Positions 1 through 64,000 of a stretch of 64,000 bases of DNA are shown one piece after another. The translations under genes were made by a program, and so were the position numbers. The stretch is from Escherichia coli (GTDB lineage Bacteria > Pseudomonadota > Gammaproteobacteria > Enterobacterales > Enterobacteriaceae). The notes beneath the pieces are model-generated. The model saw only the letters and a list, made by a program, of their open reading frames with translations. It searched no databases and was not told the origin of the DNA. The DNA lies in assembly GCF_016903815.1 (NCBI RefSeq), contig NZ_CP069973.1. One strand, 5' to 3'. How positions within the stretch are numbered: position 1 is the first letter of the stretch; the number at the start of each line of letters is the position of its first letter.

Positions 1-909
1 GGCGTTAATCAGCACGTTTCTCGCTTTCATGTATTCGCCTAACGCGGCAGCATTTTCTTCCCCGACGCGAACAAACAGCATATTGGTGTCCTGACGCATC
101 ACATCCGCGCCTGCTTCACGCAACTGCTCCGCCATCCAGGCGGCATTGTCATGATCTTCCTGCAAGCGTGCGACGTTATTTTTCAGGGCATACATCCCGG
201 CGGCTGCCAGAATGCCGGACTGGCGCATCCCGCCACCTGTCATTTTCCGCCAGCGAATTGCACGTTTAATGTAGTCACGGTTACCGACCAGTAACGAACC
301 GACTGGCGTACCAAGACCTTTCGACAGACAAATGGTGAACGAATCACAATATTGCGTGATCTCTTTTAGTTCGCAGCCATAAGCCACGATGGCATTAAAG
401 ATGCGCGCACCGTCAACATGCAGCGCCAGATTGCGCTCGCGAGTAAATTCCCATGCTTCTTTCAGGTATTCCCGCGGCAGCACTTTGCCGTTGTGGGTGT
501 TTTCCAGACTGAGTAATTTGGTGCGGGCGAAATGGATATCGTCGGGTTTGATTTTCATCGCCACTTTATCCAGCGGTAGCGTGCCGTCGGCAGCCGCGTC
601 GATGGGTTGCGGTTGAATACTGCCCAGCACCGCCGCGCCACCGGCTTCAAACAGATAGTTATGCGCGGCCTGACCGACAATATACTCTTCGCCGCGTTCA
701 CAGTGACTGAGCAGAGCGACCAGGTTGGCCTGAGTGCCGGTAGGCAGAAAAATGGCGGCTTCTTTACCGGAAAGCTCTGCTGCATAGTCCTGCAGAGCAT
801 TAACGGTAGGGTCGTCTCCGTAAACGTCGTCCCCAACCGGGGCGGCCATCATCGCTTCGAGCATGGCGCGGCTCGGTCGGGTAACGGTATCACTGCGTAA
901 ATCAATCAT
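1..909 (-). CDS. ltaE: low-specificity L-threonine aldolase, C-terminus cut by window start
   Basis: Reverse-strand translation from ATG at 909 reads MIDLRSDTVTRPSRAMLEAMMAAPVGDDVYGDDPTVNALQDYAA, which matches LtaE; no stop before position 1; lies downstream of poxB as in K-12. Confidence 0.85.
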   Translation of the reverse strand, partial: MIDLRSDTVTRPSRAMLEAMMAAPVGDDVYGDDPTVNALQDYAAELSGKEAAIFLPTGTQANLVALLSHCERGEEYIVGQAAHNYLFEAGGAAVLGSIQPQPIDAAADGTLPLDKVAMKIKPDDIHFARTKLLSLENTHNGKVLPREYLKEAWEFTRERNLALHVDGARIFNAIVAYGCELKEITQYCDSFTICLSKGLGTPVGSLLVGNRDYIKRAIRWRKMTGGGMRQSGILAAAGMYALKNNVARLQEDHDNAAWMAEQLREAGADVMRQDTNMLFVRVGEENAAALGEYMKARNVLINA

Positions 910-945
910 GGCATGTCCTTATTATGACGGGAAATGCCACCCTTT

Positions 946-2664
946 TTACCTTAGCCAGTTTGTTTTCGCCAGTTCGATCACTTCATCGCCGCGTCCGCTG
1001 ATGATTGCGCGCAGCATATACAGGCTGAAACCTTTGGCCTGTTCGAGTTTGATCTGCGGTGGAATGGCTAATTCTTCTTTGGCGACCACCACATCCACCA
1101 GCACCGGACCGTCGATGGAAAAGGCGCGTTGCAGGGCTTCATCGACTTCAGAGGCTTTTTCCACGCGAATACCCGTAATTCCGCACGCTTCGGCAATGCG
1201 GGCAAAGTTGGTGTCGTGCAGCTCAGTACCGTCTGTCAGGTAGCCTCCGGCTTTCATCTCCATCGCCACAAAGCCCAGCACGCTGTTATTAAAGACGATA
1301 ATTTTCACCGGCAGTTTCATCTGCACTACTGAGAGGAAATCGCCCATCAACATGCTAAAACCGCCATCGCCGCACATGGCGACCACCTGACGTTCCGGCT
1401 CGGTTGCCTGCGCACCCAACGCCTGCGGCATGGCGTTAGCCATCGAACCGTGGTTAAACGAACCTAACAGACGACGCTTGCCGTTCATTTTCAGATAACG
1501 TGCCGCCCACACCGTTGGCGTACCAACGTCACAGGTAAAGATGGCGTCATCGGCGGCAAAATGACTAATTTGCTGCGCCAGATATTGCGGGTGAATGGCT
1601 TTCTCGCTCGGTTTAGCTAAATCGTCCAGCCCTTTGCGGGCGTCGCGGTAATCTTCCAGCGCTTTATCCAGAAACTTGCGATCGGCTTTTTCTTCCACCA
1701 ATGGCAGCAATGCACGCAGAGTCGACTTGATATCGCCGACCAGTGCCATATCCACCTTGCTGTGAGCGCCGATGCTGGCTGGGTTGATATCAATCTGAAT
1801 GATTTTGGCATCGGTCGGGTAGAAGGCGCGGTAGGGGAACTGAGTACCGAGTAGCACTAACGTGTCGGCGTTCATCATGGTATGGAAACCTGACGAGAAG
1901 CCAATTAATCCCGTCATTCCGACATCATACGGATTATCGTATTCGACATGTTCTTTACCGCGCAGGGCATGAACAATAGGCGCTTTAATTTTCCCGGCAA
2001 ACTCAACTAACTCTTTATGCGCCCCCGCGCAGCCGCTGCCACACATCAGGGCGATATTGCTGGAATAACGCAGCAGTTGCGCCAGTTTGCGTAACTCTTC
2101 TTCTTCCGGCGTCACGACTGGCTGTGGCGCATGATACCAGTGCGAGGTTGCCCCTTCTGGCGCAGGTTTTAACGCCACGTCGCCCGGTAACACGACAACG
2201 GAAACGCCACGGTTAAGCACCGCTTTGCGCATGGCAATCGCCAGCACTTGTGGGATCTGCTCCGGGCTGGAAACCAGCTCGCAATAGTGACTACATTCGC
2301 GGAATAGCTCTTGTGGGTGGGTTTCCTGGAAATAGCCGCTGCCAATTTCGCTGGAGGGAATATGAGCGGCAATCGCCAGTACCGGAACGTGATTGCGGTG
2401 GCAATCAAACAGGCCGTTGATTAAGTGCAGGTTTCCGGGGCCGCACGATCCGGCACAGACCGCCAGTTCTCCTGAAAGTTGTGCTTCAGCGCCAGCGGCA
2501 AAGGCCGCCACTTCTTCATGGCGGGTGGACATCCACTCGATGGTGCCCATGCGATTAAGACTGTCACTAAGACCGTTCAGAGAGTCGCCCGTGACTCCCC
2601 AGATGCGTTTCACGCCTGCCGATTCGAGTGTTTTGGCGATATAAGCTGCAACCGTTTGTTTCAT
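946..2664 (-). CDS. poxB: pyruvate oxidase (ubiquinone-dependent, ThDP/FAD)
   Basis: 572-aa ORF, full-length match to PoxB as I recall it; ThDP-binding GDG motif region. Confidence 0.95.
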
Positions 2665-2796
2665 GGTTCTCCATCTCCTGAATGTGATAACGGTTACAAG
2701 TTTAGTTCATCTGACGGAGGGGGAAGGGATGGGAGAAAAAGGAGGCACTAACGGTTAAATAGCCCGATGAAAGGAATATCATCGGGCATAAGGCGA

Positions 2797-3765
2797 TTAT
2801 GCGAGAACCAAATCTCCCTGCGGATGGCAGGAGCAGGCCAGTACGTAACCTTCAGCGATTTCGGCGTCGGTCAGCGTCATTGTGCTGCTTACCGTATATT
2901 CACCGGAAACCACTTTTGTCTTACAGCAGCCGCAAACACCTGCACGGCAGGCGGCGACAACCGGAACGTTATTGCTTTCCAGCGCCTCCAGTAGCGTGGT
3001 GCCAACCGGGGCGTAAAATTCTCGTGCCGGTTGCAGTTTGGTGAATTTCAGACCGCTGGTCGCCGCTTCCGCTACTGGGGTGAAGAATTTCTCTTTAAAG
3101 AAACGCGTCACGCCGAGCGCTTTCACTTCCTGCTCTACCCAATCCATATACGGAGCCGGGCCGCAGGTCATCACGGTACGTGAAGCTAAGTCAGGAACGC
3201 GAGTCAGCAGTTCGCGAGTGAGACGACCAGCGATAAAGCCTTCGGTAACGTTATTTTCTGCCACCAGCGTCACCGGATAGTTGCGCCACTCATCGGCGAA
3301 AATAACATCCTGCGGCGAACGCACGTTGTAGATCACCTGCACATCGGCCTGCGGACGGTTCTTCGCCAGCCAGCGACGCATCGACATAATCGGCGTGACG
3401 CCGCAGCCTGCCGCCAGCAACAGGAATTTATCTTCTGCTTTATCGTCGCAGGTAAATTCCCCCATCGCGTCCGAAAGCCAGAGATAATCACCGCGTTTTA
3501 CATCGCGCGTCAGCCACTGGGAGCCGACACCGTCATCAATCCGCCGCACGGTCAGGGTGATATATTCACTCACGCCTGGCGTGGAGGAAATGGTGTAAGC
3601 ACGCAGCGTTTCCGCTGAGTTACGCACGCTGACCAGTGCATATTGCCCGGCGCGATATGGGTAGTAATCGTGGCAAATCAGGGAAATCGTCCACACATCC
3701 GGCGTTTCTTGCGTAATGTGATGAACCTGCATCCGCCATGGGCATTGATTCGTTGGCATCGTCAT
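2797..3765 (-). CDS. hcr: NADH oxidoreductase for hybrid-cluster protein (FAD/2Fe-2S)
   Basis: ORF with internal start MTMPTNQCPW; C-terminal ferredoxin-type Cys cluster (CRAGVCGCC); immediately downstream of hcp. Confidence 0.9.
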   Translation of the reverse strand: MTMPTNQCPWRMQVHHITQETPDVWTISLICHDYYPYRAGQYALVSVRNSAETLRAYTISSTPGVSEYITLTVRRIDDGVGSQWLTRDVKRGDYLWLSDAMGEFTCDDKAEDKFLLLAAGCGVTPIMSMRRWLAKNRPQADVQVIYNVRSPQDVIFADEWRNYPVTLVAENNVTEGFIAGRLTRELLTRVPDLASRTVMTCGPAPYMDWVEQEVKALGVTRFFKEKFFTPVAEAATSGLKFTKLQPAREFYAPVGTTLLEALESNNVPVVAACRAGVCGCCKTKVVSGEYTVSSTMTLTDAEIAEGYVLACSCHPQGDLVLA

Positions 3766-3776
3766 CGACAAACTCC

Positions 3777-5429
3777 TTACGCGCTCAACAGTTGCTTCAT
3801 GTCTTCTTCAACAGTGGTGATAGAACGCAGGCCGAATTTCTCGTTCAGCACCGCCAGCAGGTCTGGTGTCAGGAAACCAGGTGCAGTCGGGCCGGTTACG
3901 ATATTTTTTACACCCAGAGAAAGCAGTGTCAGCAGAATGACAATCGCTTTCTGTTCAAACCACGAGAGCACCAGCGACAGCGGCAGATCGTTGACACCGC
4001 AGCCCAGTTTTTCTGCCAGCGTTACCGCCAGAATAATCGCTGAGTAAGCATCGTTACATTGACCTGCATCTACCAGACGCGGCAGACCTTCGATATCGCC
4101 AAACTCGAGTTTGTTAAAGCGATATTTACCACAGGCGAGAGTCAGGATCAGACAGTCATCCGGCACGCTGGTGGCGAAATCGGTGAAGTAGTGACGCTCG
4201 CCGCGTGCGCCGTCACAGCCGCCAAGCAGGAAGATATGACGCAGTTTTTCACGGCTTACCAGATCAATCAGCGTATCCGCTGCGCCAAGCAGCGTTTGAC
4301 GACCAAAGCCCACGGTGATCAGGTGCGGAATTTCGCTGTACGGGAAGCCCGCCATTTGTTGCGCCTGGGCGATGACCGCAGAGAAATCTTCGCCATCCAG
4401 ATGACGCACACCCGGCCAGCCAACGATGCTGCGGGTCCAGATACGATCGTCATAAGCGCCTACGGTTGGGTCGATGATGCAGTTCGAGGTCATCACGATG
4501 GGGCCAGGGAAACGAGCGAACTCCACTTGCTGATTCTGCCAGCCGCTGCCGTAGTTACCGACCAGATGCTTGAATTTACGCAGCTCCGGGTAGCCATGCG
4601 CAGGCAGCATTTCGCCGTGGGTGTAGACATTAACGCCCGTGCCTTCGGTCTGTTCCAGCAGGTTGTAGAGATCTTTGAGATCGTGACCGGAAATCAGAAT
4701 GCATTTACCCGCCGTCGCTTTGACGTTGACCTGGGTTGGCGTCGGGTGACCGTATTTACTGGTTTCGCCTGCATCCAGAATGCTCATCACTTTGAAGTTC
4801 ATCTGGCCGATTTCCATTGAACACTCAAGAAGCGCGTTCATATCGGCAGGCCAGGTCCCCAGCCACGCCATGATTTTATGGTACTGGGCGTAAATATCAT
4901 TGTCGTATTGACCGAGAACGTGTGCGTGTTCCATATAGGCCGCCGCACCTTTCAGGCCATACAGGCACAGCAGGCGCAGGCCGAGAATGTTTTCGCCAAT
5001 CGCCGCTTTATCTTTGTTAGGGGTAAATTCTGCTGCCTGACGTTGCAGCTCGCCGAGATCATCGCTCACCAGTTGCAGGTCAGCCATCGGGTTATCGACG
5101 CGGGCGTTGGCATCTACAGCCAGGCATTGTGCTTTCAGCGCCTCGCGCAGGGCAATCGCTTCACGAGCGTAGCCGACTATACGCGGAGAATCGAAGTTAA
5201 CGTTGGTCAGGGTTGAGAAAAATGCGCGTGGCGCAAAGCTGTCTACATCGTGGTTGATGATGCCGTATTCACGCGCTTTTACCGCCCAGGCCGAAAGCCC
5301 TTGCAGCGCCGCGATGAGTAAATCCTGAAGGTCAGAGGTTTCCGCCGTTTTACCACACATCCCCTGCGCGTATGAGCAGCCGTTTCCTGCCGGAGTACGG
5401 ATAGTTTGTTCACATTGCACACAAAACAT
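3777..5429 (-). CDS. hcp: hybrid-cluster protein / hydroxylamine reductase
   Basis: 550-aa product starting MFCVQCEQT with N-terminal Cys cluster; synteny. Confidence 0.92.
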
Positions 5430-5572
5430 GATCACACCTTTTAAAGTTATATTTAATATACATGTTTAAGGTTAAGACGCTTAACGCAGGGATAAAAGGG
5501 ATTTTTCATGCAACTTTAAGGGAGATTGATTTAGCGCAATTTTGGCGGCAGGGATCTACCGCCAGAGAGGTA

Positions 5573-6472
5573 TTACGCAGAGAAAAAGGCGATGAGGATC
5601 GGCACTAACAGGCTAAGAATAAAACCGTGAACAATTGCCGCCGGGACCATATCCAGCCCGCCAGTACGTTGAAGAACGGGCAGGGTGAAATCCATTGATG
5701 TGGCACCGCATAAGCCCAGTGCAGTCGAGCGGCTGCGGCGAATCAGCCCAGGGATCAACATAATAGCAATCAGCTCACGGGCCAGATCATTAAAAAACGC
5801 CGCGCTCCCGATTACCGGACCAAAAGATTCGGTCAATAAAATACCGGAAAGAGAATACCAGCCGAAACCGGAGGCCATTGCCAGCGCGGTATTGATGGGA
5901 AGATCAAGAATAAAGGCGTTAATTAAACCACCAATTAATGAACTGGCAACCACCACCACGGCGACAATCATTCCCCGGCGATTAAGGACAATCTGCTTTA
6001 AGGTCATGCCATTATTGCGCAACTGAATACCGACGAGGAAAAGTAGTAGAATTAAGGTGTATTCACTGGCTTCGGTCGCGTGTTGTAAGAAAGCCAGTCC
6101 ACTCAGGCCAATGGCAAAACCAATCACTACTACGCCGCACAGTTTTAGCGACTCCAGCGCCATCGCAATACGCGACGGGAGTTTTTCTTGCTGGTGGTAG
6201 TTGCGCCACGGCAGACCGCGCTCCAGCCACATCAGGGCGGCAATATTACACAGTAAAATAACGGTAATACTGACAGCAGAATAATGCAGAATCGCCAACA
6301 GGTTACTGGCGAGGTTATCGAGAAACGCCAGACTGATACCCATAAAAAAGAGAATAAGGTAAACCATCCAACTTAATAGCTGATTAATAACTCTTAATGC
6401 AGCTTTTTGGCGAAGCGGAATGAGGTAACCCACAATCAGGGGAACCAGAATGATTAACAGCCCAGAAAACAT
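5573..6472 (-). CDS. lysO: lysine exporter LysO (YbjE), inner membrane protein
   Basis: Multi-TM ORF; start chosen at MFSGLLIILVPL to give ~299 aa; synteny next to aqpZ. Confidence 0.85.
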   Translation of the reverse strand: MFSGLLIILVPLIVGYLIPLRQKAALRVINQLLSWMVYLILFFMGISLAFLDNLASNLLAILHYSAVSITVILLCNIAALMWLERGLPWRNYHQQEKLPSRIAMALESLKLCGVVVIGFAIGLSGLAFLQHATEASEYTLILLLFLVGIQLRNNGMTLKQIVLNRRGMIVAVVVVASSLIGGLINAFILDLPINTALAMASGFGWYSLSGILLTESFGPVIGSAAFFNDLARELIAIMLIPGLIRRSRSTALGLCGATSMDFTLPVLQRTGGLDMVPAAIVHGFILSLLVPILIAFFSA

Positions 6473-6955
6473 GAAAACCCAGTCCTTGCAAAGATGAAGT
6501 CGAAATGCGCGATGACACACTACTGAAAGCGGAAGGACGAGTAAAGTTGCAATTAAAAGGAAATGTTATGCATAAGGATCGGTAGGGTATTCATTTTCAT
6601 TTAAAGATATTCTTGCGCTTTAATTACAAACCGCACCGGTGTTGGTGGCGTCAAAATCGCCGAGGCGTTCCCTGAAGGCCGGGGCAGCCCACATGGATGT
6701 GGGCTGAGGGCGCGTTTTACAGGGATGTTACCTCGCGCCCGACCCGGTAGCCGCAAGGGATAAGTCGAGGGCACCGCGCAGCGGCGATTTTGTTCGCCAG
6801 AGCCCGGGGGTGCAGGGGGCGGCGGCGATTGGCCGCCCCCTGCGCGCTCCCTGCGCCAGTGACTATATGTGGCTTAACACATCAAGGAGCGCAACAGGAA
6901 GATGAATCAATATATTTAAAAAAGGCCTGACATTGCGCCAGGCCTTCTGCGTTAA

Positions 6956-7651
6956 TTAATTACGTTTTTCCAGCAGGGGCCGGTAAATCAGACCACCGAT
7001 AATACCGCCGACAATTGGCACCACCCAGAAGAACCACAGTTGTTCTAACGCCCAGCCGCCCTGGAAGATAGCAACCGCGGTGCTGCGCGCCGGGTTAACA
7101 GAAGTGTTAGTCACCGGAATACTGATTAAGTGAATCAGGGTTAAGGCCAGACCAATAGCGATCGGCGCAAAACCAGCAGGAGCGAATTTGTCGGTTGCGC
7201 CGTGGATCACCAGCAGGAAACCTGCACTCAATACCAGTTCAACTACCAGCGCGGAAAGCATGGAATAACCGCCTGGCGAATGCTCGCCATAACCGTTAGA
7301 AGCAAAACCGCTGGCTGCCGCGTCAAAACCCGTTTTACCACTGGCAATTAAATACAGCAGCGCCGCCGCAACAATACCGCCGACAACCTGGGCAATTACG
7401 TAGCCAACGACTTCTTTTGCCGGGAAACATCCGCCAGCCCATAAACCAATAGTGACCGCCGGGTTAAAATGACCACCAGAAATATGACCAACAGCAAAGG
7501 CCATCGTCAGAACGGTCAGACCGAATGCCAGCGCCACGCCGGCAAAACCAATGCCTAATTCCGGGAAGCCTGCGGCCAGTACGGCACTACCACAGCCACC
7601 AAAAACAAGCCAGAAAGTACCAAAACATTCAGCTGCTAATTTTCTGAACAT
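6956..7651 (-). CDS. aqpZ: aquaporin Z
   Basis: 231-aa MIP-family protein with two NPA motifs ([15 protein letters not shown]); start [14 protein letters not shown]. Confidence 0.95.
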
Positions 7652-8076
7652 ATCCACCTCAATTAAAAATTGACCCTGTGAAAAATATGGTCGTTTTATA
7701 GGGTCGTCGTAAAAAAGTGACGACGGAAATAATGCGCGGCTATTTTAAAAACGAAGGCAAATCATTCGCCAGATAAATAAATCCAGTAAATTTGATTTAG
7801 GGCAACAGCGGGTTGCCCCATATAGTCATTTGTCTGATTGACAGTGTAGTGCAAGCGAAAGATTTAATCCTTTAGGCGTAATAAAAAATAATTTATCATG
7901 CTAATTATTTGATTTTGTTGTTTTTGCAGGCTTATCAGCAAGAGGGAGTATAACGCGATTATTCGCTCATTTTTCAGACATTTGCCATGCTTAAATGTGA
8001 TGTCATCACGTATTAGCAAGGCCTTTCCCGTTATACTGCCAGCGTAAAGGATAAGTCACATATTTCTGGAGGGGAT

Positions 8077-9735
8077 ATGATTCTTGAGCGCGTTGAAATT
8101 GTGGGTTTTCGCGGTATCAACCGTTTGTCGTTGATGCTGGAACAAAACAACGTCCTGATTGGGGAGAACGCGTGGGGTAAATCCAGCTTGCTGGACGCCT
8201 TAACCCTGCTGCTATCGCCAGAATTAGATCTCTACCATTTTGAGCGCGACGATTTCTGGTTCCCGCCGGGAGATATCAACGGGCGAGAACATCATCTGCA
8301 TATTATTTTGACCTTCCGCGAATCGCTGCCAGGCCGACATCGGGTTCGCCGCTATCGGCCGCTGGAAGCGTGCTGGACGCCATGCACCGATGGCTATCAC
8401 CGTATTTTTTATCGTCTGGAAGGGGAGAGTGCGGAAGACGGCAGCGTGATGACACTGCGCAGTTTTCTCGATAAAGACGGACATCCGATTGATGTCGAGG
8501 ATATTAACGATCAGGCACGCCATCTGGTGCGTTTAATGCCGGTGCTGCGCTTGCGTGATGCCCGTTTTATGCGCCGTATTCGTAACGGCACGGTGCCAAA
8601 TGTCCCCAATGTGGAAGTCACCGCGCGCCAGCTCGATTTCCTCGCCCGTGAGTTGTCCTCACATCCGCAAAATCTCTCTGATGGACAGATTCGTCAGGGA
8701 CTTTCCGCAATGGTACAGCTGCTTGAGCATTATTTCTCTGAGCAGGGGGCCGGACAGGCGCGATATCGTTTAATGCGGCGGCGAGCCAGCAATGAGCAAC
8801 GAAGCTGGCGCTATCTGGATATCATCAACCGGATGATTGACCGACCAGGAGGGCGCTCGTATCGGGTTATTTTGCTCGGCCTGTTTGCTACTTTGTTGCA
8901 GGCAAAAGGCACATTGCGACTGGATAAAGACGCCCGTCCATTGTTGCTGATCGAAGATCCAGAAACCCGTTTACACCCCATTATGCTTTCAGTTGCCTGG
9001 CATCTGTTGAATCTTCTGCCATTGCAGCGCATTGCCACCACCAACTCTGGCGAGCTGCTTTCGTTAACGCCGGTAGAACATGTTTGCCGACTGGTACGTG
9101 AGTCCTCGCGCGTTGCCGCCTGGCGTCTGGGGCCGAGTGGTTTGAGTACCGAAGACAGCCGACGCATCTCTTTCCACATTCGTTTTAATCGTCCGTCATC
9201 GCTGTTTGCACGCTGCTGGCTGCTGGTGGAAGGCGAAACGGAAACCTGGGTTATCAATGAACTGGCGCGTCAGTGCGGACATCATTTTGATGCCGAAGGG
9301 ATCAAGGTCATTGAGTTTGCCCAGTCCGGGCTAAAGCCACTGGTTAAATTTGCCCGGCGAATGGGGATTGAATGGCATGTACTGGTCGATGGCGATGAGG
9401 CAGGGAAGAAATATGCCGCTACGGTACGCAGCCTGTTGAATAACGATCGGGAAGCCGAACGAGAACATTTAACGGCGTTACCGGCGCTGGATATGGAACA
9501 TTTTATGTATCGCCAGGGATTTTCCGATGTGTTCCACCGCGTGGCGCAAATCCCGGAAAATGTACCGATGAATCTGCGCAAAATTATCTCGAAAGCGATC
9601 CATCGCTCTTCCAAACCCGATCTTGCCATTGAAGTGGCAATGGAGGCAGGACGTCGTGGTGTGGATTCCGTACCGACGCTGCTGAAAAAAATGTTCTCAC
9701 GCGTGCTGTGGCTGGCGCGCGGTCGCGCGGATTAA
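8077..9735 (+). CDS. ybjD: OLD-family ATP-dependent endonuclease (AAA ATPase + Toprim), core-genome YbjD
   Basis: 552-aa ORF; N-terminal Walker A (GENAWGKSSLLDA); C-terminal Toprim-like region; synteny. Confidence 0.9.
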   Translation: MILERVEIVGFRGINRLSLMLEQNNVLIGENAWGKSSLLDALTLLLSPELDLYHFERDDFWFPPGDINGREHHLHIILTFRESLPGRHRVRRYRPLEACWTPCTDGYHRIFYRLEGESAEDGSVMTLRSFLDKDGHPIDVEDINDQARHLVRLMPVLRLRDARFMRRIRNGTVPNVPNVEVTARQLDFLARELSSHPQNLSDGQIRQGLSAMVQLLEHYFSEQGAGQARYRLMRRRASNEQRSWRYLDIINRMIDRPGGRSYRVILLGLFATLLQAKGTLRLDKDARPLLLIEDPETRLHPIMLSVAWHLLNLLPLQRIATTNSGELLSLTPVEHVCRLVRESSRVAAWRLGPSGLSTEDSRRISFHIRFNRPSSLFARCWLLVEGETETWVINELARQCGHHFDAEGIKVIEFAQSGLKPLVKFARRMGIEWHVLVDGDEAGKKYAATVRSLLNNDREAEREHLTALPALDMEHFMYRQGFSDVFHRVAQIPENVPMNLRKIISKAIHRSSKPDLAIEVAMEAGRRGVDSVPTLLKKMFSRVLWLARGRAD

Positions 9736-10724
9736 CCGCGAAACATCGTGGCCATTTGTGGCTGAATAGCGTCGAGCATCTCATAGCGCCGACGGTATTC
9801 AGCCCGTTTTTTACTGGCGATTTCGGCAATCTCTTTTCGTGCTATCTGTGCCGGAAGGCGGTAATGGCGTTCAGCATCACATACGCCGCCTACCGACTCC
9901 CAGAACGCGTTGTAATCAGCATGGATCTTGCCTTCTTTATCGCGATAACGCAGGCTGCGGTAAATATGTGTTTCATTGCTGACGGCAATGATCTGCTCTA
10001 CCTGCAAACGTTGGGCAAACAGACAGGCCGCTTCCATCACAAGGCGTTTGGGAAATAGCCCGTGGCAGGCTTTCGTCGCATTCTGGATTTCCTGATGTGG
10101 AATTTCCCATTTTGCGCCTTGCAGTCCGCCAATAAACATTGTTCTTTCCCCCTGATATTCACACAGGGTAAACGTGATCTCTGCCAGAGGAATACCTTCG
10201 CTGTTGCGGAACAGGATTGTGCTGTCACCTTCTTTATCCATTGAGATCATCATGGTCAGCTCAAGTGTGAACTGCTCGCCGTTTTTGCCTTCCAGCTTCG
10301 CCAGTTGCAGCCCGGGGGTATTCAAATATAAGCTGAATTCTTCCGCCGACATACATCCGCGGAGTAACGCATAATGGTAACGTAACGCCTCCAGCAATTG
10401 CTTACGGCTAAGATTCGCCGCAAGGTAAGGGCGATGCAGACGCACAGGCAGTCGCGGCTGGCGCGTTAACAACACATTGAGATTAGGCCAGTGGGAAAGT
10501 TCGTTCATCCACTCAACGCTTAAACGCGGCATAATCAACGAGCGCAGCAAAAATTTCTGGCGAAAACTACGGCGATGCCAGAATTTACCCGGCCGACACT
10601 GTCCACGTGCCAGACTAAGAAAAAGTGACAGGCTGCTGAGAGATTCAGATGGCGTAAAGGTCCGTTCAGTTAGCTGCGACATATTCATGAAATCAATGGT
10701 TATACATGACGTCGATTTCACCAT
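9732..10724 (-). CDS. ybjX: DUF535/VirK-family protein YbjX
   Basis: 330-aa ORF convergent with ybjD (4-bp overlap); synteny; start codon not resolved between the MVKST and MNMSQ candidates. Confidence 0.8.
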   Translation of the reverse strand: MVKSTSCITIDFMNMSQLTERTFTPSESLSSLSLFLSLARGQCRPGKFWHRRSFRQKFLLRSLIMPRLSVEWMNELSHWPNLNVLLTRQPRLPVRLHRPYLAANLSRKQLLEALRYHYALLRGCMSAEEFSLYLNTPGLQLAKLEGKNGEQFTLELTMMISMDKEGDSTILFRNSEGIPLAEITFTLCEYQGERTMFIGGLQGAKWEIPHQEIQNATKACHGLFPKRLVMEAACLFAQRLQVEQIIAVSNETHIYRSLRYRDKEGKIHADYNAFWESVGGVCDAERHYRLPAQIARKEIAEIASKKRAEYRRRYEMLDAIQPQMATMFRG

Positions 10725-10838
10725 TGCGTATCTTAACCAAACATCAATAGTGTGATTACTAACGTAAATTTTAGGGTTTTGTTGATATTTCGTTGAAGTT
10801 AATGACCCGGATTGGCATATGGAGTATTCAGAATATTT

Positions 10839-11954
10839 ATGAAAAAGCGGAAAACCGTGAAGAAGCGTTACGTTATTGCGCTGGTGATAGTCATTGCCGG
10901 GCTGATTACGTTATGGAGAATTCTTAACGCACCCGTGCCGACTTATCAGACGCTGATTGTGCGCCCCGGTGATTTACAGCAAAGCGTGCTGGCGACCGGA
11001 AAGCTGGACGCGCTGCGTAAGGTTGATGTGGGCGCGCAGGTCAGCGGTCAGTTGAAAACGCTGTCGGTGGCGATTGGCGATAAAGTAAAAAAAGACCAGC
11101 TTTTAGGGGTTATTGATCCTGAACAGGCTGAAAACCAGATTAAGGAGGTGGAAGCAACGCTGATGGAGCTACGCGCGCAGCGGCAGCAGGCGGAAGCGGA
11201 GCTGAAACTGGCGCGGGTGACGTATTCCCGTCAGCAACGTCTTGCACAAACGCAAGCGGTTTCACAGCAGGATCTCGATACCGCCGCGACGGAGATGGCT
11301 GTGAAACAGGCGCAAATTGGCACCATTGACGCGCAAATCAAGCGCAATCAGGCCTCACTCGATACGGCTAAAACCAATCTCGATTACACCCGCATCGTTG
11401 CCCCGATGGCCGGGGAAGTCACGCAAATAACCACTCTGCAAGGCCAGACGGTGATTGCCGCACAACAAGCACCGAACATTCTGACGCTGGCAGATATGAG
11501 CACCATGCTGGTAAAAGCGCAGGTTTCTGAAGCGGATGTAATCCACCTGAAGCCGGGGCAAAAAGCCTGGTTTACGGTGCTTGGCGATCCACTGACGCGC
11601 TACGAGGGGCAAATCAAGGATGTGCTACCGACGCCGGAAAAGGTTAACGACGCTATTTTCTATTACGCCCGTTTTGAAGTCCCCAACCCCAATGGTTTGC
11701 TGCGGCTGGATATGACCGCGCAAGTGCATATTCAGCTCACCGATGTGAAAAATGTGCTGACGATCCCTCTGTCGGCGTTAGGCGATCCGGTTGGCGATAA
11801 TCGTTATAAAGTCAAATTGTTGCGTAATGGTGAAACACGCGAGCGTGAAGTGACGATTGGCGCACGTAACGATACCGATGTTGAGATTGTCAAAGGGCTG
11901 GAAGCGGGCGATGAAGTGGTGATTGGTGAGGCCAAACCAGGAGCTGCACAATGA
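10839..11954 (+). CDS. macA: macrolide efflux periplasmic adaptor (membrane fusion protein)
   Basis: 371 aa from [12 protein letters not shown]; coiled-coil adaptor; overlaps macB start. Confidence 0.93.
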
Positions 11955-13897
11955 CGCCCTTGCTCGAATTAAAGGATATTCGTCGCAGCTATCCTGCCGG
12001 TGATGAGCAGGTTGAGGTGCTGAAGGGCATCACCCTCGATATTTATGCTGGTGAGATGGTGGCGATTGTCGGCGCTTCGGGTTCCGGTAAATCGACCCTG
12101 ATGAATATTCTCGGCTGCCTGGATAAGGCCACCAGCGGCACCTATCGCGTAGCCGGTCAGGATGTTGCCACTCTGGACGCCGATGCGCTGGCGCAACTGC
12201 GCCGCGAGCATTTCGGCTTTATTTTCCAGCGTTACCATTTGCTTTCGCATTTAACCGCCGAGCAGAACGTTGAAGTACCCGCCGTCTATGCTGGTCTTGA
12301 GCGGAAACAGCGGCTGCTTCGCGCCCAGGAGTTGCTGCAACGACTGGGACTGGAAGACCGTACAGAGTATTACCCGGCACAGCTTTCGGGGGGGCAGCAA
12401 CAGCGCGTCAGCATCGCGCGGGCATTGATGAACGGCGGTCAGGTAATTCTTGCCGATGAACCAACCGGCGCACTGGACAGCCATTCTGGCGAAGAGGTGA
12501 TGGCGATCCTGCATCAGCTGCGCGATCGCGGGCATACGGTGATTATCGTTACCCACGATCCGCAGGTCGCTGCTCAGGCCGAGCGGGTGATCGAAATTCG
12601 CGACGGCGAAATTGTGCGCAATCCTCCCGCCGTTGAAAAAGTGAATGTTGCTGGCGGGACGGAACCTGTTGTCAACACGGCCTCTGGCTGGCGGCAATTT
12701 GTCAGCGGTTTTAACGAAGCGCTGACGATGGCATGGAGGGCGCTGGCAGCGAATAAAATGCGTACTTTACTGACCATGCTGGGGATTATTATCGGTATTG
12801 CGTCGGTGGTTTCCATTGTCGTGGTGGGCGACGCCGCCAAACAAATGGTGCTGGCAGATATTCGTTCTATTGGTACGAATACTATTGATGTCTATCCCGG
12901 GAAAGATTTTGGCGATGACGATCCGCAATATCAGCAGGCGCTGAAGTACGACGACTTAATCGCCATCCAAAAACAACCGTGGGTCGCCTCAGCTACACCT
13001 GCCGTCTCGCAAAACCTGCGCCTGCGTTATAACAATGTTGATGTTGCTGCCAGTGCCAATGGCGTGAGCGGCGATTATTTTAATGTCTATGGCATGACCT
13101 TCAGTGAAGGAAACACCTTTAATCAGGAGCAGCTGAACGGTCGTGCGCAGGTGGTGGTTCTCGACAGTAATACTCGCCGCCAGCTTTTCCCCCATAAAGC
13201 AGATGTGGTTGGCGAGGTGATTCTGGTCGGCAATATGCCCGCCAGAGTCATTGGTGTGGCGGAAGAAAAACAGTCGATGTTTGGTAGCAGTAAAGTGCTG
13301 CGTGTCTGGCTACCTTACAGCACGATGTCCGGGCGAGTTATGGGCCAGTCGTGGCTGAACTCCATTACTGTCAGGGTGAAAGAAGGATTTGACAGCGCCG
13401 AGGCGGAACAGCAACTCACGCGTTTACTTTCACTGCGCCACGGTAAGAAGGATTTCTTTACCTGGAACATGGACGGCGTCTTGAAAACCGTTGAAAAGAC
13501 CACACGTACTTTACAACTGTTTCTGACGCTGGTGGCAGTGATTTCGCTAGTGGTGGGCGGTATTGGTGTAATGAATATTATGCTGGTGTCAGTGACCGAG
13601 CGGACGCGGGAAATTGGCATTCGCATGGCTGTAGGTGCGCGAGCAAGTGATGTGTTGCAACAGTTCCTGATCGAAGCCGTGCTGGTTTGCCTGGTCGGTG
13701 GCGCGTTGGGAATAACACTGTCACTGTTAATTGCTTTCACCTTGCAGCTTTTCTTACCCGGCTGGGAGATTGGTTTTTCACCGTTGGCGCTGCTGCTGGC
13801 GTTTCTCTGCTCGACGGTCACCGGGATTTTATTTGGCTGGTTACCCGCACGAAATGCGGCACGACTGGATCCAGTAGATGCTCTGGCACGAGAGTAA
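11951..13897 (+). CDS. macB: macrolide ABC transporter ATPase/permease
   Basis: 648 aa; N-terminal ABC ATPase with Walker [10 protein letters not shown] and signature LSGGQQQRV; C-terminal FtsX-like permease. Confidence 0.95.
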
Positions 13898-13904
13898 TTT
13901 TTGA

Positions 13905-13940
13905 GATAAAAATGCCAGCCGATCGGGCTGGCATTTTGCC
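13905..13940. terminator. bidirectional rho-independent terminator between macB and cspD
   Basis: GC hairpin gccagccgatcgggctggc flanked by an A-run upstream and a T-run downstream. Confidence 0.6.
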
Positions 13941-13969
13941 TTTAGGATGTACACAATGAGACAGAAGAG

Positions 13970-14194
13970 CTATGCGACTGCCGCTTCTACTTCGACGGGC
14001 ACAATAACACTGGCGTGATTGCCTTTTGGCCCCTGGTGGACATCAAACTGAACGGATTGTCCAGCTTTTAGCGTTCTGTAACCATCCATCTGAATGGTGG
14101 AATAATGAGCGAAAATATCTTCGCCGCCGCCTTCAGGGCAGATGAAACCAAACCCTTTGGCATTGTTGAACCACTTAACAGTACCCTTTTCCAT
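13970..14194 (-). CDS. cspD: stationary-phase cold-shock-family protein CspD
   Basis: 74 aa from MEKGTVKWFNNAKGFGFI; cold-shock domain RNP motifs. Confidence 0.93.
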   Translation of the reverse strand: MEKGTVKWFNNAKGFGFICPEGGGEDIFAHYSTIQMDGYRTLKAGQSVQFDVHQGPKGNHASVIVPVEVEAAVA

Positions 14195-14516
14195 GCTTCG
14201 ACATCCTTCGCAAATCTTATACAAGTAAGATGGAATAAACCGGGGTCAGAGAGGGGGCTGTTCAAAACCTCGCCAACTCTAGAAATACAATTTAGAGAAT
14301 TAGGGCGAGCCGTCAAGCATTTGACAGGGGCCAGGGGGCAGGTATGAATCAAAAATTTGAAGCAGTTAACGCTATTGACAGGAATGTGACAGATGTCGCT
14401 GATGCCAACGATAGATGATAGTTATCTATCATGTGGAGTAGATTGGTCAGGCAAATAAGCTCTTGTCAGCGGCAGGGTGTTCTGCCGATAACCGTAACCG
14501 AAGATGATAACTGACA

Positions 14517-14837
14517 ATGGGTAAAACGAACGACTGGCTGGACTTTGATCAACTGGCGGAAGAAAAAGTTCGCGACGCGCTAAAACCGCCATCTATGTAT
14601 AAAGTGATATTAGTCAATGATGATTACACTCCGATGGAGTTTGTTATTGACGTGTTACAAAAATTCTTTTCTTATGATGTAGAACGTGCAACGCAATTGA
14701 TGCTCGCTGTTCACTACCAGGGGAAGGCCATTTGCGGAGTCTTTACCGCCGAGGTTGCAGAAACCAAAGTGGCGATGGTGAACAAGTACGCGAGGGAGAA
14801 TGAGCATCCATTGCTGTGTACGCTAGAAAAAGCCTGA
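14517..14837 (+). CDS. clpS: ClpA adaptor protein ClpS
   Basis: 106-aa [46 protein letters not shown]; immediately upstream of clpA. Confidence 0.95.
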
Positions 14838-14867
14838 ATGCAGGCATAAAAATTGGGGGAGGTGCCT

Positions 14868-17144
14868 ATGCTCAATCAAGAACTGGAACTCAGTTTAAAT
14901 ATGGCTTTCGCCAGAGCGCGCGAGCACCGTCATGAGTTTATGACCGTCGAGCACTTGTTACTGGCGCTGCTCAGTAACCCATCTGCCCGGGAGGCGCTGG
15001 AAGCGTGTTCTGTGGATTTGGTTGCGCTCCGTCAGGAACTGGAAGCCTTTATTGAACAAACCACACCCGTTCTGCCTGCCAGTGAAGAGGAGCGCGACAC
15101 ACAGCCAACGCTGAGTTTTCAGCGTGTACTGCAACGTGCGGTCTTCCATGTCCAGTCCTCCGGTCGCAATGAGGTTACCGGTGCAAACGTTCTGGTCGCT
15201 ATCTTTAGCGAACAGGAGTCGCAGGCGGCATATCTGTTGCGTAAACATGAAGTCAGCCGTCTCGATGTGGTGAACTTTATCTCTCATGGCACGCGTAAAG
15301 ACGAGCCGACACAGTCTTCTGATCCTGGCAGCCAGCCAAACAGCGAAGAACAAGCTGGTGGGGAGGAACGTATGGAGAATTTCACGACGAACCTGAATCA
15401 GCTTGCGCGCGTGGGCGGAATCGACCCACTGATTGGTCGTGAGAAGGAGCTGGAGCGTGCTATTCAGGTTCTCTGCCGTCGCCGTAAAAACAACCCGCTG
15501 CTGGTGGGGGAATCTGGTGTCGGTAAAACCGCGATTGCAGAAGGTCTTGCCTGGCGAATTGTTCAGGGCGATGTGCCGGAAGTGATGGCTGACTGTACGA
15601 TTTACTCTCTCGATATCGGTTCTCTGTTAGCGGGCACAAAATATCGCGGCGACTTTGAAAAACGTTTTAAAGCGTTGCTCAAGCAGCTGGAGCAGGACAC
15701 TAACAGCATCCTGTTTATTGATGAGATCCACACCATTATCGGTGCGGGTGCAGCGTCTGGTGGTCAGGTCGATGCGGCTAACCTAATCAAACCGTTGCTC
15801 TCCAGCGGTAAAATTCGCGTAATTGGTTCGACAACCTATCAGGAGTTCAGCAACATTTTCGAGAAAGACCGTGCTCTGGCGCGTCGCTTCCAGAAAATTG
15901 ATATTACTGAACCGTCGATCGAAGAAACTGTTCAAATCATCAATGGCCTGAAACCGAAGTATGAAGCGCACCACGACGTGCGTTATACCGCAAAAGCGGT
16001 GCGTGCAGCGGTAGAGCTGGCGGTGAAATACATTAACGATCGTCATCTGCCGGATAAAGCCATTGACGTTATCGACGAAGCGGGCGCTCGCGCACGCCTG
16101 ATGCCGGTAAGCAAACGCAAGAAAACCGTTAATGTGGCGGATATTGAGTCCGTGGTGGCCCGTATTGCGCGCATTCCAGAGAAGAGTGTTTCTCAGAGTG
16201 ACCGCGATACCCTGAAAAACCTCGGCGATCGCCTGAAAATGCTGGTCTTCGGTCAGGATAAAGCCATCGAGGCGCTGACTGAAGCCATTAAGATGGCGCG
16301 TGCAGGTTTAGGTCACGAACATAAACCGGTCGGTTCGTTCCTGTTTGCCGGCCCTACCGGGGTCGGGAAAACAGAGGTGACGGTACAGCTTTCGAAAGCT
16401 TTGGGCATTGAGCTTCTGCGCTTTGATATGTCCGAGTATATGGAACGCCATACCGTCAGCCGTCTGATTGGTGCGCCTCCGGGATACGTTGGTTTTGATC
16501 AGGGCGGTTTGCTGACTGATGCGGTCATCAAGCATCCACATGCGGTGCTGCTGCTGGACGAAATCGAGAAAGCGCACCCGGACGTGTTCAATATTCTGTT
16601 GCAGGTGATGGACAACGGTACGCTGACCGATAACAACGGACGCAAAGCGGACTTCCGTAACGTGGTATTGGTGATGACCACCAACGCTGGGGTACGAGAA
16701 ACTGAGCGTAAATCGATTGGTCTTATCCACCAGGACAACAGCACCGATGCGATGGAAGAGATCAAGAAGATCTTTACGCCGGAGTTTCGTAACCGTCTCG
16801 ACAACATTATCTGGTTCGATCATCTGTCAACCGACGTGATCCATCAGGTAGTGGATAAATTCATCGTCGAGTTGCAGGTTCAGTTGGATCAGAAAGGTGT
16901 TTCTCTGGAAGTGAGCCAGGAAGCGCGTAACTGGCTAGCCGAGAAAGGTTACGACCGGGCAATGGGCGCACGTCCGATGGCGCGTGTCATCCAGGACAAC
17001 CTGAAAAAACCGCTCGCCAACGAACTGTTGTTTGGTTCGCTGGTGGACGGCGGTCAGGTGACGGTTGCGCTGGATAAAGAGAAAAATGAGCTGACTTATG
17101 GATTCCAGAGTGCACAAAAGCACAAGGCGGAAGCAGCGCATTAA
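14868..17144 (+). CDS. clpA: ATP-dependent Clp protease ATPase subunit ClpA
   Basis: 758 aa from [20 protein letters not shown]; two AAA+ modules (GESGVGKT and GPTGVGKT Walker A motifs). Confidence 0.95.
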
Positions 17145-17167
17145 TCTAATTGTTAGGTAGGTTGGTG

Positions 17168-17207
17168 AAGTCCGTAATCTCGAAAGAGGTTACGGACTTT
17201 TTATTTA
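17168..17207 (+). terminator. clpA rho-independent terminator
   Basis: Hairpin gtccgtaatctcgaaagaggttacggac followed by tttttattt. Confidence 0.6.
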
Positions 17208-17486
17208 TGGGGTGGAGGAGGTTCAGACCCTTTTTTTGATGATGATGGTAAGTTGTTGATAATTAGTGCTGCGGGAAGGTAAGGATAAAAAAGGGTGCTG
17301 CAGGAGAATGGGATGGTTTTGCTTTATTAACAACGGGCTAAACGTGTAGTATTTGAGTTCATTGCCGTACAGGCAGCTTAGAAAGCCAACCGAAAGAAAA
17401 ACTCGATTTTTATACCGTTCACTGCCGTACAGGCAGATAAAATGCGAAAAAAAACTCGTACTTTCGTACGAGCTCTTCTTTGAATA

Positions 17487-18022
17487 TGGCGGTGAGGGGG
17501 GATTGACTCGCTTCGCTCGCCCTGCGGGCAGCCCACTCACTGTGTTCGTGGTCTGTCCAACTGGCTGCGCCAGTTGTCGAACCCCGGTCGGGGCTTCTCA
17601 TCCCCCCTGGAGTGCAATATGCGAAAAAAAAGCTCGCACTTTCGTACGAACTCTTCTTTGAATATGGCGGTGAGGGGGGGATTGACTCGCTTCGCTCGCC
17701 CTGCGGGCAGCCCACTCACTGTGTTCGTGGTCTGTCCAACTGGCTGCGCCAGTTGTCGAACCCCGGTCGGGGCTTCTCATCCCCCTTGGAGTGCAATATG
17801 CGAAAAAAAAGCTCGCACTTTCGTACGAGCTCTTCTTTGAATATGGCGGTGAGGGGGGGATTGACTCGCTTCGCTCGCCCTGCGGGCAGCCCACTCACTG
17901 TGTTCGTGGTCTGTCCAACTGGCTGCGCCAGTTGTCGAACCCCGGTCGGGGCTTCTCATCCCCCTTGGAGTGCAATATGCGAAAAAAAAGCTCGCACTTT
18001 CGTACGAGCTCTTCTTTGAATA
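17487..18022. repeat. tandem array of three ~179-bp direct repeats (17487-17664, 17665-17843, 17844-18022), each ending in a copy of the tRNA-Ser 3' end and containing a terminator-like hairpin plus T-run; a partial degenerate copy lies upstream at ~17340-17486
   Basis: Direct inspection: the motif tggcggtgaggggg recurs at 17487, 17665, 17844 and at the genuine tRNA 3' end (18023); the sequence between copies is near-identical. Confidence 0.85.
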
Positions 18023-18110
18023 TGGCGGTGAGGGGGGGATTCGAACCCCCGATACGTTGCCGTATACACACTTTCCAGGCGTGCTCCTTCAGCCACTCGG
18101 ACACCTCACC
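18023..18110 (-). tRNA. serW: tRNA-Ser (GGA anticodon), serW-type
   Basis: Reverse complement reads GGTGAGGTGTCCGAGTGGCTGAAGGAGCACGCCTGGAAAGTGTGTATACGGCAACGTATCGGGGGTTCGAATCCCCCCCTCACCGCCA; long variable arm; 3' CCA encoded. Confidence 0.92.
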
Positions 18111-18363
18111 AAATTGTTTTGCTACCAAACCTCATGGGTGGCAACGGGGCGCTACTATAGGGAGTTGGAGTAAAACGGTCAAGAAGAATTTTAATGATAA
18201 TTATTGTTTGCTCATACTGTAAACAAGTTGTGCAGTATATCTACATCGAGACAAGTTATGGACTTATACTTCCAAAGTACTTCATACATATCACAAAATA
18301 AAAAGGCCGGTTAAACCGACCTTTTACTCGTTCTTTCTCTTCGCCCATCAGGCGGTAAAACAA

Positions 18364-18585
<222 letters not shown>

Positions 18586-18866
18586 ATCCTCTGGGGTATC
18601 ACTACCGTAATTTGAACCGGCAAGATAATGCCGAAGTTCTGTAAATAAGTAAAGATTTGCGCGCTAAATCGCAACAAACAGGTTCGGCACATTACTCCGA
18701 AAACACACGGCTAAGCCGCACCAAAAGCGCAACGTATAAGGGAGCGGTGAGATAAACGATGGGCGTTACCTGACGCGAAAAATTCCTTATCGGCAGCGGG
18801 GTAATGAGCGTAACCAACTCTGCGACCGCAATTATAACACTCTGGGGAGAAATGTGCCGAAAACAT

Positions 18867-19571
18867 TCATTCTTGTGGTGAAAACAAGCACCGTGGTACC
18901 CAGAAATTATTCGGCAATCGTCCGAGGCGCATTTGATTGAGATAATTGAGGTAATCCCGGCGGGGAATTTCGCAGGCACCAAGCGACGCTGTGTGATCGT
19001 TAAGGACCTGGCAGTCGATAAGTTTACCGCCATGACCAATAAATTCCTCACAGAATACCAGAAGCGCCGTTTTAGACGCATTTTCCATCCGGCTGAACAT
19101 GGACTCGCCACAAAATAGCGTTCCCTGGGCCACGCCGTACATACCGCCGACAAGCTCATCTTCACGCCAGACTTCAATAGAGTGGGCATGACCGAGTTCG
19201 TGAAGGCGATGGTAGGCTTCGACCACGCCACGCGTGATCCAGGTTCCTTCTTCGCGATCGCTGGCACAGCCTTCAATGACCTGACCAAAAGCGTAATTCA
19301 TCGTGACTCGATAGGGCGAGCGTTTATGAAATCGCTTCATACTACGGCTGATATGCAGTGATTCAGGCCAAAGCACCGCGCGAGGATCGGGCGACCACCA
19401 GAGGATGGGGTCACCTGGAGAAAACCACGGAAAAATACCACGCTGGTAAGCCATTAACAGGCGCGCAGGGCTAAGATCGCCCCCCAGTGCCAGCAGGCCG
19501 TTAGGCTCACGTAATGCGCCTTCCGGGGAAGGGAAGGCTATTGAATGGCGAGAAAGCTGAACCAGGCGCAT
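18867..19571 (-). CDS. aat: leucyl/phenylalanyl-tRNA--protein transferase
   Basis: 234-aa ORF; synteny between infA and cydC. Confidence 0.9.
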
Positions 19572-19612
19572 GACCGCAAAACTCCACGCAAGTCGGATCG
19601 TTCAATAATAGC

Positions 19613-21334
19613 TTACAAACCCTGCTTAAACTGGTAATAACGCCCCTGTCTGGCAAGCAGTTTTGCGTGAGTACCTTGCTCAATAATTTGCCCGTTGTCC
19701 ATCACTATTATTTGTTGGAAACGAGAGAGTCCACGAAGTCGATGGGTGACCATTAACACCGTTTTCTCACGCATCATTTCTGCAAGCAATTCTAGGATCT
19801 GACTTTCGGTTGTGGCATCTAAGCCTTCTGTAGGTTCATCCAGCAATACCAGCGGCGCATCATGTAACAGCGCACGGGCGATAGCCAGACGGCGTAGTTC
19901 ACCACCGGAGAGCTGGCGTCCGCCTTCACCCAACCAACTGTTGAGACCTGCATCCTCGAGCAGCTTCTCCAGACCAACGCGACGTAAGATCTCCGCCAGA
20001 GCCTCATCACTACTGCCAGGCGAGGCGAGTAACAGATTATCACGCAGCGTGGCGCTAAACAGATGCACTCGCTGTGGCACAACGCTGATGGTCTGTCGTA
20101 GAGTCGCTTCATTCAGGCTGGCTATGGGGCTATCGTTAAGCAAAATCTCGCCCTGTTGCGGGTCCCATGCGCGGGTCAGCAGTTGTAACAGTGTTGATTT
20201 GCCGCATCCGGTTCGCCCGAGAATCGCTATATGTTCTCCGGCGTTTACCTGAAGAGAAATCCCTTTAAGTGCCTGTTGGGATTGCTCCGGATAAGTGAAC
20301 TGAACATCCCGTAACGTCAGCGAAACGCGATCGGCAACACGAGTTTGGGTATCAGGGAAGGTGACCTCCGGTTTTTGATCCGTTAAGTCAGTGATCCGTA
20401 CGGCAGAGGCAATGACTTGCCCCAGATGCTGAAATGCACCCGTTACTGGTGCCAGTGCTTCAAACGCGGCTAACGCGCAGAAGACAAACAGGGCAATTAA
20501 CGCGCCGGGTTGAGCATTGCCGCCAACGCCGCCAGACGCCATCCACAGCATCAGGATCACCGCTAACGCGCCAATGAGCAGCATTATCGCTTGCGACAAT
20601 GCGGTGAGTTCAGATTGACGTCGTTGCGCTTCCAGCCACTGAATTTCGGTATTCTCTAACTGCGTGCGATAACGATCGCTGGCACCCAAAATGGTCAGCT
20701 CAGCTTGCCCTTGCAGCCAGGCCGTCAGTTGTTGGCGATACTGCCCGCGAAGATGAGTCAGATTTTGCCCGGTGCTTTTTCCCGCACGATAAAACAGCGG
20801 TGGCATCAGGAAAAGCGTCAGTAACATAATGCCGCCCAGCGTAAAGGCGAGGGTGAAATCAAGGAAACTTAACCCGATTGTCACCACCATAATCACCACA
20901 AAAGCGCCCACCAGCGGCGAGATAACGCGCAGGTAAAGATGATCGAGCGTATCAACATCCGCCACCACGCGGTTGAGCAATTCGCCCTGACGATAGCGCG
21001 CCAGTCCGGCAGGGGAGAGGGGCAGCAATTTGCTGAAGGTATAAATGCGCAGATGCTGCAACACGCGGAAAGTCGCGTCGTGACTTACCAGACGTTCAAA
21101 ATAGCGCCCGGCAGTACGGGTGATTGCTGCACCACGCACGCCCGCAGCGGGTAGCATATAGTTGAAGCTGTACAGTCCGGCAACCCCCGCTACCGCTGAG
21201 GCCGAGAGGAACCAGCCGGAAAGTGTCAACAGACCGATACTGGCGAGCAGCGTGACAATTGCCAGCACAATACCAAGACTTAACATCCATTTATGACGTT
21301 TATACAGTGCCAGATAGGGTAGCAAAGCGCGCAT
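19613..21334 (-). CDS. cydC: cysteine/glutathione ABC exporter subunit CydC
   Basis: 573 aa; N-terminal TMD and C-terminal ABC ATPase (GRTGCGKST; LSGGELRRLAIARAL). Confidence 0.93.
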   Translation of the reverse strand: MRALLPYLALYKRHKWMLSLGIVLAIVTLLASIGLLTLSGWFLSASAVAGVAGLYSFNYMLPAAGVRGAAITRTAGRYFERLVSHDATFRVLQHLRIYTFSKLLPLSPAGLARYRQGELLNRVVADVDTLDHLYLRVISPLVGAFVVIMVVTIGLSFLDFTLAFTLGGIMLLTLFLMPPLFYRAGKSTGQNLTHLRGQYRQQLTAWLQGQAELTILGASDRYRTQLENTEIQWLEAQRRQSELTALSQAIMLLIGALAVILMLWMASGGVGGNAQPGALIALFVFCALAAFEALAPVTGAFQHLGQVIASAVRITDLTDQKPEVTFPDTQTRVADRVSLTLRDVQFTYPEQSQQALKGISLQVNAGEHIAILGRTGCGKSTLLQLLTRAWDPQQGEILLNDSPIASLNEATLRQTISVVPQRVHLFSATLRDNLLLASPGSSDEALAEILRRVGLEKLLEDAGLNSWLGEGGRQLSGGELRRLAIARALLHDAPLVLLDEPTEGLDATTESQILELLAEMMREKTVLMVTHRLRGLSRFQQIIVMDNGQIIEQGTHAKLLARQGRYYQFKQGL

Positions 21335-23101
21335 TTAAATCTCCTCCTGACGATGGGCCAGTAATGTGGCGAATGGGCCACCAGCCACACTTAATTCCGC
21401 GTAACGTCCTTGCTCAATAATCTGACCATCCTGCATTACCCAAATGACATCCCAGTCAGCAAGATCTTCTAACTGGTGGGTGACCATTAACGTTGTCTGG
21501 CGCAGAGAGGCGGCATTAAGCGCCTCCATTACGCGCTGTTCACTGTGAGCATCAAGGCTGGCAGCGGGTTCATCCAACAGTAATAGCGAACAGGGATTTA
21601 GTAATGCTCGGGCCACCGCCACGCGCTGTGCCTGCCCCACGGAAAGGCGGGCAGCCTGGTCGCCAACAGGCGTATCAACGCCTTGTGGCAGGAGCGGTAG
21701 AAACTCACTGACCCAGGCGTTATCCAGCGCTGTTTGTAACTCGTGTTCGCTGGCATCAGGTCGTGCCAGTAGTACGTTATCCCGTAGTGTTGCTGCTGGT
21801 AATTGTGGGTTTTGCCCAACCCAGGAGAGATGTTTACGCCATGATTCCGGTGATAAATCGCGTAATTCTATCCCGTTGATTCGTAGCGATCCCTGATATG
21901 AGAGAAAACCAGAAAGCGCGTTCAGCAGTGAGCTTTTACCTGAACCGCTGCGACCAACCAACACGGCACGTTGGCCTGCTGGCAAAGTAAAGTTCAGCGG
22001 TCCGGCCAGCGTTTTACCTTCTGGTGATGTAATAAACAGCTCCTCGGCTTCAATGGTCACCGGATCGGTCGATGCTAATTCCGCCTCACCACGCTGCGGA
22101 TGGGCAAGCGGGGTTTCCATAAACGTTTTCAAACTGTCAGCTGCACCAACAGCCTGGGCTTTAGCATGATAAAACGTACCGAGATCGCGTAATGGCTGGA
22201 AAAACTCCGGCGCAAGGATCAGGGCCAGAAAACCCGCAGCCAGCGTCACGCCAGTATCGTAGTGACCAAAATCCAGCTCGCCGAGATAGGAAAAACCAAA
22301 GTAGACCGCCACCAGAGCAATTGACAGCGAGGTAAAAAATTCGAGAATGCCGGAGGATAAAAACGCCAGCCGTAGCACTTCCATTGTCCGTTGGCGGAAA
22401 TCTTCCGAAGCAGAACGAATACTTTCAATTTCAGCTTCACCACGACCAAAAATACGCAATGTTTCCATGCCGCGCAGGCGATCGAGAAAATGCCCACTTA
22501 AGCGAGCAAGAGCGAGAAAGTTACGTCGGTTAGCATCGGCAGCCCCCATTCCAACCAGCGCCATAAACAACGGAATTAACGGAGCAGTGCCCAGCAGAAT
22601 CAGCGCCGCAGCCCAGTTAGAGGGGAAGATAGCCACCACAATCAGCAACGGCACCGACACTGCCAGCGCCATTTGCGGCAGGTAGCGTGCATAGTAATCA
22701 TGCATATCGTCAATTTGCTCGAGTACCAGCGTCGCCCAGCTCCCCGCCGGTTTACCCTGAATCCACGCTGGCCCTGCTTGTTGCAGACGGTCGAGAACCT
22801 GACGGCGGATGGCAAAGCGGATATGCTGCCCGGCGTGATAACCCACCCGTTCGCGTAACCAGACCACCCATGCGCGCAGTACAAAGGTCAGAACCAGTAA
22901 CGTAAAGGGAAGCAGCAGGGCTTCACGGGGAATATTCTCCATAATCATATGTTGCAGAATTCGCGCCATGAACCAGGCCTGGGCAATGATCAATATGCCG
23001 CTCACAAAGCCCAGCAGACGAGAAATATTCAGCCAACGTTGGGAGATGACGCTTTGCTGTTTTAACCAGCGGGTTAACTCTTTTTGACGGGATTTATTCA
23101 T
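21335..23101 (-). CDS. cydD: cysteine/glutathione ABC exporter subunit CydD
   Basis: 588 aa; ABC ATPase (GRSGSGKSS; signature-like LSVGQAQRVAVARAL); abuts cydC. Confidence 0.93.
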   Translation of the reverse strand: MNKSRQKELTRWLKQQSVISQRWLNISRLLGFVSGILIIAQAWFMARILQHMIMENIPREALLLPFTLLVLTFVLRAWVVWLRERVGYHAGQHIRFAIRRQVLDRLQQAGPAWIQGKPAGSWATLVLEQIDDMHDYYARYLPQMALAVSVPLLIVVAIFPSNWAAALILLGTAPLIPLFMALVGMGAADANRRNFLALARLSGHFLDRLRGMETLRIFGRGEAEIESIRSASEDFRQRTMEVLRLAFLSSGILEFFTSLSIALVAVYFGFSYLGELDFGHYDTGVTLAAGFLALILAPEFFQPLRDLGTFYHAKAQAVGAADSLKTFMETPLAHPQRGEAELASTDPVTIEAEELFITSPEGKTLAGPLNFTLPAGQRAVLVGRSGSGKSSLLNALSGFLSYQGSLRINGIELRDLSPESWRKHLSWVGQNPQLPAATLRDNVLLARPDASEHELQTALDNAWVSEFLPLLPQGVDTPVGDQAARLSVGQAQRVAVARALLNPCSLLLLDEPAASLDAHSEQRVMEALNAASLRQTTLMVTHQLEDLADWDVIWVMQDGQIIEQGRYAELSVAGGPFATLLAHRQEEI

Positions 23102-23159
23102 TGCACGCTTAGCAGGTGAGTTATCAGAATTATTTGCAGAGCAATGTTACAACGAGGAA

Positions 23160-23205
23160 AAAATAAAGGCGACCCATAGTCGCATGGTGTCGCCTTCTTT
23201 ACTTT
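23160..23205 (-). terminator. putative trxB rho-independent terminator
   Basis: Hairpin ggcgacccatagtcgcatggtgtcgcc; on the minus strand it is followed by a T-rich tract. Confidence 0.45.
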
Positions 23206-23223
23206 TGTTACTGATTTGTAAAA

Positions 23224-24306
<1,083 letters not shown>

Positions 24307-24733
24307 TCAAATTCTCCCGTCATTATCACCTCTGCTACTTAAATTTCCCGCTTTATAAGCCGATTAAATGATGAATAAACGCCCCTGTTAATGAATATCT
24401 GGCATGTTGTACTAAAAATCGATGTTTTGCTTTGACAATCCCCTGGTGTTTTGCGAAAACATTCGAGGAAGAAAAAAAACAGTATTCTTATATGCGCATA
24501 ACCATGCATGTAAATACCATGTTTACCGTGCTAGTGAAATCTACGTATGGCGTGGACAGACGCCATTCGTGATGTCGATAGCTGCCACAAGGCAACGGTC
24601 TTCTCACCGTAGACCCAGGCATTGCGCGCCGTGAATCTTCATGATTTCGGTCTATCGTGACGGGTAGCGACTCTGAACAGTGATGTTTCAGGGTCAGACA
24701 GGAGTAGGGAAGGAATACAGAGAGACAATAATA

Positions 24734-25228
24734 ATGGTAGATAGCAAGAAGCGCCCTGGCAAAGATCTCGACCGTATCGATCGTAACATTCTTAATGAGT
24801 TGCAAAAGGATGGGCGTATTTCTAACGTCGAGCTTTCTAAACGTGTGGGACTTTCCCCAACGCCGTGCCTTGAGCGTGTGCGTCGGCTGGAAAGACAAGG
24901 GTTTATTCAGGGCTATACGGCGCTGCTGAACCCCCATTATCTGGATGCATCACTTCTGGTATTCGTTGAGATTACTCTGAATCGTGGCGCACCGGATGTG
25001 TTTGAACAATTCAATACCGCTGTACAAAAACTTGAAGAAATTCAGGAGTGTCATTTAGTATCCGGTGATTTCGACTACCTGTTGAAAACACGCGTGCCGG
25101 ATATGTCAGCTTACCGTAAGTTGCTGGGGGAAACCCTGCTGCGTCTGCCTGGCGTCAATGACACACGGACATACGTTGTTATGGAAGAAGTCAAGCAGAG
25201 TAATCGTCTGGTTATTAAGACGCGCTAA
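24734..25228 (+). CDS. lrp: leucine-responsive regulatory protein
   Basis: 164 aa from MVDSKKRPGKDLDRIDRNILNELQKDGRISNVELSKRVGLSPTPCLERVRRLE; AsnC-type HTH. Confidence 0.96.
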   Translation: MVDSKKRPGKDLDRIDRNILNELQKDGRISNVELSKRVGLSPTPCLERVRRLERQGFIQGYTALLNPHYLDASLLVFVEITLNRGAPDVFEQFNTAVQKLEEIQECHLVSGDFDYLLKTRVPDMSAYRKLLGETLLRLPGVNDTRTYVVMEEVKQSNRLVIKTR

Positions 25229-25362
25229 CACGGAACAGGTGCAAAATCGGCGTATTTTGATTACACTCCTGTTAATCCATACAGCAACAGTACTGGGGTA
25301 ACCTGGTACTGTTGTCCGTTTTAGCATCGGGCAGGAAAAGCCTGTAACCTGGAGAGCCTTTC

Positions 25363-28300
25363 TTGAGCCAGGAATACACTGAAGACAAAGAAGTCACATT
25401 GACAAAGTTAAGTAGCGGCCGCCGCCTTCTGGAGGCGTTGCTGATCCTTATTGTCCTGTTTGCCGTCTGGTTGATGGCTGCCTTACTAAGCTTTAACCCT
25501 TCGGACCCCAGCTGGTCGCAAACGGCCTGGCATGAACCTATCCATAATTTAGGTGGGATGCCCGGTGCATGGCTGGCAGATACGCTGTTCTTTATTTTTG
25601 GCGTGATGGCTTACACCATTCCCGTCATTATTGTCGGCGGTTGTTGGTTTGCCTGGCGTCATCAGTCCAGCGACGAATACATTGATTATTTTGCCGTTTC
25701 GCTACGCATCATTGGCGTTTTGGCGCTCATCCTTACCTCCTGTGGTCTGGCGGCAATCAACGCTGACGATATCTGGTATTTTGCCTCCGGTGGCGTCATT
25801 GGCAGCTTACTAAGCACTACGCTACAACCACTGCTACACAGTAGCGGGGGAACTATTGCGCTGCTCTGCGTTTGGGCTGCGGGTCTGACGCTGTTCACCG
25901 GTTGGTCATGGGTGACCATTGCTGAAAAACTCGGCGGCTGGATTTTAAATATTCTCACCTTCGCCAGTAATCGTACCCGTCGCGATGATACCTGGGTCGA
26001 TGAAGATGAGTATGAAGACGACGAAGAGTATGAAGATGAAAATCACGGCAAACAGCATGAATCACGCCGTGCCCGTATTCTTCGCGGCGCGCTAGCGCGT
26101 CGTAAACGGTTGGCGGAAAAATTCATTAATCCGATGGGGCGGCAAACAGATGCTGCGTTGTTCTCCGGTAAGCGGATGGATGATGAAGAAGAGATTACCT
26201 ACACTGCACGCGGTGTGGCTGCCGACCCTGACGACGTCCTCTTTTCGGGCAATCGTGCAACGCAGCCAGAATATGACGAATACGATCCATTATTAAACGG
26301 TGCGCCAATTACCGAACCTGTTGCTGTAGCAGCTGCTGCTACCACTGCGACACAAAGCTGGGCTGCGCCGGTTGAACCTGTGACTCAGACGCCGCCTGTT
26401 GCCTCTGTTGATGTTCCACCTGCACAACCTACAGTAGCCTGGCAGCCTGTACCGGGGCCACAAACGGGAGAGCCGGTTATTGCTCCTGCACCGGAAGGTT
26501 ATCCACAGCAGCTACAATATGCGCAGCCTGCAGTGCAATATAATGAGCCGCTGCAACAACCTGTACAGCCACAGCAGCCGTATTATGCGCCAGCAGCGGA
26601 ACAACCTGTGCAACAACCTTACTACGCTCCTGCGGCGGAACAACCTGTTCAGCAGCCGTATTACGCAACTGCGGCGGAACAGTCTGCGCAACAGCCGTAT
26701 TACGCCCCTGCGCCAGAACAATCGGCGGCAGGTAACGCCTGGCAAGCCGAAGAGCAGCAATCCACTTTTGCTCCACAGTCTACATACCAGACTGAGCAAA
26801 CTTATCAGCAGCCAGCCGCTCAGGAGCCGTTGTACCAACAGCCGCAACCCGTTGAACAGCAGCCTGTTGTGGAGCCTGAACCCGTTGTAGAAGAAACAAA
26901 ACCCGCGCGTCCGCCGCTTTACTATTTTGAAGAAGTGGAAGAGAAGCGTGCCCGTGAACGTGAACAACTTGCGGCCTGGTATCAACCGATTCCTGAACCG
27001 GTTAAAGAACCAGAACCGATCAAATCTTCGCTGAAAGCACCTTCTGTTGCAGCAGTACCTCCAGTGGAAGCCGCTGCCGCTGTTTCCCCTCTGGCATCTG
27101 GCGTGAAAAAAGCGACACTGGCGACGGGGGCTGCCGCAACCGTTGCCGCGCCAGTCTTCAGTCTGGCAAATAGCGCTGGACCGCGTCCGCAGGTCAAAGA
27201 GGGGATTGGCCCGCAGTTGCCACGACCGAAACGTATCCGCGTGCCAACTCGTCGTGAACTGGCGTCTTACGGTATTAAGCTGCCCTCACAGCGTGCGGCA
27301 GAAGAAAAAGCCCGTGAAGCCCAGCGCAATCAGTACGATTCCGGCGATCATTATAACGATGATGAAATCGATGCGATGCAGCAGGATGAACTGGCACGTC
27401 AGTTCGCCCAGACACAGCAGCAACGCTATGGCGAACAGTATCAACATGATGTGCCCGCGAACGCAGAAGATGCAGATGCTGCGGCAGAGGCTGAACTGGC
27501 TCGTCAGTTTGCTCAAACTCAACAACAACGTTATTCCGGCGAACAACCGGCTGGGGCGAATCCGTTCACGCTGGATGATTTTGAATTTTCGCCAATGAAA
27601 GCGTTGCTGGATGATGGTCCACACGAACCGCTGTTTACGCCAATTGTTGAACCTGTACAGCAGCCGCAACAACCGATTGCACCGCAGCAACAGTATCAGC
27701 AGCCGCAGCAACCAGTTGCGCCGCAGCCGCAGTATCAGCAGCCGCAACAGCCGGTTGCACCGCAGCAGCAATATCAGCAGCCACAACAACCGGTTGCGCC
27801 GCAGCAGCAATATCAGCAGCCGCAACAGCCGGTTGCACAGCAGCCGCAATATCAGCAGCCGCAACAGCCAGTTGCGCCGCAGCCGCATGATACCCTGCTT
27901 CATCCGCTGTTGATGCGCAATGGTGACAGCCGTCCGTTGCATAAACCGACGACGCCGCTGCCTTCTCTGGATTTGCTGACACCGCCGCCGAGCGAAGTGG
28001 AGCCGGTAGATACCTTTGCGCTTGAACAAATGGCGCGTCTGGTGGAAGCGCGTCTGGCTGATTTCCGTATTAAAGCCGATGTCGTCAATTACTCTCCGGG
28101 GCCGGTTATCACTCGCTTTGAACTTAACCTGGCACCGGGCGTAAAAGCGGCGCGCATTTCTAACTTGTCACGGGACCTTGCCCGTTCACTTTCGACGGTG
28201 GCGGTGCGTGTCGTTGAAGTTATTCCTGGCAAACCCTATGTAGGTCTGGAGTTACCGAATAAAAAACGACAAACCGTTTATCTGCGCGAAGTATTGGATA

Positions 28301-29430
28301 ACGCCAAATTCCGCGATAATCCGTCGCCATTAACCGTGGTGCTGGGTAAAGATATCGCCGGTGAGCCGGTGGTTGCCGATCTGGCGAAAATGCCGCACTT
28401 GTTGGTTGCGGGGACTACCGGTTCCGGTAAGTCTGTCGGGGTGAACGCGATGATCCTGAGCATGCTTTATAAAGCACAGCCAGAAGATGTGCGTTTCATC
28501 ATGATCGACCCGAAAATGCTGGAGCTTTCGGTTTATGAAGGCATTCCGCATCTGTTAACGGAAGTCGTTACCGACATGAAAGATGCTGCCAACGCTTTGC
28601 GCTGGTGCGTAAATGAAATGGAACGTCGTTATAAGCTGATGTCCGCCCTAGGTGTGCGTAATCTGGCGGGTTATAACGAAAAAATTGCTGAAGCCGATCG
28701 CATGATGCGTCCGATTCCAGACCCGTACTGGAAGCCGGGTGACAGTATGGATGCCCAGCATCCGGTGCTGAAAAAAGAACCGTACATTGTGGTGTTGGTG
28801 GACGAATTTGCCGACCTGATGATGACGGTAGGTAAAAAAGTGGAAGAGCTTATAGCACGTCTGGCGCAAAAAGCCCGTGCCGCGGGTATCCACCTCGTAC
28901 TGGCAACGCAGCGTCCATCGGTTGATGTTATTACTGGTCTGATTAAAGCGAATATTCCGACCCGTATCGCCTTTACCGTATCCAGTAAGATTGACTCACG
29001 TACCATTCTTGATCAGGCTGGTGCGGAATCACTGCTGGGTATGGGGGATATGCTCTACTCTGGGCCGAACTCCACGTTGCCGGTACGTGTCCATGGTGCT
29101 TTTGTTCGCGATCAGGAAGTTCATGCCGTGGTGCAGGACTGGAAAGCGCGTGGTCGCCCACAGTATGTTGATGGCATCACCTCCGACAGCGAAAGCGAAG
29201 GTGGCGCGGGCGGTTTCGATGGCGCTGAAGAGCTGGATCCGTTGTTCGATCAGGCGGTGCAGTTTGTCACTGAAAAACGCAAAGCATCAATTTCTGGCGT
29301 ACAGCGTCAGTTCCGCATTGGTTATAACCGTGCAGCGCGTATTATCGAACAGATGGAAGCGCAGGGGATTGTCAGCGAACAGGGGCACAACGGTAATCGT
29401 GAAGTGCTGGCCCCACCGCCGTTTGACTAA
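25363..29430 (+). CDS. ftsK: DNA translocase FtsK (TTG start)
   Basis: 1355-aa ORF starting at TTG ([25 protein letters not shown]); N-terminal TM domain; long Pro/Gln-rich repeat linker; C-terminal motor with Walker A GTTGSGKS. Confidence 0.95.
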
Positions 29431-29437
29431 TTAATGC

Positions 29438-29478
29438 ATCGTAGGCCGGATAAGGCTCGGTAGCGTCGCATCCGGCAC
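29438..29478. repeat. REP (repetitive extragenic palindromic) element downstream of ftsK
   Basis: gtaggccggataaggc...gcatccggca, matching the REP consensus in inverted orientation. Confidence 0.7.
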
Positions 29479-29588
29479 TCTAACAACTGAAAATTCAGTA
29501 TTTTCTTCTTTCCTCAAGCTGATTATTAGCCTGGAATAGAGAGTAGAGGGAACTCCCGATCGGGAGTGACGTAATTTGAGGAATAATG

Positions 29589-30200
29589 ATGAAAAAAATT
29601 GCCATCACCTGTGCATTACTCTCAAGCTTAGTAGCAAGCAGCGTTTGGGCTGATGCCGCAAGCGATCTTAAAAGCCGCCTGGATAAAGTCAGCAGCTTCC
29701 ACGCCAGCTTCACACAAAAAGTGACTGACGGTAGCGGCGCGGCGGTGCAGGAAGGCCAGGGCGATCTGTGGGTGAAACGTCCAAACTTATTCAACTGGCA
29801 TATGACTCAACCTGATGAAAGCATTCTGGTTTCTGACGGTAAAACACTGTGGTTCTATAACCCGTTCGTTGAGCAAGCTACGGCAACCTGGCTGAAAGAT
29901 GCCACCGGTAATACGCCGTTTATGCTGATTGCCCGCAACCAGTCCAGCGACTGGCAGCAGTACAATATCAAACAGAATGGCGATGACTTTGTCCTGACGC
30001 CGAAAGCCAGCAATGGCAATCTGAAGCAGTTCACCATTAACGTGGGACGTGATGGCACAATCCATCAGTTTAGCGCGGTGGAGCAGGACGATCAGCGCAG
30101 CAGTTATCAGCTGAAATCCCAGCAAAATGGGACTGTGGATGCAGCGAAATTTACCTTCACCCCGCCGCAAGGCGTAACGGTAGATGATCAACGTAAGTAG
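29589..30200 (+). CDS. lolA: outer-membrane lipoprotein carrier LolA
   Basis: 203 aa from [21 protein letters not shown] (signal peptide). Confidence 0.95.
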
Positions 30201-30210
30201 AGGCACCTGA

Positions 30211-31554
30211 GTGAGCAATCTGTCGCTCGATTTTTCGGATAATACTTTTCAACCTCTGGCCGCGCGTATGCGGCCAGAAAATTTAGCACAGTATATCGGC
30301 CAGCAACATTTGTTGGCTGCGGGGAAGCCGTTGCCGCGTGCTATCGAAGCCGGGCATTTGCATTCTATGATCCTCTGGGGGCCACCGGGTACCGGCAAAA
30401 CAACCCTCGCTGAAGTGATTGCCCGCTATGCGAACGCTGATGTGGAACGTATTTCTGCCGTTACTTCTGGCGTGAAAGAGATTCGCGAGGCGATCGAGCG
30501 CGCTCGGCAAAACCGCAATGCTGGTCGCCGCACTATTCTTTTTGTTGACGAAGTTCACCGATTCAACAAAAGCCAGCAGGATGCATTTCTGCCACATATT
30601 GAAGACGGCACCATCACTTTTATTGGCGCAACCACTGAAAACCCGTCGTTTGAACTTAACTCGGCACTGCTTTCCCGTGCCCGTGTCTATCTGCTGAAAT
30701 CCCTGAGTACAGAGGATATTGAGCAGGTGCTTACTCAGGCGATGGAAGACAAAACCCGTGGCTATGGTGGTCAGGATATAGTTCTGCCAGATGAAACGCG
30801 ACGCGCCATTGCTGAACTGGTGAATGGCGACGCGCGCCGGGCGTTAAATACGCTGGAAATGATGGCGGATATGGCCGAAGTCGATGATAGCGGTAAGCGG
30901 GTCCTGAAGCCTGAATTACTGACCGAAATCGCCGGTGAACGTAGCGCCCGCTTTGATAACAAAGGCGATCGCTTTTACGATCTCATTTCCGCACTGCATA
31001 AGTCGGTACGTGGTAGCGCACCCGATGCGGCGCTGTACTGGTATGCGCGAATTATTACTGCCGGTGGCGATCCGTTATATGTCGCGCGTCGCTGTCTGGC
31101 GATAGCGTCGGAAGATGTGGGTAATGCTGATCCACGAGCGATGCAGGTGGCAATTGCGGCCTGGGATTGCTTTACCCGAGTTGGCCCGGCGGAAGGAGAA
31201 CGCGCCATTGCTCAGGCGATTGTTTACCTGGCCTGCGCGCCAAAAAGCAACGCTGTCTACACTGCGTTTAAAGCCGCGCTGGCGGATGCTCGCGAACGTC
31301 CGGATTATGACGTGCCGGTTCATTTGCGTAATGCGCCGACGAAATTAATGAAGGAAATGGGCTACGGGCAGGAATATCGTTACGCTCATGATGAAGCAAA
31401 CGCTTATGCTGCCGGTGAGGTTTACTTCCCGCCGGAAATAGCACAAACACGCTATTATTTCCCGACAAACAGGGGCCTTGAAGGCAAGATTGGCGAAAAG
31501 CTCGCCTGGCTGGCTGAACAGGATCAAAATAGCCCCATAAAACGCTACCGTTAA
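30211..31554 (+). CDS. rarA: replication-associated recombination protein A (AAA+ ATPase, MgsA/YcaJ)
   Basis: 447 aa; Walker [10 protein letters not shown]; synteny lolA-rarA-serS. Confidence 0.93.
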
Positions 31555-31623
31555 TGTTATCGTTGCGGTAATGTTGTTACTGTATCCCTGTGGTCGCAGG
31601 CTGTGGCCACATCTCCCATTTAA

Positions 31624-32937
<1,314 letters not shown>

Positions 32938-32957
32938 TACCCAATTTTTCTGAATCT

Positions 32958-32985
32958 AAAAAGCGCCTGCGGGCGCTTTTTTTGT
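32958..32985 (+). terminator. serS rho-independent terminator
   Basis: aaaaagcgcctgcgggcgctttttttg: GC hairpin followed by a T-run. Confidence 0.7.
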
Positions 32986-33175
32986 CTCCCTTTGATACCG
33001 AACAATAATTACTCCTCACTTACACGTAATACTACTTTCGAGTGAAAATCTACCTATCTCTTTGATTTTCAAATTATTCGATGTATACAAGCCTATATAG
33101 CGACCTGCTATAGAAATAATTACACAATACGGTTTGTTACTGGAATCAATCGTGAGCAAGCTTGAGTGAGCCATT

Positions 33176-35620
33176 ATGAAAACGAAAATCCCTGATGCGG
33201 TATTGGCTGCTGAGGTGAGTCGCCGTGGTTTGGTAAAAACGACAGCGATCGGCGGCCTGGCAATGGCCAGCAGCGCGTTAACATTACCTTTTAGTCGGAT
33301 TGCGCACGCTGTCGATAGCGCCATTCCAACAAAATCAGACGAAAAGGTTATCTGGAGCGCCTGTACAGTTAACTGTGGTAGTCGCTGCCCGCTACGTATG
33401 CACGTCGTGGACGGTGAAATCAAATATGTTGAAACGGATAATACTGGCGATGACAACTATGACGGCCTGCACCAGGTGCGCGCCTGTCTGCGTGGTCGTT
33501 CCATGCGTCGCCGTGTCTACAATCCGGACCGCCTGAAATATCCGATGAAACGAGTCGGGGCGCGCGGTGAAGGCAAATTCGAGCGCATTAGCTGGGAAGA
33601 AGCCTACGACATCATCGCGACCAATATGCAGCGCCTGATCAAAGAGTACGGCAACGAATCCATCTATCTGAACTATGGCACCGGTACGCTGGGTGGCACC
33701 ATGACCCGCTCCTGGCCGCCGGGAAATACCCTGGTCGCTCGCCTGATGAACTGCTGCGGCGGTTATCTGAACCATTACGGTGACTACTCTTCCGCGCAAA
33801 TTGCGGAAGGTTTGAACTATACCTACGGCGGCTGGGCAGATGGTAACAGCCCGTCGGATATCGAAAACAGTAAACTGGTAGTGCTGTTTGGTAATAACCC
33901 TGGCGAAACGCGAATGAGTGGCGGTGGGGTGACTTACTATCTTGAACAGGCGCGTCAGAAATCTAATGCTCGCATGATCATCATCGATCCGCGCTATACC
34001 GACACCGGAGCCGGGCGCGAAGATGAGTGGATCCCTATTCGTCCGGGAACAGATGCCGCACTGGTTAACGGTCTGGCGTATGTCATGATCACCGAAAACC
34101 TGGTGGATCAGGCATTCCTCGATAAATATTGCGTTGGCTACGACGAGAAAACACTGCCTGCCAGTGCGCCGAAAAATGGTCACTATAAAGCTTATATTCT
34201 GGGTGAAGGGCCAGATGGCGTAGCTAAAACGCCGGAATGGGCCTCGCAAATCACCGGTGTTCCGGCAGACAAAATCATCAAATTGGCTCGTGAAATCGGT
34301 AGTACCAAACCGGCGTTTATCAGCCAGGGATGGGGCCCGCAGCGTCACGCTAACGGTGAAATCGCAACCCGTGCTATCTCGATGCTGGCGATTCTGACCG
34401 GTAACGTTGGTATTAATGGAGGGAACAGCGGCGCGCGTGAAGGTTCATACAGCTTACCGTTTGTGCGTATGCCGACCCTCGAAAACCCGATCCAGACCAG
34501 CATTTCTATGTTTATGTGGACCGATGCCATTGAACGTGGCCCGGAAATGACAGCGCTGCGTGATGGTGTGCGCGGGAAAGATAAGCTGGATGTGCCGATC
34601 AAAATGATCTGGAACTATGCCGGTAACTGCCTGATTAACCAGCATTCTGAAATCAACCGTACCCATGAAATCCTTCAGGATGATAAGAAGTGCGAGCTGA
34701 TTGTGGTTATCGACTGCCACATGACCTCATCGGCGAAATATGCTGACATCCTGCTGCCTGACTGCACCGCTTCCGAACAGATGGACTTTGCACTGGATGC
34801 ATCCTGCGGGAATATGTCTTACGTGATTTTCAACGATCAGGTGATTAAACCGCGCTTTGAATGTAAGACCATCTATGAAATGACCAGCGAACTGGCAAAA
34901 CGTCTTGGCGTTGAGCAACAGTTTACTGAAGGCCGTACCCAGGAAGAGTGGATGCGGCATCTGTATGCCCAGTCGCGGGAAGCGATTCCTGAACTGCCAA
35001 CGTTTGAAGAGTTCCGCAAGCAGGGGATCTTTAAAAAGCGCGACCCACAAGGGCATCACGTTGCTTATAAAGCCTTCCGTGAAGATCCGCAGGCAAATCC
35101 ACTGACCACGCCATCGGGTAAAATTGAGATTTATTCGCAGGCGCTGGCTGACATTGCCGCTACCTGGGAATTGCCAGAAGGCGATGTGATCGATCCACTG
35201 CCGATCTACACGCCGGGCTTTGAAAGTTATCAGGATCCGCTGAACAAACAGTATCCGCTGCAGCTTACGGGTTTCCACTATAAATCTCGCGTTCACTCAA
35301 CTTACGGCAACGTTGATGTGCTGAAAGCGGCTTGCCGTCAGGAAATGTGGATCAACCCGCTTGATGCCCAAAAACGCGGTATCAACAACGGCGATAAAGT
35401 CAGGATCTTTAACGATCGTGGTGAGGTTCATATTGAGGCGAAAGTGACGCCACGAATGATGCCGGGTGTGGTCGCACTGGGTGAAGGTGCCTGGTATGAC
35501 CCGGATGCAAAACGTGTCGATAAGGGAGGTTGTATCAACGTACTGACCACTCAACGTCCGTCTCCTCTCGCTAAGGGGAATCCGTCACATACAAACCTTG
35601 TTCAGGTTGAAAAGGTGTAA
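33176..35620 (+). CDS. dmsA: DMSO reductase catalytic subunit A (Tat signal, molybdopterin)
   Basis: 814 aa; N-terminal Tat-like signal (SRRGLVKTTAIGGLAMASSALTLPF); molybdopterin oxidoreductase family. Confidence 0.95.
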   Translation: MKTKIPDAVLAAEVSRRGLVKTTAIGGLAMASSALTLPFSRIAHAVDSAIPTKSDEKVIWSACTVNCGSRCPLRMHVVDGEIKYVETDNTGDDNYDGLHQVRACLRGRSMRRRVYNPDRLKYPMKRVGARGEGKFERISWEEAYDIIATNMQRLIKEYGNESIYLNYGTGTLGGTMTRSWPPGNTLVARLMNCCGGYLNHYGDYSSAQIAEGLNYTYGGWADGNSPSDIENSKLVVLFGNNPGETRMSGGGVTYYLEQARQKSNARMIIIDPRYTDTGAGREDEWIPIRPGTDAALVNGLAYVMITENLVDQAFLDKYCVGYDEKTLPASAPKNGHYKAYILGEGPDGVAKTPEWASQITGVPADKIIKLAREIGSTKPAFISQGWGPQRHANGEIATRAISMLAILTGNVGINGGNSGAREGSYSLPFVRMPTLENPIQTSISMFMWTDAIERGPEMTALRDGVRGKDKLDVPIKMIWNYAGNCLINQHSEINRTHEILQDDKKCELIVVIDCHMTSSAKYADILLPDCTASEQMDFALDASCGNMSYVIFNDQVIKPRFECKTIYEMTSELAKRLGVEQQFTEGRTQEEWMRHLYAQSREAIPELPTFEEFRKQGIFKKRDPQGHHVAYKAFREDPQANPLTTPSGKIEIYSQALADIAATWELPEGDVIDPLPIYTPGFESYQDPLNKQYPLQLTGFHYKSRVHSTYGNVDVLKAACRQEMWINPLDAQKRGINNGDKVRIFNDRGEVHIEAKVTPRMMPGVVALGEGAWYDPDAKRVDKGGCINVLTTQRPSPLAKGNPSHTNLVQVEKV

Positions 35621-35630
35621 GGAGTAACCG

Positions 35631-36248
35631 ATGACAACCCAGTATGGATTTTTTATTGATTCCAGCCGTTGCACCGGTTGCAAAACCTGCGAGCTGGCCT
35701 GTAAAGACTATAAAGATCTGACGCCGGAAGTCAGCTTCCGCCGCATTTATGAATATGCTGGTGGCGACTGGCAGGAAGATAACGGTGTCTGGCACCAGAA
35801 CGTGTTTGCCTACTATCTGTCGATTTCGTGCAACCACTGCGAAGATCCGGCTTGTACTAAAGTCTGCCCGAGCGGTGCGATGCATAAACGTGAAGATGGT
35901 TTTGTTGTGGTCGATGAAGATGTGTGCATTGGCTGCCGCTACTGCCATATGGCTTGCCCGTATGGCGCACCGCAATATAACGAAACGAAAGGCCATATGA
36001 CCAAATGCGATGGTTGTTATGACCGTGTTGCGGAGGGTAAAAAGCCGATCTGTGTTGAATCTTGTCCGCTGCGGGCGCTGGATTTCGGCCCTATCGACGA
36101 GCTGCGTAAAAAACATGGCGATCTGGCGGCCGTTGCGCCGTTGCCGCGAGCTCACTTTACCAAACCGAATATTGTGATCAAACCCAATGCCAACAGCCGC
36201 CCGACCGGGGATACCACTGGCTATCTGGCAAACCCGAAGGAGGTGTGA
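35631..36248 (+). CDS. dmsB: DMSO reductase iron-sulfur subunit B
   Basis: 205 aa; four Cys clusters of 4Fe-4S ferredoxin type. Confidence 0.95.
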   Translation: MTTQYGFFIDSSRCTGCKTCELACKDYKDLTPEVSFRRIYEYAGGDWQEDNGVWHQNVFAYYLSISCNHCEDPACTKVCPSGAMHKREDGFVVVDEDVCIGCRYCHMACPYGAPQYNETKGHMTKCDGCYDRVAEGKKPICVESCPLRALDFGPIDELRKKHGDLAAVAPLPRAHFTKPNIVIKPNANSRPTGDTTGYLANPKEV

Positions 36249-36249
36249 G

Positions 36250-37113
36250 ATGGGAAGTGGATGGCATGAATGGCCGCTGATGATCTTCACGGTCTTCGGG
36301 CAATGTGTAGCGGGTGGTTTTATCGTTCTGGCTTTGGCGCTGCTCAAAGGCGACCTGCGAGCAGAAGCCCAGCAGCGTGTTATTGCCTGCATGTTTGGTT
36401 TATGGGTGCTGATGGGCATTGGCTTTATCGCCTCTATGCTTCATCTTGGTTCACCGATGCGCGCCTTTAACTCGCTCAACCGGGTAGGGGCTTCAGCACT
36501 CAGTAACGAAATCGCCAGCGGTTCGATCTTTTTTGCTGTTGGTGGCATCGGCTGGTTGCTGGCAATGCTGAAAAAGCTGTCACCGGCATTGCGTACGCTC
36601 TGGCTGATAGTGACGATGGTTCTTGGCGTCATCTTTGTCTGGATGATGGTGCGTGTGTATAACAGCATTGATACCGTTCCGACCTGGTACAGCATCTGGA
36701 CGCCGATGGGCTTCTTCCTGACGATGTTTATGGGCGGCCCGTTACTGGGTTACCTGTTGCTGAGTCTGGCTGGCGTCGATGGCTGGGCGATGCGTCTGCT
36801 GCCAGCCATTTCTGTACTGGCACTGGTAGTGAGTGGCGTGATGTCAGTGATGCAGGGCGCAGAGCTGGCGACTATTCATAGTTCTGTGCAGCAGGCCGCA
36901 GCGCTGGTGCCGGACTATGGTGCGCTGATGTCCTGGCGGATCGTGCTTTTGGCTGTTGCCCTGTGTTTGTGGATTGCACCACAGCTAAAAGGTTATCAGC
37001 CTGCGGTTCCGCTACTATCCGTCTCATTCATTCTGCTTCTGGCAGGAGAATTAATCGGCCGCGGCGTATTCTATGGTTTGCATATGACCGTGGGGATGGC
37101 CGTCGCAAGCTAA
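36250..37113 (+). CDS. dmsC: DMSO reductase membrane anchor subunit C
   Basis: 287 aa from MGSGWHEWPLMIFTVF; polytopic membrane protein; start 2 bp after dmsB stop. Confidence 0.92.
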   Translation: MGSGWHEWPLMIFTVFGQCVAGGFIVLALALLKGDLRAEAQQRVIACMFGLWVLMGIGFIASMLHLGSPMRAFNSLNRVGASALSNEIASGSIFFAVGGIGWLLAMLKKLSPALRTLWLIVTMVLGVIFVWMMVRVYNSIDTVPTWYSIWTPMGFFLTMFMGGPLLGYLLLSLAGVDGWAMRLLPAISVLALVVSGVMSVMQGAELATIHSSVQQAAALVPDYGALMSWRIVLLAVALCLWIAPQLKGYQPAVPLLSVSFILLLAGELIGRGVFYGLHMTVGMAVAS

Positions 37114-37117
37114 TCAG

Positions 37118-37150
37118 TAACAACCGGGGTTTCGACCCCGGTTCTCTTTT
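37118..37150. terminator. bidirectional terminator between dmsC and ycaC
   Basis: Hairpin aaccggggtttcgaccccggtt followed by ctcttttatttc. Confidence 0.55.
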
Positions 37151-37775
37151 ATTTCTGCTTCGTTAATGTGTCATAACTGGTCATCAAATTACGATAATCA
37201 GGAATGTGGTTAGAGAACAACGTCGCCAGTCCTTCAATATCATTACGCCAGTCACGGTGCAGCTCGCAAGCCACGCCGAACCATGTCATCAATTGCGCAC
37301 CAGCTTGCGACATGCGATCCCACGCCGAATGCCGGGTAATTTCATTAAAGGTCCCTGATGCATCAGTCACGACAAATACATCAAATCCCTCTTCAATGGC
37401 TGAAAGCGCCGGGAATGCCACGCAAACTTCGGTTACCACACCGGCAATAATTAACTGTTTTTTACCTGTCGCTTTGACAGCTTTTACAAAATCTTCGTTA
37501 TCCCAGGCGTTAATATTTCCCGGGCGAGCAATGTAAGGTGCATCGGGGAACTGTGTTTTCAGTTCTGGAACTAATGGGCCGTTAGGACCGGTTTCAAAAC
37601 TGGTGGTAAGAATAGTAGGTAAGTTGAAATACTTAGCCAGGTCGCCCAGCGCCAGCACGTTATTTTTAAACTTATCGGGTTCGATATCCCGTACAAGGGA
37701 AAGTAAACCAGCCTGGTGATCAACAAGCAAAACGGCAGCATCATTTTTATCAAGACGAACATACGGTTTGGTCAT
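37149..37775 (-). CDS. ycaC: isochorismatase-family hydrolase YcaC
   Basis: 208-aa ORF MTKPYVRLDKNDAAVLLVDHQAGL; cysteine hydrolase fold motif. Confidence 0.9.
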   Translation of the reverse strand: MTKPYVRLDKNDAAVLLVDHQAGLLSLVRDIEPDKFKNNVLALGDLAKYFNLPTILTTSFETGPNGPLVPELKTQFPDAPYIARPGNINAWDNEDFVKAVKATGKKQLIIAGVVTEVCVAFPALSAIEEGFDVFVVTDASGTFNEITRHSAWDRMSQAGAQLMTWFGVACELHRDWRNDIEGLATLFSNHIPDYRNLMTSYDTLTKQK

Positions 37776-38089
37776 CCTCTTCTCCTTTCGAGAGTCAGTG
37801 GTACGTCTGAAATCGGTCAGACGCGATGCATTGCTCTGAAAGCATAGACGGGAAATATGAGTTTGCTGTGACCATGAAATTTTTCGACTGAACGAAGCGT
37901 ATGAAATTTGTATTAGATCAATAAAAACAATCAGATGAGATTAATCGTCTCTCCAGCATTAGCGTTATGAATGAGTAATATAAATCGATAATACCTCCGC
38001 TGCGATATGCGCGTATTTTCACCCATTGACAATGTTTTTGGCGGTGGCATGATGCGCATGAAATTTGAACTTCCTCACGGTTTTAATTC

Positions 38090-39238
38090 ATGTCCACGTA
38101 TACCCGGCCTGTCATGCTTTTGCTGTCTGGCCTGCTTTTGTTGACTCTGGCGATCGCAGTGTTAAATACACTCGTACCGCTTTGGCTCGCCCAGGAACAC
38201 ATGTCCACATGGCAGGTAGGCGTTGTCAGCTCATCCTATTTTACCGGCAACCTGGTCGGTACATTGCTGACAGGGTATGTCATTAAGCGCATTGGCTTTA
38301 ACCGCAGCTATTATCTGGCCTCCTTCATTTTTGCCGCTGGCTGTGCCGGCCTTGGTCTAATGATTGGATTCTGGAGCTGGTTGGCTTGGCGTTTTGTCGC
38401 CGGCGTCGGCTGTGCCATGATTTGGGTGGTTGTTGAGAGCGCGCTGATGTGCAGTGGGACGTCACGTAACCGTGGGCGTTTGCTTGCTGCGTATATGATG
38501 GTTTATTACGTGGGAACGTTTTTAGGCCAGTTACTGGTCAGCAAAGTTTCAACCGAGCTGATGTCCGTATTGCCGTGGGTTACAGGTTTGACGTTGGCAG
38601 GGATCTTACCGTTGTTGTTTACGCGTGTGCTGAATCAGCAGGCTGAAAACCATGATGCGACGTCAATTACGTCAATGCTAAAACTCCGTCAGGCGCGGCT
38701 TGGCGTGAATGGCTGCATTATCTCAGGAATCGTTCTGGGATCTCTATATGGCCTGATGCCGCTGTACCTCAATCACAAAGGGGTGAGCAATGCCAGCATT
38801 GGTTTCTGGATGGCGGTACTGGTCAGTGCGGGTATCCTTGGACAATGGCCGATTGGACGTCTGGCGGATAAGTTTGGTCGACTGCTGGTGTTGCGTGTTC
38901 AGGTCTTTGTCGTCATTCTCGGCAGTATCGCGATGCTTAGCCAGGCGGCGATGGCCCCAGCGTTATTCATCCTCGGTGCCGCTGGCTTTACGCTATATCC
39001 GGTGGCGATGGCATGGGCTTGCGAGAAAGTTGAACATCATCAACTGGTGGCGATGAACCAGGCCTTACTGTTGAGCTATACCGTGGGAAGTCTGCTTGGC
39101 CCGTCATTTACTGCCATGCTAATGCAGAATTTCTCCGATAATTTATTGTTTATCATGATCGCCAGCGTATCGTTTATCTATTTGCTGATGCTGCTTCGCA
39201 ACGCCGGTCATACGCCGAAACCCGTTGCTCACGTGTAA
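38090..39238 (+). CDS. ycaD: MFS transporter YcaD
   Basis: 382-aa polytopic membrane protein; synteny. Confidence 0.9.
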
Positions 39239-39447
39239 ATGAATTCAAGCAGAGTGTGAACTTACTGTTTCACACTCTGCTTTTTTGTTTCTTCTATCTG
39301 ACTTGCTTTATTCCAAATTTTATTCGTTTAAAAATAAAATGTGCAGCAGATTATAATTTTGCATTTCGCTATTTCCGCACTTCTTATTTGCCGCGCATAA
39401 TCCCTCGTTTTACAGATGCCCCTTTAATTTTGGCGAAGGATTTGTCT

Positions 39448-40878
39448 ATGGCTGGGAATGTTCAGGAAAAACAGCTGCGATGGTACAACATTGCGCTGAT
39501 GTCTTTTATCACTGTCTGGGGTTTTGGCAACGTTGTTAATAACTACGCCAACCAGGGGCTGGTGGTTGTTTTTTCATGGGTGTTTATCTTTGCGCTCTAT
39601 TTCACACCTTATGCGCTAATTGTTGGTCAGTTAGGCTCGACCTTCAAAGATGGGAAGGGCGGGGTCAGTACCTGGATTAAACACACGATGGGACCCGGAC
39701 TGGCTTACCTCGCCGCGTGGACCTACTGGGTAGTGCATATTCCCTATCTGGCACAAAAACCCCAGGCAATACTGATTGCGCTCGGTTGGGCGATGAAAGG
39801 CGACGGTTCGTTAATCAAAGAATATTCAGTCGTAGCGTTACAGGGGTTAACGCTGGTGCTGTTTATCTTCTTTATGTGGGTTGCTTCACGCGGTATGAAA
39901 TCGCTGAAAATCGTCGGTTCTGTGGCAGGGATTGCGATGTTTGTTATGTCGCTCCTGTATGTGGCGATGGCGGTAACCGCGCCTGCAATTACTGAAGTGC
40001 ATATTGCGACCACAAACATTACCTGGGAAACGTTCATTCCTCATATCGACTTTACCTACATTACCACTATTTCAATGCTGGTTTTCGCGGTTGGCGGAGC
40101 AGAGAAGATTTCTCCTTACGTTAATCAAACGCGCAACCCAGGAAAAGAATTTCCAAAAGGGATGTTATGCCTGGCGGTGATGGTTGCGGTTTGTGCCATT
40201 CTGGGCTCACTGGCGATGGGGATGATGTTTGACTCGCGTAATATCCCGGATGACTTAATGACTAACGGTCAGTATTACGCCTTTCAGAAGCTGGGCGAGT
40301 ATTACAACATGGGTAATACTTTAATGGTGATTTATGCCATTGCGAATACCCTGGGACAAGTAGCTGCGCTGGTATTCTCGATTGATGCGCCGCTTAAAGT
40401 GTTATTAGGCGATGCTGACAGCAAATATATTCCAGCCAGTTTATGTCGTACCAACGCTTCTGGTACGCCCGTTAATGGCTATTTTCTGACCCTGGTGCTG
40501 GTGGCGATTCTGATAATGCTACCGACTCTCGGCATTGGTGATATGAACAATCTCTATAAATGGCTGTTGAACCTTAATTCGGTAGTGATGCCGCTGCGTT
40601 ATTTATGGGTATTTGTTGCATTTATTGCAGTCGTTCGCCTGGCGCAGAAATATAAACCAGAATATGTCTTTATTCGTAATAAGCCGCTGGCAATGACCGT
40701 CGGAATTTGGTGTTTTGCCTTTACCGCTTTTGCCTGCCTGACTGGTATTTTCCCGAAAATGGAAGCCTTCACCGCAGAGTGGACATTCCAGTTGGCGCTG
40801 AATGTTGCAACGCCGTTTGTGCTGGTAGGATTAGGGCTGATATTCCCGCTGCTGGCGCGTAAAGCGAATGGTAAATAA
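39448..40878 (+). CDS. ycaM: APC-family amino acid transporter YcaM
   Basis: ~476 aa from MAGNVQEKQLRWYNIALMSF inside the longer six-frame ORF; polytopic. Confidence 0.85.
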   Translation: MAGNVQEKQLRWYNIALMSFITVWGFGNVVNNYANQGLVVVFSWVFIFALYFTPYALIVGQLGSTFKDGKGGVSTWIKHTMGPGLAYLAAWTYWVVHIPYLAQKPQAILIALGWAMKGDGSLIKEYSVVALQGLTLVLFIFFMWVASRGMKSLKIVGSVAGIAMFVMSLLYVAMAVTAPAITEVHIATTNITWETFIPHIDFTYITTISMLVFAVGGAEKISPYVNQTRNPGKEFPKGMLCLAVMVAVCAILGSLAMGMMFDSRNIPDDLMTNGQYYAFQKLGEYYNMGNTLMVIYAIANTLGQVAALVFSIDAPLKVLLGDADSKYIPASLCRTNASGTPVNGYFLTLVLVAILIMLPTLGIGDMNNLYKWLLNLNSVVMPLRYLWVFVAFIAVVRLAQKYKPEYVFIRNKPLAMTVGIWCFAFTAFACLTGIFPKMEAFTAEWTFQLALNVATPFVLVGLGLIFPLLARKANGK

Positions 40879-41044
40879 TTATTGTGGTCGGTGACGCTGA
40901 CTCTGGCAGATCTGACCCGTTTTTACATAATCGAGAAATGCGCGTAAGCCGCAGGACATATACTGGCGGTTTGGGTAATACATTTGGAAGCTGTGCTGTA
41001 AGGGCGTTAGAAATAGAGCTCTGAATTATTTATGCAGAGCGGAA

Positions 41045-41080
41045 TAAAAAAGCGGCAACTCAAAAAAGTTGCCGCTTTAC
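41045..41080. terminator. bidirectional terminator between ycaM and pflA
   Basis: aaaaaagcggcaactcaaaaaagttgccgcttta: hairpin with A/T runs on both sides. Confidence 0.6.
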
Positions 41081-41087
41081 GGGGAAA

Positions 41088-41885
41088 TTAGAACATTACC
41101 TTATGACCGTACTGCTCAAGAATGCCTTTCACGCGTTCCATGGTCTCTTTCTTCGGTGGTTTAACACCATCAAGTTTGTATTCTTCACCCATCGCCACCC
41201 ATTTGTGTTTGCCAAGTTCGTGGTAGGGGAGAAGCTCGATTTTCTCAACGTTGCCCATATCACGGGTAAATTCACCGAGGCGATGCGCTGAATCGTCATC
41301 GTCAGACCAGCCTGGGACAACAACGTAGCGGATCCACACCTTCACATTTTTGTTCGCCAGATATTTGGCGAACTCCAGCGTGCGGTGGTTTGAAACTCCA
41401 ACCAGATTTTGGTGGATCTCGTCGTTCATCTGTTTGAGATCGAGCATTACCAGGTCGGTTACTTCCAGCAGTTCATCAATCACCGGATCGTAACGACGAA
41501 CAAAACCGTTGGTGTCCAGACAGGTATGAATGCCTTCTTTTTTGCAGGCGCGGAACCAGTCACGAACAAACTCAGCTTGCAGGATTGCTTCACCGCCGGA
41601 TGCGGTAACGCCGCCGCCGGAAGCGTTCATAAAGTGGCGATAGGTCACCACCTCTTTCATTAAATCTTCAACGGTAACTTCTTTACCGCCATGCGTGTCC
41701 CAGGTGTCGCGGTTATGACAATACAGGCAGCGCATCAGGCAGCCCTGGAAAAAGGTGATAAAGCGAATACCCGGGCCGTCTACGGTTCCACAGGATTCAA
41801 AGGAGTGAATGCGACCAATAACTGACTTGGTAGCCCCCGCCGCAGCGGTATTTTCTGTTGTATTACAATTAGTTAAATTACTCAT
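41088..41885 (-). CDS. pflA: pyruvate formate-lyase activating enzyme (radical SAM); the 5' end is unusual, the canonical [10 protein letters not shown]-terminus is preceded by Lys (AAG) and the only in-frame ATG is 19 codons upstream at 41885
   Basis: Radical-SAM CxxxCxxC ([10 protein letters not shown]) and a PflA match from residue 20 of the ORF; conserved core 41088-41828. Confidence 0.9.
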
Positions 41886-41916
41886 ATCGCTTCAATTGGC
41901 TCTAGTTAACTCTGGT

Positions 41917-42912
41917 TTATGGACGCATTATGGACATTCCTGACACCGGGTTAAGAGTCACAGCATCTTGTAAGAAATCCGGTGCAAAGTGTGCGTAGGT
42001 CATAGTTTGCTGAATGTTAGAATGACCCAGGATGCGCTGCAATGTGATTATGTTACCTCCATTCATTATAAAATGTGTGGCAAATGTATGCCTCAAAACA
42101 TGCACTGCCTGTCCGTCAGGTAAATCGGGTTTTACTTCCCTGAGAGCGTTGCGCACTTTGTAGTAACTGGCATTAAAAAGCCTGCCTGAATTTTTGGTCT
42201 TGATCCGTTTAATCAGGTCCTGCGAAACGGGAATTGTCCTGCGCTTTCCGTTTTTAGTTTTCATAAACGTAACCATCTGGTTAATGATGTGTTCAGCTTT
42301 CAAATTAGACACTTCACTCCAGCGTCCACCAGTAGAAAGGCAGACCAGAGTTGCATTTAACTCATCACCATCAAGCATGGATAACAGCCGCGTAATCTCT
42401 TCACTGGACAAAAAAGCCATTTCCGTAACAGCTTCACGTAACCGCTTAACCTCACGGAACGGGTTGTGAGAGTGATATTCACCGGCGTCAATTAACTTGG
42501 TGAACATCCCGCTCATTATTGCCAGATGCCGATTTACGCTGGCTGGTTTTAGGCCATCGTTCATCATTACAACGCGATAATCAGTTATCGTTTTCTTTGT
42601 TAGCTGGTCCGCCCTGGACACTCCCATCTCGGCAAATTTGGCGATTATTGTCGTCAAACGCCCTCGTTCAATATCTCCACGCTCATGTGATTTTCCGTGA
42701 TATATCCACCATCTGCCTAACAACTCTGTAAGAGTTCGGCGGTCGGCCGGCTTCTCCAACCACTCTTTGTTGTGGTAGTTAACCAGGACATGACGTTCGA
42801 ATGCTTGAGCTTCACCTTTAGTTTTAAATTTCCGCCTGATACGTTTTCCATCTGCACCCTGCGGTCTGACGTCCACTTCATAACGACCATCATCGAGCTT
42901 TTTAATAGACAT
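41917..42912 (-). CDS. int: phage tyrosine integrase (P2-family)
   Basis: 331 aa MSIKKLDDGRYEVDVRPQGADGKRIRRKF; C-terminal catalytic region with HxxR (VLRHTFATH) and terminal Tyr (TMTYAHF). Confidence 0.92.
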   Translation of the reverse strand: MSIKKLDDGRYEVDVRPQGADGKRIRRKFKTKGEAQAFERHVLVNYHNKEWLEKPADRRTLTELLGRWWIYHGKSHERGDIERGRLTTIIAKFAEMGVSRADQLTKKTITDYRVVMMNDGLKPASVNRHLAIMSGMFTKLIDAGEYHSHNPFREVKRLREAVTEMAFLSSEEITRLLSMLDGDELNATLVCLSTGGRWSEVSNLKAEHIINQMVTFMKTKNGKRRTIPVSQDLIKRIKTKNSGRLFNASYYKVRNALREVKPDLPDGQAVHVLRHTFATHFIMNGGNIITLQRILGHSNIQQTMTYAHFAPDFLQDAVTLNPVSGMSIMRP

Positions 42913-43005
42913 AAAGCCCTCCGATGACGCTGTTTACTTCTACTACTTGAAAATTAATGCAATTTTCTTTCGTACATTTACTGCACACATATGCTGAATA
43001 AATCG

Positions 43006-43317
43006 TCAGCCAGTCTTTTGGTCTGAGTGGTGCAAGGTTGTTGAGTCTTGCCCAATGTGCGCGAGCGCCGGGGCTATTTGTCCGCCAGCGGGATCAGTTT
43101 CATCAAACATGAACCAGTCACGGTACTTGCGAAATCTTTCTGGCTTGAAAAATTTCATACCTGCGTCAAAAGACATCTTTACTTTTCCCTGCTCATATCC
43201 AGCATAGGTGTTGTAGTTAATTCCAGTTAATTCAGCAACTTGCTTCCTTGTCATTCTTTCTGATTCCCGAATAAGTGCGAGTTTCTCTGCTTGAGATGTG
43301 ATTTGTGTATTTGACAT
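43006..43317 (-). CDS. C: P2 C-type immunity repressor
   Basis: 103 aa from MSNTQITSQAEKLALIRESERMTRKQVAELTGINYNTYAGYEQGK; C-terminal ...GQIAPALAHIGQD...SDQKTG resembles P2 C; divergent from cox. Confidence 0.85.
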   Translation of the reverse strand: MSNTQITSQAEKLALIRESERMTRKQVAELTGINYNTYAGYEQGKVKMSFDAGMKFFKPERFRKYRDWFMFDETDPAGGQIAPALAHIGQDSTTLHHSDQKTG

Positions 43318-43421
43318 GAATTGTCGTATCTCGTAATTTATGTTGTATGCGACACGCCAGAACAACGCAGAGCGGCTTCAAATAGCTCTGATTGAATGGC
43401 ACCAAAGTTGAGGATATCAAA
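43318..43421. promoter_or_regulatory. C/cox divergent immunity-switch region (expected Pc/Pe promoters and operators)
   Basis: Intergenic region between divergently oriented repressor and cox-like genes, as in the P2 lysis-lysogeny switch. Confidence 0.45.
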
Positions 43422-43778
43422 ATGAGTATTGGATCAGAAATGAATAACGATGTTGGAGAAAAAGTATCTGATCTCACAAAAAGTAAAAAATGTGACATCA
43501 AACTTGCAGCCGCACCGTCGGATTTGCTCTCGAAAGAGGGTTTTGCTCTTTACATCGGTAAGACGCCTCGTGCTGTTGCTGAAATGGCGAAAGCAGGCAA
43601 GTTACCAGCCTTTTATATGACGGACCCATTAAAGCCGGGCGGTCATGCTGAGTTATGGATTAATCGTCGTGAGTGGGACAAGTACGCAGCCCAGCTAGTT
43701 GATGAAGCTCCGACAGAATGGCATGACTGGAAAAATCGCATTAGTTACAGCAAATCAAGACATGGCCGTGCGGCTTAA
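43422..43778 (+). CDS. cox: Cox/Apl-like excisionase and early-operon regulator
   Basis: ORF starting MSIGSEMNNDV with a GAGGA RBS; HTH-like region FALYIGKTPRAVAEMAKAGKLPAFY; first gene of the early operon. Confidence 0.7.
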   Translation: MSIGSEMNNDVGEKVSDLTKSKKCDIKLAAAPSDLLSKEGFALYIGKTPRAVAEMAKAGKLPAFYMTDPLKPGGHAELWINRREWDKYAAQLVDEAPTEWHDWKNRISYSKSRHGRAA

Positions 43779-43788
43779 GGTGGAAAGG

Positions 43789-43959
43789 ATGAACGAGCCT
43801 CGTTGTATTGCTCAGTTATTGCGTAACGAAAGCCCCAGGGCGATTGACTTCACCATCACGCACGGGAAGGGGCGCAAGGGAATCATTATCCGTACCAAAA
43901 AACAGAGTCCGTTAAAAAAGGCTCTGACCTTTCTGAAAAGCCGGAGGGTCTGGAAATGA
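43789..43959 (+). CDS. small early protein (P2 orf78 position)
   Basis: 56-codon ORF MNEPRCIAQLLRNESPRAIDFTITHGKGRKG between cox and B; start uncertain. Confidence 0.45.
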   Translation: MNEPRCIAQLLRNESPRAIDFTITHGKGRKGIIIRTKKQSPLKKALTFLKSRRVWK

Positions 43960-44456
43960 CAGTGATGACGCTTAATCTCGTCGAAAAACAGCCAGCAGCT
44001 ATGCGCCGGATAATTGGTAAGCATCTTGCCGTCCCTCGCTGGCAGGAGACATGCGATTATTATAATCAGATGATGGAACGCGAACGGCTAACGGTTTGCT
44101 TCCATGCGCAGTTAAAACAGCGTCACGCAACGATGCGTTTTGAAGAAATGAATGATGTCGAACGTGAACGACTGGTATGTGCAATTGATGAATTGCGTGG
44201 GGCATTCTCAAAACGCCGTCAGGTTGGCGCAAGTGAGTATGCATATATTAGTTTTTTAACAGTCAGTCAGCGTCGTACTTTATTTATGCATGCCGGATTG
44301 ACTGAAAAAGAATTCAACCAGCCATACTGGCGAATTAATGAAGAATCATGTTACTGGCGTGATGCTTTATTCCGTGCATTACGTGAATTATTCAGCCTGT
44401 TTGAGTATGCACCGACAATTCTGACGTCGGTAAAACCAGAGCAATATCTGCATTAA
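43956..44456 (+). CDS. B: P2 replication protein B (DnaB helicase loader-like)
   Basis: 166 aa MTVMTLNLVEKQPAAMRRIIGKHLAVPRWQETCDYYNQMMERERLTVCF, matching P2 gpB. Confidence 0.9.
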   Translation: MTVMTLNLVEKQPAAMRRIIGKHLAVPRWQETCDYYNQMMERERLTVCFHAQLKQRHATMRFEEMNDVERERLVCAIDELRGAFSKRRQVGASEYAYISFLTVSQRRTLFMHAGLTEKEFNQPYWRINEESCYWRDALFRALRELFSLFEYAPTILTSVKPEQYLH

Positions 44457-44520
44457 GTAATTAACCAGAGTTTTTAACGCACTTAATTGTGCGGGGGCTT
44501 CTTTTTGCCTGGAGAAAGTC

Positions 44521-44745
44521 ATGCATACAGTTTCTGAAAATCAGTGCGGTAAATACGCATTACTGCTGCAACAGGCCAGAACCGAAGCACAGGCCGACGC
44601 AGCGACGCGCTTTTCTTCTCATCTTGACGCCATGATTCGCCACATCACAAAGGCGGAGTTATCCCGCGTGGAGATAGTCGAGCTGCTCAGTCAGGAGTCG
44701 GAAAAATTTCACAATATCGGATTGTCTCGCGGGGAGGTGCTTTGA
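44521..44745 (+). CDS. P2 orf80-like hypothetical protein
   Basis: 74-aa ORF at the P2 orf80 position. Confidence 0.7.
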
Positions 44746-45047
44746 TGTCCTGTTCTCGTTCAGTTGTATTACTGAATAACGCCTTAAAAATCGCCGTTAT
44801 GAAAAATGGCGATTTATCTCTTATTCAACTTGGTCTTGATAAAGAAAAACGCGAAATAACTGAGTCTGTTATCGCGATTTATCAGAACGAATTAAATCTC
44901 CTGTCTGATGTGGTCAATTTACTTGTTAAACGCGCTGTATTTCACAAGCAAATCTCCTCCGTGGATGAACTGACGAAATTAACGACAGAAATTGCCAGCT
45001 ATTGCGCTGATGAATTTAAAAAACTTAACGACAAAAGGAGCTGGTAA
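44742..45047 (+). CDS. P2 orf81-like hypothetical protein
   Basis: 101-aa ORF, 4-bp overlap with the preceding gene. Confidence 0.7.
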
Positions 45048-45271
45048 TGCCGGACAACGTAGATTTTATTCAGAAACAACAGGCTGAATTACTGGAGCGC
45101 CAGATTAACGCGGCAAGGGTAAAGCATTGCGGTGTTTCTGCGCTGGTTTGCGAAGAGTGTGACGCGCCAATACCTGCTGCCCGTCGTGCGGCTTATCCGT
45201 CAGCCACGCGTTGTGTTTCCTGCCAGTCAGTCTTTGAAGCAAAAAACAAACATTACCGGAGAACGTCATGA
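45047..45271 (+). CDS. P2 orf82-like zinc-finger protein (TraR/DksA-type C4)
   Basis: 74 aa with CEECDAPIP...CVSCQ Cys4 motif. Confidence 0.75.
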   Translation: MPDNVDFIQKQQAELLERQINAARVKHCGVSALVCEECDAPIPAARRAAYPSATRCVSCQSVFEAKNKHYRRTS

Positions 45272-45543
45272 GTATTCGTATTGAAATTGGCGAACGTTAT
45301 GTCGTTACCAGTGACAGCTTTCAGTTTATTCTCCACGAGAAAAAGAGAGCTGAAAGCGGTAAAAACGCCGGTCAGGAATGGCTGGCGGTGGTTGGTTATT
45401 ACCCGAAATTAAGCCAGCTTGTTTCCGGCCTGATGCATCACGATATTCTGACCGGAAGCGCAAAGTCTTTTGCTGATTTAAACGCGCAGGTTGAGCAACT
45501 CAGCAAGCGTTGTTCAGAGGCTTTTGGCTCATATGGCCGTTAA
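45268..45543 (+). CDS. P2 orf83-like hypothetical protein
   Basis: 91-aa ORF preceding A. Confidence 0.7.
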   Translation: MSIRIEIGERYVVTSDSFQFILHEKKRAESGKNAGQEWLAVVGYYPKLSQLVSGLMHHDILTGSAKSFADLNAQVEQLSKRCSEAFGSYGR

Positions 45544-47821
45544 AGCCTCCGGGCGTTTTGTCCCTCCGTCAGCATTTGCCGCAGGCACCGGTGAGACGTT
45601 TACCGGTGCTTATGCATGGAACGCGCCACGCGAGGCCGTCGGGCGCGAAAGACCCCTTACACGTGACGAGATGCGTCAGGTGCAAGGTGTTTTATCCACG
45701 ATTAATCGCCTGCCTTACTTTTTGCGCTCGCTGTTTACTTCACGCTATGACTACATCCGGCGCAATAAAAGCCCGGTGCACGGGTTTTATTTCCTCACAT
45801 CCACTTTTCAGCGCCGTTTATGGCCGCGTATTGAGCGCGTGAATCAGCGCCATGAAATGAACACCGACGCGTCGTTGCTGTTTCTGGCAGAGCGTGACCA
45901 TTATGCGCGTCTGCCGGGGATGAATGACAAGGAGCTGAAAAAGTTTGCTGCCCGTATCTCATCGCAGCTTTTCATGATGTATGAGGAACTCAGCGATGCC
46001 TGGGTGGATGCGCATGGCGAAAAAGAATCGCTGTTTACGGATGAGGCGCAGGCTCACCTCTATGGTCATGTTGCTGGCGCTGCACGTGCTTTCAATATTT
46101 CCCCGCTCTACTGGAAAAAATACCGTAAAGGACAGATGACCACGAGGCAGGCATTTTCTGCTATTGCCCGCCTGTTTAACGATGAGTGGTGGATTAGCCA
46201 GCTTAAAGGCCAGCGTATGCGCTGGCATGAGGCGTTACTGATTGCTGTCGGGGAGGTCAATAAAGACCGTTCTCCTTATGCCAGTAAACATGCCATTCGT
46301 GATGTGCGTGCGCGCCGCCAGGCAAATCTGGAATTTCTTAAATCGTGTGACCTTGAAAACAGGGAAACCGGCGAGCGCATCGACCTTATCAGTAAGGTGA
46401 TGGGCAGTATTTCTAATCCTGAAATTCGCCGGATGGAGCTGATGAACACCATTGCCGGTATTGAGCGTTACGCCGCCGCAGAGGGTGATGTGGGGATGTT
46501 TATCACGCTGACCGCGCCGTCAAAGTATCACCCGACTCGTCAGGTCAGAAAAGGCGAAAGTAAAACCGTTCAGCTTAATCACGGCTGGAACGATGAGGCA
46601 TTTAATCCAAAGGATGCGCAGCGTTATCTCTGCCGCATCTGGAGCCTGATGCGCACGGCATTCAAGGATAATGATTTACAGGTCTACGGTTTGCGTGTCG
46701 TCGAGCCACACCACGACGGAACGCCGCACTGGCATATGATGCTTTTTTGTAATCCACGCCAGCGTAACCAGATTATCGAAATCATGCGTCGCTATGCGCT
46801 CAAAGAGGATGGTGACGAAAGAGGAGCCGCGCGAAACCGTTTTCAGGCAAAGCACCTTAACCGGGGCGGTGCTGCGGGATATATCGCGAAATACATTTCA
46901 AAAAATATCGACGGCTATGCACTGGATGGTCAGCTCGATAACGATACCGGTAAGCCGCTTAAAGATACTGCCGCGGCTGTTACCGCATGGGCGTCAACGT
47001 GGCGCATCCCGCAATTTAAAACGGTTGGACTGCCGACAATGGGGGCTTACCGTGAACTACGCAAATTGCCTCGCGGCGTCAGTATTGCTGATGAGTTTGA
47101 CGAACGCGTCGAGGCTGCTCGCGCTGCCGCAGACAGTGGTGATTTTGCGTTGTATATCAGCGCGCAGGGTGGGGCAAATGTCCCGCGCGATTGTCAGACT
47201 GTCAGGGTTGCCCGTAGCCCGTCGGATGACGTTAACGAGTACGAGGAAGAAGTCGAGAGAGTGGTCGGCATTTACGCGCCGCATCTCGGCGCGCGTCATA
47301 TTCATATCACCAGAACGACGGACTGGCGCATTGTGCCGAAAGTTCCGGTCGTTGAGCCTTTGACTTTAAAAAGCGGCATCGCCGCGCCTCGGAGTCCTGT
47401 CAATAACTGTGGAAAACTCACCGATGGTGATACTTCGTTACCGGCTCCCACACCTTCTGAGCACGCCGCAGCAGTGCTTAATCTGGTTGATGACGGTGTT
47501 ATCGAATGGAGTGACCCGGAGGTCGTGAGGGCGCTCAGAGGTGCATTAAAACACGGTCGGAGAACGCCAAATCGTCAGCAAAGAAACGGAAGCCCGTTAA
47601 AACCACATGAAATTGCACCATCGGCCAGACTGGCCCGGTCGGAAAGAATGCAAATTACCCGTATCCGCGTTGACCTTGCTCAGAACGGTATCAAGCCGCA
47701 GCGATGGGAGCTTGAGGCGCTGGCGCGTGGCGCGACCGTAAATTATGACGGGAAAAAATTCACGTATCCGGTCGCTGATGAGTGGTTCGGATTTCAAGAT
47801 GAAGTGTCATTTTTTATATAA
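45533..47821 (+). CDS. A: P2 replication initiation protein A (rolling-circle nickase)
   Basis: ~762 aa from MAVKASGRFVPPSAFAAG; HUH-type region (EPHHDGTPHWHMMLF) and catalytic tyrosine region (AGYIAKYISKN). Confidence 0.92.
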   Translation: MAVKASGRFVPPSAFAAGTGETFTGAYAWNAPREAVGRERPLTRDEMRQVQGVLSTINRLPYFLRSLFTSRYDYIRRNKSPVHGFYFLTSTFQRRLWPRIERVNQRHEMNTDASLLFLAERDHYARLPGMNDKELKKFAARISSQLFMMYEELSDAWVDAHGEKESLFTDEAQAHLYGHVAGAARAFNISPLYWKKYRKGQMTTRQAFSAIARLFNDEWWISQLKGQRMRWHEALLIAVGEVNKDRSPYASKHAIRDVRARRQANLEFLKSCDLENRETGERIDLISKVMGSISNPEIRRMELMNTIAGIERYAAAEGDVGMFITLTAPSKYHPTRQVRKGESKTVQLNHGWNDEAFNPKDAQRYLCRIWSLMRTAFKDNDLQVYGLRVVEPHHDGTPHWHMMLFCNPRQRNQIIEIMRRYALKEDGDERGAARNRFQAKHLNRGGAAGYIAKYISKNIDGYALDGQLDNDTGKPLKDTAAAVTAWASTWRIPQFKTVGLPTMGAYRELRKLPRGVSIADEFDERVEAARAAADSGDFALYISAQGGANVPRDCQTVRVARSPSDDVNEYEEEVERVVGIYAPHLGARHIHITRTTDWRIVPKVPVVEPLTLKSGIAAPRSPVNNCGKLTDGDTSLPAPTPSEHAAAVLNLVDDGVIEWSDPEVVRALRGALKHGRRTPNRQQRNGSPLKPHEIAPSARLARSERMQITRIRVDLAQNGIKPQRWELEALARGATVNYDGKKFTYPVADEWFGFQDEVSFFI

Positions 47822-48039
47822 AAAACGTTAAAATTCAATGCAATGAAGGCATGGAGGAGGTCGCTTTAATATGTTTTATGTTTAATATTTATTAATTGTT
47901 TATTTAATATAAAAAAATATTATATATAGGGAGATCAAATACAACGGTTTACTTGTTATGATGCAAACATTGGTTAGTTAGTGAGATACATCGCCATCAA
48001 TTGGGTAACTTTACCCGTGGAAAGTTAACGCTTTCTAAC

Positions 48040-48225
48040 ATTTACCCCGCGCAACGCCCCTGCCAGCGACAAGAGTCACAGGATCAGGCGGTATGGCGTA
48101 TGGGTATTCGAACCCTTTGGGCGACCAAGGGTTCGTGGAGCAGGGGGCTAGTGCTGTTCAATCTCATCCTTATGAGGGCGAACCATAGTGTTGGAGCAGG
48201 CATATCGTTTGCACACTATGGGCAT
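48040..48225 (+). ncRNA. candidate structured ncRNA (possible retron msr/msd or other regulatory RNA)
   Basis: GC-rich island in AT-rich cargo with several stems: cgcccctgc/gcagggg (48054-48147), cgaaccctt/aagggttcg (48107-48134), ccatagtg/cactatgg (48183-48221); immediately upstream of the HTH-RT genes. Confidence 0.3.
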
Positions 48226-48237
48226 AAGGAGCAAATC

Positions 48238-48393
48238 ATGAAGAATGATAAATTAACCAACGAACAGCAGGCGCAGAACAAGTCAAACCTGAAAAAGTGG
48301 GCTGGTTATGTTTGGAAATTAATCAAATGGGGTATTAGACTGTTTGATTTAGCCACTCGAGCACTGGACTACTTTGAAGGGGGTGATGAGTAA
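48238..48393 (+). CDS. small 51-aa protein, amphipathic (hypothetical)
   Basis: ATG with AAGGAG RBS 6-7 nt upstream; MKNDKLTNEQQAQNKSNLKKWAGYVWKLIKWGIRLFDLATRALDYFEGGDE; may instead be untranslated RNA. Confidence 0.35.
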   Translation: MKNDKLTNEQQAQNKSNLKKWAGYVWKLIKWGIRLFDLATRALDYFEGGDE

Positions 48394-48429
48394 TGCGTCC
48401 TCCCTAGTTTCAATAGCATGGAGTTGCCT

Positions 48430-48750
48430 ATGTTACACAGAGCCCTTCGTTTAATAAGGCAATACCATAAAGAGTCATTGGTTGATTTATCAACATCTTT
48501 AGGTATTCCAAAAGAAAAAATAGTAGAACTCGAAAGTGGGGTTTGGTCGCCTACAATTGATGTTTTACAGCGTTACGCCTCCCATTTCGATATGCCGGTA
48601 TCTTCTTTAGTATTTTTTTCAGAATCGTTAGGTACGCAGGGGCGTTTATCTAAGCGTTTCCGTTTAAATTTAGCTGGTAAAGTATTAGATGTTATTGAGT
48701 GGGCGAATAAGAAAAATGAAAAGACGAATAAAACTCAAAATTTCCACTAA
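48430..48750 (+). CDS. XRE/Cro-type helix-turn-helix protein, putative partner of the RT
   Basis: 106 aa from MLHRALRLIRQYHKESLVDLSTSLGIPKEKIVELESGVWSPTIDVLQRYASHFDMPVSSLVFF (HTH_XRE-like pattern); GGAG RBS; 3' end overlaps the RT start. Confidence 0.6.
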   Translation: MLHRALRLIRQYHKESLVDLSTSLGIPKEKIVELESGVWSPTIDVLQRYASHFDMPVSSLVFFSESLGTQGRLSKRFRLNLAGKVLDVIEWANKKNEKTNKTQNFH

Positions 48751-49666
48751 AAATAAATCTTACGATATAATTGATTCGCCGTTTTATAAAATGAGAAGTA
48801 AAAGGAAATTGGCTTCTTTATTGGGGGTTGATGTAGGGGATTTATCAACCTTAAAAAAAGATGAAGGCAATTATTCTATTTTTGAACAGTTATCTAAAAA
48901 CGGAAAGCCACGTAAGATACAAAAACCATTAGAAAAATTAGATGTGGTGCATACTCGTATTGCAAGTCTGCTATCGCGAATTACTTTGCCAGATTATCTA
49001 CATTCTGGAAAGAAGGGATGTTCTAATGTTACTAATGCTAAAATCCACCTTAATAATGAAAGGTTGATGACAACCGACATCAGGGCTTTTTTTCCATCAA
49101 CTACCAGAGAAATGATATTTTCATTCTTTTTTTCTGTTATGAAGATGTCATCTGATGTTGCGGATGTATTATCGTATATATGTACTTGCTATGGGCGTTT
49201 GCCTACAGGTAGCAGGATTAGTATGCCTCTTGCATATTTTGCAAATTCCAGAATGTTCGGAGAAATACACCAACTTTGTAATAAACTACACGTAAATATG
49301 TCTGTTTATGTTGATGATCTAACTTTTTCAGGACAAAACGTTAATAGACTATTTTGTTCAGTGATTCGCAAAATAATAAATAAGCATGGTCATGTGATGC
49401 ATGCGGATAAAACAAAAATTTATAGTAGAGAAAAGCCTAAGTTGGTAACAGGTGTTATTGTTTTGGGCGGTTCTTTAAAAGTCAGGAATAAGCAGCATCT
49501 TTTAATGTCTCAAGAAATTGAATATTGGAAAATGATAAAGGATGCAGCGTGTGCAAGAGAAACTCATACTGCCAAAAAGTTATTTGGACGATTGCATTCT
49601 ATGGGGGTAATTGAACAACGTTATAGATCAAAGGTGCTTACATTAAAAGCAAGTACTGCACTTTAA
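48716..49666 (+). CDS. retron-type reverse transcriptase
   Basis: RT motifs visible: DIRAFFPS (motif A), YVDDLTFSG (motif C), retron-typical NAxxH (NAKIH) and VTG (KLVTGVIVLGG); ~316 aa; start codon uncertain (48689, 48716 or 48791). Confidence 0.8.
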   Translation: MKRRIKLKISTKNKSYDIIDSPFYKMRSKRKLASLLGVDVGDLSTLKKDEGNYSIFEQLSKNGKPRKIQKPLEKLDVVHTRIASLLSRITLPDYLHSGKKGCSNVTNAKIHLNNERLMTTDIRAFFPSTTREMIFSFFFSVMKMSSDVADVLSYICTCYGRLPTGSRISMPLAYFANSRMFGEIHQLCNKLHVNMSVYVDDLTFSGQNVNRLFCSVIRKIINKHGHVMHADKTKIYSREKPKLVTGVIVLGGSLKVRNKQHLLMSQEIEYWKMIKDAACARETHTAKKLFGRLHSMGVIEQRYRSKVLTLKASTAL

Positions 49667-49774
49667 TACAGGTTTCTGTAAGTGATTATATTGTTCTTAA
49701 GATACTTACTGATGTTATTTCCCCGTAGCCTTAATTTCTGCGGGGAAGTATGGAGATATTTTGGTTATGGAATG

Positions 49775-51139
49775 CTAATTTTTTAATGTGTATTTTTCTG
49801 TGATTAGTTTCATTGTTCTTTCCAATCCTAAATATACAGTGGCATCAGTAATATTGAGCACGGCAAGTTCTTTTAAAATTTTCTTTTTGTCTCTGATGTT
49901 TATTTTTTCTGTCTTAAAATTGTATGGTGAATTATCTGCCTGATCGTTGGATATCTCAGGAAAAACGGCGTTATTACCGAATAATAAAAAGGCACCGGAT
50001 TGAGATGATATTCTTTCATTATTTATTCTGCTTTTTACAAAAATTATTTTTTCCAAATCCTCTGGATTTATTATGCTTTTAAAATATGGTTTTTCATGCT
50101 TTATGGATTCTAAGAGTTTAAGGCAAGCATGAGAGCTGTTAAAATCATTATTTCTTTCTTCGAAAGAAAGCTTGTCTTTCATGTCTTTTGATAGCATGCA
50201 TAAATTAGATATGCAACTGACAGTGTCGGAATCGAAAAATTTAATGTTCTCTCTGTGTGTTTTAAATATTATTACTTGACCATCGATATCGTTTTTGTCG
50301 GAATTTATACTACTGCATGCAAAATAAAGTGCAATTAATGGATTTGATGTGATGTCAAGTAAGCGAGTAGGTATGCCATAATGTTGCATTCTTACAAGTT
50401 TATCAAGCATTGATGTATCATCAATGAATTCTGAGGGTCTTGCGCTCAATGCTTCTTTAACAAGGTTGATTTCATTATGTAGAAATTTATAGTTCCCATT
50501 TTCATATTTTCTGAAAAGAGATGGTGCAAGTTCATAAGATGAATCTGAATGACCCCTGTAAAAAATCTCCTCATCCATATCTGCTGTTATATGGAGAACT
50601 TTTTCAATAAATTCTTGTAAACTATTTACGGTTAATAATGTGCTATCTTCGTCTGGGAGAGGCGCTGGACTGCTATCCACTTGTGCATTTTGGTTAATAC
50701 CAAATGTCTTAAGGATATCATCTATATTTTTGTCTTTTATGGCCCAGTGTGTTCTTTTAAGGCCATAAGTTCCGAGTTCTAAACTGCTTTCAACACTTTT
50801 GGCGTCTGATATTTTGATTTCATTGTGTGTATGGGTGATTGCAAATTGGAAGTTGATTTCTTTTCCCTTAATGTGAATATTTGAAATTCTTCCAATTCGT
50901 ATGTCGACATAATAAGGTTTTGCTCCCTCTATTTGATAAGCTTCACTCATGAATATTGTTGGGAGTTTTTCAAGATAAGATAGTACATTACTGCTTAATG
51001 GGGATAGTTTTTTACGAATACCATCGGAGGTGTTTTCAAACATTCGTGATAAAAGAAATGAGAATTCTCCATTATTTTGGCTGAATGGTTTCCAGTGGTC
51101 GTAGTGGTCGGGAAAACCACCCATAATTAAATTAATCAT
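49775..51139 (-). CDS. FRG-domain-like protein (C-terminal FRG-type motifs, uncharacterised N-terminal domain); candidate defense gene
   Basis: 454-aa AT-rich ORF convergent with the RT; motifs FYRGHSDSSYELAPSLFR and RMQHYGIPTRLLDITSNPLIALYFA. Confidence 0.6.
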   Translation of the reverse strand: MINLIMGGFPDHYDHWKPFSQNNGEFSFLLSRMFENTSDGIRKKLSPLSSNVLSYLEKLPTIFMSEAYQIEGAKPYYVDIRIGRISNIHIKGKEINFQFAITHTHNEIKISDAKSVESSLELGTYGLKRTHWAIKDKNIDDILKTFGINQNAQVDSSPAPLPDEDSTLLTVNSLQEFIEKVLHITADMDEEIFYRGHSDSSYELAPSLFRKYENGNYKFLHNEINLVKEALSARPSEFIDDTSMLDKLVRMQHYGIPTRLLDITSNPLIALYFACSSINSDKNDIDGQVIIFKTHRENIKFFDSDTVSCISNLCMLSKDMKDKLSFEERNNDFNSSHACLKLLESIKHEKPYFKSIINPEDLEKIIFVKSRINNERISSQSGAFLLFGNNAVFPEISNDQADNSPYNFKTEKINIRDKKKILKELAVLNITDATVYLGLERTMKLITEKYTLKN

Positions 51140-51463
51140 AATTACCTGTTCATCTGACGTAGGTGTAGGAATGCTTGTTGTTTGTTATGGTAATGTTAAC
51201 GCTTGTTGGTGGCAACTACTATTACTACTTGCTGTTAGAGCTAAGACATTTTTTGATTGCTTGTAATGATAGCGAGCCTTTAACTAACTGGGATTTTGAA
51301 AAAATAAATGAATTGTCAATTTCCTGAGATTTTTATTACTGCATTCATTAAGTGCATTTTTTTGCGTGTGTTAGTTGCCATGCTTTTCCATGTTTGTTAT
51401 CAGTGTTGATGCGGTTACTGTGTTTTAATGCAATTGCATTAAAAGCGCCCTATGAAGCGGGCG

Positions 51464-51482
51464 GGCGAGGCGGGGAAAGCAC
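51464..51482. other. P2-type cos site (19-nt cohesive end sequence)
   Basis: ggcgaggcggggaaagcac, matching the P2 cohesive end as I recall it; lies between the cargo island and the Q portal gene. Confidence 0.6.
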
Positions 51483-51651
51483 TGCGCGCTGGCGGTGGTG
51501 CTGATTTTATTTTTTCAGCGTCTCAGCGCGTCGTGACGGCGCTTAGTCTGCCCGTTGAGGCGTTGGTGTGTCTGCGGGGGGTTTTGTGCGGTGGTGAGCG
51601 TGTGAGGGCGTGATGGCGGGTTGTAAAAAAGCCGCCCGCAGGCGGCGATGT

Positions 51652-52686
51652 TCAGCCGTTGTCAGTGTCCAGTGAGTAGTTTTTAAAGCGGATGACCTCC
51701 TGACCGAGCCAGCCGTTTATTTCCCGAATCCTGTCCTGTAACGGGATAAGCTCATTGCGGACAAAGACCTTTGCCACTTTCTCAATATCACCCAACGACC
51801 CGACGTTCTCCGGCTTGCCGCCCATCAACTGAAAAGGGATGCGGTGCGCGTCCAGCAGGTCAGCGGCGCTGGCTTTTTTGATATTAAAAAAATCGTCCTT
51901 CGTTGCTACTTCACTGAGCGGGATAATTTTAATGCCGTCAGCTTTCCCCTGCGGGGCATAGAGAAACAGGTTTTTAAAGTTGTTGCGGCCTTTCGACTTC
52001 ACCATGTTTTCGCGAAGCATTTCGATATCGTTGCGATCCTGCACGGCATCAGTGACGTACATGATGTATCCGGCATGAGCGCCGTTTTCGTAATACTTGC
52101 GGCGGAACAGCGTGGCCGACTCATTCAGCCAGGCAGAGTTAAGGGCGCTGAGATATTCCGGCAGGCCGTACAGCTCCTGATTAATATCCGGCTCCAGCAG
52201 GTGAAACACGGAACCGGGCGCGAAGGCTGTCGGCTCGTTGAAGGACGGCACCCACCAGTAAACATCCTCCTCCACGCCACGGCGGGTATATTTTGCCGGT
52301 GAGATTTCCAGTCTGATGACCTTACCGGTGGTGCTGTAACGCTTTTCCAGAAATGCATTACCGAACACCAGAAAATCCAGCACAAAGCGGCTGAAATCCT
52401 GCTGGGAAAGCCACGGATGCGGGATAAATGTCGAGGCCAGAATATTACGTTTGACGTAAATCGGTGAGCTGTGATGCACGGCAGCACGCAGGCTTTTTGC
52501 CAGACCGGTAAAGCTGACCGGTGGCTCATACCATCTGCCGTTACTGATGCACTCAACGTAATCCAGAATGTCACGGCGGTCGAGTACCGGCACCGGCTCA
52601 CCAAAGGTGAATGCCTCCATTTTCGGGGCGCTGGCGGTCATTGTTTTTGCCGCAGGTTGCGGTGTTTTCCCTTTTTTCTTGCTCAT
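51652..52686 (-). CDS. Q: P2 portal protein gpQ
   Basis: 344-aa ORF MSKKKGKTPQPAAKTMTASAPKMEAFTFGEPVPVLDRRDILDY; adjacent to cos and P. Confidence 0.9.
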   Translation of the reverse strand: MSKKKGKTPQPAAKTMTASAPKMEAFTFGEPVPVLDRRDILDYVECISNGRWYEPPVSFTGLAKSLRAAVHHSSPIYVKRNILASTFIPHPWLSQQDFSRFVLDFLVFGNAFLEKRYSTTGKVIRLEISPAKYTRRGVEEDVYWWVPSFNEPTAFAPGSVFHLLEPDINQELYGLPEYLSALNSAWLNESATLFRRKYYENGAHAGYIMYVTDAVQDRNDIEMLRENMVKSKGRNNFKNLFLYAPQGKADGIKIIPLSEVATKDDFFNIKKASAADLLDAHRIPFQLMGGKPENVGSLGDIEKVAKVFVRNELIPLQDRIREINGWLGQEVIRFKNYSLDTDNG

Positions 52687-54458
52687 CAGTAAAACTCCAG
52701 AATGGTGGATGTCAGCGGGGTGCTGATACCGGCGGTGAGTGGCTCATTTAACAGGGCGTGCATGGTCGCCCAGGCGAGGTCGGCGTGGCTGGCTTCCTCG
52801 CTGCGGCTGGCTTCATAGGTGGCACTGCGTCCGCTGCTGGTCATGGTCTTGCGGATAGCCATAAACGAGCTGGTGATGTCGGTGGCGCTGACGTCATATT
52901 CCAGACAGCCACGGCGGATAACGTCTTTGGCCTTGAGCACCATTGCGGTTTTCATTTCCGGCGTGTAGCGGATGTCGCGCGCGGCGGGATAGAACGAGCG
53001 CACGAGCTGGAACACGCCGACACCGAGGCCGGTGGCATCAATTCCGATGTATTCGACGTTGTATTTTTCGGTGAGTTTGCGGATGGATTCAGCCTGGGTG
53101 GCAAAGTCCATGCCTTTCCACTGGTGACGCTCAAGTATTCTGAATTTGCCACCGGCCACCACCGGCGGTGCCAGCACCACGCATCCGGCGCTGTCGCCAC
53201 GGTGTGACGGGTCGTAACCAATCCATACCGGGCGGGAGCCGAACGGATTGGCGGCAAACGGTGCATAGTCTTCCCATTCTTCCAGCGTGTCGACCATGCA
53301 GCGTTGCAGCTCCTCGAACGGGAACACCGATGCCTTGTCGTCAACAAATTCACACATGAACAGGTTTTTAAAATCGTCGGCGCTGTTTTCGCGTTTGAGC
53401 TGCTCAATGTCGAACAGCGTGCAGCCGCCTTTCAGGGCGTCCTCAATGGTGACAATCTGTCGCCACTGGCCGTCCGCACAGAGAAGCCCACCGGCAAGGG
53501 CGTTATGACTGACGTCGATTTCCACGCGTTCGGCGGCGCTGGCGCGTCCCCGGTTGAACAGTTCACCCGACCAGAACGGGTAGGCGTCGTGCGCCAGCGT
53601 GGACGGGGTGGAGAAATAGGTCGAGCGCAGGTGACTCTGTGAGGCCATACCTGATGCCACCTTACGCAGTACCTGAAAATTCGGGATCCAGAAAATCTCG
53701 TCGACGTACAGGTCGCCGTTATGGCTCTGTGCGGTGTTGGAGTTGGTGCCGAGAAAAATCAGTTTTGCGCCGTTATTGCCCAGGACAATCGGGTCACCGG
53801 TCAGGTCAACGTCAACCAGCCGGGCAAAGGCGATGATGTATTCGCGGAACACATACGCCTGCGTTTTACTGGCCGACAGAAAAATCTGGTTATGACCGGT
53901 TTTCAGGGCGCGCAGCAGCGCCTCGCGGGAAAAATAAAACGTTGCGCCAATCTGGCGGGATTTCAGGATATCGCGGATGCGGTGCTCAAGCCCGGCGCGA
54001 TACCAGTGCAACTGATAGTCGAAAGACTGCTCAAAGAAAATCTGCTCCAGCTTTTCGATGGCCTCGTCACTGAAAAAATTCTTTTTCGGTTTGCGCCGCC
54101 CGCCTTTGTTGCGGTTAGCGACGTTCGGATTAAGGTCTGCCTCGTTGCCGGTCTGGCTGTAACGGTTGACCCGTGCCAGTCGTTCAATCTGGCGTCCCAG
54201 CAGGTCAATTTCCTTGAAGTCACCGCCGGTTTTCTGCGGTTTGATGATGAGCTGGGTCAGCCGCGCTTCCAGACTCATTTCGACACGGCTGATGGGGGCA
54301 ACGCTGTCCCAGCCGTCGCGCTGTTTCCAGCTCTGCACCGTCGGGCGTTTCATCTGCAACATGGCGGCAATCTGCGGCACGGAAAACCCCTGCCAGTACA
54401 GCAGCGCCGCCTGACGACGCGGGTCGTGTAAAAGAGTGGTGTCTGTGGTGATGGTCAT
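52686..54458 (-). CDS. P: P2 terminase large (ATPase) subunit gpP
   Basis: ~590 aa from MTITTDTTLLHDPRR; terminase family. Confidence 0.9.
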   Translation of the reverse strand: MTITTDTTLLHDPRRQAALLYWQGFSVPQIAAMLQMKRPTVQSWKQRDGWDSVAPISRVEMSLEARLTQLIIKPQKTGGDFKEIDLLGRQIERLARVNRYSQTGNEADLNPNVANRNKGGRRKPKKNFFSDEAIEKLEQIFFEQSFDYQLHWYRAGLEHRIRDILKSRQIGATFYFSREALLRALKTGHNQIFLSASKTQAYVFREYIIAFARLVDVDLTGDPIVLGNNGAKLIFLGTNSNTAQSHNGDLYVDEIFWIPNFQVLRKVASGMASQSHLRSTYFSTPSTLAHDAYPFWSGELFNRGRASAAERVEIDVSHNALAGGLLCADGQWRQIVTIEDALKGGCTLFDIEQLKRENSADDFKNLFMCEFVDDKASVFPFEELQRCMVDTLEEWEDYAPFAANPFGSRPVWIGYDPSHRGDSAGCVVLAPPVVAGGKFRILERHQWKGMDFATQAESIRKLTEKYNVEYIGIDATGLGVGVFQLVRSFYPAARDIRYTPEMKTAMVLKAKDVIRRGCLEYDVSATDITSSFMAIRKTMTSSGRSATYEASRSEEASHADLAWATMHALLNEPLTAGISTPLTSTILEFY

Positions 54459-54631
54459 GAATACCTCGCCGTGATGAATACACGGCAAGGCTACTGAGTC
54501 GCGCCCCGCGATTCGCTAAGGTGCTGTTGTGTCAGTGATAAGCCATCCGGGACTGATGGCGGAGGATGCGCATCGTCGGGAAACTGATGCCGACATGTGA
54601 CTCCTCTAATCACTATTCAGGACTCCTGACA

Positions 54632-55486
54632 ATGGCAAAAAAAGTCTCAAAATTCTTTCGTATCGGCGTTGAGGGTGACACCTGTGACGGGCGTGTCATC
54701 AGTGCGCAGGATATTCAGGAAATGGCCGAAACCTTTGACCCGCGTGTCTATGGTTGCCGCATTAACCTGGAACATCTGCGCGGCATCCTGCCTGACGGTA
54801 TTTTTAAACGTTATGGCGATGTGGCCGAACTGAAGGCCGAAAAGATTGACGATGATTCGGCGCTGAAAGGCAAATGGGCGCTGTTTGCGAAAATCACCCC
54901 GACCGATGACCTTATCGCGATGAACAAGGCCGCGCAGAAGGTCTATACCTCAATGGAAATTCAGCCGAACTTTGCCAACACCGGCAAATGTTATCTGGTG
55001 GGTCTGGCCGTCACCGATGACCCGGCAAGCCTCGGCACGGAATACCTGGAATTCTGCCGCACGGCAAAACACAACCCCCTGAACCGCTTCAAATTAAGCC
55101 CTGAAAACCTGATTTCAGTGGCAACGCCTGTTGAGCTGGAATTTGAAGACCTGCCTGAAACCGTGTTTACCGCCCTGACCGAAAAGGTGAAATCCATTTT
55201 TGGCCGCAAACAGGCCAGCGATGACGCCCGTCTGAATGACGTGCATGAAGCGGTGACCGCTGTTGCTGAACATGTGCAGGAAAAACTGAGCGCCACTGAG
55301 CAGCGCCTCGCTGAGATGGAAACTGCCTTTTCCGCTCTTAAGCAGGAGGTGACTGACAGGGCGGATGAAACCAGTCAGGCATTCAGCCGCCTGAAAAACA
55401 GTCTCGACCACACCGAAAGTCTGACCCAGCAGCGCCGCAGCAAGGCCACCGGCGGTGGCGGTGACGCCCTGATGACGAACTGCTGA
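54632..55486 (+). CDS. O: P2 capsid scaffolding protein gpO
   Basis: 284 aa from MAKKVSKFFRIGVEGDTCDGRVISAQDIQEMAETF. Confidence 0.9.
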   Translation: MAKKVSKFFRIGVEGDTCDGRVISAQDIQEMAETFDPRVYGCRINLEHLRGILPDGIFKRYGDVAELKAEKIDDDSALKGKWALFAKITPTDDLIAMNKAAQKVYTSMEIQPNFANTGKCYLVGLAVTDDPASLGTEYLEFCRTAKHNPLNRFKLSPENLISVATPVELEFEDLPETVFTALTEKVKSIFGRKQASDDARLNDVHEAVTAVAEHVQEKLSATEQRLAEMETAFSALKQEVTDRADETSQAFSRLKNSLDHTESLTQQRRSKATGGGGDALMTNC

Positions 55487-55540
55487 CCGGGGGCAGTCCG
55501 GGAAAACCTTCACGATTAACCCTTAATTTCAGGAATAACT

Positions 55541-56614
55541 ATGCGCCAGGAAACCCGCTTTAAATTTAATGCCTACCTGTCCCGTGTTGCCGAACTGAAC
55601 GGCATCGACGCCGGTGATGTGTCGAAAAAATTCACCGTTGAACCTTCGGTCACCCAGACCCTGATGAACACCATGCAGGAGTCCTCTGATTTCCTGACCC
55701 GCATCAACATTGTGCCGGTCAGCGAAATGAAAGGGGAAAAAATTGGCATCGGTGTCACCGGCTCCATCGCCAGCACCACCGATACCGCCGGTGGCACCGA
55801 GCGTCAGCCGAAGGACTTCTCGAAGCTGGCGTCAAACAAGTACGAATGCGACCAGATTAACTTCGATTTTTATATCCGCTACAAAACGCTGGACCTGTGG
55901 GCGCGTTATCAGGATTTCCAGCTCCGTGTCCGTAACGCCATTATCAAACGCCAGTCCCTTGATTTCATCATGGCCGGTTTTAACGGCGTGAAGCGTGCCG
56001 AAACCTCTGACCGCAACAGTAATCCGATGCTGCAGGATGTGGCGGTCGGCTGGCTGCAGAAATACCGCAATGAAGCCCCGGCGCGCGTGATGAGCAAGGT
56101 CACTGACGAGGAAGGTCGCACCACCTCTGAGGTCATCCGCGTGGGTAAGGGCGGTGATTATGCCAGCCTCGATGCACTGGTGATGGATGCGACCAACAAC
56201 CTGATTGAGCCGTGGTATCAGGAAGACCCTGACCTTGTGGTGATTGTGGGGCGTCAGCTACTGGCGGACAAGTATTTCCCCATCGTTAACAAGGAGCAGG
56301 ACAACAGCGAAATGCTGGCCGCTGACGTCATCATCAGCCAGAAACGCATCGGTAACCTGCCGGCGGTACGCGTCCCGTACTTCCCGGCGGATGCGATGCT
56401 CATCACGAAGCTGGAAAACCTGTCCATCTACTACATGGATGACAGCCATCGCCGCGTGATTGAGGAGAACCCGAAACTCGACCGCGTGGAGAACTACGAG
56501 TCAATGAACATTGATTACGTGGTGGAAGACTACGCCGCCGGTTGTCTGGTGGAAAAAATCAAGGTCGGTGACTTCTCCACACCGGCCAAGGCGACCGCAG
56601 AGCCGGGAGCGTAA
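55541..56614 (+). CDS. N: P2 major capsid protein gpN
   Basis: 357-aa ORF MRQETRFKFNAYLSRVAELNGIDAGDV. Confidence 0.92.
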   Translation: MRQETRFKFNAYLSRVAELNGIDAGDVSKKFTVEPSVTQTLMNTMQESSDFLTRINIVPVSEMKGEKIGIGVTGSIASTTDTAGGTERQPKDFSKLASNKYECDQINFDFYIRYKTLDLWARYQDFQLRVRNAIIKRQSLDFIMAGFNGVKRAETSDRNSNPMLQDVAVGWLQKYRNEAPARVMSKVTDEEGRTTSEVIRVGKGGDYASLDALVMDATNNLIEPWYQEDPDLVVIVGRQLLADKYFPIVNKEQDNSEMLAADVIISQKRIGNLPAVRVPYFPADAMLITKLENLSIYYMDDSHRRVIEENPKLDRVENYESMNIDYVVEDYAAGCLVEKIKVGDFSTPAKATAEPGA

Positions 56615-56617
56615 CCG

Positions 56618-57361
56618 ATGACGAGTCCCGCACAGCGCCACATGATGCGGGTCTCGGCAGCGATGACCGCGCAGCGGGAAGCCGCCCCGCTGCGACATGC
56701 AACTGTCTATGAGCAGATGCTGGTTAAGCTCGCCGCAGACCAGCGCACACTGAAAGCGATTTATTCAAAAGAGCTGAAGGCCGCGAAAAAACGCGAACTG
56801 CTGCCGTTCTGGTTGCCGTGGGTGAACGGCGTGCTGGAGCAGGGCAAAGGTGCACAGGATGACATTCTGATGACGGTCATGCTGTGGCGTCTGGATACCG
56901 GCGATATTGCCGGTGCGCTGGAGATTGCCCGTTATGCCCTGAAGTACGGTCTGACCATGCCGGGTAAACACCGCCGCACCCCGCCGTACATGTTCACCGA
57001 GGAGGTCGCGCTTGCGGCCATGCGTGCCCACGCTGCCGGTGAGTCTGTGGATACCCGCCTGCTGACGGAGACCCTTGAACTGACTGCCGCTGCTGACATG
57101 CCTGATGAAGTGCGCGCAAAGCTGCACAAAATCACCGGTCTGTTTCTGCGTGACGGTGGTGATGCCGCCGGTGCGCTGGCGCACCTGCAACGTGCGACAC
57201 AGCTCGACTGTCAGGCAGGCGTCAAAAAAGAGATTGAACGACTGGAGCGGGAGCTGAAACCGAAGCCGGAGCCGCAACCCAAAGCGGCCACCCGTGCCAC
57301 GCGTAAGACCCGGAGCGTGACACCGGCAAAACGTGGACGCCCGAAAAAGAAAGCCAGTTAA
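56618..57361 (+). CDS. M: P2 terminase small/endonuclease subunit gpM
   Basis: 247-aa ORF with basic C-terminal tail; position between N and L. Confidence 0.9.
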   Translation: MTSPAQRHMMRVSAAMTAQREAAPLRHATVYEQMLVKLAADQRTLKAIYSKELKAAKKRELLPFWLPWVNGVLEQGKGAQDDILMTVMLWRLDTGDIAGALEIARYALKYGLTMPGKHRRTPPYMFTEEVALAAMRAHAAGESVDTRLLTETLELTAAADMPDEVRAKLHKITGLFLRDGGDAAGALAHLQRATQLDCQAGVKKEIERLERELKPKPEPQPKAATRATRKTRSVTPAKRGRPKKKAS

Positions 57362-57460
57362 CAACCGAATGCGCCCCGCGCCAGGGCGGCACGCCGGTCA
57401 GTGAGGGTGAATCACCTGACACTACACCGGCGTCCACCGCCCGACTTTTCAGAGGTAGTC

Positions 57461-57970
57461 ATGATGACGCTGATTATTCCGCGAAAGGAGGCTCCTGTAT
57501 CCGGTGAGGGTACGGTGGTCATCCCGCAACCGGCAGGCGACGAGCCGGTGATTAAAAACACGTTCTTTTTTCCCGATATCGACCCGAAGCGCGTCCGGGA
57601 ACGTATGCGCCTTGAGCAGACCGTCGCCCCCGCCCGTCTGCGTGAGGCCATCAAGTCAGGCATGGCTGAAACGAATGCGGAGCTGTACGAGTACCGCGAA
57701 CAGAAAATTGCCGCCGGTTTTACGCGTCTGGCTGACGTCCCGGCAGACGATATCGACGGTGAAAGCATCAAAGTTTTTTACTACGAGCGCGCCGTGTGTG
57801 CGATGGCGACCGCGTCGCTTTATGAGCGTTATCGCGGCGTGGATGCCAGTGCGAAAGGCGACAAGAAGGCCGACAGCATTGACAGCACCATTGATGAGCT
57901 GTGGCGGGATATGCGCTGGGCGGTGGCGCGCATCCAGGGCAAGCCGCGCTGCATCGTGAGTCAAATCTGA
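57461..57970 (+). CDS. L: P2 head completion protein gpL
   Basis: 169 aa from MMTLIIPRKEAPVSGEGTVV. Confidence 0.88.
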   Translation: MMTLIIPRKEAPVSGEGTVVIPQPAGDEPVIKNTFFFPDIDPKRVRERMRLEQTVAPARLREAIKSGMAETNAELYEYREQKIAAGFTRLADVPADDIDGESIKVFYYERAVCAMATASLYERYRGVDASAKGDKKADSIDSTIDELWRDMRWAVARIQGKPRCIVSQI

Positions 57971-58173
57971 TGAAGACCTTTGCGCTACAGGGCGACACGC
58001 TCGACGCCATTTGTGTCCGCTATTACGGGCGCACTGAGGGCGTGGTCGAGGCCGTGCTCGCCGCAAATCCGGGACTGGCTGAACTGGGGGCGGTGCTGCC
58101 ACACGGCACCGCCGTCGAACTGCCCGACGTTCAGACCGCGCCCGTGGCTGAAACTGTCAATCTGTGGGAGTAA
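57970..58173 (+). CDS. X: P2 tail protein X
   Basis: 67 aa MKTFALQGDTLDAICVRYYGRTEGVVEAVLAANPGLAELG (LysM-like). Confidence 0.88.
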   Translation: MKTFALQGDTLDAICVRYYGRTEGVVEAVLAANPGLAELGAVLPHGTAVELPDVQTAPVAETVNLWE

Positions 58174-58176
58174 CGC

Positions 58177-58458
58177 ATGACAGCAGAAGAAAAAAGCGTC
58201 CTGTCGCTTTTCATGATTGGGGTGCTGATTGTTGTCGGCAAGGTGCTTGCCGGTGGTGAACCTATCACCCCGCGTCTGTTTATCGGGCGCATGTTGCTCG
58301 GTGGTTTTGTCTCGATGGTTGCCGGTGTTGTTCTGGTGCAGTTTCCTGACCTGTCACTGCCTGCGGTGTGCGGCATCGGCTCCATGCTGGGTATCGCCGG
58401 TTATCAGGTGATTGAGATTGCCATTCAGCGCCGTTTTAAGGGCAGGGGGAAACCGTAA
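58177..58458 (+). CDS. Y: P2 holin gpY
   Basis: 93-aa membrane protein MTAEEKSVLSLFMIGVLIVVGKVLAGG; directly upstream of the endolysin. Confidence 0.88.
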   Translation: MTAEEKSVLSLFMIGVLIVVGKVLAGGEPITPRLFIGRMLLGGFVSMVAGVVLVQFPDLSLPAVCGIGSMLGIAGYQVIEIAIQRRFKGRGKP

Positions 58459-58955
58459 TGCCGGTAATTAACACGCATCAGAATATCGCCGCCTTTCTCG
58501 ACATGCTGGCCGTGTCCGAAGGGACGGCGAATCATCCGCTGACGAAAAACCGGGGCTATGACGTGATAGTCACCGGACTGGACGGAAAGCCGGAAATTTT
58601 CACCGACTACAGTGACCACCCGTTCGCGCATGGCCGACCGGCGAAGGTGTTTAACCGTCGCGGTGAAAAATCCACGGCCTCCGGTCGCTATCAGCAGCTT
58701 TACCTGTTCTGGCCGCACTACCGCAAACAGCTTGCCCTGCCGGATTTCAGTCCGTTGTCACAGGACAGGCTCGCCATTCAGTTGATCCGCGAACGCGGTG
58801 CACTGGATGACATCCGGGCGGGACGCATTGAGCGCGCCATTTCACGCTGTCGCAATATCTGGGCGTCCCTGCCGGGTGCCGGTTACGGTCAGCGTGAGCA
58901 TTCACTGGAAAAACTGGTCACCGTCTGGCGTACCGCCGGCGGCGTACCGGCTTAA
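58458..58955 (+). CDS. K: P2 endolysin gpK (lysozyme)
   Basis: 165 aa MPVINTHQNIAAFLDMLAVSEGTANHPLTKNRGYDVIVTG. Confidence 0.9.
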   Translation: MPVINTHQNIAAFLDMLAVSEGTANHPLTKNRGYDVIVTGLDGKPEIFTDYSDHPFAHGRPAKVFNRRGEKSTASGRYQQLYLFWPHYRKQLALPDFSPLSQDRLAIQLIRERGALDDIRAGRIERAISRCRNIWASLPGAGYGQREHSLEKLVTVWRTAGGVPA

Positions 58956-58969
58956 ACGGAGTAAACACC

Positions 58970-59395
58970 ATGAAGAAATTATCCCTTTCACTGATGCTGA
59001 ACGTGTCGCTGGCGCTGATGCTGGCACTGTCCCTGATTTACCCGCAGAGCGTGGCCGTCAGTTTTGTCGCCACCTGGGCGATTCTGGCGACGGTTATCTG
59101 TGTGGTTGCCGGTGGTGTCGGCGTGTATGCCACGGAGTATGTGCTGGAACGCTACGGGCGGGAGCTGCCGCCGGAATCGCTGGCCGTGAAGATTGTCACG
59201 TCGCTGTTTTTGCAGCCGGTGCCGTGGCGCAGACGGGCGGCGGCTCTGGTGGTGATGGTGGCGACGTTTATCTCGCTGGTCGCTGCCGGGTGGATTTTTA
59301 CCGCGCTGATTTATCTTGTGGCGTCGCTGTTTTTCCGGCTGATACGTAAAGCCTGTCGTCAGCGTCTTGAGGGGCGGGAACTATGTCAAAGCTGA
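58970..59395 (+). CDS. lysA: P2 LysA (lysis timing, membrane protein)
   Basis: 141-aa hydrophobic ORF after K. Confidence 0.85.
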   Translation: MKKLSLSLMLNVSLALMLALSLIYPQSVAVSFVATWAILATVICVVAGGVGVYATEYVLERYGRELPPESLAVKIVTSLFLQPVPWRRRAAALVVMVATFISLVAAGWIFTALIYLVASLFFRLIRKACRQRLEGRELCQS

Positions 59396-59808
59396 TGATT
59401 GTGCTGGTCGTGTTGTTATCGCTGGCGGTGGCCGGTCTGTTTCTGGTGAAACACAAAAATGCCAGCCTGCGCGCCTCGCTGGACAGGGCGAATAACGTCG
59501 CCAGTGAACAGCAGACGACCATCACCATGCTGAAAAATCAGCTTCATGTTGCCATCACCAGGGCAGACAAAAACGAGCTGGCGCAGGTGGCACTGCGTCA
59601 GGAACTGGAGAACGCCGCGAAGCGTGAAGCACAGCGCGAGAAAACCATCACGAGGTTACTCAATGAAAACGAAGATTTTCGCCGCTGGTACGGTGCTGAC
59701 CTGCCTGATGCTGTGCGCCGGTTGCACCAGCGCCCGGCCTGCGCAGACGCCAGTGATTGTCCACAACGCCTGCCCGAAAGTGAGTCTTTGCCCGATGCCG
59801 GGCAGTGA
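59383..59808 (+). CDS. lysB: P2 LysB (Rz-like spanin component)
   Basis: 141-aa ORF with N-terminal TM segment MSKLMIVLVVLLSLAVAGLFLV. Confidence 0.85.
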   Translation: MSKLMIVLVVLLSLAVAGLFLVKHKNASLRASLDRANNVASEQQTTITMLKNQLHVAITRADKNELAQVALRQELENAAKREAQREKTITRLLNENEDFRRWYGADLPDAVRRLHQRPACADASDCPQRLPESESLPDAGQ

Positions 59809-59953
59809 CCCGCAGAAGAACGGCGATTTAAGTGCCGATATCCGGCTGCTTGAGAACGCGCTGGCACGCTGTGCCAGCCAGGTAAAAATGATTAAACACT
59901 GTCAGGACGAAAACGATGCTCAAACCCGACAGCCTGCGCAGGGCGCTGACTGA
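59663..59953 (+). CDS. lysC: P2 LysC (Rz1-like lipoprotein, embedded/overlapping lysB in another frame)
   Basis: MKTKIFAAGTVLTCLMLCAGCTSARP: lipoprotein signal with lipobox LCAGC; starts inside lysB. Confidence 0.75.
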   Translation: MKTKIFAAGTVLTCLMLCAGCTSARPAQTPVIVHNACPKVSLCPMPGSDPQKNGDLSADIRLLENALARCASQVKMIKHCQDENDAQTRQPAQGAD

Positions 59954-60383
59954 TGCCGTCACGGTGCTGAAAACCAGTCCCGAGATGCTGCGGATATTCG
60001 TGGATAACGGGAGTATTGCCTCCACGCTGGCGACGTCGCTGTCATTCGAAAAGCGTTACACGCTCAATGTCATTGTGACCGACTTTACCGGTGATTTTGA
60101 CCTGCTCATCGTGCCGGTGCTGGCGTGGCTGCGGGAAAATCAGCCCGACATCATGACCACCGACGAAGGCCAGAAAAAGGGCTTCACGTTTTATGCGGAC
60201 ATCAACAATGACAGCAGCTTTGATATCAGCATCAGCCTGATGCTGACCGAGCGCACGCTGGTCAGTGAGGTGGACGGCGCACTGCATGTGAAGAATATCC
60301 CGGAACCTCCGCCGCCGGAGCCGGTCACTCGCCCGATGGAGCTTTATATCAATGGCGAACTGGTGAGCAAGTGGGATGAATGA
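59916..60383 (+). CDS. R: P2 tail completion protein gpR
   Basis: 155-aa ORF MLKPDSLRRALTDAVTVLKTSPEMLRIFVDNGSIAS. Confidence 0.88.
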   Translation: MLKPDSLRRALTDAVTVLKTSPEMLRIFVDNGSIASTLATSLSFEKRYTLNVIVTDFTGDFDLLIVPVLAWLRENQPDIMTTDEGQKKGFTFYADINNDSSFDISISLMLTERTLVSEVDGALHVKNIPEPPPPEPVTRPMELYINGELVSKWDE

Positions 60384-60828
60384 GTTTAAGCGTTTTGAAG
60401 ACCGGCTGACCGGGCTGATTGAATCACTGTCACCATCAGGGCGTCGGCGACTGAGCACCGAACTGGCGAAACATCTGCGGCAGAGTCAGCAGCGCCGGGT
60501 GATGGCACAGAAAGCCCCGGACGGCACACCCTACGCACCACGCCAGCAGCAGAGCGCCAGAAAAAAGACCGGTCGTGTTAAGCGAAAAATGTTTGCGAAA
60601 CTTATCACCAGTCGTTTTTTGCATATCCGCGCCAGCCCGGAACAGGCATCAATGGAGTTTTACGGCGGAAAGTCACCGAAAATCGCCAGTGTGCATCAGT
60701 TCGGTCTGTCGGAAGAAACCCGGAAAGACGGTAAGAAAATTGATTATCCGGCGCGTCCTCTGCTCGGCTTTACCGGTGAGGATGTGCAGATGATTGAAGA
60801 GATTATCCTGGCTCACCTTGAGCGTTAG
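60376..60828 (+). CDS. S: P2 tail completion protein gpS
   Basis: 150-aa ORF MNEFKRFEDRLTGLIESLSPSGRRRLSTELAKHLRQSQQRRV. Confidence 0.88.
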   Translation: MNEFKRFEDRLTGLIESLSPSGRRRLSTELAKHLRQSQQRRVMAQKAPDGTPYAPRQQQSARKKTGRVKRKMFAKLITSRFLHIRASPEQASMEFYGGKSPKIASVHQFGLSEETRKDGKKIDYPARPLLGFTGEDVQMIEEIILAHLER

Positions 60829-60858
60829 TTTTATCCAGGCAGAGGCTGATGCGCAATT

Positions 60859-60893
60859 AAACATTGAGCGGCCATGCTGGTCGCTCAATGTTT
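60859..60893. terminator. bidirectional hairpin between S and the antisense cargo gene
   Basis: aaacattgagcg-gccatgctggt-cgctcaatgttt: 12-bp perfect stem. Confidence 0.5.
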
Positions 60894-60899
60894 AGAGGT

Positions 60900-61685
60900 T
60901 TATGAGTGATTTTTATTTGATGCTTTGTATTCTAAAACCTTCTTATTGGCGTAAAAGAATTTTGTATATGACAGGAATATAACCAGACCTGAAGTGAAAT
61001 AGACGAGGGATAGTATTAATAATGCTTTTTTGTGACTGTTATTGTCTTTAATCTCCTGGCTTAACCATTCGGAGTCCTCCTCGTTTAACTGTAAGAGCTT
61101 ATTGCAGGCGATCTCAGGAAGTGTGTCTTTTATAAATACGTTTTGCAGTCTCTTGCAATCGGCAAGGCTATAAGTTTTATTAAATTCAACTGCTTTATTT
61201 TTGAAGGATAAAAGAACTTTGTCACTATAAACATAGTACATCATGTTTTTATATGGTATGCCTATGGCATCCCTTACTATAACGGATTGTTCGTTGTGTA
61301 TGTAACATGCGAGGAGAATGTAAAAAATACTGGCCAGAATTACAATTATTGTTTTAATTACGTGTGGTGGTTTTGTTATGTCACCCCAGATGCGAGTAAG
61401 GAAAAAATACGATGTTTTTAGTTTTCCATCAATCAGTCCCTGCTGTATCATTCTCACATTTTCAATGCCTGATACATTGATTCCGTTAATTATTTTAAAT
61501 AGTTGAATGTCGCGCCACTCGCGGTCAAGTCTTTTTAATTTTTTGTCTGAATATCCAAAATTGAGATAATGTGCAATAAGCCTCATAAGGTTACTTTTAC
61601 CAAAGCTAAAAAATGCTAATACTGCAAAGCTACAAAGGAAAAAAACGATTAGCCCCCACACATTAGTCACATTATAGCTGACCAT
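60900..61685 (-). CDS. AT-rich cargo (moron) gene encoding a 261-aa predicted membrane protein, function unknown
   Basis: Antisense to the late operon between S and V; hydrophobic segments near residues 9-28, 113-133 and 220-240; composition strongly AT-rich compared with flanking P2 genes. Confidence 0.65.
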   Translation of the reverse strand: MVSYNVTNVWGLIVFFLCSFAVLAFFSFGKSNLMRLIAHYLNFGYSDKKLKRLDREWRDIQLFKIINGINVSGIENVRMIQQGLIDGKLKTSYFFLTRIWGDITKPPHVIKTIIVILASIFYILLACYIHNEQSVIVRDAIGIPYKNMMYYVYSDKVLLSFKNKAVEFNKTYSLADCKRLQNVFIKDTLPEIACNKLLQLNEEDSEWLSQEIKDNNSHKKALLILSLVYFTSGLVIFLSYTKFFYANKKVLEYKASNKNHS

Positions 61686-61768
61686 TACGCTCTCCTTGAA
61701 TGTTGTCTGGTAGTTCTACAAATGAATCCAGATAGCATAACTTTTATATATTGTGCAATCTCACATGC

Positions 61769-62404
61769 ATGAACACTCTCGCAAATATTCAGGAACTCGC
61801 GCGCGCACTGCGCAACATGATTCGCACCGGCATTATCGTCGAAACCGACCTTAACGCCGGTCGCTGCCGTGTGCAGACCGGCGGCATGTGCACCGACTGG
61901 CTTCAGTGGCTGACCCATCGTGCCGGACGTTCACGCACATGGTGGGCACCTTCCGTGGGGGAACAGGTGCTGATTCTGGCCGTGGGCGGTGAACTCGACA
62001 CGGCGTTCGTTCTGCCGGGGATTTATTCCGGCGATAACCCTCCGCCGTCTGCGTCGGCGGATGCCCTGCACATACGTTTCCCTGACGGGGCGGTGATTGA
62101 ATATGAACCCGAAACCAGTGCACTCACGGTAAGCGGAATTAAAACGGCCAGCGTGACGGCTTCTGATTCTGTTACTGCCACGGTGCCGGTGGTCATGGTG
62201 AAAGCATCAACCCGCGTCACCCTGGACACCCCGGAGGTGGTCTGCACCAACAGGCTGATTACCGGCACGCTGGAAGTGCAGAAGGGCGGGACGATGCGCG
62301 GCAACATTGAACACACCGGCGGTGAACTCTCATCAAACGGTAAGGTACTGCATACCCATAAACACCCCGGCGACAGCGGCGGCACAACCGGGAGTCCTTT
62401 ATGA
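61769..62404 (+). CDS. V: P2 baseplate spike protein gpV
   Basis: 211 aa from MNTLANIQELARALRNMIRTGIIVETDLNAGRCRVQTGG. Confidence 0.9.
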   Translation: MNTLANIQELARALRNMIRTGIIVETDLNAGRCRVQTGGMCTDWLQWLTHRAGRSRTWWAPSVGEQVLILAVGGELDTAFVLPGIYSGDNPPPSASADALHIRFPDGAVIEYEPETSALTVSGIKTASVTASDSVTATVPVVMVKASTRVTLDTPEVVCTNRLITGTLEVQKGGTMRGNIEHTGGELSSNGKVLHTHKHPGDSGGTTGSPL

Positions 62405-62748
62405 CAGCGCGTTATCTCGGAATGAATCGCAGTGATGGCCTGACTGTCACTGACCTTGAGCATATCAGCCAGAGTATCGGCGATATCCTGCGCACACCGG
62501 TCGGCTCACGGGTGATGCGTCGTGATTACGGCTCGTTGCTGGCATCAATGATTGACCAGCCGCAGACCCCGGCGCTTGAGTTGCAGATTAAGGTCGCCTG
62601 TTACATGGCGGTGCTGAAATGGGAACCCCGCGTCACCCTGTCATCCGTCACCACTGAGCGCAGTTTTGACGGGCGAATGACGGTCACGTTAACCGGCCAG
62701 CACAACGACACCGGCCAGCCACTTTCATTAACCATCCCTGTGAGTTGA
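62401..62748 (+). CDS. W: P2 baseplate protein gpW
   Basis: 115-aa ORF; GPW/gp25 family position. Confidence 0.9.
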   Translation: MTARYLGMNRSDGLTVTDLEHISQSIGDILRTPVGSRVMRRDYGSLLASMIDQPQTPALELQIKVACYMAVLKWEPRVTLSSVTTERSFDGRMTVTLTGQHNDTGQPLSLTIPVS

Positions 62749-62752
62749 AACC

Positions 62753-63661
62753 ATGCCGATTATCGACCTGAACCAGCTACCCGCACCAGATGTGGTCGAG
62801 GAGCTGGACTTTGAAAGCATTCTCGCTGAACGCAAGGCGACACTGATTTCCCTTTACCCGGAAGATCAGCAGGAGGCGGTCGCCCGTACCCTGACACTGG
62901 AATCTGAGCCTCTCGTCAAACTGCTGGAAGAAAATGCTTATCGTGAGCTTATCTGGCGTCAGCGTGTGAATGAGGCCGCACGGGCGGTGATGCTGGCCTG
63001 TGCCGCCGGTAATGACCTTGATGTGATTGGTGCCAATTACAACACCACGCGCCTGACTATCACCCCGGCAGATGATTCGACCATTCCACCGACACCGGCA
63101 GTGATGGAATCTGACACCGATTATCGTCTGCGTATTCAGCAGGCTTTTGAGGGCTTAAGCGTCGCCGGGTCAGTGGGAGCCTATCAGTATCATGGTCGCA
63201 GTGCTGACGGGCGTGTCGCGGATATTTCTGTCACCAGTCCGTCTCCTGCCTGTGTCACCATCTCTGTGCTGTCACGTGAAAATAACGGCGTCGCATCCGA
63301 AGACCTGCTGGCTGTGGTGCGTAACGCCCTTAATGGCGAGGACGTCAGGCCGGTGGCCGACCGCGTGACCGTGCAGTCTGCCGCCATCGTTGAATACCAG
63401 ATAAACGCCACGCTTTACCTTTACCCTGGTCCCGAAAGCGAACCCATCCGCGCTGCCGCTGTGAAAAAGCTGGAAGCGTATATCACGGCACAGCACCGGC
63501 TGGGGCGCGACATCCGTCTGTCTGCCATTTATGCCGCTTTGCATGTGGAAGGTGTGCAGCGTGTCGAACTGGCTGCACCACTGGCCGACATCGTGCTCAA
63601 CAGTACGCAGGCGTCTTTCTGTACCGAATACCGCGTCGTGACCGGAGGCTCGGATGAGTGA
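62753..63661 (+). CDS. J: P2 baseplate protein gpJ
   Basis: 302-aa ORF MPIIDLNQLPAPDVVEELDFESILAERKATLISLYPEDQQ. Confidence 0.9.
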   Translation: MPIIDLNQLPAPDVVEELDFESILAERKATLISLYPEDQQEAVARTLTLESEPLVKLLEENAYRELIWRQRVNEAARAVMLACAAGNDLDVIGANYNTTRLTITPADDSTIPPTPAVMESDTDYRLRIQQAFEGLSVAGSVGAYQYHGRSADGRVADISVTSPSPACVTISVLSRENNGVASEDLLAVVRNALNGEDVRPVADRVTVQSAAIVEYQINATLYLYPGPESEPIRAAAVKKLEAYITAQHRLGRDIRLSAIYAALHVEGVQRVELAAPLADIVLNSTQASFCTEYRVVTGGSDE

Positions 63662-64000
63662 TTCGCGACTGCTGCCGACCGGCTCATCACCGCTTGAGGT
63701 CGCCGCCGCAAAAGCCTGTGCGGAAATTGAAAAAACGCCGGTCAGTATTCGTGAGCTGTGGAACCCGGACACCTGTCCGGCAAATCTGCTGCCGTGGCTG
63801 GCGTGGGCGTTTTCGGTCGACAGGTGGGATGAAAAGTGGCCGGAAGCGACAAAACGCGCCGTTATCCGCGATGCGTATTTCATCCACTGTCATAAAGGCA
63901 CAATAGGTGCAATCCGGCGTGTGGTGGAGCCGCTCGGCTATCTCATCAACGTGACGGAGTGGTGGGAAAACAGTGACCCGCCCGGCACCTTCCGGCTTGA
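63654..64000 (+). CDS. I: P2 baseplate protein gpI, 3' end truncated by window
   Basis: Frame from ATG at 63654 reads MSDSRLLPTGSSPLEVAAAKACAEIEKTPVSIRELWNPDTCPANLLPWLAWAF...; no stop before the window end. Confidence 0.85.
   Translation, partial: MSDSRLLPTGSSPLEVAAAKACAEIEKTPVSIRELWNPDTCPANLLPWLAWAFSVDRWDEKWPEATKRAVIRDAYFIHCHKGTIGAIRRVVEPLGYLINVTEWWENSDPPGTFRL

What the first reader, a model, noticed from the sequence alone, without database searches (positions are those of the whole stretch)
48040..48225. GC-rich, multi-hairpin noncoding island upstream of the HTH-RT pair: candidate template/regulatory RNA
Inside the AT-rich cargo there is a ~190-bp segment of opposite composition with several nested or adjacent stems: cgcccctgc (48054) pairing with gcagggg (48141); cgaaccctt/aagggttcg (48107-48134); ctcat/atgag (48153-48167); ccatagtg/cactatgg (48183-48221). 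Coding sequence would not normally conserve this much secondary structure. The position, downstream of an AT-rich promoter-like stretch (47830-47960) and upstream of the RT operon, is where a retron msr/msd or a DRT-type template ncRNA would be expected. The six-frame ORF 48001-48393 through this region is probably not a real protein over its 5' part.
Basis: seen in the sequence. Interest (0 to 1): 0.65.

Follow-up and report, generated by a model that had tools for sequence, protein, structure and literature searches.

The report
Type VI retron template/regulatory RNA

Summary
Bases 48040-48225 are a GC-rich (0.54 against 0.26-0.40 in the flanks), strongly folded, non-coding stretch. It is only the middle of a longer RNA, about 47969-48415.

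The genes that follow are a 51-aa small protein (SP, 48238-48393), a helix-turn-helix protein (PADLOC HTH_VI, 7e-30) and a reverse transcriptase (RT_VI, 1e-105). That is the signature of a Type VI retron. It sits in the cargo hotspot of a P2-like prophage, between gene A and cos.

The RNA aligns motif for motif with Retron-Vpa2, whose "hybrid RNA" was characterised in a 2025 preprint. The shared parts are:
- two small 5' hairpins;
- a long hairpin with a hypervariable top (the msd template candidate);
- a hairpin whose loop carries GGGCGAC, repeated as GGGCGAA in the riboregulator;
- an anti-Shine-Dalgarno helix that sequesters the SP ribosome site;
- long-range helices that tie the SP coding sequence and its 3' flank back to the core.

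Covariation is strong. Across 25 homologs, 93% of cells are paired against 83% in shuffles, and 49 pairs change on both sides. A model built from enteric sequences alone finds one site in the window and every held-out distant homolog, where 97% are paired and 30 of 32 pairs are compensatory.

This is a known kind.

The parts
47954..47962 (+). Candidate extended -10 promoter (TGtTATGAT). Predicted RNA 5' end near 47969.
   Evidence: TGnTATGAT is conserved in the P2-borne homologs (alignments). The consensus scan found no -35/-10 pair, so this is an inference. Zhang et al. state that the native promoter of Type VI retrons is constitutive.
47969..48415 (+). Whole predicted hybrid RNA (hyRNA): msr-msd-like non-coding part plus the SP coding sequence and its 3' flank.
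   Evidence: Conservation begins about 47969 and ends after GTTTCAA at 48413. MFE z = -4.79. The length of about 447 nt compares with about 470 nt for the Vpa2 hyRNA.
47982..47987 (+). P1 5' strand (UGAGAU), the a1-like inverted repeat.
   Evidence: Pairs with 48161-48166. 95.3% of cells are paired, and A-U changes to G-C in 8 of 25 homologs.
48003..48035 (+). Two small 5' hairpins (msr-like): P2 GGGUA/UACCC (48003-07 / 48012-16) and P3 GAAAGU/GCUUUC (48020-25 / 48030-35).
   Evidence: P2 is 95.1% paired, with 4 of 5 pairs changed on both sides. P3 is 99.3% paired, with 3 of 6.
48043..48106 (+). P4, a long hairpin with a conserved base and a hypervariable top: the candidate msd (reverse-transcription template).
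   Evidence: All 25 homologs fold this interval into a single hairpin of 52-116 nt, although the sequence and length of the top differ. The base pairs covary (helices 4-5). In Vpa2 the msDNA maps to the long stem-loop.
48109..48135 (+). P5 hairpin CGAACCCUU/AAGGGUUCG. Its loop carries direct repeat 1, GGGCGAC (48119-48125). It probably templates the 5' stem-loop of the full-length msDNA.
   Evidence: 100% paired, with 9 of 9 pairs changed on both sides in held-out homologs. The repeat is conserved. Zhang et al. describe a 23-nt rightward extension and a 7-nt repeat in an msd loop.
48136..48147 (+). P6 5' strand (UGGAGCAGGGGG), pairing with 48400-48412 downstream of the SP stop.
   Evidence: An 11-12 bp duplex of -13 to -19 kcal/mol forms in all 25 homologs. 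GGGAG/CUCCC changes to GGGGG/CCCCC, and UGGAGC/GUUUCA changes to UCGAGAC/GUUUCGA.
48152..48159 (+). P7 5' strand (UGCUGUUC), pairing with SP codons at 48262-48269 (GAACAGCA).
   Evidence: 97.5% paired. One pair is seen as U-A, G-C and A-U (16/4/4) and another as C-G and U-A.
48161..48166 (+). P1 3' strand (AUCUCA), the a2-like repeat.
   Evidence: See P1. It crosses P6 and P7, so it is either a pseudoknot or an alternative fold.
48167..48174 (+). Anti-Shine-Dalgarno strand of P8 (UCCUUAUG).
   Evidence: Pairs with CAUAAGGA at 48223-48230. The helix is in the MFE of 22 of 25 homologs folded separately. It is 96.2% paired, with 8 of 8 pairs changed on both sides in held-out homologs.
48176..48182 (+). 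Direct repeat 2 (GGGCGAA), in the internal loop between P8 and P9.
   Evidence: Nearly invariant. In Vpa2 both repeats read GGACGAA, and in L038 both read GGCGAG. This matches the repeat that Zhang et al. propose as the msDNA docking site.
48183..48221 (+). P9 hairpin (CCAUAGUGU/ACACUAUGG with inner GCAGGC/GUUUGC), directly upstream of the SP ribosome site.
   Evidence: 13 of 15 pairs are changed on both sides in held-out homologs.
48223..48231 (+). SP ribosome-binding region: P8 3' strand CAUAAGGA (48223-30) and SD AAGGAG (48226-31).
   Evidence: Read from the sequence. Pairing evidence as for P8.
48238..48393 (+). SP gene (51 aa, MKNDKLTNEQQAQ...YFEGGDE): the predicted toxic effector, embedded in the RNA.
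   Evidence: An intact 47-55 aa ORF is present in 25 of 25 homologs, with a third-position excess. It matches phrog_15287 over its full length, 3e-39. RefSeq annotates it as WP_001754918.1. The Vpa2 SP is toxic.
48270..48275 (+). P11 5' strand (GGCGCA), pairing with 48394-48399 (UGCGUC) and closing the arm that holds the rest of the SP coding sequence.
   Evidence: 96% paired, with 5 of 6 pairs changed on both sides (G-C/A-U 15/9 and 13/11).
48394..48412 (+). 3' flank of the SP gene: 3' strands of P11 (48394-99) and P6 (48400-12, CUCCCUAGUUUCA).
   Evidence: Highly conserved although non-coding. Pairing evidence as above.
48430..48750 (+). HTH protein gene (RefSeq start 48430; the open frame begins at 48418).
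   Evidence: PADLOC HTH_VI 7.2e-30. RefSeq WP_016239054.1.
48716..49666 (+). Retron reverse transcriptase gene (RefSeq start 48716; the open frame begins at 48689). It overlaps the HTH gene.
   Evidence: PADLOC RT_VI 1.1e-105, next best RT_III-A 5e-45. A YVDD motif is in the translation. It is 54% identical to P0078, the RT encoded at the locus whose SP is that of Vpa2.

Best explanation
The island is the non-coding core of a Type VI retron hybrid RNA.

Shown here by sequence analysis:
- One RNA of about 450 nt starts just downstream of an extended -10 element near 47957.
- It holds two small msr-like hairpins and a long hypervariable hairpin followed by a second hairpin. Together these two are the predicted template (msd, about 48043-48135).
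- It holds a riboregulator in which UCCUUAUG pairs with the Shine-Dalgarno region of the 51-aa SP gene.
- It holds the SP coding sequence itself. Helices P6, P7 and P11 tie that coding sequence and its 3' flank back to the core.

Inferred by homology to Retron-Vpa2, not tested here:
- The RT and the HTH protein bind this RNA.
- In uninfected cells reverse transcription is held down and msDNA is degraded, so the toxic SP is not translated.
- On infection, phage recombination or anti-RecBCD proteins let msDNA accumulate.
- The 5' stem-loop of the msDNA is copied from P5 and carries the complement of GGGCGAC. It docks on the GGGCGAA loop of the riboregulator and opens the anti-SD helix.
- SP is then made and the cell stops growing before the phage spreads.
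For: Gene signature:
- PADLOC RT_VI 1.1e-105 and HTH_VI 7.2e-30.
- A conserved 51-aa ORF sits between the RNA and the HTH gene in every homolog.
- Close relatives of the RT (WP_000746343.1, WP_001461245.1) are listed in the published Type VI tree, in the 'Large' clade. The paper's text places Vpa2 in that clade.
- Locus L037 encodes the Vpa2 SP, and its upstream RNA aligns with the window motif for motif.

Structure:
- z = -4.79 for the full RNA.
- On 25 homologs, 93.1% of cells are paired against 83.3% in shuffles, 49 of 86 pairs change on both sides against 30.8, and 0 of 500 shuffles reach any measure. Slid controls reach at most 48%.
- A covariance model built only from 16 enteric sequences hits the 64-kb window once (154.5 bits). 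It hits every held-out distant homolog (E from 3e-19 to 8e-10) and none of about 58 unrelated metagenome loci.
- On those held-out sequences 97.1% of cells are paired against 65.6% in shuffles, and 30 of 32 pairs are compensatory.
- The anti-SD:SD helix appears in separate MFE folds of 22 of 25 homologs.
- The long hairpin is single and variable in 25 of 25 homologs.
- Both 7-nt repeats are present and change together in Vpa2 and L038.

Published mechanism for the family. Retron-Eco12 from E. coli defends against lambda-vir.
Against: - Nothing about transcription, msDNA or toxicity was measured for this locus.
- I could not obtain the Eco12 sequence, so identity with it is unproven.
- Another Type VI retron, Sen3, makes ssDNA and SP constitutively and is controlled after translation. 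The Vpa2 mechanism is therefore not universal within the type.
- P1 (a1/a2-like) crosses P6 and P7, so not all helices need coexist.
- P1 and P6 rest on few independent substitution events.
- The priming site and the branching G were not identified.
- No sigma-70 consensus promoter or terminator was found by the scan.
Confidence: 0.88

Rival explanations
1. Same Type VI retron, but working as Retron-Sen3 does. The RNA templates ssDNA constitutively and SP is made constitutively. The HTH protein neutralises SP as a protein antitoxin, and loss of RecBCD activity triggers release. The anti-SD helix would then only tune expression.
For: [quoted passage not shown] The HTH gene is adjacent and overlaps the RT gene here. 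Mutating the HTH protein is also toxic in Vpa2.
Against: Sen3 belongs to the cl2075 lineage, with a 79-aa SP. This locus has a 51-aa SP, and its RT relatives sit in the 'Large' clade with Vpa2. Eco12, the tested E. coli member, gave no detectable msDNA at baseline. The SD-sequestering helix and both 7-nt repeats are conserved with compensatory changes.
Confidence: 0.1
2. A purely cis-acting leader or riboregulator of the SP-HTH-RT operon that is not used as a template for reverse transcription.
For: The anti-SD:SD helix alone would explain part of the conservation. No msDNA has been seen on gels for several Type VI retrons at baseline.
Against: The long hairpin with a hypervariable top and conserved base, and the conserved P5 hairpin, have no role in SD sequestration. 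In the Vpa2 homolog, RT-dependent DNA maps to exactly this hairpin.
Confidence: 0.015
3. The region is the N-terminal part of a real 130-aa protein (ORF 48001-48393), or it is the template RNA of a DRT/UG-type defence RT rather than of a retron.
For: The ORF is open in this sequence. phrog_5826 (97 aa) matches the SP only over its last 51 positions, so longer ORFs have been called elsewhere. There is a weak Drt3a match (E = 0.0037, 16.6 bits against a cut-off of 200).
Against: Homologs carry indels that break the frame, and there is no codon periodicity upstream of 48238. The 130-aa product has no PADLOC match. RT_VI scores 350.9 bits, far above any non-retron model.
Confidence: 0.005

Closest known systems
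Retron-Vpa2 hybrid RNA (hyRNA), Type VI retron of Vibrio parahaemolyticus (Zhang et al., bioRxiv 10.1101/2025.10.22.683967)
   Same: - Same operon order: RNA, SP, HTH, RT.
- The RT is 54% identical to the one at the Vpa2-type locus L037.
- Same RNA architecture: small 5' hairpins, a long template hairpin, a second hairpin with a 7-nt repeat in its loop, RBS and start codon inside stem-loops, and a 3' flank annealing back to the first arm.
- A model built without Vpa2 finds the Vpa2 RNA at 68.9 bits.
   Different: - Host and carrier differ: an E. coli P2-like prophage hotspot.
- The SP is 51 aa rather than 55, with little sequence identity outside the QQ and GGD(E/T) motifs.
- The top of the template hairpin is unrelated in sequence.
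- The repeats read GGGCGA(C/A) rather than GGACGAA.
- No experiment has been done on this locus.
Retron-Eco12 (E. coli Type VI retron tested in the same preprint)
   Same: It is from E. coli and is described as phylogenetically related to Vpa2. It gave no msDNA at baseline and defends against lambda-vir. This locus or its 81-84% relatives occur in 99 of 5426 complete E. coli genomes.
   Different: The Eco12 sequence or accession is not in the text I could read. Identity with this locus is therefore possible but unverified.
Retron-Sen3 ncRNA (Type VI, cl2075 lineage; Garcia-Rodriguez et al., bioRxiv 10.64898/2026.04.27.721009)
   Same: It has a structured ncRNA within about 280 nt upstream of SP, a long internal stem-loop with a non-conserved centre, the SP RBS sequestered in a stem, a long-range inverted repeat reaching downstream of the SP stop, and covariation inside the SP coding sequence.
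   Different: It belongs to a different RT subclade and SP cluster (79-aa SP). Its ssDNA and SP are constitutive, its control is post-translational, and its trigger is loss of RecBCD.
Canonical retron msr-msd RNAs (e.g. Retron-Eco1/Ec86)
   Same: The RNA lies upstream of a retron-clade RT. It has short msr-like hairpins, then a long msd hairpin, and a short inverted repeat (P1) that brackets them.
   Different: - No Rfam family matches.
- The effector gene lies inside the RNA.
- P1 is only 6 bp and lies 25 nt from the predicted template end.
- In the published Type VI model the msDNA activates the toxin rather than neutralising it.

Membership tests
Type VI retron (Mestre et al. 2020 classification, as used by PADLOC) | RT belongs to the Type VI retron RT clade. 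| tested here: met
   RT_VI 1.1e-105, 350.9 bits, full-length. The next best is RT_III-A at 151.8 bits. Relatives at 81% and 62% identity are labelled Type VI 'Large' in the published tree.
Type VI retron (Mestre et al. 2020 classification, as used by PADLOC) | Cro/C1-type HTH protein gene immediately upstream of, or overlapping, the RT gene. | tested here: met
   HTH_VI 7.2e-30, covering profile positions 1-91 of 92. The gene ends at 48750 and the RT gene starts at 48716.
Type VI retron (Mestre et al. 2020 classification, as used by PADLOC) | Small accessory protein (SP) gene upstream of the HTH gene (SP-HTH-RT order). | tested here: met
   A 51-aa ORF at 48238-48393 with SD AAGGAG. It is intact in 25 of 25 homologs and matches phrog_15287 at 3e-39.
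Type VI retron hybrid RNA (hyRNA) as defined for Retron-Vpa2 | Structured RNA upstream of SP with a long stem-loop that serves as the msd. | tested here: met
   In silico only. There is a single hairpin of 52-116 nt in 25 of 25 homologs, with a covarying base. Template use was not tested.
Type VI retron hybrid RNA (hyRNA) as defined for Retron-Vpa2 | SP ribosome-binding site and start codon sequestered in stem-loops. | tested here: met
   The RBS is met: P8 anti-SD:SD is 96.2% paired, with 8 of 8 pairs compensatory, and is in 22 of 25 separate MFE folds. The start-codon hairpin P10 is weaker, at 76-82% paired.
Type VI retron hybrid RNA (hyRNA) as defined for Retron-Vpa2 | The 3' end beyond the SP stop anneals back to the first arm through inverted repeats, and the arms are closed by conserved helices. 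| tested here: met
   P6 (48136-47 / 48400-12), P7 (48152-59 / 48262-69) and P11 (48270-75 / 48394-99) are 94.5-97.5% paired and show compensatory changes.
Type VI retron hybrid RNA (hyRNA) as defined for Retron-Vpa2 | Two conserved 7-nt direct repeats, one in an msd loop and one in a riboregulator loop. | tested here: met
   GGGCGAC at 48119-25 in the P5 loop and GGGCGAA at 48176-82 in the loop between P8 and P9.
Type VI retron hybrid RNA (hyRNA) as defined for Retron-Vpa2 | One contiguous, abundant transcript covering msr-msd and SP, bound by the RT and the HTH protein. | not testable with these tools
   Needs RNA-seq and pull-downs.
Type VI retron hybrid RNA (hyRNA) as defined for Retron-Vpa2 | RT-dependent msDNA from the long hairpin, needed for SP translation and for phage defence. 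| not testable with these tools
   Needs experiments. The YVDD catalytic motif is present.
Canonical retron msr-msd (Rfam-curated retron RNAs) | Match to a curated retron msr covariance model. | tested here: not met
   No Rfam 15 family matches 47000-52000 at E <= 10 other than four chance-level hits elsewhere.
Canonical retron msr-msd (Rfam-curated retron RNAs) | a1/a2 inverted repeats that directly flank msr-msd, with a branching G at the end of a1. | tested here: inconclusive
   A 6-bp repeat (P1) brackets the region and covaries. However, it lies 25 nt from the predicted template end and crosses P6 and P7. An invariant G at 47993 is only a candidate branch point.
DRT / UG-type defence RT with template ncRNA | RT of a UG/DRT class. 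| tested here: not met
   The best DRT model, Drt3a, scores 16.6 bits against a cut-off of 200. Retron models score up to 350.9 bits.

The most novel reading that the evidence does not exclude
The RNA may be a true two-state switch. The segment 48161-48176 can form P1 (a1/a2-like) plus the anti-SD helix P8, which gives the off state. Alternatively it can fold on itself as the ctcat/atgag hairpin. That would free both the 5' repeat and the ribosome site. P1 also crosses P6 and P7. If reverse transcription or msDNA docking selects between these folds, priming and toxin translation would be coupled through one 16-nt segment. Neither preprint text I read describes this. I could not see their figures.
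Probability: 0.2. Interest if true: 0.5.

Novelty: already known. Interest (0 to 1): 0.27.

Why it matters
The finding gives a function to an unannotated 270-nt stretch and to a "hypothetical" 51-aa gene. About 2% of complete E. coli genomes carry them (99 of 5426), as do sequenced P2-like phages such as Peduovirus P22H1 and Klebsiella phage ST147-VIM1phi7.1. Neither Rfam nor RefSeq marks the RNA.

It also shows that the Vpa2-type hybrid-RNA architecture holds, with compensatory changes, across Enterobacterales, Vibrio, Aeromonas and relatives. The anti-Shine-Dalgarno helix and the paired 7-nt repeats are part of that conserved architecture. This supports the published idea that these retrons use msDNA to switch on a toxin.

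For the scan itself, it is a positive control: a reader working from sequence alone correctly spotted a retron template RNA.

Tried and rejected
- Rfam search of 47000-52000 at E <= 10 gave nothing relevant.
- ARAGORN found no tRNA or tmRNA, despite the T-arm-like TTCGAACC.
- The consensus scan found no promoter or terminator on the + strand. The promoter call therefore rests on a conserved extended -10 only.
- The genome contigs peptide scan returned only 3 loci because the patterns were too specific.
Only 2 were true homologs by nhmmer. The remainder later served as negative controls.
- RNAalifold on a plain MAFFT alignment mis-registered P5 and missed P8. Separate folds of each sequence and a covariance model were needed.
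- The MFE pairing 48002-10 / 48422-30 (5' region with the HTH start) is not conserved. The local hairpin P2 is conserved instead.
- The Eco12 sequence was not recoverable from the papers or supplements.
- The window's own RT accession, WP_023148839, is not in the published tree. Only its relatives are.

Full report
**Observation**

Bases 48040-48225 stand out in composition. The 48000-48199 window is 0.535 GC, against 0.26 just upstream and about 0.29-0.42 downstream. The segment folds better than shuffles: -74.7 kcal/mol, z = -2.83.

It carries no Rfam family and no tRNA.

The long open frame 48001-48393 is not a gene over its 5' part:
- Homologs differ here by indels that are not multiples of three.
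- Variation shows no codon periodicity upstream of 48238 (32/39/45). The last 51 codons show a third-position excess (43/34/63).
- RefSeq annotates only a 156-nt gene at the equivalent of 48238-48393 in identical and related loci.

**Context**

Downstream lie three genes:
- a 51-aa ORF with a strong AAGGAG ribosome site (48238-48393);
- an HTH protein (PADLOC HTH_VI, 7.2e-30);
- a reverse transcriptase that overlaps the HTH gene (PADLOC RT_VI, 1.1e-105; next best RT_III-A at 5e-45; a YVDD motif is present).

NCBIfam retron models match only below their cut-offs, and the Drt3a match is negligible. This is the SP-HTH-RT signature of Type VI retrons.

The cassette sits between the P2-type replication gene A (45491-47821) and an exact P2 cos sequence at 51464-51482, ahead of the portal gene. 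That the 19-mer is the P2 cohesive end is from my own knowledge. The cassette is therefore cargo of a P2-like prophage.

The same DNA is in 99 of 5426 complete E. coli genomes: 59 at 99% identity or more, the rest at about 75-84%. It is also in Peduovirus P22H1 (99.8%) and in Klebsiella P2-like phages (85%).

**Literature**

Two preprints describe exactly this kind of element.

Zhang et al. (10.1101/2025.10.22.683967) show the following for Retron-Vpa2:
- The msr-msd region and the SP coding sequence form one abundant "hybrid RNA" of about 470 nt with three arms.
- The SP ribosome site and start codon sit in stem-loops.
- The 3' end anneals back to the first arm.
- msDNA is undetectable at baseline and accumulates on triggering by phage recombination proteins.
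- msDNA, and specifically its 5' stem-loop, is needed to derepress translation of the toxic SP.
- The authors point to two conserved 7-nt direct repeats, one in an msd loop and one in the riboregulator.
- An E. coli member, Retron-Eco12, defends against lambda-vir.

Garcia-Rodriguez et al. (10.64898/2026.04.27.721009) describe Retron-Sen3, from another Type VI lineage. It has a similar RNA but constitutive ssDNA and post-translational control.

The RTs of two loci I fetched (WP_000746343.1, 81% identical to the window's RT; WP_001461245.1, 62%) appear in their tree in the 'Large' Type VI clade. The paper's text places Vpa2 in that clade.

**Homologs**

I collected loci from several sources:
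- E. coli genomes and phage records;
- viral contigs;
- a genome scan;
- contigs encoding RTs at 54-71% identity from Yersinia, Serratia, Dickeya, Vibrio, Aliivibrio, Providencia, Xenorhabdus and Aeromonas.

Locus L037 encodes an SP that begins MSNNTQRDQQVNIIKPTKREKRQKQFKRFLKALSW. This is the Vpa2 SP as printed in the Sen3 paper. The window's upstream RNA aligns with L037 motif for motif.

The cassette also occurs outside P2 prophages, for example next to yeiP in E. coli C5. In the P2 hotspot it sits beside different neighbour genes.

**Anatomy**

The full-length fold of 47970-48432 gives -163.8 kcal/mol, z = -4.79. I parsed it and corrected it by comparison with homologs.

| Element | Coordinates | Notes |
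|---|---|---|
| P1 | 47982-87 with 48161-66 | a1/a2-like repeat |
| P2 | 48003-07 / 48012-16 | small hairpin |
| P3 | 48020-25 / 48030-35 | small hairpin |
| P4 | 48043-48106 | long hairpin; conserved base, top varies in sequence and length (52-116 nt); one hairpin in all 25 homologs |
| P5 | 48109-17 / 48127-35 | loop carries GGGCGAC |
| P6 | 48136-47 with 48400-12 | reaches beyond the SP stop |
| P7 | 48152-59 with 48262-69 | 3' strand is the (E/D/N)QQ codons of SP |
| P8 | 48167-74 (UCCUUAUG) with 48223-30 (CAUAAGGA) | covers the Shine-Dalgarno sequence |
| Repeat 2 | 48176-82 (GGGCGAA) | in the loop between P8 and P9 |
| P9 | 48183-48221 | two-tier hairpin |
| P10 | 48235-39 / 48245-49 | weak hairpin over the start codon |
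| P11 | 48270-75 with 48394-99 | closes the rest of the SP coding sequence |

This is the three-arm architecture described for Vpa2.

**Tests of the structure**

- *25 homologs.* The structure is 93.1% paired against 83.3% in column shuffles. 49 of 86 pairs change on both sides against 30.8 expected. No shuffle of 500 reaches any of the five measures. Sliding the partners by 1-3 columns drops pairing to 39-48%.
- *Held-out test.* To avoid circularity I built a covariance model from 16 enteric sequences only, covering 48105-48234 with P5, P8 and P9. It hits the 64-kb window once (154.5 bits). It finds every held-out distant homolog, Vpa2 included, at E from 3e-19 to 8e-10. It gives weak hits upstream of RTs at 43-44% identity. 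It gives none in about 58 unrelated metagenome loci.
- *Pair counts on held-out sequences.* 97.1% of cells are paired against 65.6% shuffled, and 30 of 32 pairs show compensatory changes. The slid controls reach at most 50%. This alignment is fitted to the model's structure, which favours it.
- *Separate folds.* Folding each of the 25 homologs on its own recovers P5 and P9 in essentially all, and P8 in 22 of 25.

- cgaaccctt/aagggttcg (P5) and ccatagtg/cactatgg (P9) are confirmed.
- ctcat/atgag lies at 48163-67 / 48172-76, not at 48153-67. It shows some covariation (84.6% paired, 0/500). It shares bases with both P1 and P8, so it can only be an alternative fold.
- cccctgc/gcagggg (48057-63 / 48140-46) is no better than shuffles. 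It conflicts with P4 and P6.

**Mechanism**

Shown here:
- the Type VI gene set;
- a conserved, compensated RNA structure spanning the non-coding region and the SP gene;
- sequestration of the SP ribosome site;
- a variable template-like hairpin;
- the paired repeats, which change together in Vpa2 (both GGACGAA) and in L038 (both GGCGAG).

Inferred by homology:
- The RT copies P4 plus P5 into msDNA.
- msDNA is kept low in uninfected cells.
- Phage recombination or anti-RecBCD proteins let msDNA accumulate.
- The complement of repeat 1 on the msDNA docks on repeat 2 and opens P8.
- SP is translated and arrests the cell.

The Sen3-type alternative (constitutive SP and ssDNA, with the HTH protein as antitoxin) cannot be excluded without experiments. 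It is less likely for this lineage.

**Open points**

- P1 crosses P6 and P7, so it is either a pseudoknot or an alternative state.
- P1 and P6 rest on few independent substitutions.
- The priming site and the branching G are unidentified. An invariant G at 47993 is a candidate only.
- The promoter call rests on a conserved TGnTATGAT, with no consensus -35.
- I could not check whether this locus is Eco12 itself.

**Verdict**

The element is a member of a kind described in 2025-2026 preprints, so its novelty is low. Its value is in annotation and as independent comparative support for the published RNA model.

Noticed in passing
window 49775-51139 (- strand): A 454-aa FRG-domain protein (Pfam FRG 5e-21; PADLOC candidate system PDC-S15, 9e-98; phrog_4962) lies convergent with the retron in the same P2 cargo hotspot. 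It is probably a second, independent defence gene. Residues 1-167 match nothing.
   Followed up: partly
window 51464-51482: An exact copy of the P2 cohesive-end sequence GGCGAGGCGGGGAAAGCAC lies inside the GC-rich, strongly GC-skewed stretch 51400-51650. The retron and the FRG gene therefore sit between gene A and cos of a P2-like prophage.
   Followed up: yes
L001, L003, L004, L033, L034 against window 47822-51650: The RNA-SP-HTH-RT cassette travels as a unit. In the P2 hotspot it sits beside different neighbours: small hypotheticals in O157:H7, a 266-aa protein in strain 65COLEC, and an HNH protein in Serratia. It also occurs outside P2 prophages, next to yeiP in E. coli C5 and at chromosomal sites in Dickeya and Vibrio.
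   Followed up: partly
window 47982-87 / 48161-76 / 48223-30: The segment 48161-48176 has three mutually exclusive partners: the 5' repeat (P1), the Shine-Dalgarno region (P8), and itself (the ctcat/atgag hairpin). Positions 47984, 48164 and 48175 change together in part of the homologs. P1 also crosses P6 and P7. This could be a conformational switch.
   Followed up: partly
window 48262-48269 and 48270-48275: The conserved (E/D/N)QQ(A/V) motif near the SP N-terminus is encoded by bases that form the 3' strand of P7 and the 5' strand of P11. These codons covary with non-coding partners (UGCUGUUC/GAACAGCA, UGCUGGUU/AACCAGCA, UGCUGAUC/GAUCAGCA). Part of the peptide conservation may therefore reflect RNA structure.
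   Followed up: partly
window 48001-48393; phrog_5826: PHROG family 5826 (97 aa) matches the SP only over its last 51 positions. Some phage annotations have evidently called an over-long ORF running through the non-coding RNA, like ORF 48001-48393 here.
   Followed up: no
window 48689-48716 and 48418-48430: The mechanical ORFs start earlier than the RefSeq gene models: RT at 48689 against 48716, HTH at 48418 against 48430. Homologous RTs are almost all 316 aa, which favours the later starts.
   Followed up: partly
L194, L195, L196 (viral contigs; RT 43-44% identical): The covariance model built from enteric sequences gives weak full-length hits (23.6-32.8 bits) upstream of much more distant Type VI-like RTs. 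The P5/P8/P9 core may extend to further lineages.
   Followed up: no

Follow-up and report, generated by a model that had tools for sequence, protein, structure and literature searches.

The SP gene and its retron neighbours

The window analysed here is a stretch of 64,000 nucleotides of Escherichia coli DNA (NCBI RefSeq assembly GCF_016903815.1, contig NZ_CP069973.1). It contains a P2-like prophage whose cargo slot, flanked by the replication gene A and the portal gene, holds a 51-codon gene, here called SP, followed by an HTH gene and a reverse transcriptase (RT) gene that overlap by 35 nt, with conserved RNA elements upstream of and within the SP gene (Table 1). The RT matched the PADLOC model RT_VI with 351 bits over 278 of 279 profile positions (runner-up RT_III-A, 3.9e-45) and retains the catalytic YxDD as YVDD (within ...NMSVYVDDLTFSG...). 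An RT of the Type VI clade with an intact YxDD and a Cro/C1-type HTH gene just upstream of the RT gene or overlapping it characterise Type VI retrons in the classification of Mestre et al. 2020 as implemented in PADLOC, and on these features we class the locus as a Type VI retron. It is found in ∼2% of complete E. coli genomes (80-84%-identical sisters in 99 of 5426) and also in P2-like phages of E. coli and Klebsiella.

Table 1. Genes and RNA elements of the retron locus, in window coordinates.
Feature	Position	Strand	Basis
Putative extended -10 promoter TGtTATGAT of the retron transcript	47954-47962	+	Sequence reading only
5′ inverted-repeat arm ATTGGTTAGTTA	47969-47980	+	Can pair with SP codons 4-8 (48249-48260)
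Two short conserved stem-loops, TGGGTA/TACCCG and TGGAAAGT/GCTTTCTA, msr-like	48002-48037	+	RNAalifold consensus
Long stem of variable length and sequence, predicted main msd template	48045-48104	+	Analogy with Vpa2; inference
Conserved hairpin CGAACCCTT-TGGGCGACC-AAGGGTTCG	48109-48135	+	Complete stem covariation in distant loci
Segment pairing with the 3′ arm (48400-48412)	48136-48147	+	12 pairs, 99% of cells paired, 12 sequences
TGCTGTTC, pairs with SP codons 9-11 GAACAGCA (48262-48269; Glu-Gln-Gln)	48152-48159	+	Invariant in the enterobacterial set
Anti-Shine-Dalgarno TCCTTATG, pairs with CATAAGGA (48223-48230)	48167-48174	+	8-12 bp duplex in 11/11 loci
Direct-repeat copy 2 GGGCGA, riboregulator internal loop, directly 3′ of the anti-SD	48176-48181	+	GG(G)CGAAC in all 11 loci
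Riboregulator hairpin CCATAGTG...CACTATGG, inner stem GCAGGC/GTTTGC	48183-48221	+	Covariation
Shine-Dalgarno AAGGAG of the SP gene	48226-48231	+	Position and 6-nt spacing conserved
SP gene, 51 codons and TAA	48238-48393	+	Frame conservation, dN/dS 0.25, SP-HTH-RT synteny, Vpa2 SP homology, predicted helix
Third RNA arm, the self-folded rest of the SP coding sequence	48270-48399	+	Consensus helices 17-21
3′ inverted-repeat arm CTCCCTAGTTTCA, a1-like	48400-48412	+	Non-coding yet conserved across the whole family
HTH gene of the retron, 106 aa, RefSeq start	48430-48750	+	PADLOC HTH_VI 7.2e-30; RefSeq CDS; Arg7 conserved
Retron reverse transcriptase, 316 aa	48716-49666	+	PADLOC RT_VI 1.1e-105; Pfam RVT_1

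A first-pass annotation of this DNA had described a 51-codon frame preceded at ideal spacing by a near-consensus AAGGAG ribosome binding site, and both descriptions hold: the ATG lies at 48238-48240 and the TAA at 48391-48393, the six nucleotides caaatc separate AAGGAG from the ATG, and the translation is identical to the 51-residue peptide given there. The size of the ORF alone is not significant, as 87 ORFs of 30 aa or more fall on the 10 kb around SP; it stands above chance because its frame is conserved across loci. The conservation check that had been suggested for homologous loci was run, and all 26 loci of the first set, representing 15 distinct DNA versions, keep the 51-codon frame unbroken. 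Across all related loci fetched the frame measures 47-55 codons and is always followed by the HTH gene and then the RT gene. The median dN/dS is 0.25 (Nei-Gojobori, 84 pairs), the variable columns at codon positions 1, 2 and 3 number 29, 23 and 38, and stops interrupt all five alternative frames in essentially every version. An exhaustive profile search for relatives returned only proteins of 47-55 aa with the motif (E/D)QQA ... IR ... EGG; five distant members of the family are each followed directly by an HTH gene (∼103 aa) and an RT gene (∼317 aa), in genomic contexts that are unrelated to one another. We conclude that the SP ORF is a real gene under purifying selection. RefSeq already lists it as a CDS (WP_001754918.1, "hypothetical protein"), and its PHROGs match is phrog_15287, a family of unknown function. 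Sequence searches of Pfam, NCBIfam, PADLOC and the PDB gave no match to the peptide, and with no Pfam, NCBIfam or PADLOC model available the present call is useful for annotation.

Upstream of ATG 48238 the frame runs on without a stop for 92 codons in the window, and some gene callers give versions of 71-99 aa (P0002, P0009, P0011), as if the true product were longer, starting at TTG 48001 (130 aa) or at an ATG 22 codons upstream, with the 51 residues as its C-terminus. However, in 6 of 18 loci a stop interrupts the frame 1-14 codons upstream and no other start is available, 1-nt indels separate the lineages in the upstream region, and that region shows RNA covariation rather than codon-pattern conservation; the only good Shine-Dalgarno (SD) sequence is the one before 48238. 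We regard a longer product as scarcely credible, and rejected the 130-aa TTG ORF (48001-48393) because its upstream frame is not conserved among loci, the conserved start being ATG 48238.

AlphaFold2 predicted SP as a single helix of residues 4-48, with a pLDDT of ∼90 at residues 21-40, and the maximum hydrophobic moment is 0.81, in agreement with the amphipathic helix proposed at first reading. No membrane-spanning segment was found: the highest 19-residue Kyte-Doolittle mean is 0.61, compared with the ∼1.6 usual for a transmembrane helix, and on this ground we rejected the reading of SP as a transmembrane toxin. The same hydropathy result is compatible with SP binding at the membrane surface, as it may do.

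A structured RNA that includes the coding sequence

The single-sequence fold of the retron RNA had a z-score of −4.9. The RNA consensus comprised 123 pairs, of which 22 were changed on both sides compared with 8.9 ± 2.1 in shuffled controls; none of 500 shuffles reached 22, and slid controls gave 2-5. An independent fold of 14 sequences recovered the same core, with compensatory changes at 19 of 39 pairs. The full RNA alignment has 486 columns, and distant loci were compared by anchored motifs and a 202-column sub-alignment. No terminator-like site was found between 47822 and 48430, which is compatible with one transcript. Rfam returned nothing for the retron RNA, whether at a permissive threshold over 47700-48800 or at the gathering threshold over the whole window.

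The 5′ end of the transcript is predicted near 47969. TGnTAnnAT elements occur at the equivalent place in divergent loci; a consensus promoter scan did not flag the TGtTATGAT at 47954-47962. The 5′ inverted-repeat arm, directly followed by the conserved motif GTGAGATA (47981-47988), can form a duplex with SP codons 4-8; in 10 of 10 loci a duplex of 8-11 bp occupies the equivalent position, its sequence differing by lineage, and locus L004 has a compensatory G→A / C→T change. A local 5′ helix drawn by RNAalifold (47969-74 / 47996-48001) is doubtful, since it breaks in L004, which keeps the pairing with the SP codons. The pairing of 5′ GGGAG (47929-47933) with CTCCC (48400-48404), which closes the single-sequence minimum free energy fold, was rejected: sister loci do not conserve its 5′ arm, which is probably located ahead of the transcription start.

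Downstream of the 5′ arm, three pairs of the msr-like stem-loops carry compensatory changes, and the long stem keeps a conserved base (CCC.GCGC...GCC / GGT...GCGT...GGG) around an insert whose length varies by ∼20 nt between lineages. The hairpin that follows bears copy 1 of a direct repeat, GGGCGA (48119-48124), in its loop. In distant loci the stem of this hairpin is replaced (CGTGTGATTGG/CCAATCACACG in L028, CGACGACT/AGTCGTCG in L030 and CGCACTTT/AAAGTGCG in L032) but the loop stays GG(G)CGA(A)C. The hairpin is the predicted 3′ terminus of the template, which would make it the 5′ stem-loop of the msDNA. Both repeat copies are conserved in 11 of 11 loci, and both read GGACGAA in a Vpa2-like locus. 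The 9-nt direct repeat TGGAGCAGG (48136-44 / 48192-200) was rejected as the counterpart of the published repeat, since its second copy is unconserved beyond close relatives and the family-wide repeat is GGGCGA(A)C.

The partner of the anti-SD, CATAAGGA, takes in most of the SD, and compensating differences between the two strands are seen among loci (TCCTCGTG/CATGAGGA, CTCTGTAATT/AATTACGGAG and others). Stacked on this helix is the riboregulator hairpin, in which 6 pairs are compensatory in the close set and, in the set of 14 sequences, most pairs differ on both strands in 5-7 of them. The consensus fold places the SP start codon in a small hairpin (48237-48239 / 48245-48247); the probability of being unpaired is ∼0.17 for the SD in a local fold and 0.02 for the A and U of the AUG. 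When the repeat beside the anti-SD is blocked in a simple thermodynamic model, this alone does not free the SD.

Pairing continues into the gene. The helix formed with codons 9-11 shows a double change to TGCTGATC / GATCAGCA (Asp-Gln-Gln) in L027 and L032; this long-range pairing and the duplex of codons 4-8, both supported by covariation, cannot nest together. The third arm is closed by GGCGCA (codons 11-13) and TGCGTC just past the stop codon, where a synonymous GCG→GCA is matched by a C→T after the stop codon, and its apical stem (48321-48330 / 48340-48349) has 5 compensatory pairs. The pairing of 48136-48147 with the 3′ arm is mostly invariant, so its covariation support within the close set is weak; an equivalent 3′-end pairing occurs in L027, and CGAGAC..GGGGG / CCCCC..GTTTCG was read by eye at the equivalent place of the Vpa2-like locus.

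The SP coding region is clearly under RNA-structure selection (consensus helices 11 and 17-21). One could hold that it is RNA only, an untranslated part of the retron ncRNA whose open frame is a by-product of RNA conservation, the more so as the most conserved peptide motifs, EQQAQ and EGGDE, fall on paired segments and the peptide lacks the database matches listed above. However, the 47-55-codon frame persists with its SD and ATG in lineages down to ∼32-40% amino-acid identity while the other frames are closed, the dN/dS is 0.25, close homologues differ in length only by an in-frame deletion of three residues (P0008), and the hydrophobic periodicity of SP is kept despite nucleotide changes. 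In addition, in the homologous Retron-Vpa2 the stop mutation K15* abolishes toxicity, and SP is toxic when expressed alone (Zhang et al., bioRxiv 10.1101/2025.10.22.683967). An untranslated ORF is therefore highly improbable. The first-pass annotation had set a toxin against an ncRNA, for example an msd, carrying a chance ORF. The SP coding sequence does lie inside a conserved structured retron transcript; the ORF is not a chance one, as its frame is conserved, and the msd is a different segment, which homology places further upstream, at ∼48045-48135. Both alternatives hold together, the region being a predicted toxin gene and part of a structured RNA.

Comparison with characterised Type VI retrons

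Retron-Vpa2 is a Type VI retron of Vibrio parahaemolyticus with an SP and a hybrid RNA (hyRNA), and the experiments cited above make its SP a toxic effector. An R7D mutant of its HTH protein is toxic, as is loss of the HTH protein; a 63-nt core msDNA maps on the long stem-loop, and the hyRNA has 7-nt conserved direct repeats (Zhang et al., bioRxiv 10.1101/2025.10.22.683967), a description with which repeat copy 2 of the window agrees. When the window SP family (17 sequences) was aligned by hhalign with the Vpa2-like SP group, assembled from database homologues and 93% identical to the Vpa2 SP sequence as reconstructed from a table in that paper, the match covered 48 of 51 columns with an E-value of 2.8e-6 and a probability of 88%. 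We take the window SP to be homologous to the Vpa2 SP, a homology that this probability marks as moderate. The earlier suggestion that the peptide is the effector or toxin of an RT module gains from this homology to a toxic effector and from the shared SP-HTH-RT order, with toxicity assigned by homology.

The two loci agree in the operon order ncRNA, SP, HTH, RT and in much of the RNA: an SD paired with an anti-SD and a start codon held in a hairpin (both predicted for the window, with covariation support), the pairing of TGCTGNTC with the (D/E)-Q-Q codons, a conserved hairpin CGAACC...GGTTCG whose loop holds one copy of the repeat, the other lying in the riboregulator, and an RNA 3′ end that pairs back to the segment after the repeat-bearing hairpin. 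SD sequestration, the repeat pair and the pairing of the ncRNA with the (D/E)-Q-Q codons covary between the enterobacterial and Vibrio systems, and the comparison gives independent comparative support to the published hybrid-RNA model. HTH Arg7 is shared: the protein begins MLHRALR here and MIHRALR in the Vpa2-like locus. Both SPs are ∼50 residues long, carry (D/E)QQ close to the N-terminus, are basic in the middle and hydrophobic in the C-terminal helix, and have (D/E)GGD at their C-terminal end. They differ in length (51 aa in the window, 55 aa in Vpa2), share only ∼23% identity, and the C-terminal helix is amphipathic in the window SP, with Arg, Asp and Thr interspersed, but aromatic-rich in that of Vpa2. 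The repeat is GGGCGA in the window and GGACGAA in Vpa2, and the host element here is an E. coli P2-like prophage. The experiments described above were made on the Vpa2 allele.

Retron-Eco12, like the window locus a Type VI retron of E. coli, defends against lambda vir; its msDNA is not detectable at rest, and its SP stands beside that of Vpa2 in the authors' SP tree (bioRxiv 10.1101/2025.10.22.683967). The window locus, or an 80-84%-identical sister, may be Retron-Eco12 itself. RT-dependent production of ssDNA and protection against phage are reported for Vpa2, Eco12 and Sen3 (bioRxiv 10.1101/2025.10.22.683967; 10.64898/2026.04.27.721009). In Retron-Sen3 (cl2075) the ssDNA and SP are constitutive, and the HTH protein neutralises SP after its translation (García-Rodríguez et al., bioRxiv 10.64898/2026.04.27.721009). 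Because Sen3, also of Type VI, works differently, the regulation of an SP cannot be assumed from type membership. The window shares with Sen3 a small helical toxin (in the window, toxic by homology) upstream of HTH and RT, an SP coding sequence within a conserved RNA framework, covariation inside the coding sequence and an inverted repeat reaching past the stop. The Sen3 SP has 79 aa with a 25-residue N-terminal extension, whereas the window SP has 51 aa and no such extension, and the features of cl2075 SPs (∼79 aa, a polar extension of ∼25 residues and a C-terminal helix ...R(I)xDIxxRxVxNxxDWMK) are absent from it. The two SPs show no significant full-length similarity, in a comparison for which the cl2075 sequences, from a machine-read table, are approximate.

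A model for SP control

We consider it very probable that the ORF at 48238-48393 is the SP toxin-effector of a Type VI retron, translationally repressed within a hybrid RNA and released through msDNA on infection. For the window locus it is by homology that we infer that SP is toxic and translationally repressed, that msDNA is the trigger, how far the msd extends and where the transcript begins and ends. One structured RNA of ∼450 nt (∼47969-48415), the hybrid RNA, would carry both the SP gene and an msr-msd-like template. In the resting cell the SD would be paired with the upstream anti-SD, the start codon held in its hairpin and the coding sequence self-folded, so that little or no SP would be made. 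The HTH protein and the RT would bind the hybrid RNA, with the HTH protein restraining reverse transcription. Phage recombination or anti-RecBCD functions would then let single-stranded msDNA from ∼48045-48135 accumulate, and its 5′ stem-loop, bearing the complement of GGGCGA, could pair with repeat copy 2 beside the anti-SD, remodel the riboregulator and permit SP translation. The helical, amphipathic SP would halt growth of the infected cell (abortive infection); for Vpa2, the authors describe the mode of SP toxicity as unknown (bioRxiv 10.1101/2025.10.22.683967).

Control of the Sen3 type, in which SP is constitutive, the HTH protein is a post-translational antitoxin, phage inhibition of RecBCD releases SP and the RNA serves RT recognition or scaffolding, has been demonstrated for that other Type VI retron (bioRxiv 10.64898/2026.04.27.721009). 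It would suit the constant adjacency of HTH and SP genes and the toxicity of HTH loss in Vpa2 too (bioRxiv 10.1101/2025.10.22.683967), and the C-terminal helix IRLFDLATRALDYF resembles the Sen3-family amphipathic helix LRITDIAIRAVSNL, although the hhalign match over 16 columns, with an E-value of 0.002, has a probability of only 14%. Against this, the window SP belongs by length and by the missing extension to the Vpa2-like family and not to cl2075, and unregulated translation is hard to reconcile with an anti-SD:SD helix and a repeat pair that are conserved with covariation across the family, the Vpa2-like locus included. We judge the Sen3 type of control unlikely here, and the two modes are not mutually exclusive. 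Most likely, the toxin is translationally repressed and released once retron ssDNA builds up as a result of phage infection. The finding, though correct, is not new: the class, the toxin and two regulation modes were described in 2025-2026 (Zhang et al. 2025; García-Rodríguez et al. 2026), and SP opens no new question.

A more tentative idea, which we hold to be doubtful, is that the E. coli/P2 lineage of SP joins both control modes and links both SP families, with the first SP codons switching the RNA between two conformers. The duplex of codons 4-8 with the extreme 5′ end of the transcript, beside GTGAGATA, cannot nest with the codon 9-11 helix, and the first codons of SP would act as the switch between a closed form bound by RT and HTH protein and a form open to ribosomes. 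If so, ribosome entry and use of the RNA by the RT would be mutually exclusive.

Small toxins of type I systems such as hok/sok and tisB/istR offer a parallel. There, a peptide of ∼50 aa is encoded by an mRNA that hides its own SD by long-range 5′-3′ pairing and is translated only after RNA remodelling, the activator being RNA processing or loss of an antisense RNA. The window SP has no sequence relationship to these toxins and lacks a transmembrane segment, and its proposed activator differs from theirs in being ssDNA reverse-transcribed from the same transcript.

Conservation of the small-protein gene

The first-pass annotation had picked out an ATG, a near-consensus ribosome-binding site and a 51-codon frame, all of which are present, and the translation is identical to the peptide it gave. 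RefSeq carries the ORF as CDS WP_001754918.1, 'hypothetical protein'. ORF length alone is no evidence for a gene; as many as 87 ORFs with 30 or more aa overlap the 10 kb around it. Reading-frame conservation in homologous loci, proposed at that stage as a check on the small protein (SP), was complete, with the frame intact and exactly 51 codons long in 26 of 26 fetched loci (15 distinct DNA versions). The median Nei-Gojobori dN/dS was 0.25 (84 pairs), the third codon position was the most variable (29/23/38 variable columns by codon position), and stops occurred in all five other frames in essentially every DNA version.

In the window, the SP frame remains open for 92 more codons upstream, running through the structured RNA, and some gene callers produce 71-99-aa versions. 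In 6 of 18 loci an in-frame stop lies no more than 14 codons upstream, with no alternative start, and hence the conserved start is ATG 48238. A longer 130-aa ORF beginning with TTG (extension 48001-48237) was rejected as spurious; the upstream extension is not kept in related loci.

When 1.8 billion cluster representatives were searched exhaustively with a profile, 16 matched, nearly all of them 47-55 aa long, and the family follows the pattern M-x-(N/K)-x-x-x-x-x-(E/D)-Q-Q-A, then a basic middle part, W, I-R and a hydrophobic helix, ending in (E/D)-G-G. Five distant members were placed on contigs, each immediately 5′ of genes for a ~103-aa HTH protein and a ~317-aa RT, in neighbourhoods that are otherwise unrelated (BREX-like and SIR2 genes, a MatE transporter, a lipase). 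The SP ORF is a real gene under selection, and its family and synteny are established. AlphaFold2 run on the family alignment gave one long helix (residues 4-48; pLDDT ~90 at residues 21-40), which is strongly amphipathic, as had been claimed, and too low in hydrophobicity for a membrane-spanning segment.

Features of the window, with the basis of each assignment
Feature	Position	Strand	Basis or remark
CRISPR-DR4, single match	17357-17384		Rfam gathering threshold
RtT RNA	17487-17621	-	Rfam gathering threshold
tRNA-Ser(GGA)	18023-18110	-	Rfam gathering threshold
sRNA STnc130	32951-33085	-	Rfam gathering threshold
Replication protein A	45491-47821		Pfam Phage_GPA, 1e-121
G+C-rich non-coding stretch	~47969-48235		5′ of SP ORF in cargo slot
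Two short stem-loops	48002-48037		RNAalifold consensus
Long stem	48045-48104		RNAalifold consensus; base conserved, top variable
Conserved hairpin	48109-48135		RNAalifold consensus
GGGCGA copy 1	48119-48124		Loop of 48109-48135 hairpin
TGGAGCAGGGGG with CTCCCTAGTTTCA	48136-48147 with 48400-48412		RNAalifold consensus; 3′ side directly 3′ of SP gene
Perfect 9-nt direct repeat TGGAGCAGG	48136-48144, 48192-48200	+	
TGCTGTTC with GAACAGCA	48152-48159 with 48262-48269		RNAalifold consensus; codons Glu9-Gln10-Gln11
Anti-SD TCCTTATG with CATAAGGA	48167-48174 with 48223-48230		RNAalifold consensus
GGGCGA copy 2	48176-48181		Directly 3′ of anti-SD
Riboregulator hairpin	48183-48221		Six compensatory pairs
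AAGGAG (SD)	48226-48231	+	6-nt spacer before ATG
Small hairpin enclosing SP start codon			RNAalifold consensus
SP ORF, 51 aa	ATG 48238, TAA 48391-48393	+	Sequence reading
Remaining SP coding sequence, self-folded	48270-48399		RNAalifold consensus
Helix motif I-R-L-x-D-L-x-x-R-x-V	48331-48375		SP residues 32-46; resembles amphipathic helix of cl2075 SPs
HTH gene	48430-48750		PADLOC HTH_VI, 7.2e-30
Reverse-transcriptase gene	48716-49666		PADLOC RT_VI, 1.1e-105; YVDD motif; overlaps HTH gene
FRG-domain protein, 454 aa	49775-51139	-	Pfam FRG, 2.4e-21; PADLOC candidate system PDC-S15, 9e-98
Portal	51652-52686	-	
Terminase	52686-54488	-	

Covarying RNA structure over the coding sequence

The fold of 47925-48420 taken as a single sequence has z = -4.9. 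The RNAalifold consensus of 12 divergent versions (47963-48418 and equivalents) contained 123 pairs, 22 of which had changed on both sides with pairing kept. Column shuffles gave 8.9 ± 2.1 such pairs, with 0 of 500 reaching the observed 22, and sliding the partner by 1-3 columns left only 2-5; 97.8% of cells were paired in the consensus, compared with ~40% when slid. A separate 14-sequence core fold recovered the same helices, and of its 39 pairs 19 were compensatory. We conclude that a conserved RNA architecture lies on the SP DNA, and this covariation is independent support for the hybrid-RNA model, in which one transcript holds the msr-msd template and the SP coding sequence.

Changes in distant loci add support for the helices that do not vary among enterobacteria. 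In the Vpa2-like locus L027 and in L032, another related locus, TGCTGTTC/GAACAGCA becomes TGCTGATC/GATCAGCA, with Asp replacing Glu. The anti-SD:SD duplex, which involves the Shine-Dalgarno sequence (SD), was present in 11 of 11 loci, whose sequences differ yet remain complementary, and the 48109-48135 hairpin has had its stem wholly replaced in three lineages with the loop retained. In the self-folded coding arm, a synonymous GCG-to-GCA change is matched by C-to-T past the stop codon. The first-pass annotation had also entertained an ncRNA, such as an msd, carrying a chance ORF; the same nucleotides do lie within a conserved ncRNA, but the ORF is neither a product of chance nor the msd.

Between SP codons 4-8 (48249-48260) and the 5′ terminus of the RNA (47969-47980, adjoining a conserved GTGAGATA motif) there is an 8-11-bp duplex that covaries across quite different sequences in 10 of 10 loci tested. 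It cannot form a nested structure together with either the codon 9-11 helix or TGGAGCAGGGGG/CTCCCTAGTTTCA, and is therefore a pseudoknot or an alternative conformer.

Relation to characterised Type VI retrons

The PADLOC models HTH_VI and RT_VI assign the HTH-RT pair to Type VI retrons, whose operon comprises, in this order, an ncRNA, SP, HTH and RT (Zhang et al., bioRxiv 10.1101/2025.10.22.683967). In the same study, msr-msd and the SP coding sequence of Retron-Vpa2 share one abundant ~470-nt 'hybrid RNA', stem-loops of which contain the SP ribosome-binding site and start codon, and the SP is toxic by itself. Vpa2 msDNA, the reverse-transcribed ssDNA, is undetectable at rest, accumulates with phage recombination proteins or HTH loss, and is required, and sufficient in trans, to switch on SP translation; a conserved 7-nt direct repeat pair occupies the msd and riboregulator loops. 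Retron-Eco12, an E. coli member, defends against lambda vir (Zhang et al.). In Retron-Sen3, with a 79-aa SP (cluster cl2075), ssDNA and SP are both constitutive and the HTH protein is a post-translational antitoxin, with release on RecBCD inhibition (García-Rodríguez et al., bioRxiv 10.64898/2026.04.27.721009).

Using the Vpa2 SP from the supplementary table plus database homologues, profile-profile comparison matched the window SP family to the Vpa2-like group over 48 of 51 columns (E 2.8e-6, probability 88%). L027 DNA also has the same non-coding landmarks as the window, in order the hairpin CGAACC...GGTTCG, GAG..GGGGGC, GTGCTG(A/T)TCAATC, an anti-SD, a repeat, the SD and a 3′ CTCCC..GTTTC(G/A)A element. 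In contrast, cl2075 SPs resembled the window SP only in a 16-column local C-terminal helix (hhalign E 0.002, probability 14%), a likeness not found between the Vpa2-like group and cl2075. The shared motif hints at a common origin or binding partner of the two SP families, which otherwise look unrelated, and a post-translational HTH layer as in Sen3 may act, perhaps alongside Vpa2-type control. Because the Vpa2-like match is full-length and the cl2075 match only local, the window SP groups with Vpa2, not Sen3, and presumably with Eco12 too. The element is a member of a system described in 2025-2026, and possibly Eco12 itself. Annotating it has value because Pfam, NCBIfam, PADLOC and Rfam hold no model for SP or the retron RNA.

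Both GGGCGA copies are conserved in every locus (both GGACGAA in the Vpa2-like locus), in agreement with the direct-repeat pair published for Vpa2. The TGGAGCAGG copies have near-equal spacing from GGGCGA on the msd and riboregulator sides. Since the second copy is kept in close relatives only, it may be a lineage-specific repeat extension, or chance. In principle, both riboregulator parts could be bound by a cDNA of 48105-48147 (RNAduplex, -38.7 kcal/mol).

Judged by homology, the Vpa2 mechanism is the most likely one for the window retron. The retron RNA would be transcribed constitutively and bound by RT and HTH, with the anti-SD and start-codon hairpins blocking SP translation. Infection would cause accumulation of msDNA, predicted to be copied from ~48045-48135, its 5′ end formed by the 48109-48135 hairpin; msDNA would pair with the riboregulator through the repeat and allow ribosome entry, and SP would then arrest the cell. 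When only the repeat was blocked in a simple folding model, the SD was not freed. From the published systems we infer SP toxicity, repression, trigger, msDNA extent and transcript ends. The earlier suggestion that the peptide is the effector or toxin of the RT module is supported by the SP family, SP-HTH-RT synteny and homology to the Vpa2 SP.

Distribution and neighbouring cargo

A P2-like prophage fills the window from ~41.9 kb onward, and its cargo slot between gene A and portal holds, in order, an AT-rich stretch, the G+C-rich non-coding stretch, the 51-codon ORF, HTH, RT and an opposite-strand FRG-domain gene. Of 5426 complete E. coli genomes, 99 carry the 1.9-kb module (identity ≥99%, n=59; 80-90%, n=28; 60-80%, n=12), as do Peduovirus P22H1 and, with ~80% identity, Klebsiella phage ST147-VIM1phi7.1. 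L004, a divergent form of the complete SP-HTH-RT module (SP 55% identical), lies near yeiP in the E. coli C5 chromosome, adjoining a DUF4236 gene and a hypothetical gene of 465 aa. Since this copy is not inside any P2 prophage, movement of the retron module does not depend on the phage.

The FRG-domain gene shares the slot with the retron RT and lies tail-to-tail to it; sister prophages have different small genes in its place (L002, L005) or, in L003, a hypothetical protein of 266 aa. The gene appears to be independent, swappable cargo and is possibly a second defence gene. Elsewhere in the window, the CRISPR-DR4 match is probably a stray repeat-like sequence, not an array, and the remaining gathering-level Rfam matches are ordinary E. 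coli chromosomal features.

Follow-up and report, generated by a model that had tools for sequence, protein, structure and literature searches.

The question raised by this locus, which lies in a P2-like prophage within 64,000 nt of an Escherichia coli contig (NZ_CP069973.1; the whole stretch is called the window below), is what kind of system its helix-turn-helix (HTH) and reverse transcriptase (RT) genes belong to, and how that system would act. The initial annotation had put the two genes in the tin/old cargo slot of P2 between gene A and cos, which we could confirm: the cassette lies between gene A for the replication endonuclease (45491-47821) and the portal gene Q (51652-52686, minus strand), and the P2 cos sequence is at 51463-51481. 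This gpA-gpQ hotspot of P2-like phages holds defence cargo, retrons included (Rousset et al. 2022). The likely answer is a complete Type VI retron of the Retron-Vpa2 ('Large') lineage, carried as prophage cargo, with a Vpa2-type mechanism by extrapolation. Judged from homology and layout, it is an ordinary example of a known anti-phage family, the Type VI retrons.

The two proteins are encoded as follows:

48430-48750, plus strand: HTH protein of Cro/C1 (XRE) type, 106 aa; start according to homologues and RefSeq
48716-49666, plus strand: RT, 316 aa, Type VI 'Large' lineage according to profiles and to the labels of relatives in the published tree

The open reading frames are slightly longer (48418-48750 and 48689-49666), but homologues, and for the HTH protein also RefSeq, begin at the ATG codons at 48430 and 48716. 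As the HTH stop codon ends at 48750, the genes overlap by 35 nt, in agreement with the sizes and the overlap of about 35 nt given initially. The same arrangement, with the HTH gene upstream of the RT gene and overlapping it, was seen in all homologous loci retrieved (overlap of 17-35 nt) and is consistent with translational coupling, short of proving it.

Profile searches bore out the suggestion of a retron-type RT, possibly of Type VI, with matches too strong to be due to chance. PADLOC RT_VI matched with E=1.1e-105 over 278 of 279 profile positions, about 200 bits above the next family (RT_III-A, 3.9e-45), and the matches listed (25 of 38) were all retron RT models. HTH_VI matched the smaller protein with E=7.2e-30 over 91 of 92 positions. 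The comparison with other RT classes that the initial annotation had proposed also ended with retron RTs on top: they were the best NCBIfam matches (E=4e-32 to 1e-25, against merely 2.3e-3 for Drt3a) and accounted for 11 of 11 matches in a PDB sequence search. Pfam found RVT_1 in the RT (E=1.7e-7) and, weakly, HTH_3 in the HTH protein (E=0.015), which also matches phrog_8, a transcriptional regulator.

An NAxxH motif upstream of motif A and a VTG triplet after the YxDD box are signatures of retron RTs. All four motifs quoted in the initial annotation are present, namely NAKIH (N107, A108, H111), DIRAFFPS (D121), YVDDLTFSG (Y198-D201) and KLVTGVIV (T245, G246). In an alignment with 23 relatives, the motif residues are invariant or nearly so: N107, A108, H111, T245 and G246 never change, and the V of VTG hardly does. 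The YVDD box had been called atypical, but it is found in all 23 relatives, including the V. parahaemolyticus RT, and is thus normal for the clade. Two of the relatives, WP_000746343.1 (81% identical) and WP_001461245.1 (about 60%), are labelled 'Large' Type VI in the tree of Garcia-Rodriguez et al. (bioRxiv 10.64898/2026.04.27.721009). Identity to these labelled relatives would place the window RT in the same lineage, which is that of Vpa2; identity to the Vpa2-type RT P0076 is 54%.

The idea of an HTH plus RT defence module stood insofar as the genes are a Type VI retron pair, but the two genes are incomplete as a system, and a small protein (SP) gene and a structured non-coding RNA had been missed. 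The range 48430-49666 covers only the two proteins, and the full system begins about 470 nt further upstream. It consists of one operon with four parts (about 47954-49666): a hybrid RNA (hyRNA), the SP gene embedded in it, the HTH gene and the RT gene. This ncRNA-SP-HTH-RT order is the standard Type VI layout, so that an msr/msd not directly abutting the RT is not atypical, as had been thought. An RT of clade 3, an HTH of family cl2_1 and an upstream SP, which define Type VI according to Mestre et al. 2020, are all present. Family membership and gene order are established by this analysis.

The search for an msr/msd upstream, also proposed initially, led to a conserved structured RNA with a long-range, a1/a2-like helix. 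Its elements are:

47954-47962, plus strand: putative extended -10 promoter element TGTTATGAT, from conservation
47969-48420, plus strand: hyRNA, msr-msd-like non-coding part plus SP coding sequence, about 450 nt, with inferred boundaries
48002-48007/48012-48017, plus strand: hairpin H1 of the 5' arm (within 48002-48036), both-side changes in 4 of 6 pairs
48019-48023/48032-48036, plus strand: hairpin H2 of the same arm, both-side changes in 2 of 5 pairs
48043-48106, plus strand: long variable stem-loop, candidate msd by homology
48109-48135, plus strand: conserved 9-bp hairpin with repeat 1, GGGCGAC (48119-48125), in its loop, from covariation
48136-48147, plus strand: 5' strand of the long-range, a1/a2-like helix that closes the SP-containing domain, pairing with 48400-48412
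48152-48159, plus strand: 5' strand of helix H4, UGCUGUUC, pairing with GAACAGCA at 48262-48269 (SP codons 9-11, Glu-Gln-Gln)
48167-48174, plus strand: anti-Shine-Dalgarno (anti-SD) strand, pairing with 48223-48230 and so overlapping the SP ribosome binding site (RBS) AAGGAG (48226-48231)
48176-48182, plus strand: repeat 2, GGGCGAA, in the riboregulator internal loop, direct repeat of the loop motif at 48119-48125
48184-48220, plus strand: inner hairpin of the riboregulator arm, helices 6-8, 14 pairs, 13 of them with both-side changes
48238-48393, plus strand: SP, 51 aa, predicted toxic effector, from the ORF, homology and RefSeq WP_001754918.1
48270-48274, plus strand: 5' strand of helix H5, GGCGC in SP codons, pairing with GCGUC at 48395-48399 just past the SP stop
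48400-48412, plus strand: 3' strand of the long-range helix, in the near-invariant CCUCCCUAGUUUCA tail between SP and HTH

The MFE fold of 47969-48420 is far more stable than those of shuffled sequences (z=-5.3) and reproduces the helices found by comparison, and nhmmer recovered the region upstream of HTH-RT pairs in other genera. In an RNAalifold consensus of 24 homologues, 45 pairs were predicted with 93% of cells paired, as opposed to 45-53% in slid controls, although this agreement is somewhat inflated because pairs were counted on the alignment that had yielded the structure. Compensatory changes were found in 32 pairs, and none of 500 shuffles was as good. Rfam with permissive thresholds returned nothing for 47000-52000; since no Rfam family covers the Type VI hyRNA, the empty scan says nothing against an RNA. 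The RNA fold is thus an observed feature of the locus, as are the anti-SD helix and the co-varying GGGCGA repeats described below.

At the 5' end, a scan for consensus promoters and terminators upstream of the RNA gave no convincing site, and the extended -10 element surfaced only through conservation. Its TGnTAnnAT motif is kept in alignments of enterobacterial alleles, and it may be the promoter, although the call is weak. The transcription start that it predicts, near 47969, is where the 470-nt Vpa2 hyRNA would place the 5' end. H1 and H2 are 93-97% paired. A long stem folds at the msd position in 24 of 24 homologues, with variable sequence and length (about 55-110 nt), and is always accompanied by the conserved hairpin, whose stem covaries across genera (for example GAACCCUUU/AAGGGUUC, GCAACUUUGGGG/CCCAAAGUUGC and GCGCAUUCGGGG/CCCGAAUGCGC). 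In Retron-Vpa2 of V. parahaemolyticus (Zhang et al., bioRxiv 10.1101/2025.10.22.683967), the 63-nt cDNA corresponds to the long msr-msd stem-loop, and the full-length msDNA is extended at its 5' end by 23 nt that form an essential stem-loop. By analogy, 48043-48106 is a candidate msd, the template for the main part of the msDNA, and the hairpin at 48109-48135 would encode the 5' stem-loop in the full-length product.

Further downstream, the core of the long-range helix, GGGGG/CUCCC (48143-48147/48400-48404), is 97% paired, with covariation from A-U to G-C. Its extension (48136-48142/48405-48412) is seen in the MFE fold, and GUCGA accompanies UUUCGA in four sequences, while fixed-column support is moderate. 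H4 is 99.5% paired, with both-side changes in 5 of 8 pairs, and was also recovered as an inverted repeat; H5 is 96% paired, with both-side changes in all five pairs. Fixed-column counts of the helix extension and of the anti-SD helix were blurred by MAFFT register shifts, and duplex energies were therefore used in a permutation test. Over 13 lineages, anti-SD/SD duplexes averaged -10.9 kcal/mol for cognate and -7.8 for non-cognate combinations, and 0 of 20000 permutations were at least as good as the cognate set. The anti-SD helix is also part of the MFE fold. Conserved 7-nt direct repeats, one in the msd loop and one in the riboregulator loop, have been described for Type VI hyRNAs. Of 24 homologues, 23 have both copies, and the two vary in step, reading GGACGAA in both copies of Vpa2, GGCGAG in both of A. 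fischeri and GGCGACAC in both of Acinetobacter.

Two further pairings were considered and set aside. A classical a1/a2 pairing of 47969-47990 with 48405-48420 comprises only 4-6 bp and is not conserved in other lineages. A pseudoknot of UCGCC (47991-47995) with the GGCGA loop (48120-48124) suits Vpa2 (UCGUC/GACGA) but not Marinomonas and was left unproven.

The SP is annotated in RefSeq as hypothetical (WP_001754918.1) and matches phrog_15287. Its ORF ends 36 nt before the HTH start, and nearly all related loci have an SP ORF of 45-65 aa, 33-52 nt before the HTH start. dN/dS is below one in most pairs, tblastn connects the SP to Vibrio SPs, and an AlphaFold2 model shows a single long helix (residues 4-48, pLDDT 75). 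Toxicity has been demonstrated only for the SPs of Vpa2 (Zhang et al.) and Sen3 (Garcia-Rodriguez et al.), and by analogy the window SP is predicted to be a toxic effector, a helical toxin. Two longer frames, a 130-aa ORF (48001-48393) and a 73-aa in-frame extension of the SP, were rejected as genes because their upstream parts consist of conserved RNA helices and are missing in homologues outside E. coli. The 130-aa ORF is annotated across the ncRNA in the phage record NC_049386, and the RefSeq labels in use are 'reverse transcriptase family protein', 'helix-turn-helix domain-containing protein' and 'hypothetical protein'. Public annotations overlook the system as a whole.

The closest characterized system is Retron-Vpa2, which has the same hyRNA-HTH-RT order and an HTH gene overlapping the RT gene. 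The RTs (319 aa in Vpa2, 316 aa here) are 54% and the HTH proteins 50% identical, and the conserved HTH N-terminus MLHRALRLIRQYH includes the shared R7. The sequences used for Vpa2 are those of locus L087, whose accession WP_069548583.1 is not among the few accessions shown in the published cluster listing; we equated the two because the L087 SP has 55 aa and K15, I39, F43 and F45, exactly the residues that were mutated in Vpa2. Compared with the text description of the Vpa2 hyRNA, the layout of msr-msd, riboregulator, SP-coding arms and a 3' end that anneals back is present in the window, with a variable msd stem, conserved hairpin, direct repeats, sequestered SP RBS and a three-way junction of helices H3, H4 and H5, which we equate with the 'central node'. 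The window system differs in its SP (51 aa, of common architecture but only about 18% identical in the alignment), in its repeats (GGGCGA(C/A) versus GGACGAA), and in its host E. coli and its P2-like carrier. Retron-Eco12, described as phylogenetically related to Vpa2, is of the same species and type as the window retron; its sequence or accession is not given in either preprint or supplement.

msDNA has been demonstrated only for Vpa2 (Zhang et al.) and Sen3 (Garcia-Rodriguez et al.), and its production by the window allele is predicted. Anti-phage defence has been demonstrated for Vpa2 and Eco12 (Zhang et al.) and Sen3 (Garcia-Rodriguez et al.), and is predicted for the window allele. The two characterized Type VI retrons differ in mechanism, and the Vpa2-type mechanism is therefore extrapolated from the RT identity of 54% and the RNA features. 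At rest, as in Vpa2, the HTH protein would keep reverse transcription low and the SP would not be translated. A superinfecting phage with recombination or anti-RecBCD functions (lambda Red-type) would cause msDNA, copied from about 48043-48135, to accumulate. Its 5' stem-loop, bearing the complement of repeat 1, would anneal to repeat 2 in the riboregulator and free the RBS. The SP would then be made and stop cell growth before the phage cycle is completed (abortive infection), to the benefit of the lysogen and its P2-like prophage.

A Retron-Sen3-like mode of action is unlikely. Sen3 (Salmonella enterica, cl2075; Garcia-Rodriguez et al.), in contrast to Vpa2-type systems, makes ssDNA and SP constitutively and is controlled post-translationally through the HTH protein. 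Transferred to the window, the HTH protein would be a protein antitoxin, and inhibition of RecBCD by a phage would free the toxin without new cDNA. The SP-HTH-RT order and the cl2_1 HTH are shared with Sen3, as are a structured ncRNA, long-range pairing around the SP coding sequence and RNA structural selection on that sequence. In Sen3, HTH and SP work as a toxin-antitoxin module even when RT and ncRNA are absent, and RecBCD inhibition is the trigger (Garcia-Rodriguez et al.); the Vpa2 HTH(R7D) mutant is toxic as well (Zhang et al.), and P2 old, the usual occupant of the slot, also responds to RecBCD status. However, the RT and SP of Sen3 are of another lineage, in which the SP, 79 aa long, is extended N-terminally by about 25 residues, whereas the window SP has 51 aa without extension, and the published label of the RT relatives is 'Large' rather than 2075. 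Translational control is favoured by the anti-SD helix and the co-varying repeats, and Eco12 from E. coli, which defends against lambda-vir, had no detectable basal msDNA (Zhang et al.). By analogy with both systems, the HTH protein is predicted to be a repressor of reverse transcription, an SP antitoxin, or both.

Two further, unlikely readings concern the RNA and the slot. The 3' end of the predicted template, at 48135, borders the long-range duplex directly 5' of the strand 48136-48147, while the partner strand lies past the SP stop. This geometry suggests a permuted retron RNA. If the priming G were just 3' of the partner strand (48413-48421), cDNA synthesis would need the closed SP-mRNA loop, and the msDNA would remain joined to the toxin mRNA at the latter's 3' end; reverse transcription would then be physically coupled in cis to toxin translation. 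As to the slot, old and tin of P2 are phage-borne exclusion genes in the same position beside cos, and Old shares with Type VI retrons a response to lambda functions that disable RecBCD. The P2-borne allele may be a functional substitute of old that senses lambda Red/Gam-type functions. P2 Old is an ATPase-TOPRIM nuclease that works without reverse transcription or RNA, and proteins and mechanisms are unrelated.

The distribution of the cassette bears on whether it could be a decayed or silent remnant with genes intact by chance. Among 5426 complete E. coli genomes, 99 carry it, and 59 complete E. coli genomes have it at 99.6-100% identity. The same cassette (99.7% identity) is found in the isolated phage P2_2H1, at the right-hand end of the Peduovirus P22H1 genome. 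No fewer than five diverged alleles exist in E. coli (100, 84, 83, 79 and about 60% identity). An FRG-domain neighbour was rejected as a retron partner because other alleles of the retron have different neighbours. A weak promoter prediction would fit a remnant, but the three intact ORFs, the near-identity of the cassette in many genomes and a phage, alleles at 78-84% identity in which all ORFs, the overlap and the RNA helices are preserved, the helices with compensatory changes, and the dN/dS of the SP, mostly below one, make this very improbable.

Finally, a non-retron RT (Abi-P2, AbiA/AbiK, DRT/UG, group II intron or DGR) beside an unrelated HTH regulator can be dismissed almost entirely: an Abi-P2 type RT is known from the same P2 variable locus (Odegrip et al. 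2006, as cited by Rousset et al. 2022), Rfam finds no known retron RNA and the RVT_1 match is modest, but profile and PDB matches are to retron RTs as detailed above, the NAxxH and VTG signatures are conserved, a covarying msr-msd-like RNA is kept upstream, and the locus has no intron RNA domain, maturase or endonuclease domain, or DGR template/variable repeat pair.

Earlier work has already covered this family with its architecture, RNA and two mechanisms, and standard defence-finder profiles recognize the locus, which accordingly has little discovery value. It has some practical value as a native, phage-borne E. coli allele, in its natural P2 lysogen, of a retron type whose two studied members, Vpa2 and Sen3, behave differently. 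For the family, the co-varying GGGCGA repeats and the covariation of the anti-SD helix independently support the proposed msDNA-riboregulator model.

The HTH and reverse transcriptase (RT) reading frames of the initial annotation are present in the window as first described, but its two-gene view overlooked an additional open reading frame for a small protein (SP) and a structured RNA upstream.

48238-48393, + strand: SP gene, 51-aa ORF, AAGGAG at 48226-48231, ending 36 nt before the HTH start
48430-48750, + strand: HTH gene, 106 aa, open from 48418, ATG at 48430 (start according to homologues and RefSeq)
48716-49666, + strand: RT gene, 316 aa, open from 48689, start at 48716 (according to homologues and RefSeq)

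The last base of the HTH stop codon is 48750, giving a 35-nt overlap with the RT gene. Comparison with PADLOC profiles confirmed the Type VI assignment of the pair, with full profile coverage for both HTH (HTH_VI, E=7.2e-30) and RT (RT_VI, E=1.1e-105; next family III-A, 3.9e-45). The proposal of a retron-type RT is likewise supported by profile searches and PDB sequence matches. PADLOC matches to the RT were retron RTs without exception among the 25 of 38 listed, as were 11 of 11 PDB matches (best Ec86, 2.4e-12). The top NCBIfam ranks went to retron St85, TIR and Ec67 RTs (4e-32 to 1e-25, below family cut-offs), and Drt3a reached 2e-3. Pfam identified RVT_1 in the RT (1.7e-7) and, weakly, HTH_3 in the HTH protein (0.015). 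Neither the profile searches nor the PDB search placed the RT with group II intron, DGR or non-defence RTs. N107, A108 and H111 (NAKIH), D121 (motif A), Y198-V199-D200-D201 (YVDD) and T245-G246 (VTG) are invariant in 23 aligned RTs, so that the YVDD box, originally regarded as atypical, is normal for Type VI. Zhang et al. give the Vpa2 box as YADD; YVDD stands in the V. parahaemolyticus RT (P0076) as well as in all of the other 22 relatives.

Type VI retrons are ncRNA-SP-HTH-RT operons (Zhang et al., 10.1101/2025.10.22.683967; Garcia-Rodriguez et al., 10.64898/2026.04.27.721009), and the separation of msr/msd from the RT, also first considered unusual, is their normal layout. In related loci, collected by RT homology, a small ORF of 45-65 aa ends 33-52 nt before the HTH start in nearly all cases. 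RefSeq annotates the window SP as a hypothetical protein; its AlphaFold2 model is a single long helix (pLDDT 75). For most allele pairs, SP dN/dS is below 1. Relative to the window SP, one allele (L003 2920-3075) has about 7 non-synonymous changes and 0 synonymous ones, which are small numbers; all more distant pairs have dN/dS <1. A 130-aa TTG-start 'hypothetical protein' of phage record NC_049386 (L096 4180-4572; window 48001-48393, + strand), spanning ncRNA and SP, is most likely a mis-annotation, because its upstream two thirds consist of conserved RNA helices.

The region around 47950-48237 is non-coding, yet better conserved than the SP gene among five E. coli alleles. We aligned 24 homologous regions with MAFFT, by sequence only (Escherichia, Acerihabitans, Yersinia, Serratia, Dickeya, Vibrio, Aliivibrio, Aeromonas, Xenorhabdus, Providencia, Shewanella, Marinomonas, Acinetobacter and Cricetibacter), and obtained an RNAalifold consensus of 45 pairs.

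47954-47962, + strand: extended -10 motif TGTTATGAT, kept in enterobacterial alleles
48002-48007/48012-48017, + strand: consensus helix H1
48019-48023/48032-48036, + strand: consensus helix H2
48043-48106, + strand: long stem, differing in sequence and length among the 24 homologues (individual folds)
48109-48135, + strand: conserved hairpin, covarying stem, loop GGGCGAC
48119-48125, + strand: direct repeat 1, GGGCGAC, in the loop of the conserved hairpin
48143-48147/48400-48404, + strand: long-range helix, GGGGG with CUCCC directly after the SP stop
48152-48159/48262-48269, + strand: H4, UGCUGUUC with GAACAGCA, SP codons Glu9-Gln10-Gln11
48167-48174/48223-48230, + strand: anti-SD helix directly 5' of repeat 2, covering the Shine-Dalgarno sequence
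48176-48182, + strand: direct repeat 2, GGGCGAA
48184-48220, + strand: riboregulator inner hairpin, consensus helices
48270-48274/48395-48399, + strand: consensus helix H5

In the alignment from which the structure was itself derived, 93% of cells at consensus pairs are paired, versus 45-53% with partners slid by 1-3 columns. Both sides have changed in 32 of the 45 pairs, and the covariation score is 0.51 versus 0.08-0.18 in the slid controls; none of 500 shuffles reached any pairing or covariation measure. A three-way junction results from H4, H5 and the long-range helix: one arm carries the start codon and ribosome site, another the remaining SP coding sequence, and the 3' end anneals back beside the msr-msd arm. 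Folded alone, 47969-48420 has an MFE z-score of -5.3 and reproduces all consensus helices, with the long-range helix lengthened to 48136-48147/48400-48412 (GUCGA with UUUCGA together in four sequences; fixed-column support moderate). A transcript start near 47969, predicted from the extended -10, would fit the 470-nt Vpa2 hybrid RNA (hyRNA); a consensus promoter scan listed nothing at 47954-47962.

Between H2 and the junction, all 24 sequences fold individually into the long variable stem and the conserved hairpin. In Vpa2, the long stem-loop corresponds to a 63-nt cDNA, and the 23 extra 5' nt of the full 86-nt msDNA form a stem-loop essential for SP translation (Zhang et al., 10.1101/2025.10.22.683967). 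Homology with Vpa2 predicts the window template at about 48043-48135. Type VI hyRNAs carry conserved 7-nt direct repeats in the msd and riboregulator loops, and cDNA of repeat 1 was proposed to anneal to repeat 2, freeing the SP ribosome site (10.1101/2025.10.22.683967). Both repeats co-vary across lineages (both copies read GGACGAA in Vpa2, GGCGAG in A. fischeri and GGCGACAC in Acinetobacter). Cognate anti-SD/SD duplexes across 13 lineages score -10.9 versus -7.8 kcal/mol for non-cognate ones, with 0 of 20000 permutations as good.

We treat the V. parahaemolyticus locus L087 as Retron-Vpa2 itself or an allele sharing that SP, because the L087 SP agrees in quoted length (55 aa; 10.64898/2026.04.27.721009) and in the residues mutated in Vpa2 (K15, I39, F43, F45; 10.1101/2025.10.22.683967). 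The L087 RT is 54% and the L087 HTH 50% identical to the window proteins, the HTH N-terminus being nearly identical, R7 included. Both SPs start with a polar N-terminus containing QQ, followed by a linker rich in lysine, a hydrophobic helix rich in Trp and an acidic tail rich in Gly. The window junction and arms agree with the published description of the Vpa2 hyRNA (10.1101/2025.10.22.683967).

The analysis establishes the window locus as a family member and shows its gene order, RNA fold, co-varying repeats and sequestered ribosome site; by analogy, it would act as Vpa2 does. At rest, HTH would hold back reverse transcription and SP would stay untranslated; phage recombination or anti-RecBCD functions would cause msDNA to accumulate, opening the riboregulator so that SP is made and growth stops. 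The main rival is the mode of Salmonella Retron-Sen3, in which ssDNA and SP are constitutive, HTH is a protein antitoxin and RecBCD inhibition is the trigger (Garcia-Rodriguez et al., 10.64898/2026.04.27.721009). We rate it lower because Sen3 belongs to a separate lineage with a 79-aa SP, the window shares the translational-control elements of Vpa2, and E. coli Retron-Eco12 showed no detectable basal msDNA (10.1101/2025.10.22.683967). In the published Type VI tree, WP_000746343.1 (RT of the 84% allele, 81% identical to the window RT) and WP_001461245.1 (RT of the distant allele) are both 'Large', the lineage of Vpa2 (10.64898/2026.04.27.721009).

In this E. coli window, the cassette sits in the interval from the gpA (replication endonuclease) gene to the gpQ (portal) gene, in agreement with the P2 old/tin slot initially assigned. 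The interval is a hotspot (Rousset et al. 2022): P2 itself carries old and tin here, and other P2-like phages carry defence cargo, retrons among it. The P2 cos sequence GGCGAGGCGGGGAAAGCAC is at 51463-51481, between the FRG and portal Q genes, and the Peduovirus P22H1 record, with the cassette at its right end (99.7% identity), ends at window 51458. The cassette is 100% identical in E. coli strain 7/2, in a P2-like prophage beside pflA, and occurs in 99 of 5426 complete E. coli genomes (alleles of >=99%, ~84% and ~79% identity); a more distant E. coli allele is located outside P2. The exact RT and SP sequences are each on at least about 1000 contigs. Yersinia (L088) and Serratia (L094) alleles occupy P2-like gpA-portal slots, so the association of retron and phage hotspot spans genera. 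A Dickeya allele (L089 3727-5951) adjoins QatB/QueC-like/TatD-like genes, a Qat-type defence neighbourhood.

The same hotspot encodes a 454-aa FRG-domain protein (49775-51139, - strand; Pfam FRG 5e-21; PADLOC candidate defence family PDC-S15 9e-98; phrog_4962, unknown function), which looks like independent cargo because other retron alleles have different neighbours. Where the RT and FRG genes converge, a GC-rich hairpin lies in the gap (49721-49745, CCCCG...CGGGG, 15-nt loop); neither strand shows a U-run there, and the hairpin was unlisted by the terminator scan. From the gpA stop codon to the conserved RNA, 47822-47950 is an AT-rich, poorly conserved spacer that varies among E. coli alleles and may be a recombination junction of the cassette. 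Elsewhere in the window, Rfam gathering-level matches were tRNA-Ser(GGA) (18023-18110, -), RtT (17487-17621, -), sRNA STnc130 (32951-33085, -) and a single CRISPR-DR4-like 28-mer (17357-17384, +), probably a chance or REP-like match.

The finding is real and correctly classified; its family has been described before, the window member of it is ordinary, and the Type VI retron at this locus is recognised by standard tools.

What the first reader, a model, noticed from the sequence alone, without database searches (positions are those of the whole stretch)
60900..61685. AT-rich antisense membrane-protein gene inserted between tail genes S and V
A 261-aa ORF with three hydrophobic segments lies on the opposite strand of the late operon, with its own flanking hairpin (60859-60893) and a short upstream gap. 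Its composition is much more AT-rich than the neighbouring structural genes. From memory, P2 carries a small low-GC ORF (orf30) at this S/V junction, so this appears to be a second cargo site with a different, larger payload. Membrane proteins expressed from prophages at such sites often act in superinfection exclusion or abortive infection, but I recognise no family for this one.
Basis: partly seen in the sequence, partly recalled or inferred. Interest (0 to 1): 0.6.

Follow-up and report, generated by a model that had tools for sequence, protein, structure and literature searches.

The report
Phage P2 orf30 membrane-protein gene
The AT-rich backwards gene between tail genes S and V is phage P2's own long-known, non-essential gene orf30, not a new payload; what its inner-membrane protein does is still unknown, and blocking rival phages is the best guess.

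Summary
The sequence features are real: a 261-aa ORF on the minus strand (60900-61685), GC 0.34 against 0.54-0.60 in the neighbouring genes, three hydrophobic helices, and a strong hairpin at 60859-60893. This is not a different, larger payload. It is P2 orf30 itself: 258/261 residues identical, the same 786 bp, the same position and strand. The hairpin is P2's annotated O-operon terminator, and the upstream gap holds the annotated activator site of the V promoter.

The cargo idea holds. About 29% of E. coli genomes with this S/V region carry orf30, most have an empty 66-bp junction, and a few carry other genes.

Orf30 belongs to a small family tied to P2-like phages. Eight of 12 distant relatives (17-32% identical) also lie next to V on the opposite strand, all at about 30-35% GC. 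The gene is kept intact (71 of 72 complete copies; pN/pS 0.26-0.37 in the soluble domains).

There is no informative match in Pfam, PADLOC, PDB or the fold libraries. Some relatives weakly match DUF6216.

The function is untested. The best guess (about 0.4) is exclusion of incoming phage at the inner membrane. The gene is already known, so interest is low to moderate.

The parts
60376..60828 (+). Gene S (tail completion / virion morphogenesis). It is the last gene of the P2 O late operon and the left flank of the junction.
   Evidence: 97% aa identity to P2 gpS. Annotated in AF063097.
60857..60895 (.). Hairpin between the convergent genes S and orf30 (stem 60859-60893). It is P2's annotated putative rho-independent terminator of the O operon. 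It probably terminates transcription in both directions.
   Evidence: P2 feature 9397-9433 maps here with an offset of 51461. It folds at -26.8 kcal/mol on the + strand and -21.3 on the - strand, z about -5.8. The Rfam hits here are far below gathering score and are spurious. The hairpin is absent from the empty-junction variant.
60900..61685 (-). orf30 coding sequence: 261 aa, 30.4 kDa, pI 9.4. Predicted 3-TM inner-membrane protein with the N-terminus outside and the C-terminus inside.
   Evidence: 258/261 identical to P2 Orf30; PHROG 2407, E 1.8e-148.
61602..61661 (-). Codons 9-28: TM1, the N-terminal anchor helix. This is the fastest-evolving part of the protein.
   Evidence: Hydropathy. 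AF2 helix 6-28. pN/pS 1.17 for codons 1-28 (N-terminus plus TM1) among 54 alleles.
61362..61601 (-). Codons 29-108: predicted cytoplasmic helical domain with 14 K/R against 7 D/E. It holds the family's most conserved motif, D59-x-Q-L-F-[KR]-x-x-N-G-[IV]-N-V (codons 59-71, 61473-61511), and the invariant residues G68 and G87.
   Evidence: Charge counts. Alignment A2. Lowest column entropy of the six regions, 2.00 bits. pN/pS 0.37.
61302..61361 (-). Codons 109-128: TM2.
   Evidence: pN/pS 0.53.
61029..61301 (-). Codons 129-219: predicted periplasmic domain. It has a four-stranded beta sheet (141-173) and two short helices. It carries Cys177, which is conserved or shifted by 1-2 residues in relatives, and Cys194, which is invariant. 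These two cysteines may form a disulfide.
   Evidence: AF2 secondary structure. Alignment A2. Net charge about -1. pN/pS 0.26.
60966..61028 (-). Codons 220-240: TM3. It lies within one long helix (202-260) that continues into a basic cytoplasmic tail.
   Evidence: pN/pS 1.48.
61691..61697 (-). Shine-Dalgarno sequence AAGGAGA, 5 nt upstream of the orf30 ATG.
   Evidence: Read directly from the sequence.
61700..61727 (+). Activator (Ogr) binding site of the late promoter pV, transferred from the P2 annotation. It starts only 3 nt beyond the orf30 Shine-Dalgarno sequence, so any orf30 promoter must overlap the pV region.
   Evidence: P2 misc_feature 10239-10266 plus offset 51461. A related ...ACACAAC... 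element sits about 60-68 nt from the V start in seven distant loci.
61769..62404 (+). Gene V (baseplate spike). It is the first gene of the V operon, transcribed divergently from orf30, and forms the right flank of the junction.
   Evidence: 99% aa identity to P2 gpV.

Best explanation
Identity (near certain). The feature is gene orf30 of bacteriophage P2, carried by a P2-like prophage of E. coli. It is a non-essential accessory gene ('moron') set backwards between the end of the O late operon (gene S) and the start of the V operon. A hairpin terminator lies on one side and the Ogr-dependent V promoter on the other.

Product (predicted). It encodes a 30-kDa inner-membrane protein with three transmembrane helices. 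The short N-terminus is outside. An 80-residue basic helical domain with the family's conserved motif lies in the cytoplasm. A 90-residue beta/alpha domain with a conserved cysteine pair lies in the periplasm. A basic C-terminal tail lies in the cytoplasm.

Function (inferred, about 0.4). The protein is made in the lysogen and protects it from incoming phages at the inner membrane. It would do this by interfering with passage of phage DNA or ejection proteins, as P22 SieA and T4 Imm do. A less likely version is that it triggers membrane failure on infection. This would make it the fourth anti-phage gene of P2, after old, tin and fun(Z).
For: Identity:
- 258/261 aa identical to P2 Orf30, with the same length, strand and neighbours.
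- Full-length match to PHROG 2407.

Accessory status:
- The P2 record marks the gene 'nonessential'.
- 459 of 1584 E. coli complete genomes with this S/V region carry it. Most of the rest have a 66-bp empty junction, and rare ones carry unrelated genes.
- GC is 0.34 against 0.54-0.60 in the flanks.

The gene is functional:
- 71 of 72 complete close copies in IMG/VR are intact at 261 aa.
- pN/pS is 0.26-0.37 in the two soluble domains.

Membrane protein and topology:
- Hydropathy and the positive-inside rule.
- AF2 model with pLDDT 83.7 and pTM 0.72.
- A conserved Cys pair in the loop predicted to be periplasmic.

Fast evolution at a fixed place, as expected for a conflict gene:
- In other P2-like phages V is 74-83% identical, R 73-79% and J 78-82%, but the Orf30 homologue is only 26-34% identical (L002, L008, L010-L012).
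- Among close alleles dN/dS is 0.44-0.58, against 0.05-0.16 in the flanking genes.
- One locus has two tandem paralogues.

Precedent:
- P2's other accessory genes old, tin and fun(Z) are described in the literature as phage-exclusion or defence genes. The papers read here report or retest activity for old and tin (PMC9122126, PMC9519451).
- P22 SieA is a 3-TM inner-membrane protein, encoded backwards at the end of the late genes. Its sequence types are under 30% identical to each other, and it has a conserved cytoplasmic motif (PMC10883804).
Against: - There is no experimental or expression evidence.
- No sigma-70 consensus promoter lies upstream of orf30. Expression in the lysogen is therefore assumed, not shown.
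- There is no homology to any PADLOC defence family, either for Orf30 or for eight relatives.
- There is no homology to SieA (hhalign probability 0.2%).
- Functional screens of E. coli DNA against T4, lambda-vir and T7 recovered seven systems from P2-like prophages. None of their PADLOC families matches Orf30, even though orf30 is common (PMC9519451).
- Within close alleles the periplasmic domain is the most constrained part (pN/pS 0.26). It is therefore not an obvious arms-race surface. The excess amino-acid change falls in TM1 and TM3, which could simply reflect loose constraint on anchor helices.
Confidence: 0.4

Rival explanations
1. Host-fitness or lysogenic-conversion factor unrelated to phages. 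Orf30 would alter envelope physiology, for example stress tolerance, surface properties or colonisation. The prophage would keep it because it helps the host.
For: There is a precedent in a P2-like prophage. neaT is an AT-rich backwards gene at the G/FI moron site of CFT073 and promotes fitness in bacteraemia (PMC3573123). Orf30 is an envelope protein with domains on both sides of the membrane. It is common in clinical and animal E. coli isolates.
Against: The family is almost confined to P2-like phages and sits at one junction across several genera. A general host-benefit gene would be expected to spread to other elements and to chromosomes. No domain links it to a metabolic or surface-modifying activity.
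Confidence: 0.2
2. Accessory role in P2's own lytic cycle. For example, Orf30 could tune lysis timing together with the membrane proteins Y (holin) and LysA. It could block superinfection or re-adsorption during late infection. It could assist injection or assembly at the membrane.
For: The gene lies just downstream of the lysis and tail-completion block. It shares its upstream region with the Ogr-activated V promoter. It is always placed next to V across distant phages, with a gap of 82-165 nt. No independent promoter was recognised.
Against: The gene is annotated non-essential. It is absent from about 71% of close E. coli relatives with otherwise 96-97% identical S and V. It lies on the strand opposite the late genes. 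The Ogr dyad centre is only about 28 nt from the ATG. A standard -55 geometry would therefore put a divergent start site inside the ORF (inference).
Confidence: 0.15
3. Abortive-infection membrane effector. The conserved cytoplasmic domain would sense an infection cue, and the protein would then depolarise or permeabilise the inner membrane, in the manner of RexB or other TM effectors. The infected cell would die before releasing phage.
For: This is a single-gene membrane protein whose most conserved motif lies on the cytoplasmic side. Many single-gene TM effectors are known in defence systems, several of them in P2 and P4 hotspots (PMC9122126).
Against: Only three TM helices are present. TM1 and TM3 evolve almost neutrally, which fits poorly with a sequence-specific pore. 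There is no partner sensor gene in the cassette. There is no PADLOC match.
Confidence: 0.12
4. Functionless passenger. Orf30 would be a silenced horizontally acquired remnant carried along by P2.
For: GC is low and no promoter was recognised. No phenotype has been reported.
Against: 71 of 72 complete copies are intact, and none of 54 distinct alleles has an indel. The soluble domains are under purifying selection, with pN/pS 0.26-0.37. The fold, the topology and a motif are kept down to 17% identity. A strong Shine-Dalgarno sequence is present.
Confidence: 0.03

Closest known systems
Bacteriophage P2 Orf30 (AAD03281.1; AF063097 9439-10224, complement; PHROG 2407)
   Same: It is the same gene. 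258/261 aa are identical, the length is 786 bp, and it lies on the minus strand between S and V. It has the same terminator hairpin and the same pV activator site.
   Different: There are three amino-acid substitutions (L41F, V109I, I141T when read as window to P2). The surrounding prophage differs from P2 elsewhere. Its gpA-gpQ hotspot carries a type VI retron and a PDC-S15 candidate instead of tin and old.
Pfam DUF6216 (PF19723), an uncharacterised proteobacterial membrane-protein family
   Same: 3 of 29 Orf30-family members match it at E<=1e-3, and 6 at E<=0.1. Foldseek recovers a protein labelled DUF6216 with the same 3-TM fold and a similar size.
   Different: The window protein itself gives no Pfam hit even at E<=10. 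DUF6216 has no known function, and the searched library holds no paper about it.
P22 SieA superinfection-exclusion protein
   Same: Both are prophage-encoded inner-membrane proteins with three predicted TM helices. Both are encoded on the opposite strand at the end of the late genes. Both have sequence types under 30% identical to each other and a conserved cytoplasmic motif (PMC10883804).
   Different: There is no detectable homology (hhalign probability 0.2%). SieA has 162-164 aa against 261. SieA has no counterpart of the 90-residue periplasmic beta domain. SieA's function is demonstrated and Orf30's is not.
P2 accessory genes old, tin and fun(Z), and the P2 cargo hotspots
   Same: All are low-GC, non-essential, horizontally acquired genes at fixed junctions of the same phage. 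The orf30 site is listed with the TO-region and the Z-region as a place where P2-like phages carry foreign genes (PMC3091744).
   Different: Old, tin and fun(Z) are described as phage-exclusion genes, and the papers read here report or retest activity for old and tin. They lie at the A/Q and G/FI junctions. Recent hotspot surveys concentrate on those sites, and the ones read here do not discuss the S/V junction explicitly. Unlike those highly swapped sites, the S/V junction in E. coli is mostly either empty or occupied by orf30.

Membership tests
P2 Orf30 / PHROG 2407 | Full-length sequence match to P2 Orf30 and to the PHROG 2407 profile | tested here: met
   258/261 residues identical with no gaps. 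PHROG 2407 E 1.8e-148, covering residues 1-261 of 261.
P2 Orf30 / PHROG 2407 | Position between tail-completion gene S and baseplate gene V, on the opposite strand | tested here: met
   The same arrangement is seen in 79 of 80 IMG/VR loci.
Pfam DUF6216 (PF19723) | Significant match to the Pfam HMM | tested here: inconclusive
   The window protein gives no hit at E<=10. 3 of 29 family members hit at E<=1e-3, with a best E-value of 1.3e-5. This suggests a distant relationship, not demonstrated membership.
Moron / lysogenic-conversion gene | Non-essential and variably present among otherwise near-identical phages | tested here: met
   P2 annotation 'nonessential'. Present in 459 of 1584 E. coli genomes with this S/V region, and empty junctions are common.
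Moron / lysogenic-conversion gene | Atypical base composition and its own transcription signals | tested here: inconclusive
   Composition is met: GC 0.34 against 0.54-0.60. The terminator hairpin is met. No consensus promoter was found.
Moron / lysogenic-conversion gene | Expressed from the repressed prophage | not testable with these tools
   Needs RNA-seq or 5'-end mapping of a lysogen. No such data for orf30 were found in the library.
P22 SieA-type superinfection exclusion | Sequence or profile homology to SieA | tested here: not met
   hhalign of the family profile A2 against P22 SieA gives probability 0.2% and E 0.25.
P22 SieA-type superinfection exclusion | [quoted passage not shown] | not testable with these tools
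   Membrane location is predicted only. Testing exclusion needs plating, K+ efflux and DNA-entry assays.
Known anti-phage defence systems (PADLOC-DB 2.0) | Match to any defence-protein HMM | tested here: not met
   0 families at E<=1 for Orf30. Eight relatives gave no family except one chance-level Csm2 hit (E 0.02) for P0008.
P2 tail / assembly structural component | Universally present and essential in the lineage, with a virion-protein fold | tested here: not met
   Absent from about 71% of close E. coli S/V junctions. Annotated non-essential. 3-TM membrane fold with no structural-protein match.

The most novel reading that the evidence does not exclude
The Orf30/DUF6216-like proteins would be an unrecognised single-gene family of inner-membrane anti-phage (superinfection-exclusion) proteins. 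The family has lived next to the baseplate-spike gene V of P2-like phages across Enterobacterales and Pasteurellales and diversifies there. This would make orf30 the fourth, and last unassigned, defence gene of the model phage P2. It would also make the S/V junction a defence locus that hotspot surveys have overlooked.
Probability: 0.35. Interest if true: 0.55.

Novelty: already known. Interest (0 to 1): 0.3.

Why it matters
The gene itself is not new. P2 orf30 is annotated in the deposited P2 genome, and the S/V junction was already listed as a site of foreign genes by 2010. What remains open is its function. It is the only P2 accessory gene considered here (alongside old, tin and fun(Z)) for which no role has been reported.

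This analysis makes the question more tractable in several ways:
- The gene is under purifying selection.
- It encodes a two-sided 3-TM inner-membrane protein with a defined conserved cytoplasmic motif and a periplasmic cysteine pair.
- It belongs to a family that has stayed beside gene V in P2-like phages of several genera, diverging about three times further than its neighbours.
- It is present in roughly 8% of complete E. coli genomes (459-463 of 5426).

If it proves to be an exclusion protein, it would add a new membrane-level defence family that is easy to study in a classic model phage.

Tried and rejected
Searches that gave nothing informative:
- Pfam.
- NCBIfam, with only a chance hit far below cut-off.
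- PADLOC.
- PDB sequence search.
- Foldseek against BFVD viral structures: nothing at E<=0.001.
- Foldseek against AFDB50: only uncharacterised proteins.
- Rfam: two sub-threshold miRNA hits on the hairpin, judged spurious.

Technical failure:
- The search for related loci with the full 29-sequence alignment failed because no stretch was conserved enough. It was repeated with a 4-sequence alignment.

Leads considered and rejected:
- neaT, the AT-rich backwards gene in the CFT073 P2-like prophage. It lies at the G/FI junction and is an acyltransferase, so it is unrelated.
- Homology to P22 SieA.
- A lipoprotein. The 'FFLC' at residues 15-18 is not a lipobox, and Cys18 varies among alleles (C/F/L).
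- An internal start at Met34, suggested by the near-neutral evolution of codons 1-28. The N-terminal hydrophobic helix, its length and the start position are kept in relatives down to 17% identity. No allele has a stop or frameshift there. A strong Shine-Dalgarno sequence precedes ATG1.
- Activation of orf30 by Ogr from the pV dyad. The geometry does not fit.
- The alternative cargo at the junction, a 357-aa backwards gene and a 246-aa forward gene. Neither is in the Orf30 family, and neither has a significant Pfam or PADLOC match.

Promoter scans found nothing convincing.
Full report
**1. The observation**

The window has an ATG-initiated ORF of 261 codons at 60900..61685 on the minus strand. 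GC falls from about 0.55-0.60 on both sides to 0.34-0.36 across it. The exact values are 0.342 for the ORF, 0.536 for the left neighbour and 0.596 for the right neighbour.

A 19-residue hydropathy scan gives three hydrophobic segments at about residues 9-28, 109-128 and 220-240.

The inverted repeat at 60859-60893 folds into a long stem on either strand. The free energies are -26.8 and -21.3 kcal/mol, with z-scores of -5.9 and -5.6 against 200 shuffles, and no shuffle folded as well.

**2. Identity**

Megablast of 60300-62300 against the phage collection gives bacteriophage P2 (AF063097) as the best hit. Identity is 97.8% over the full 2 kb in a single piece.

The P2 record annotates the following at the matching positions:
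- gene S;
- a 'putative rho-independent terminator for O operon' (9397-9433);
- orf30 on the complement strand (9439-10224, 'nonessential');
- an 'activator binding site; activation of pV promoter' (10239-10266);
- gene V.

With the constant offset of 51461, these map to the hairpin (60858-60894), the ORF (60900-61685), 61700-61727 and 61769.

The translated ORF is 258/261 identical to P2 Orf30, with no gaps. Its calculated mass is 30.39 kDa, which matches the '30' in the gene's name.

That is mistaken: this is orf30. One paper in the library makes the same slip, calling it 'the short, 261-bp-long ORF30' (PMC6823313).

**3. What is known about orf30**

Full-text searches found no reported function.
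- A comparative paper lists 'Orf30 - unknown'. It names orf30, the TO-region and the Z-region as the three places where P2-like phages carry genes absent from P2, and it predicts that these arrived by horizontal transfer (PMC3091744).
- Phage R18C has a different 741-bp ORF at the junction (PMC6823313).
- A Burkholderia phage has a DNA methylase there (PMC13366799).
- The recent defence-hotspot studies focus on the gpA-gpQ and G-FI junctions (PMC9122126, PMC9519451, 10.1101/2024.10.15.618418, 10.64898/2026.02.27.708500).

**4. Is it cargo?**

The 2029-bp S-orf30-V segment was searched against 5426 complete E. coli genomes. It matched 1584 genomes, and 459 of those (29%) contain orf30.

In the evenly spaced sample of rows, most of the others span 1155 bp, meaning S and V are separated by 66 bp with no gene.

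Rare variants carry other genes:
- a 357-aa gene on the opposite strand with two C-terminal hydrophobic segments (L013);
- a 246-aa gene on the same strand as the tail genes (L014, the same 741-bp size as the R18C ORF).

Both are about 35% GC, unrelated to Orf30, and without significant Pfam or PADLOC matches.

Identity between the empty and occupied versions stops right after the S stop codon and resumes at the V start codon. The whole intergenic segment therefore differs between them.

An imperfect 17-nt direct repeat lies at the two edges, 60810-60826 and 61688-61704. It matches at 13 of 17 positions, and 29 of 1000 shuffles reach that score. This is a weak hint of how the cassette was joined.

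The 'cargo site' idea is supported, and it was already in the literature.

**5. The protein**

Database matches:
- Pfam, PADLOC and the PDB sequence search gave nothing useful, and NCBIfam gave only a chance-level hit (E 0.018, 15 bits against a cut-off of 120).
- PHROG 2407, of unknown function, is matched end to end.

An AlphaFold2 model built on a 29-sequence family alignment is confident, with mean pLDDT 83.7 and pTM 0.72. It shows:
- helix 6-28 (TM1);
- a four-helix segment at 30-94;
- helix 109-134 (TM2);
- a four-stranded sheet at 141-173, followed by two short helices;
- one long helix at 202-260, which contains TM3.

Charge counts by region:

| Region | K/R | D/E |
|---|---|---|
| Residues 1-8 | 0 | 0 |
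| Loop 29-108 | 14 | 7 |
| Loop 129-219 | 12 | 13 |
| Tail 241-261 | 5 | 1 |

By the positive-inside rule, the N-terminus is outside, the first loop and the tail are cytoplasmic, and the second loop is periplasmic.

Cys194 is invariant, and Cys177 is conserved or shifted by a residue or two in nearly all relatives. A disulfide between them would fit a periplasmic location. The topology and the disulfide are predictions.

Fold searches:
- Foldseek against viral models gave nothing at E<=0.001.
- Foldseek against AFDB50 returned only uncharacterised membrane proteins of 250-310 aa. They come from E. coli, Enterobacter, Yersinia, Pectobacterium, Serratia and Aggregatibacter. At lower TM-scores they also come from Pseudomonas, Xanthomonas, Stenotrophomonas and Cupriavidus. 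A few are labelled DUF3592, DUF2207 or DUF6216.

Scanning every family member against Pfam gave DUF6216 for 3 of 29 at E<=1e-3 and 6 of 29 at E<=0.1. No paper on DUF6216 exists in the library.

**6. The family and where it lives**

A word-indexed search found only five clusters, at 98, 87, 84, 79 and 39% identity.

An exhaustive profile search of 1.84 billion representatives found 44 proteins, 36 of them at E<=1e-10. About 22 are full-length, 250-270 aa, and 17-32% identical to the query.

Conserved features:
- the three hydrophobic helices;
- the motif D-x-Q-L-F-[KR]-x-x-N-G-[IV]-N-V at residues 59-71;
- G68, G87, C194 and I212.

I looked up the genomic context of 12 distant representatives:
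- Eight lie immediately next to gene V of a P2-type tail cluster and are transcribed divergently from it. The gap is 82-165 nt. These are P0006, P0008, P0021, P0023, P0026, P0029, P0032 and P0047.
- In seven of those eight, S lies on the other side, sometimes with extra cargo in between (L020, L022). The eighth, L009, is a truncated remnant.
- One (P0034) lies between int and ogr of a P2-like prophage.
- One (P0037) lies next to a phage portal gene.
- Two are on contigs too short to judge.
- One locus (L009) has two tandem paralogues, P0021 and P0044.

A scan of IMG/VR returned 80 loci. In 79 of them V is adjacent and divergent. The gap is 83-85 nt in 78 of them and 154 nt in the other.

This family is therefore not a random insert. 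It is the characteristic occupant of the V-proximal side of the junction in P2-like phages of several genera.

**7. How it evolves**

In five loci from distantly related P2-like phages (L002, L008, L010-L012), identity to the window's proteins is as follows:

| Protein | Identity to the window |
|---|---|
| V | 74-83% |
| R | 73-79% |
| J | 78-82% |
| S | 47-51% |
| Orf30 homologue | 26-34% |

The family gene is 30-35% GC in every locus, whatever the GC of the phage, which ranges from 0.48 to 0.58.

Among close E. coli alleles, dS of orf30 is 0.10-0.22, similar to or up to twice that of its neighbours. However, dN is 5-10 times higher. This gives dN/dS of 0.44-0.58, against 0.05-0.16 for R, S, V and W.

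Over 54 distinct alleles (46 distinct proteins), pN/pS by region is as follows:

| Region | pN/pS |
|---|---|
| N-terminus plus TM1 (codons 1-28) | 1.17 |
| Cytoplasmic domain (29-108) | 0.37 |
| TM2 (109-128) | 0.53 |
| Periplasmic domain (129-219) | 0.26 |
| TM3 (220-240) | 1.48 |
| Whole gene | 0.48 |

Of 72 complete close copies, 71 are intact at 261 codons and one is truncated to 222.

The gene is clearly maintained by selection. Its soluble domains are constrained, and two of its three membrane helices change freely. Pairwise counts cannot tell whether this is loose constraint on anchors or selection on contacts within the membrane.

**8. Expression signals**

A strong Shine-Dalgarno sequence, AAGGAGA at 61691-61697, lies 5 nt before the ATG.

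No sigma-70 consensus promoter was found on the minus strand upstream. The best candidate matches 8 of 12 positions with a 19-nt spacer.

The annotated Ogr site of pV begins 3 nt beyond the Shine-Dalgarno sequence. Any orf30 promoter must therefore overlap the pV region.

An ...ACACAAC... element sits at a similar distance from the V start in seven distant loci.

Whether orf30 is transcribed in the lysogen is unknown. This is the weakest link in any functional argument.

**9. Mechanism**

Shown or directly computed:
- the gene's identity;
- its accessory status;
- its conservation;
- its membrane character.

Predicted:
- the topology;
- the disulfide.

Inferred: I commit to an anti-phage role at the inner membrane as the single most likely function, at about 0.4. 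Adding the abortive-infection variant raises this to about 0.5.

Reasons for:
- P2's other accessory genes old, tin and fun(Z) are described as phage-exclusion genes.
- The gene evolves much faster than its neighbours at a fixed locus, with tandem paralogues in one phage.
- P22 SieA offers a close parallel. It has three TM helices, sits in the inner membrane, is encoded backwards at the end of the late genes, has types under 30% identical to each other, and has a conserved cytoplasmic motif.

Reasons against:
- Orf30 is not homologous to SieA or to any PADLOC family.
- The published functional selection against T4, lambda-vir and T7 recovered seven P2-prophage systems but evidently not this common gene.
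- The periplasmic domain is the most conserved part among close alleles.

The rivals are:
- a phage-independent host-fitness factor (0.2; precedent neaT);
- a role in P2's own lytic cycle (0.15);
- an abortive-infection membrane effector (0.12);
- a functionless passenger (0.03).

**10. Verdict**

It is wrong in calling this a payload different from P2 orf30.

The gene is already known, and its function remains an open question.

The family-level picture obtained here may be a useful starting point for experiments. It consists of fixed residence beside V, a link to DUF6216, a two-sided topology and a defined set of conserved residues. It does not make the original finding novel.

Noticed in passing
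window 48418-51139: The gpA-gpQ hotspot of this prophage (about 47.9-51.5 kb, GC about 0.33) does not carry P2's tin and old. It holds a type VI retron-like pair: HTH_VI at 48418-48750 (+), E 7e-30, and RT_VI at 48689-49666 (+), E 1e-105. On the other strand it holds a 454-aa PDC-S15 candidate defence protein at 49775-51139, E 9e-98. The prophage starts near 41.8 kb (integrase at 41917-42912, minus strand) and most resembles phage pro147.
   Followed up: partly
L009 6001-7658: A P2-like remnant carries two tandem Orf30-family paralogues (P0021 and P0044) next to gene V. This suggests duplication or stacking of alleles at this junction.
   Followed up: partly
L110 2421-3179; L111 1496-2254: An Orf30-family member (P0034) lies between the integrase and ogr of another P2-like prophage. 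The family can therefore also occupy the att-proximal cargo site.
   Followed up: no
window 60810-60826 and 61688-61704: An imperfect 17-nt direct repeat sits at the two edges of the orf30 cassette: GGCTCACCTTGAGCGTT and CGCTCTCCTTGAATGTT. It matches at 13 of 17 positions, and 29 of 1000 shuffles reach that score. The right copy supplies the orf30 Shine-Dalgarno sequence. It may be a trace of the joining event, or it may be chance.
   Followed up: partly
window 60966-61028 and 61602-61685 (codons 220-240 and 1-28): TM3 and the N-terminus plus TM1 of Orf30 have pN/pS of 1.48 and 1.17 among 54 alleles, while the soluble domains are at 0.26-0.37. This could be relaxed constraint on anchor helices or diversifying selection within the membrane. 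It needs a site-model test.
   Followed up: partly
L015 754-819 (empty S/V junction, E. coli NZ_CP135458): The 66-bp empty junction is not simply the occupied junction minus orf30. Its sequence differs throughout. It has its own GC-rich hairpin (GCCGCCGG...CCGGCGGC) and a TGT...ACA dyad at about the same distance from the V start as the P2 Ogr site. pV therefore seems to be kept in both versions.
   Followed up: partly
L020 4300-5940; L022 4377-5714: In other genera, extra cargo sits between the Orf30-like gene and S. One example is an ORF6N-domain protein with weak PADLOC PDC-S05 matches (E 9e-7) plus two small ORFs. Another is a 445-aa DUF4062 protein at 34% GC.
   Followed up: partly
E. coli B-LamR NZ_CP115179 2101804-2103541 (hit H68): This E. 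coli B-lineage strain appears to retain orf30 in a deleted P2-like remnant. Part of S, then orf30 and V, lie next to a portal gene. Common laboratory B strains may therefore carry the gene.
   Followed up: no
PMC6823313 (R18C paper): The paper describes P2 ORF30 as 'short, 261-bp-long'. The gene is 786 bp and 261 codons. This misprint could spread the idea that orf30 is small.
   Followed up: yes
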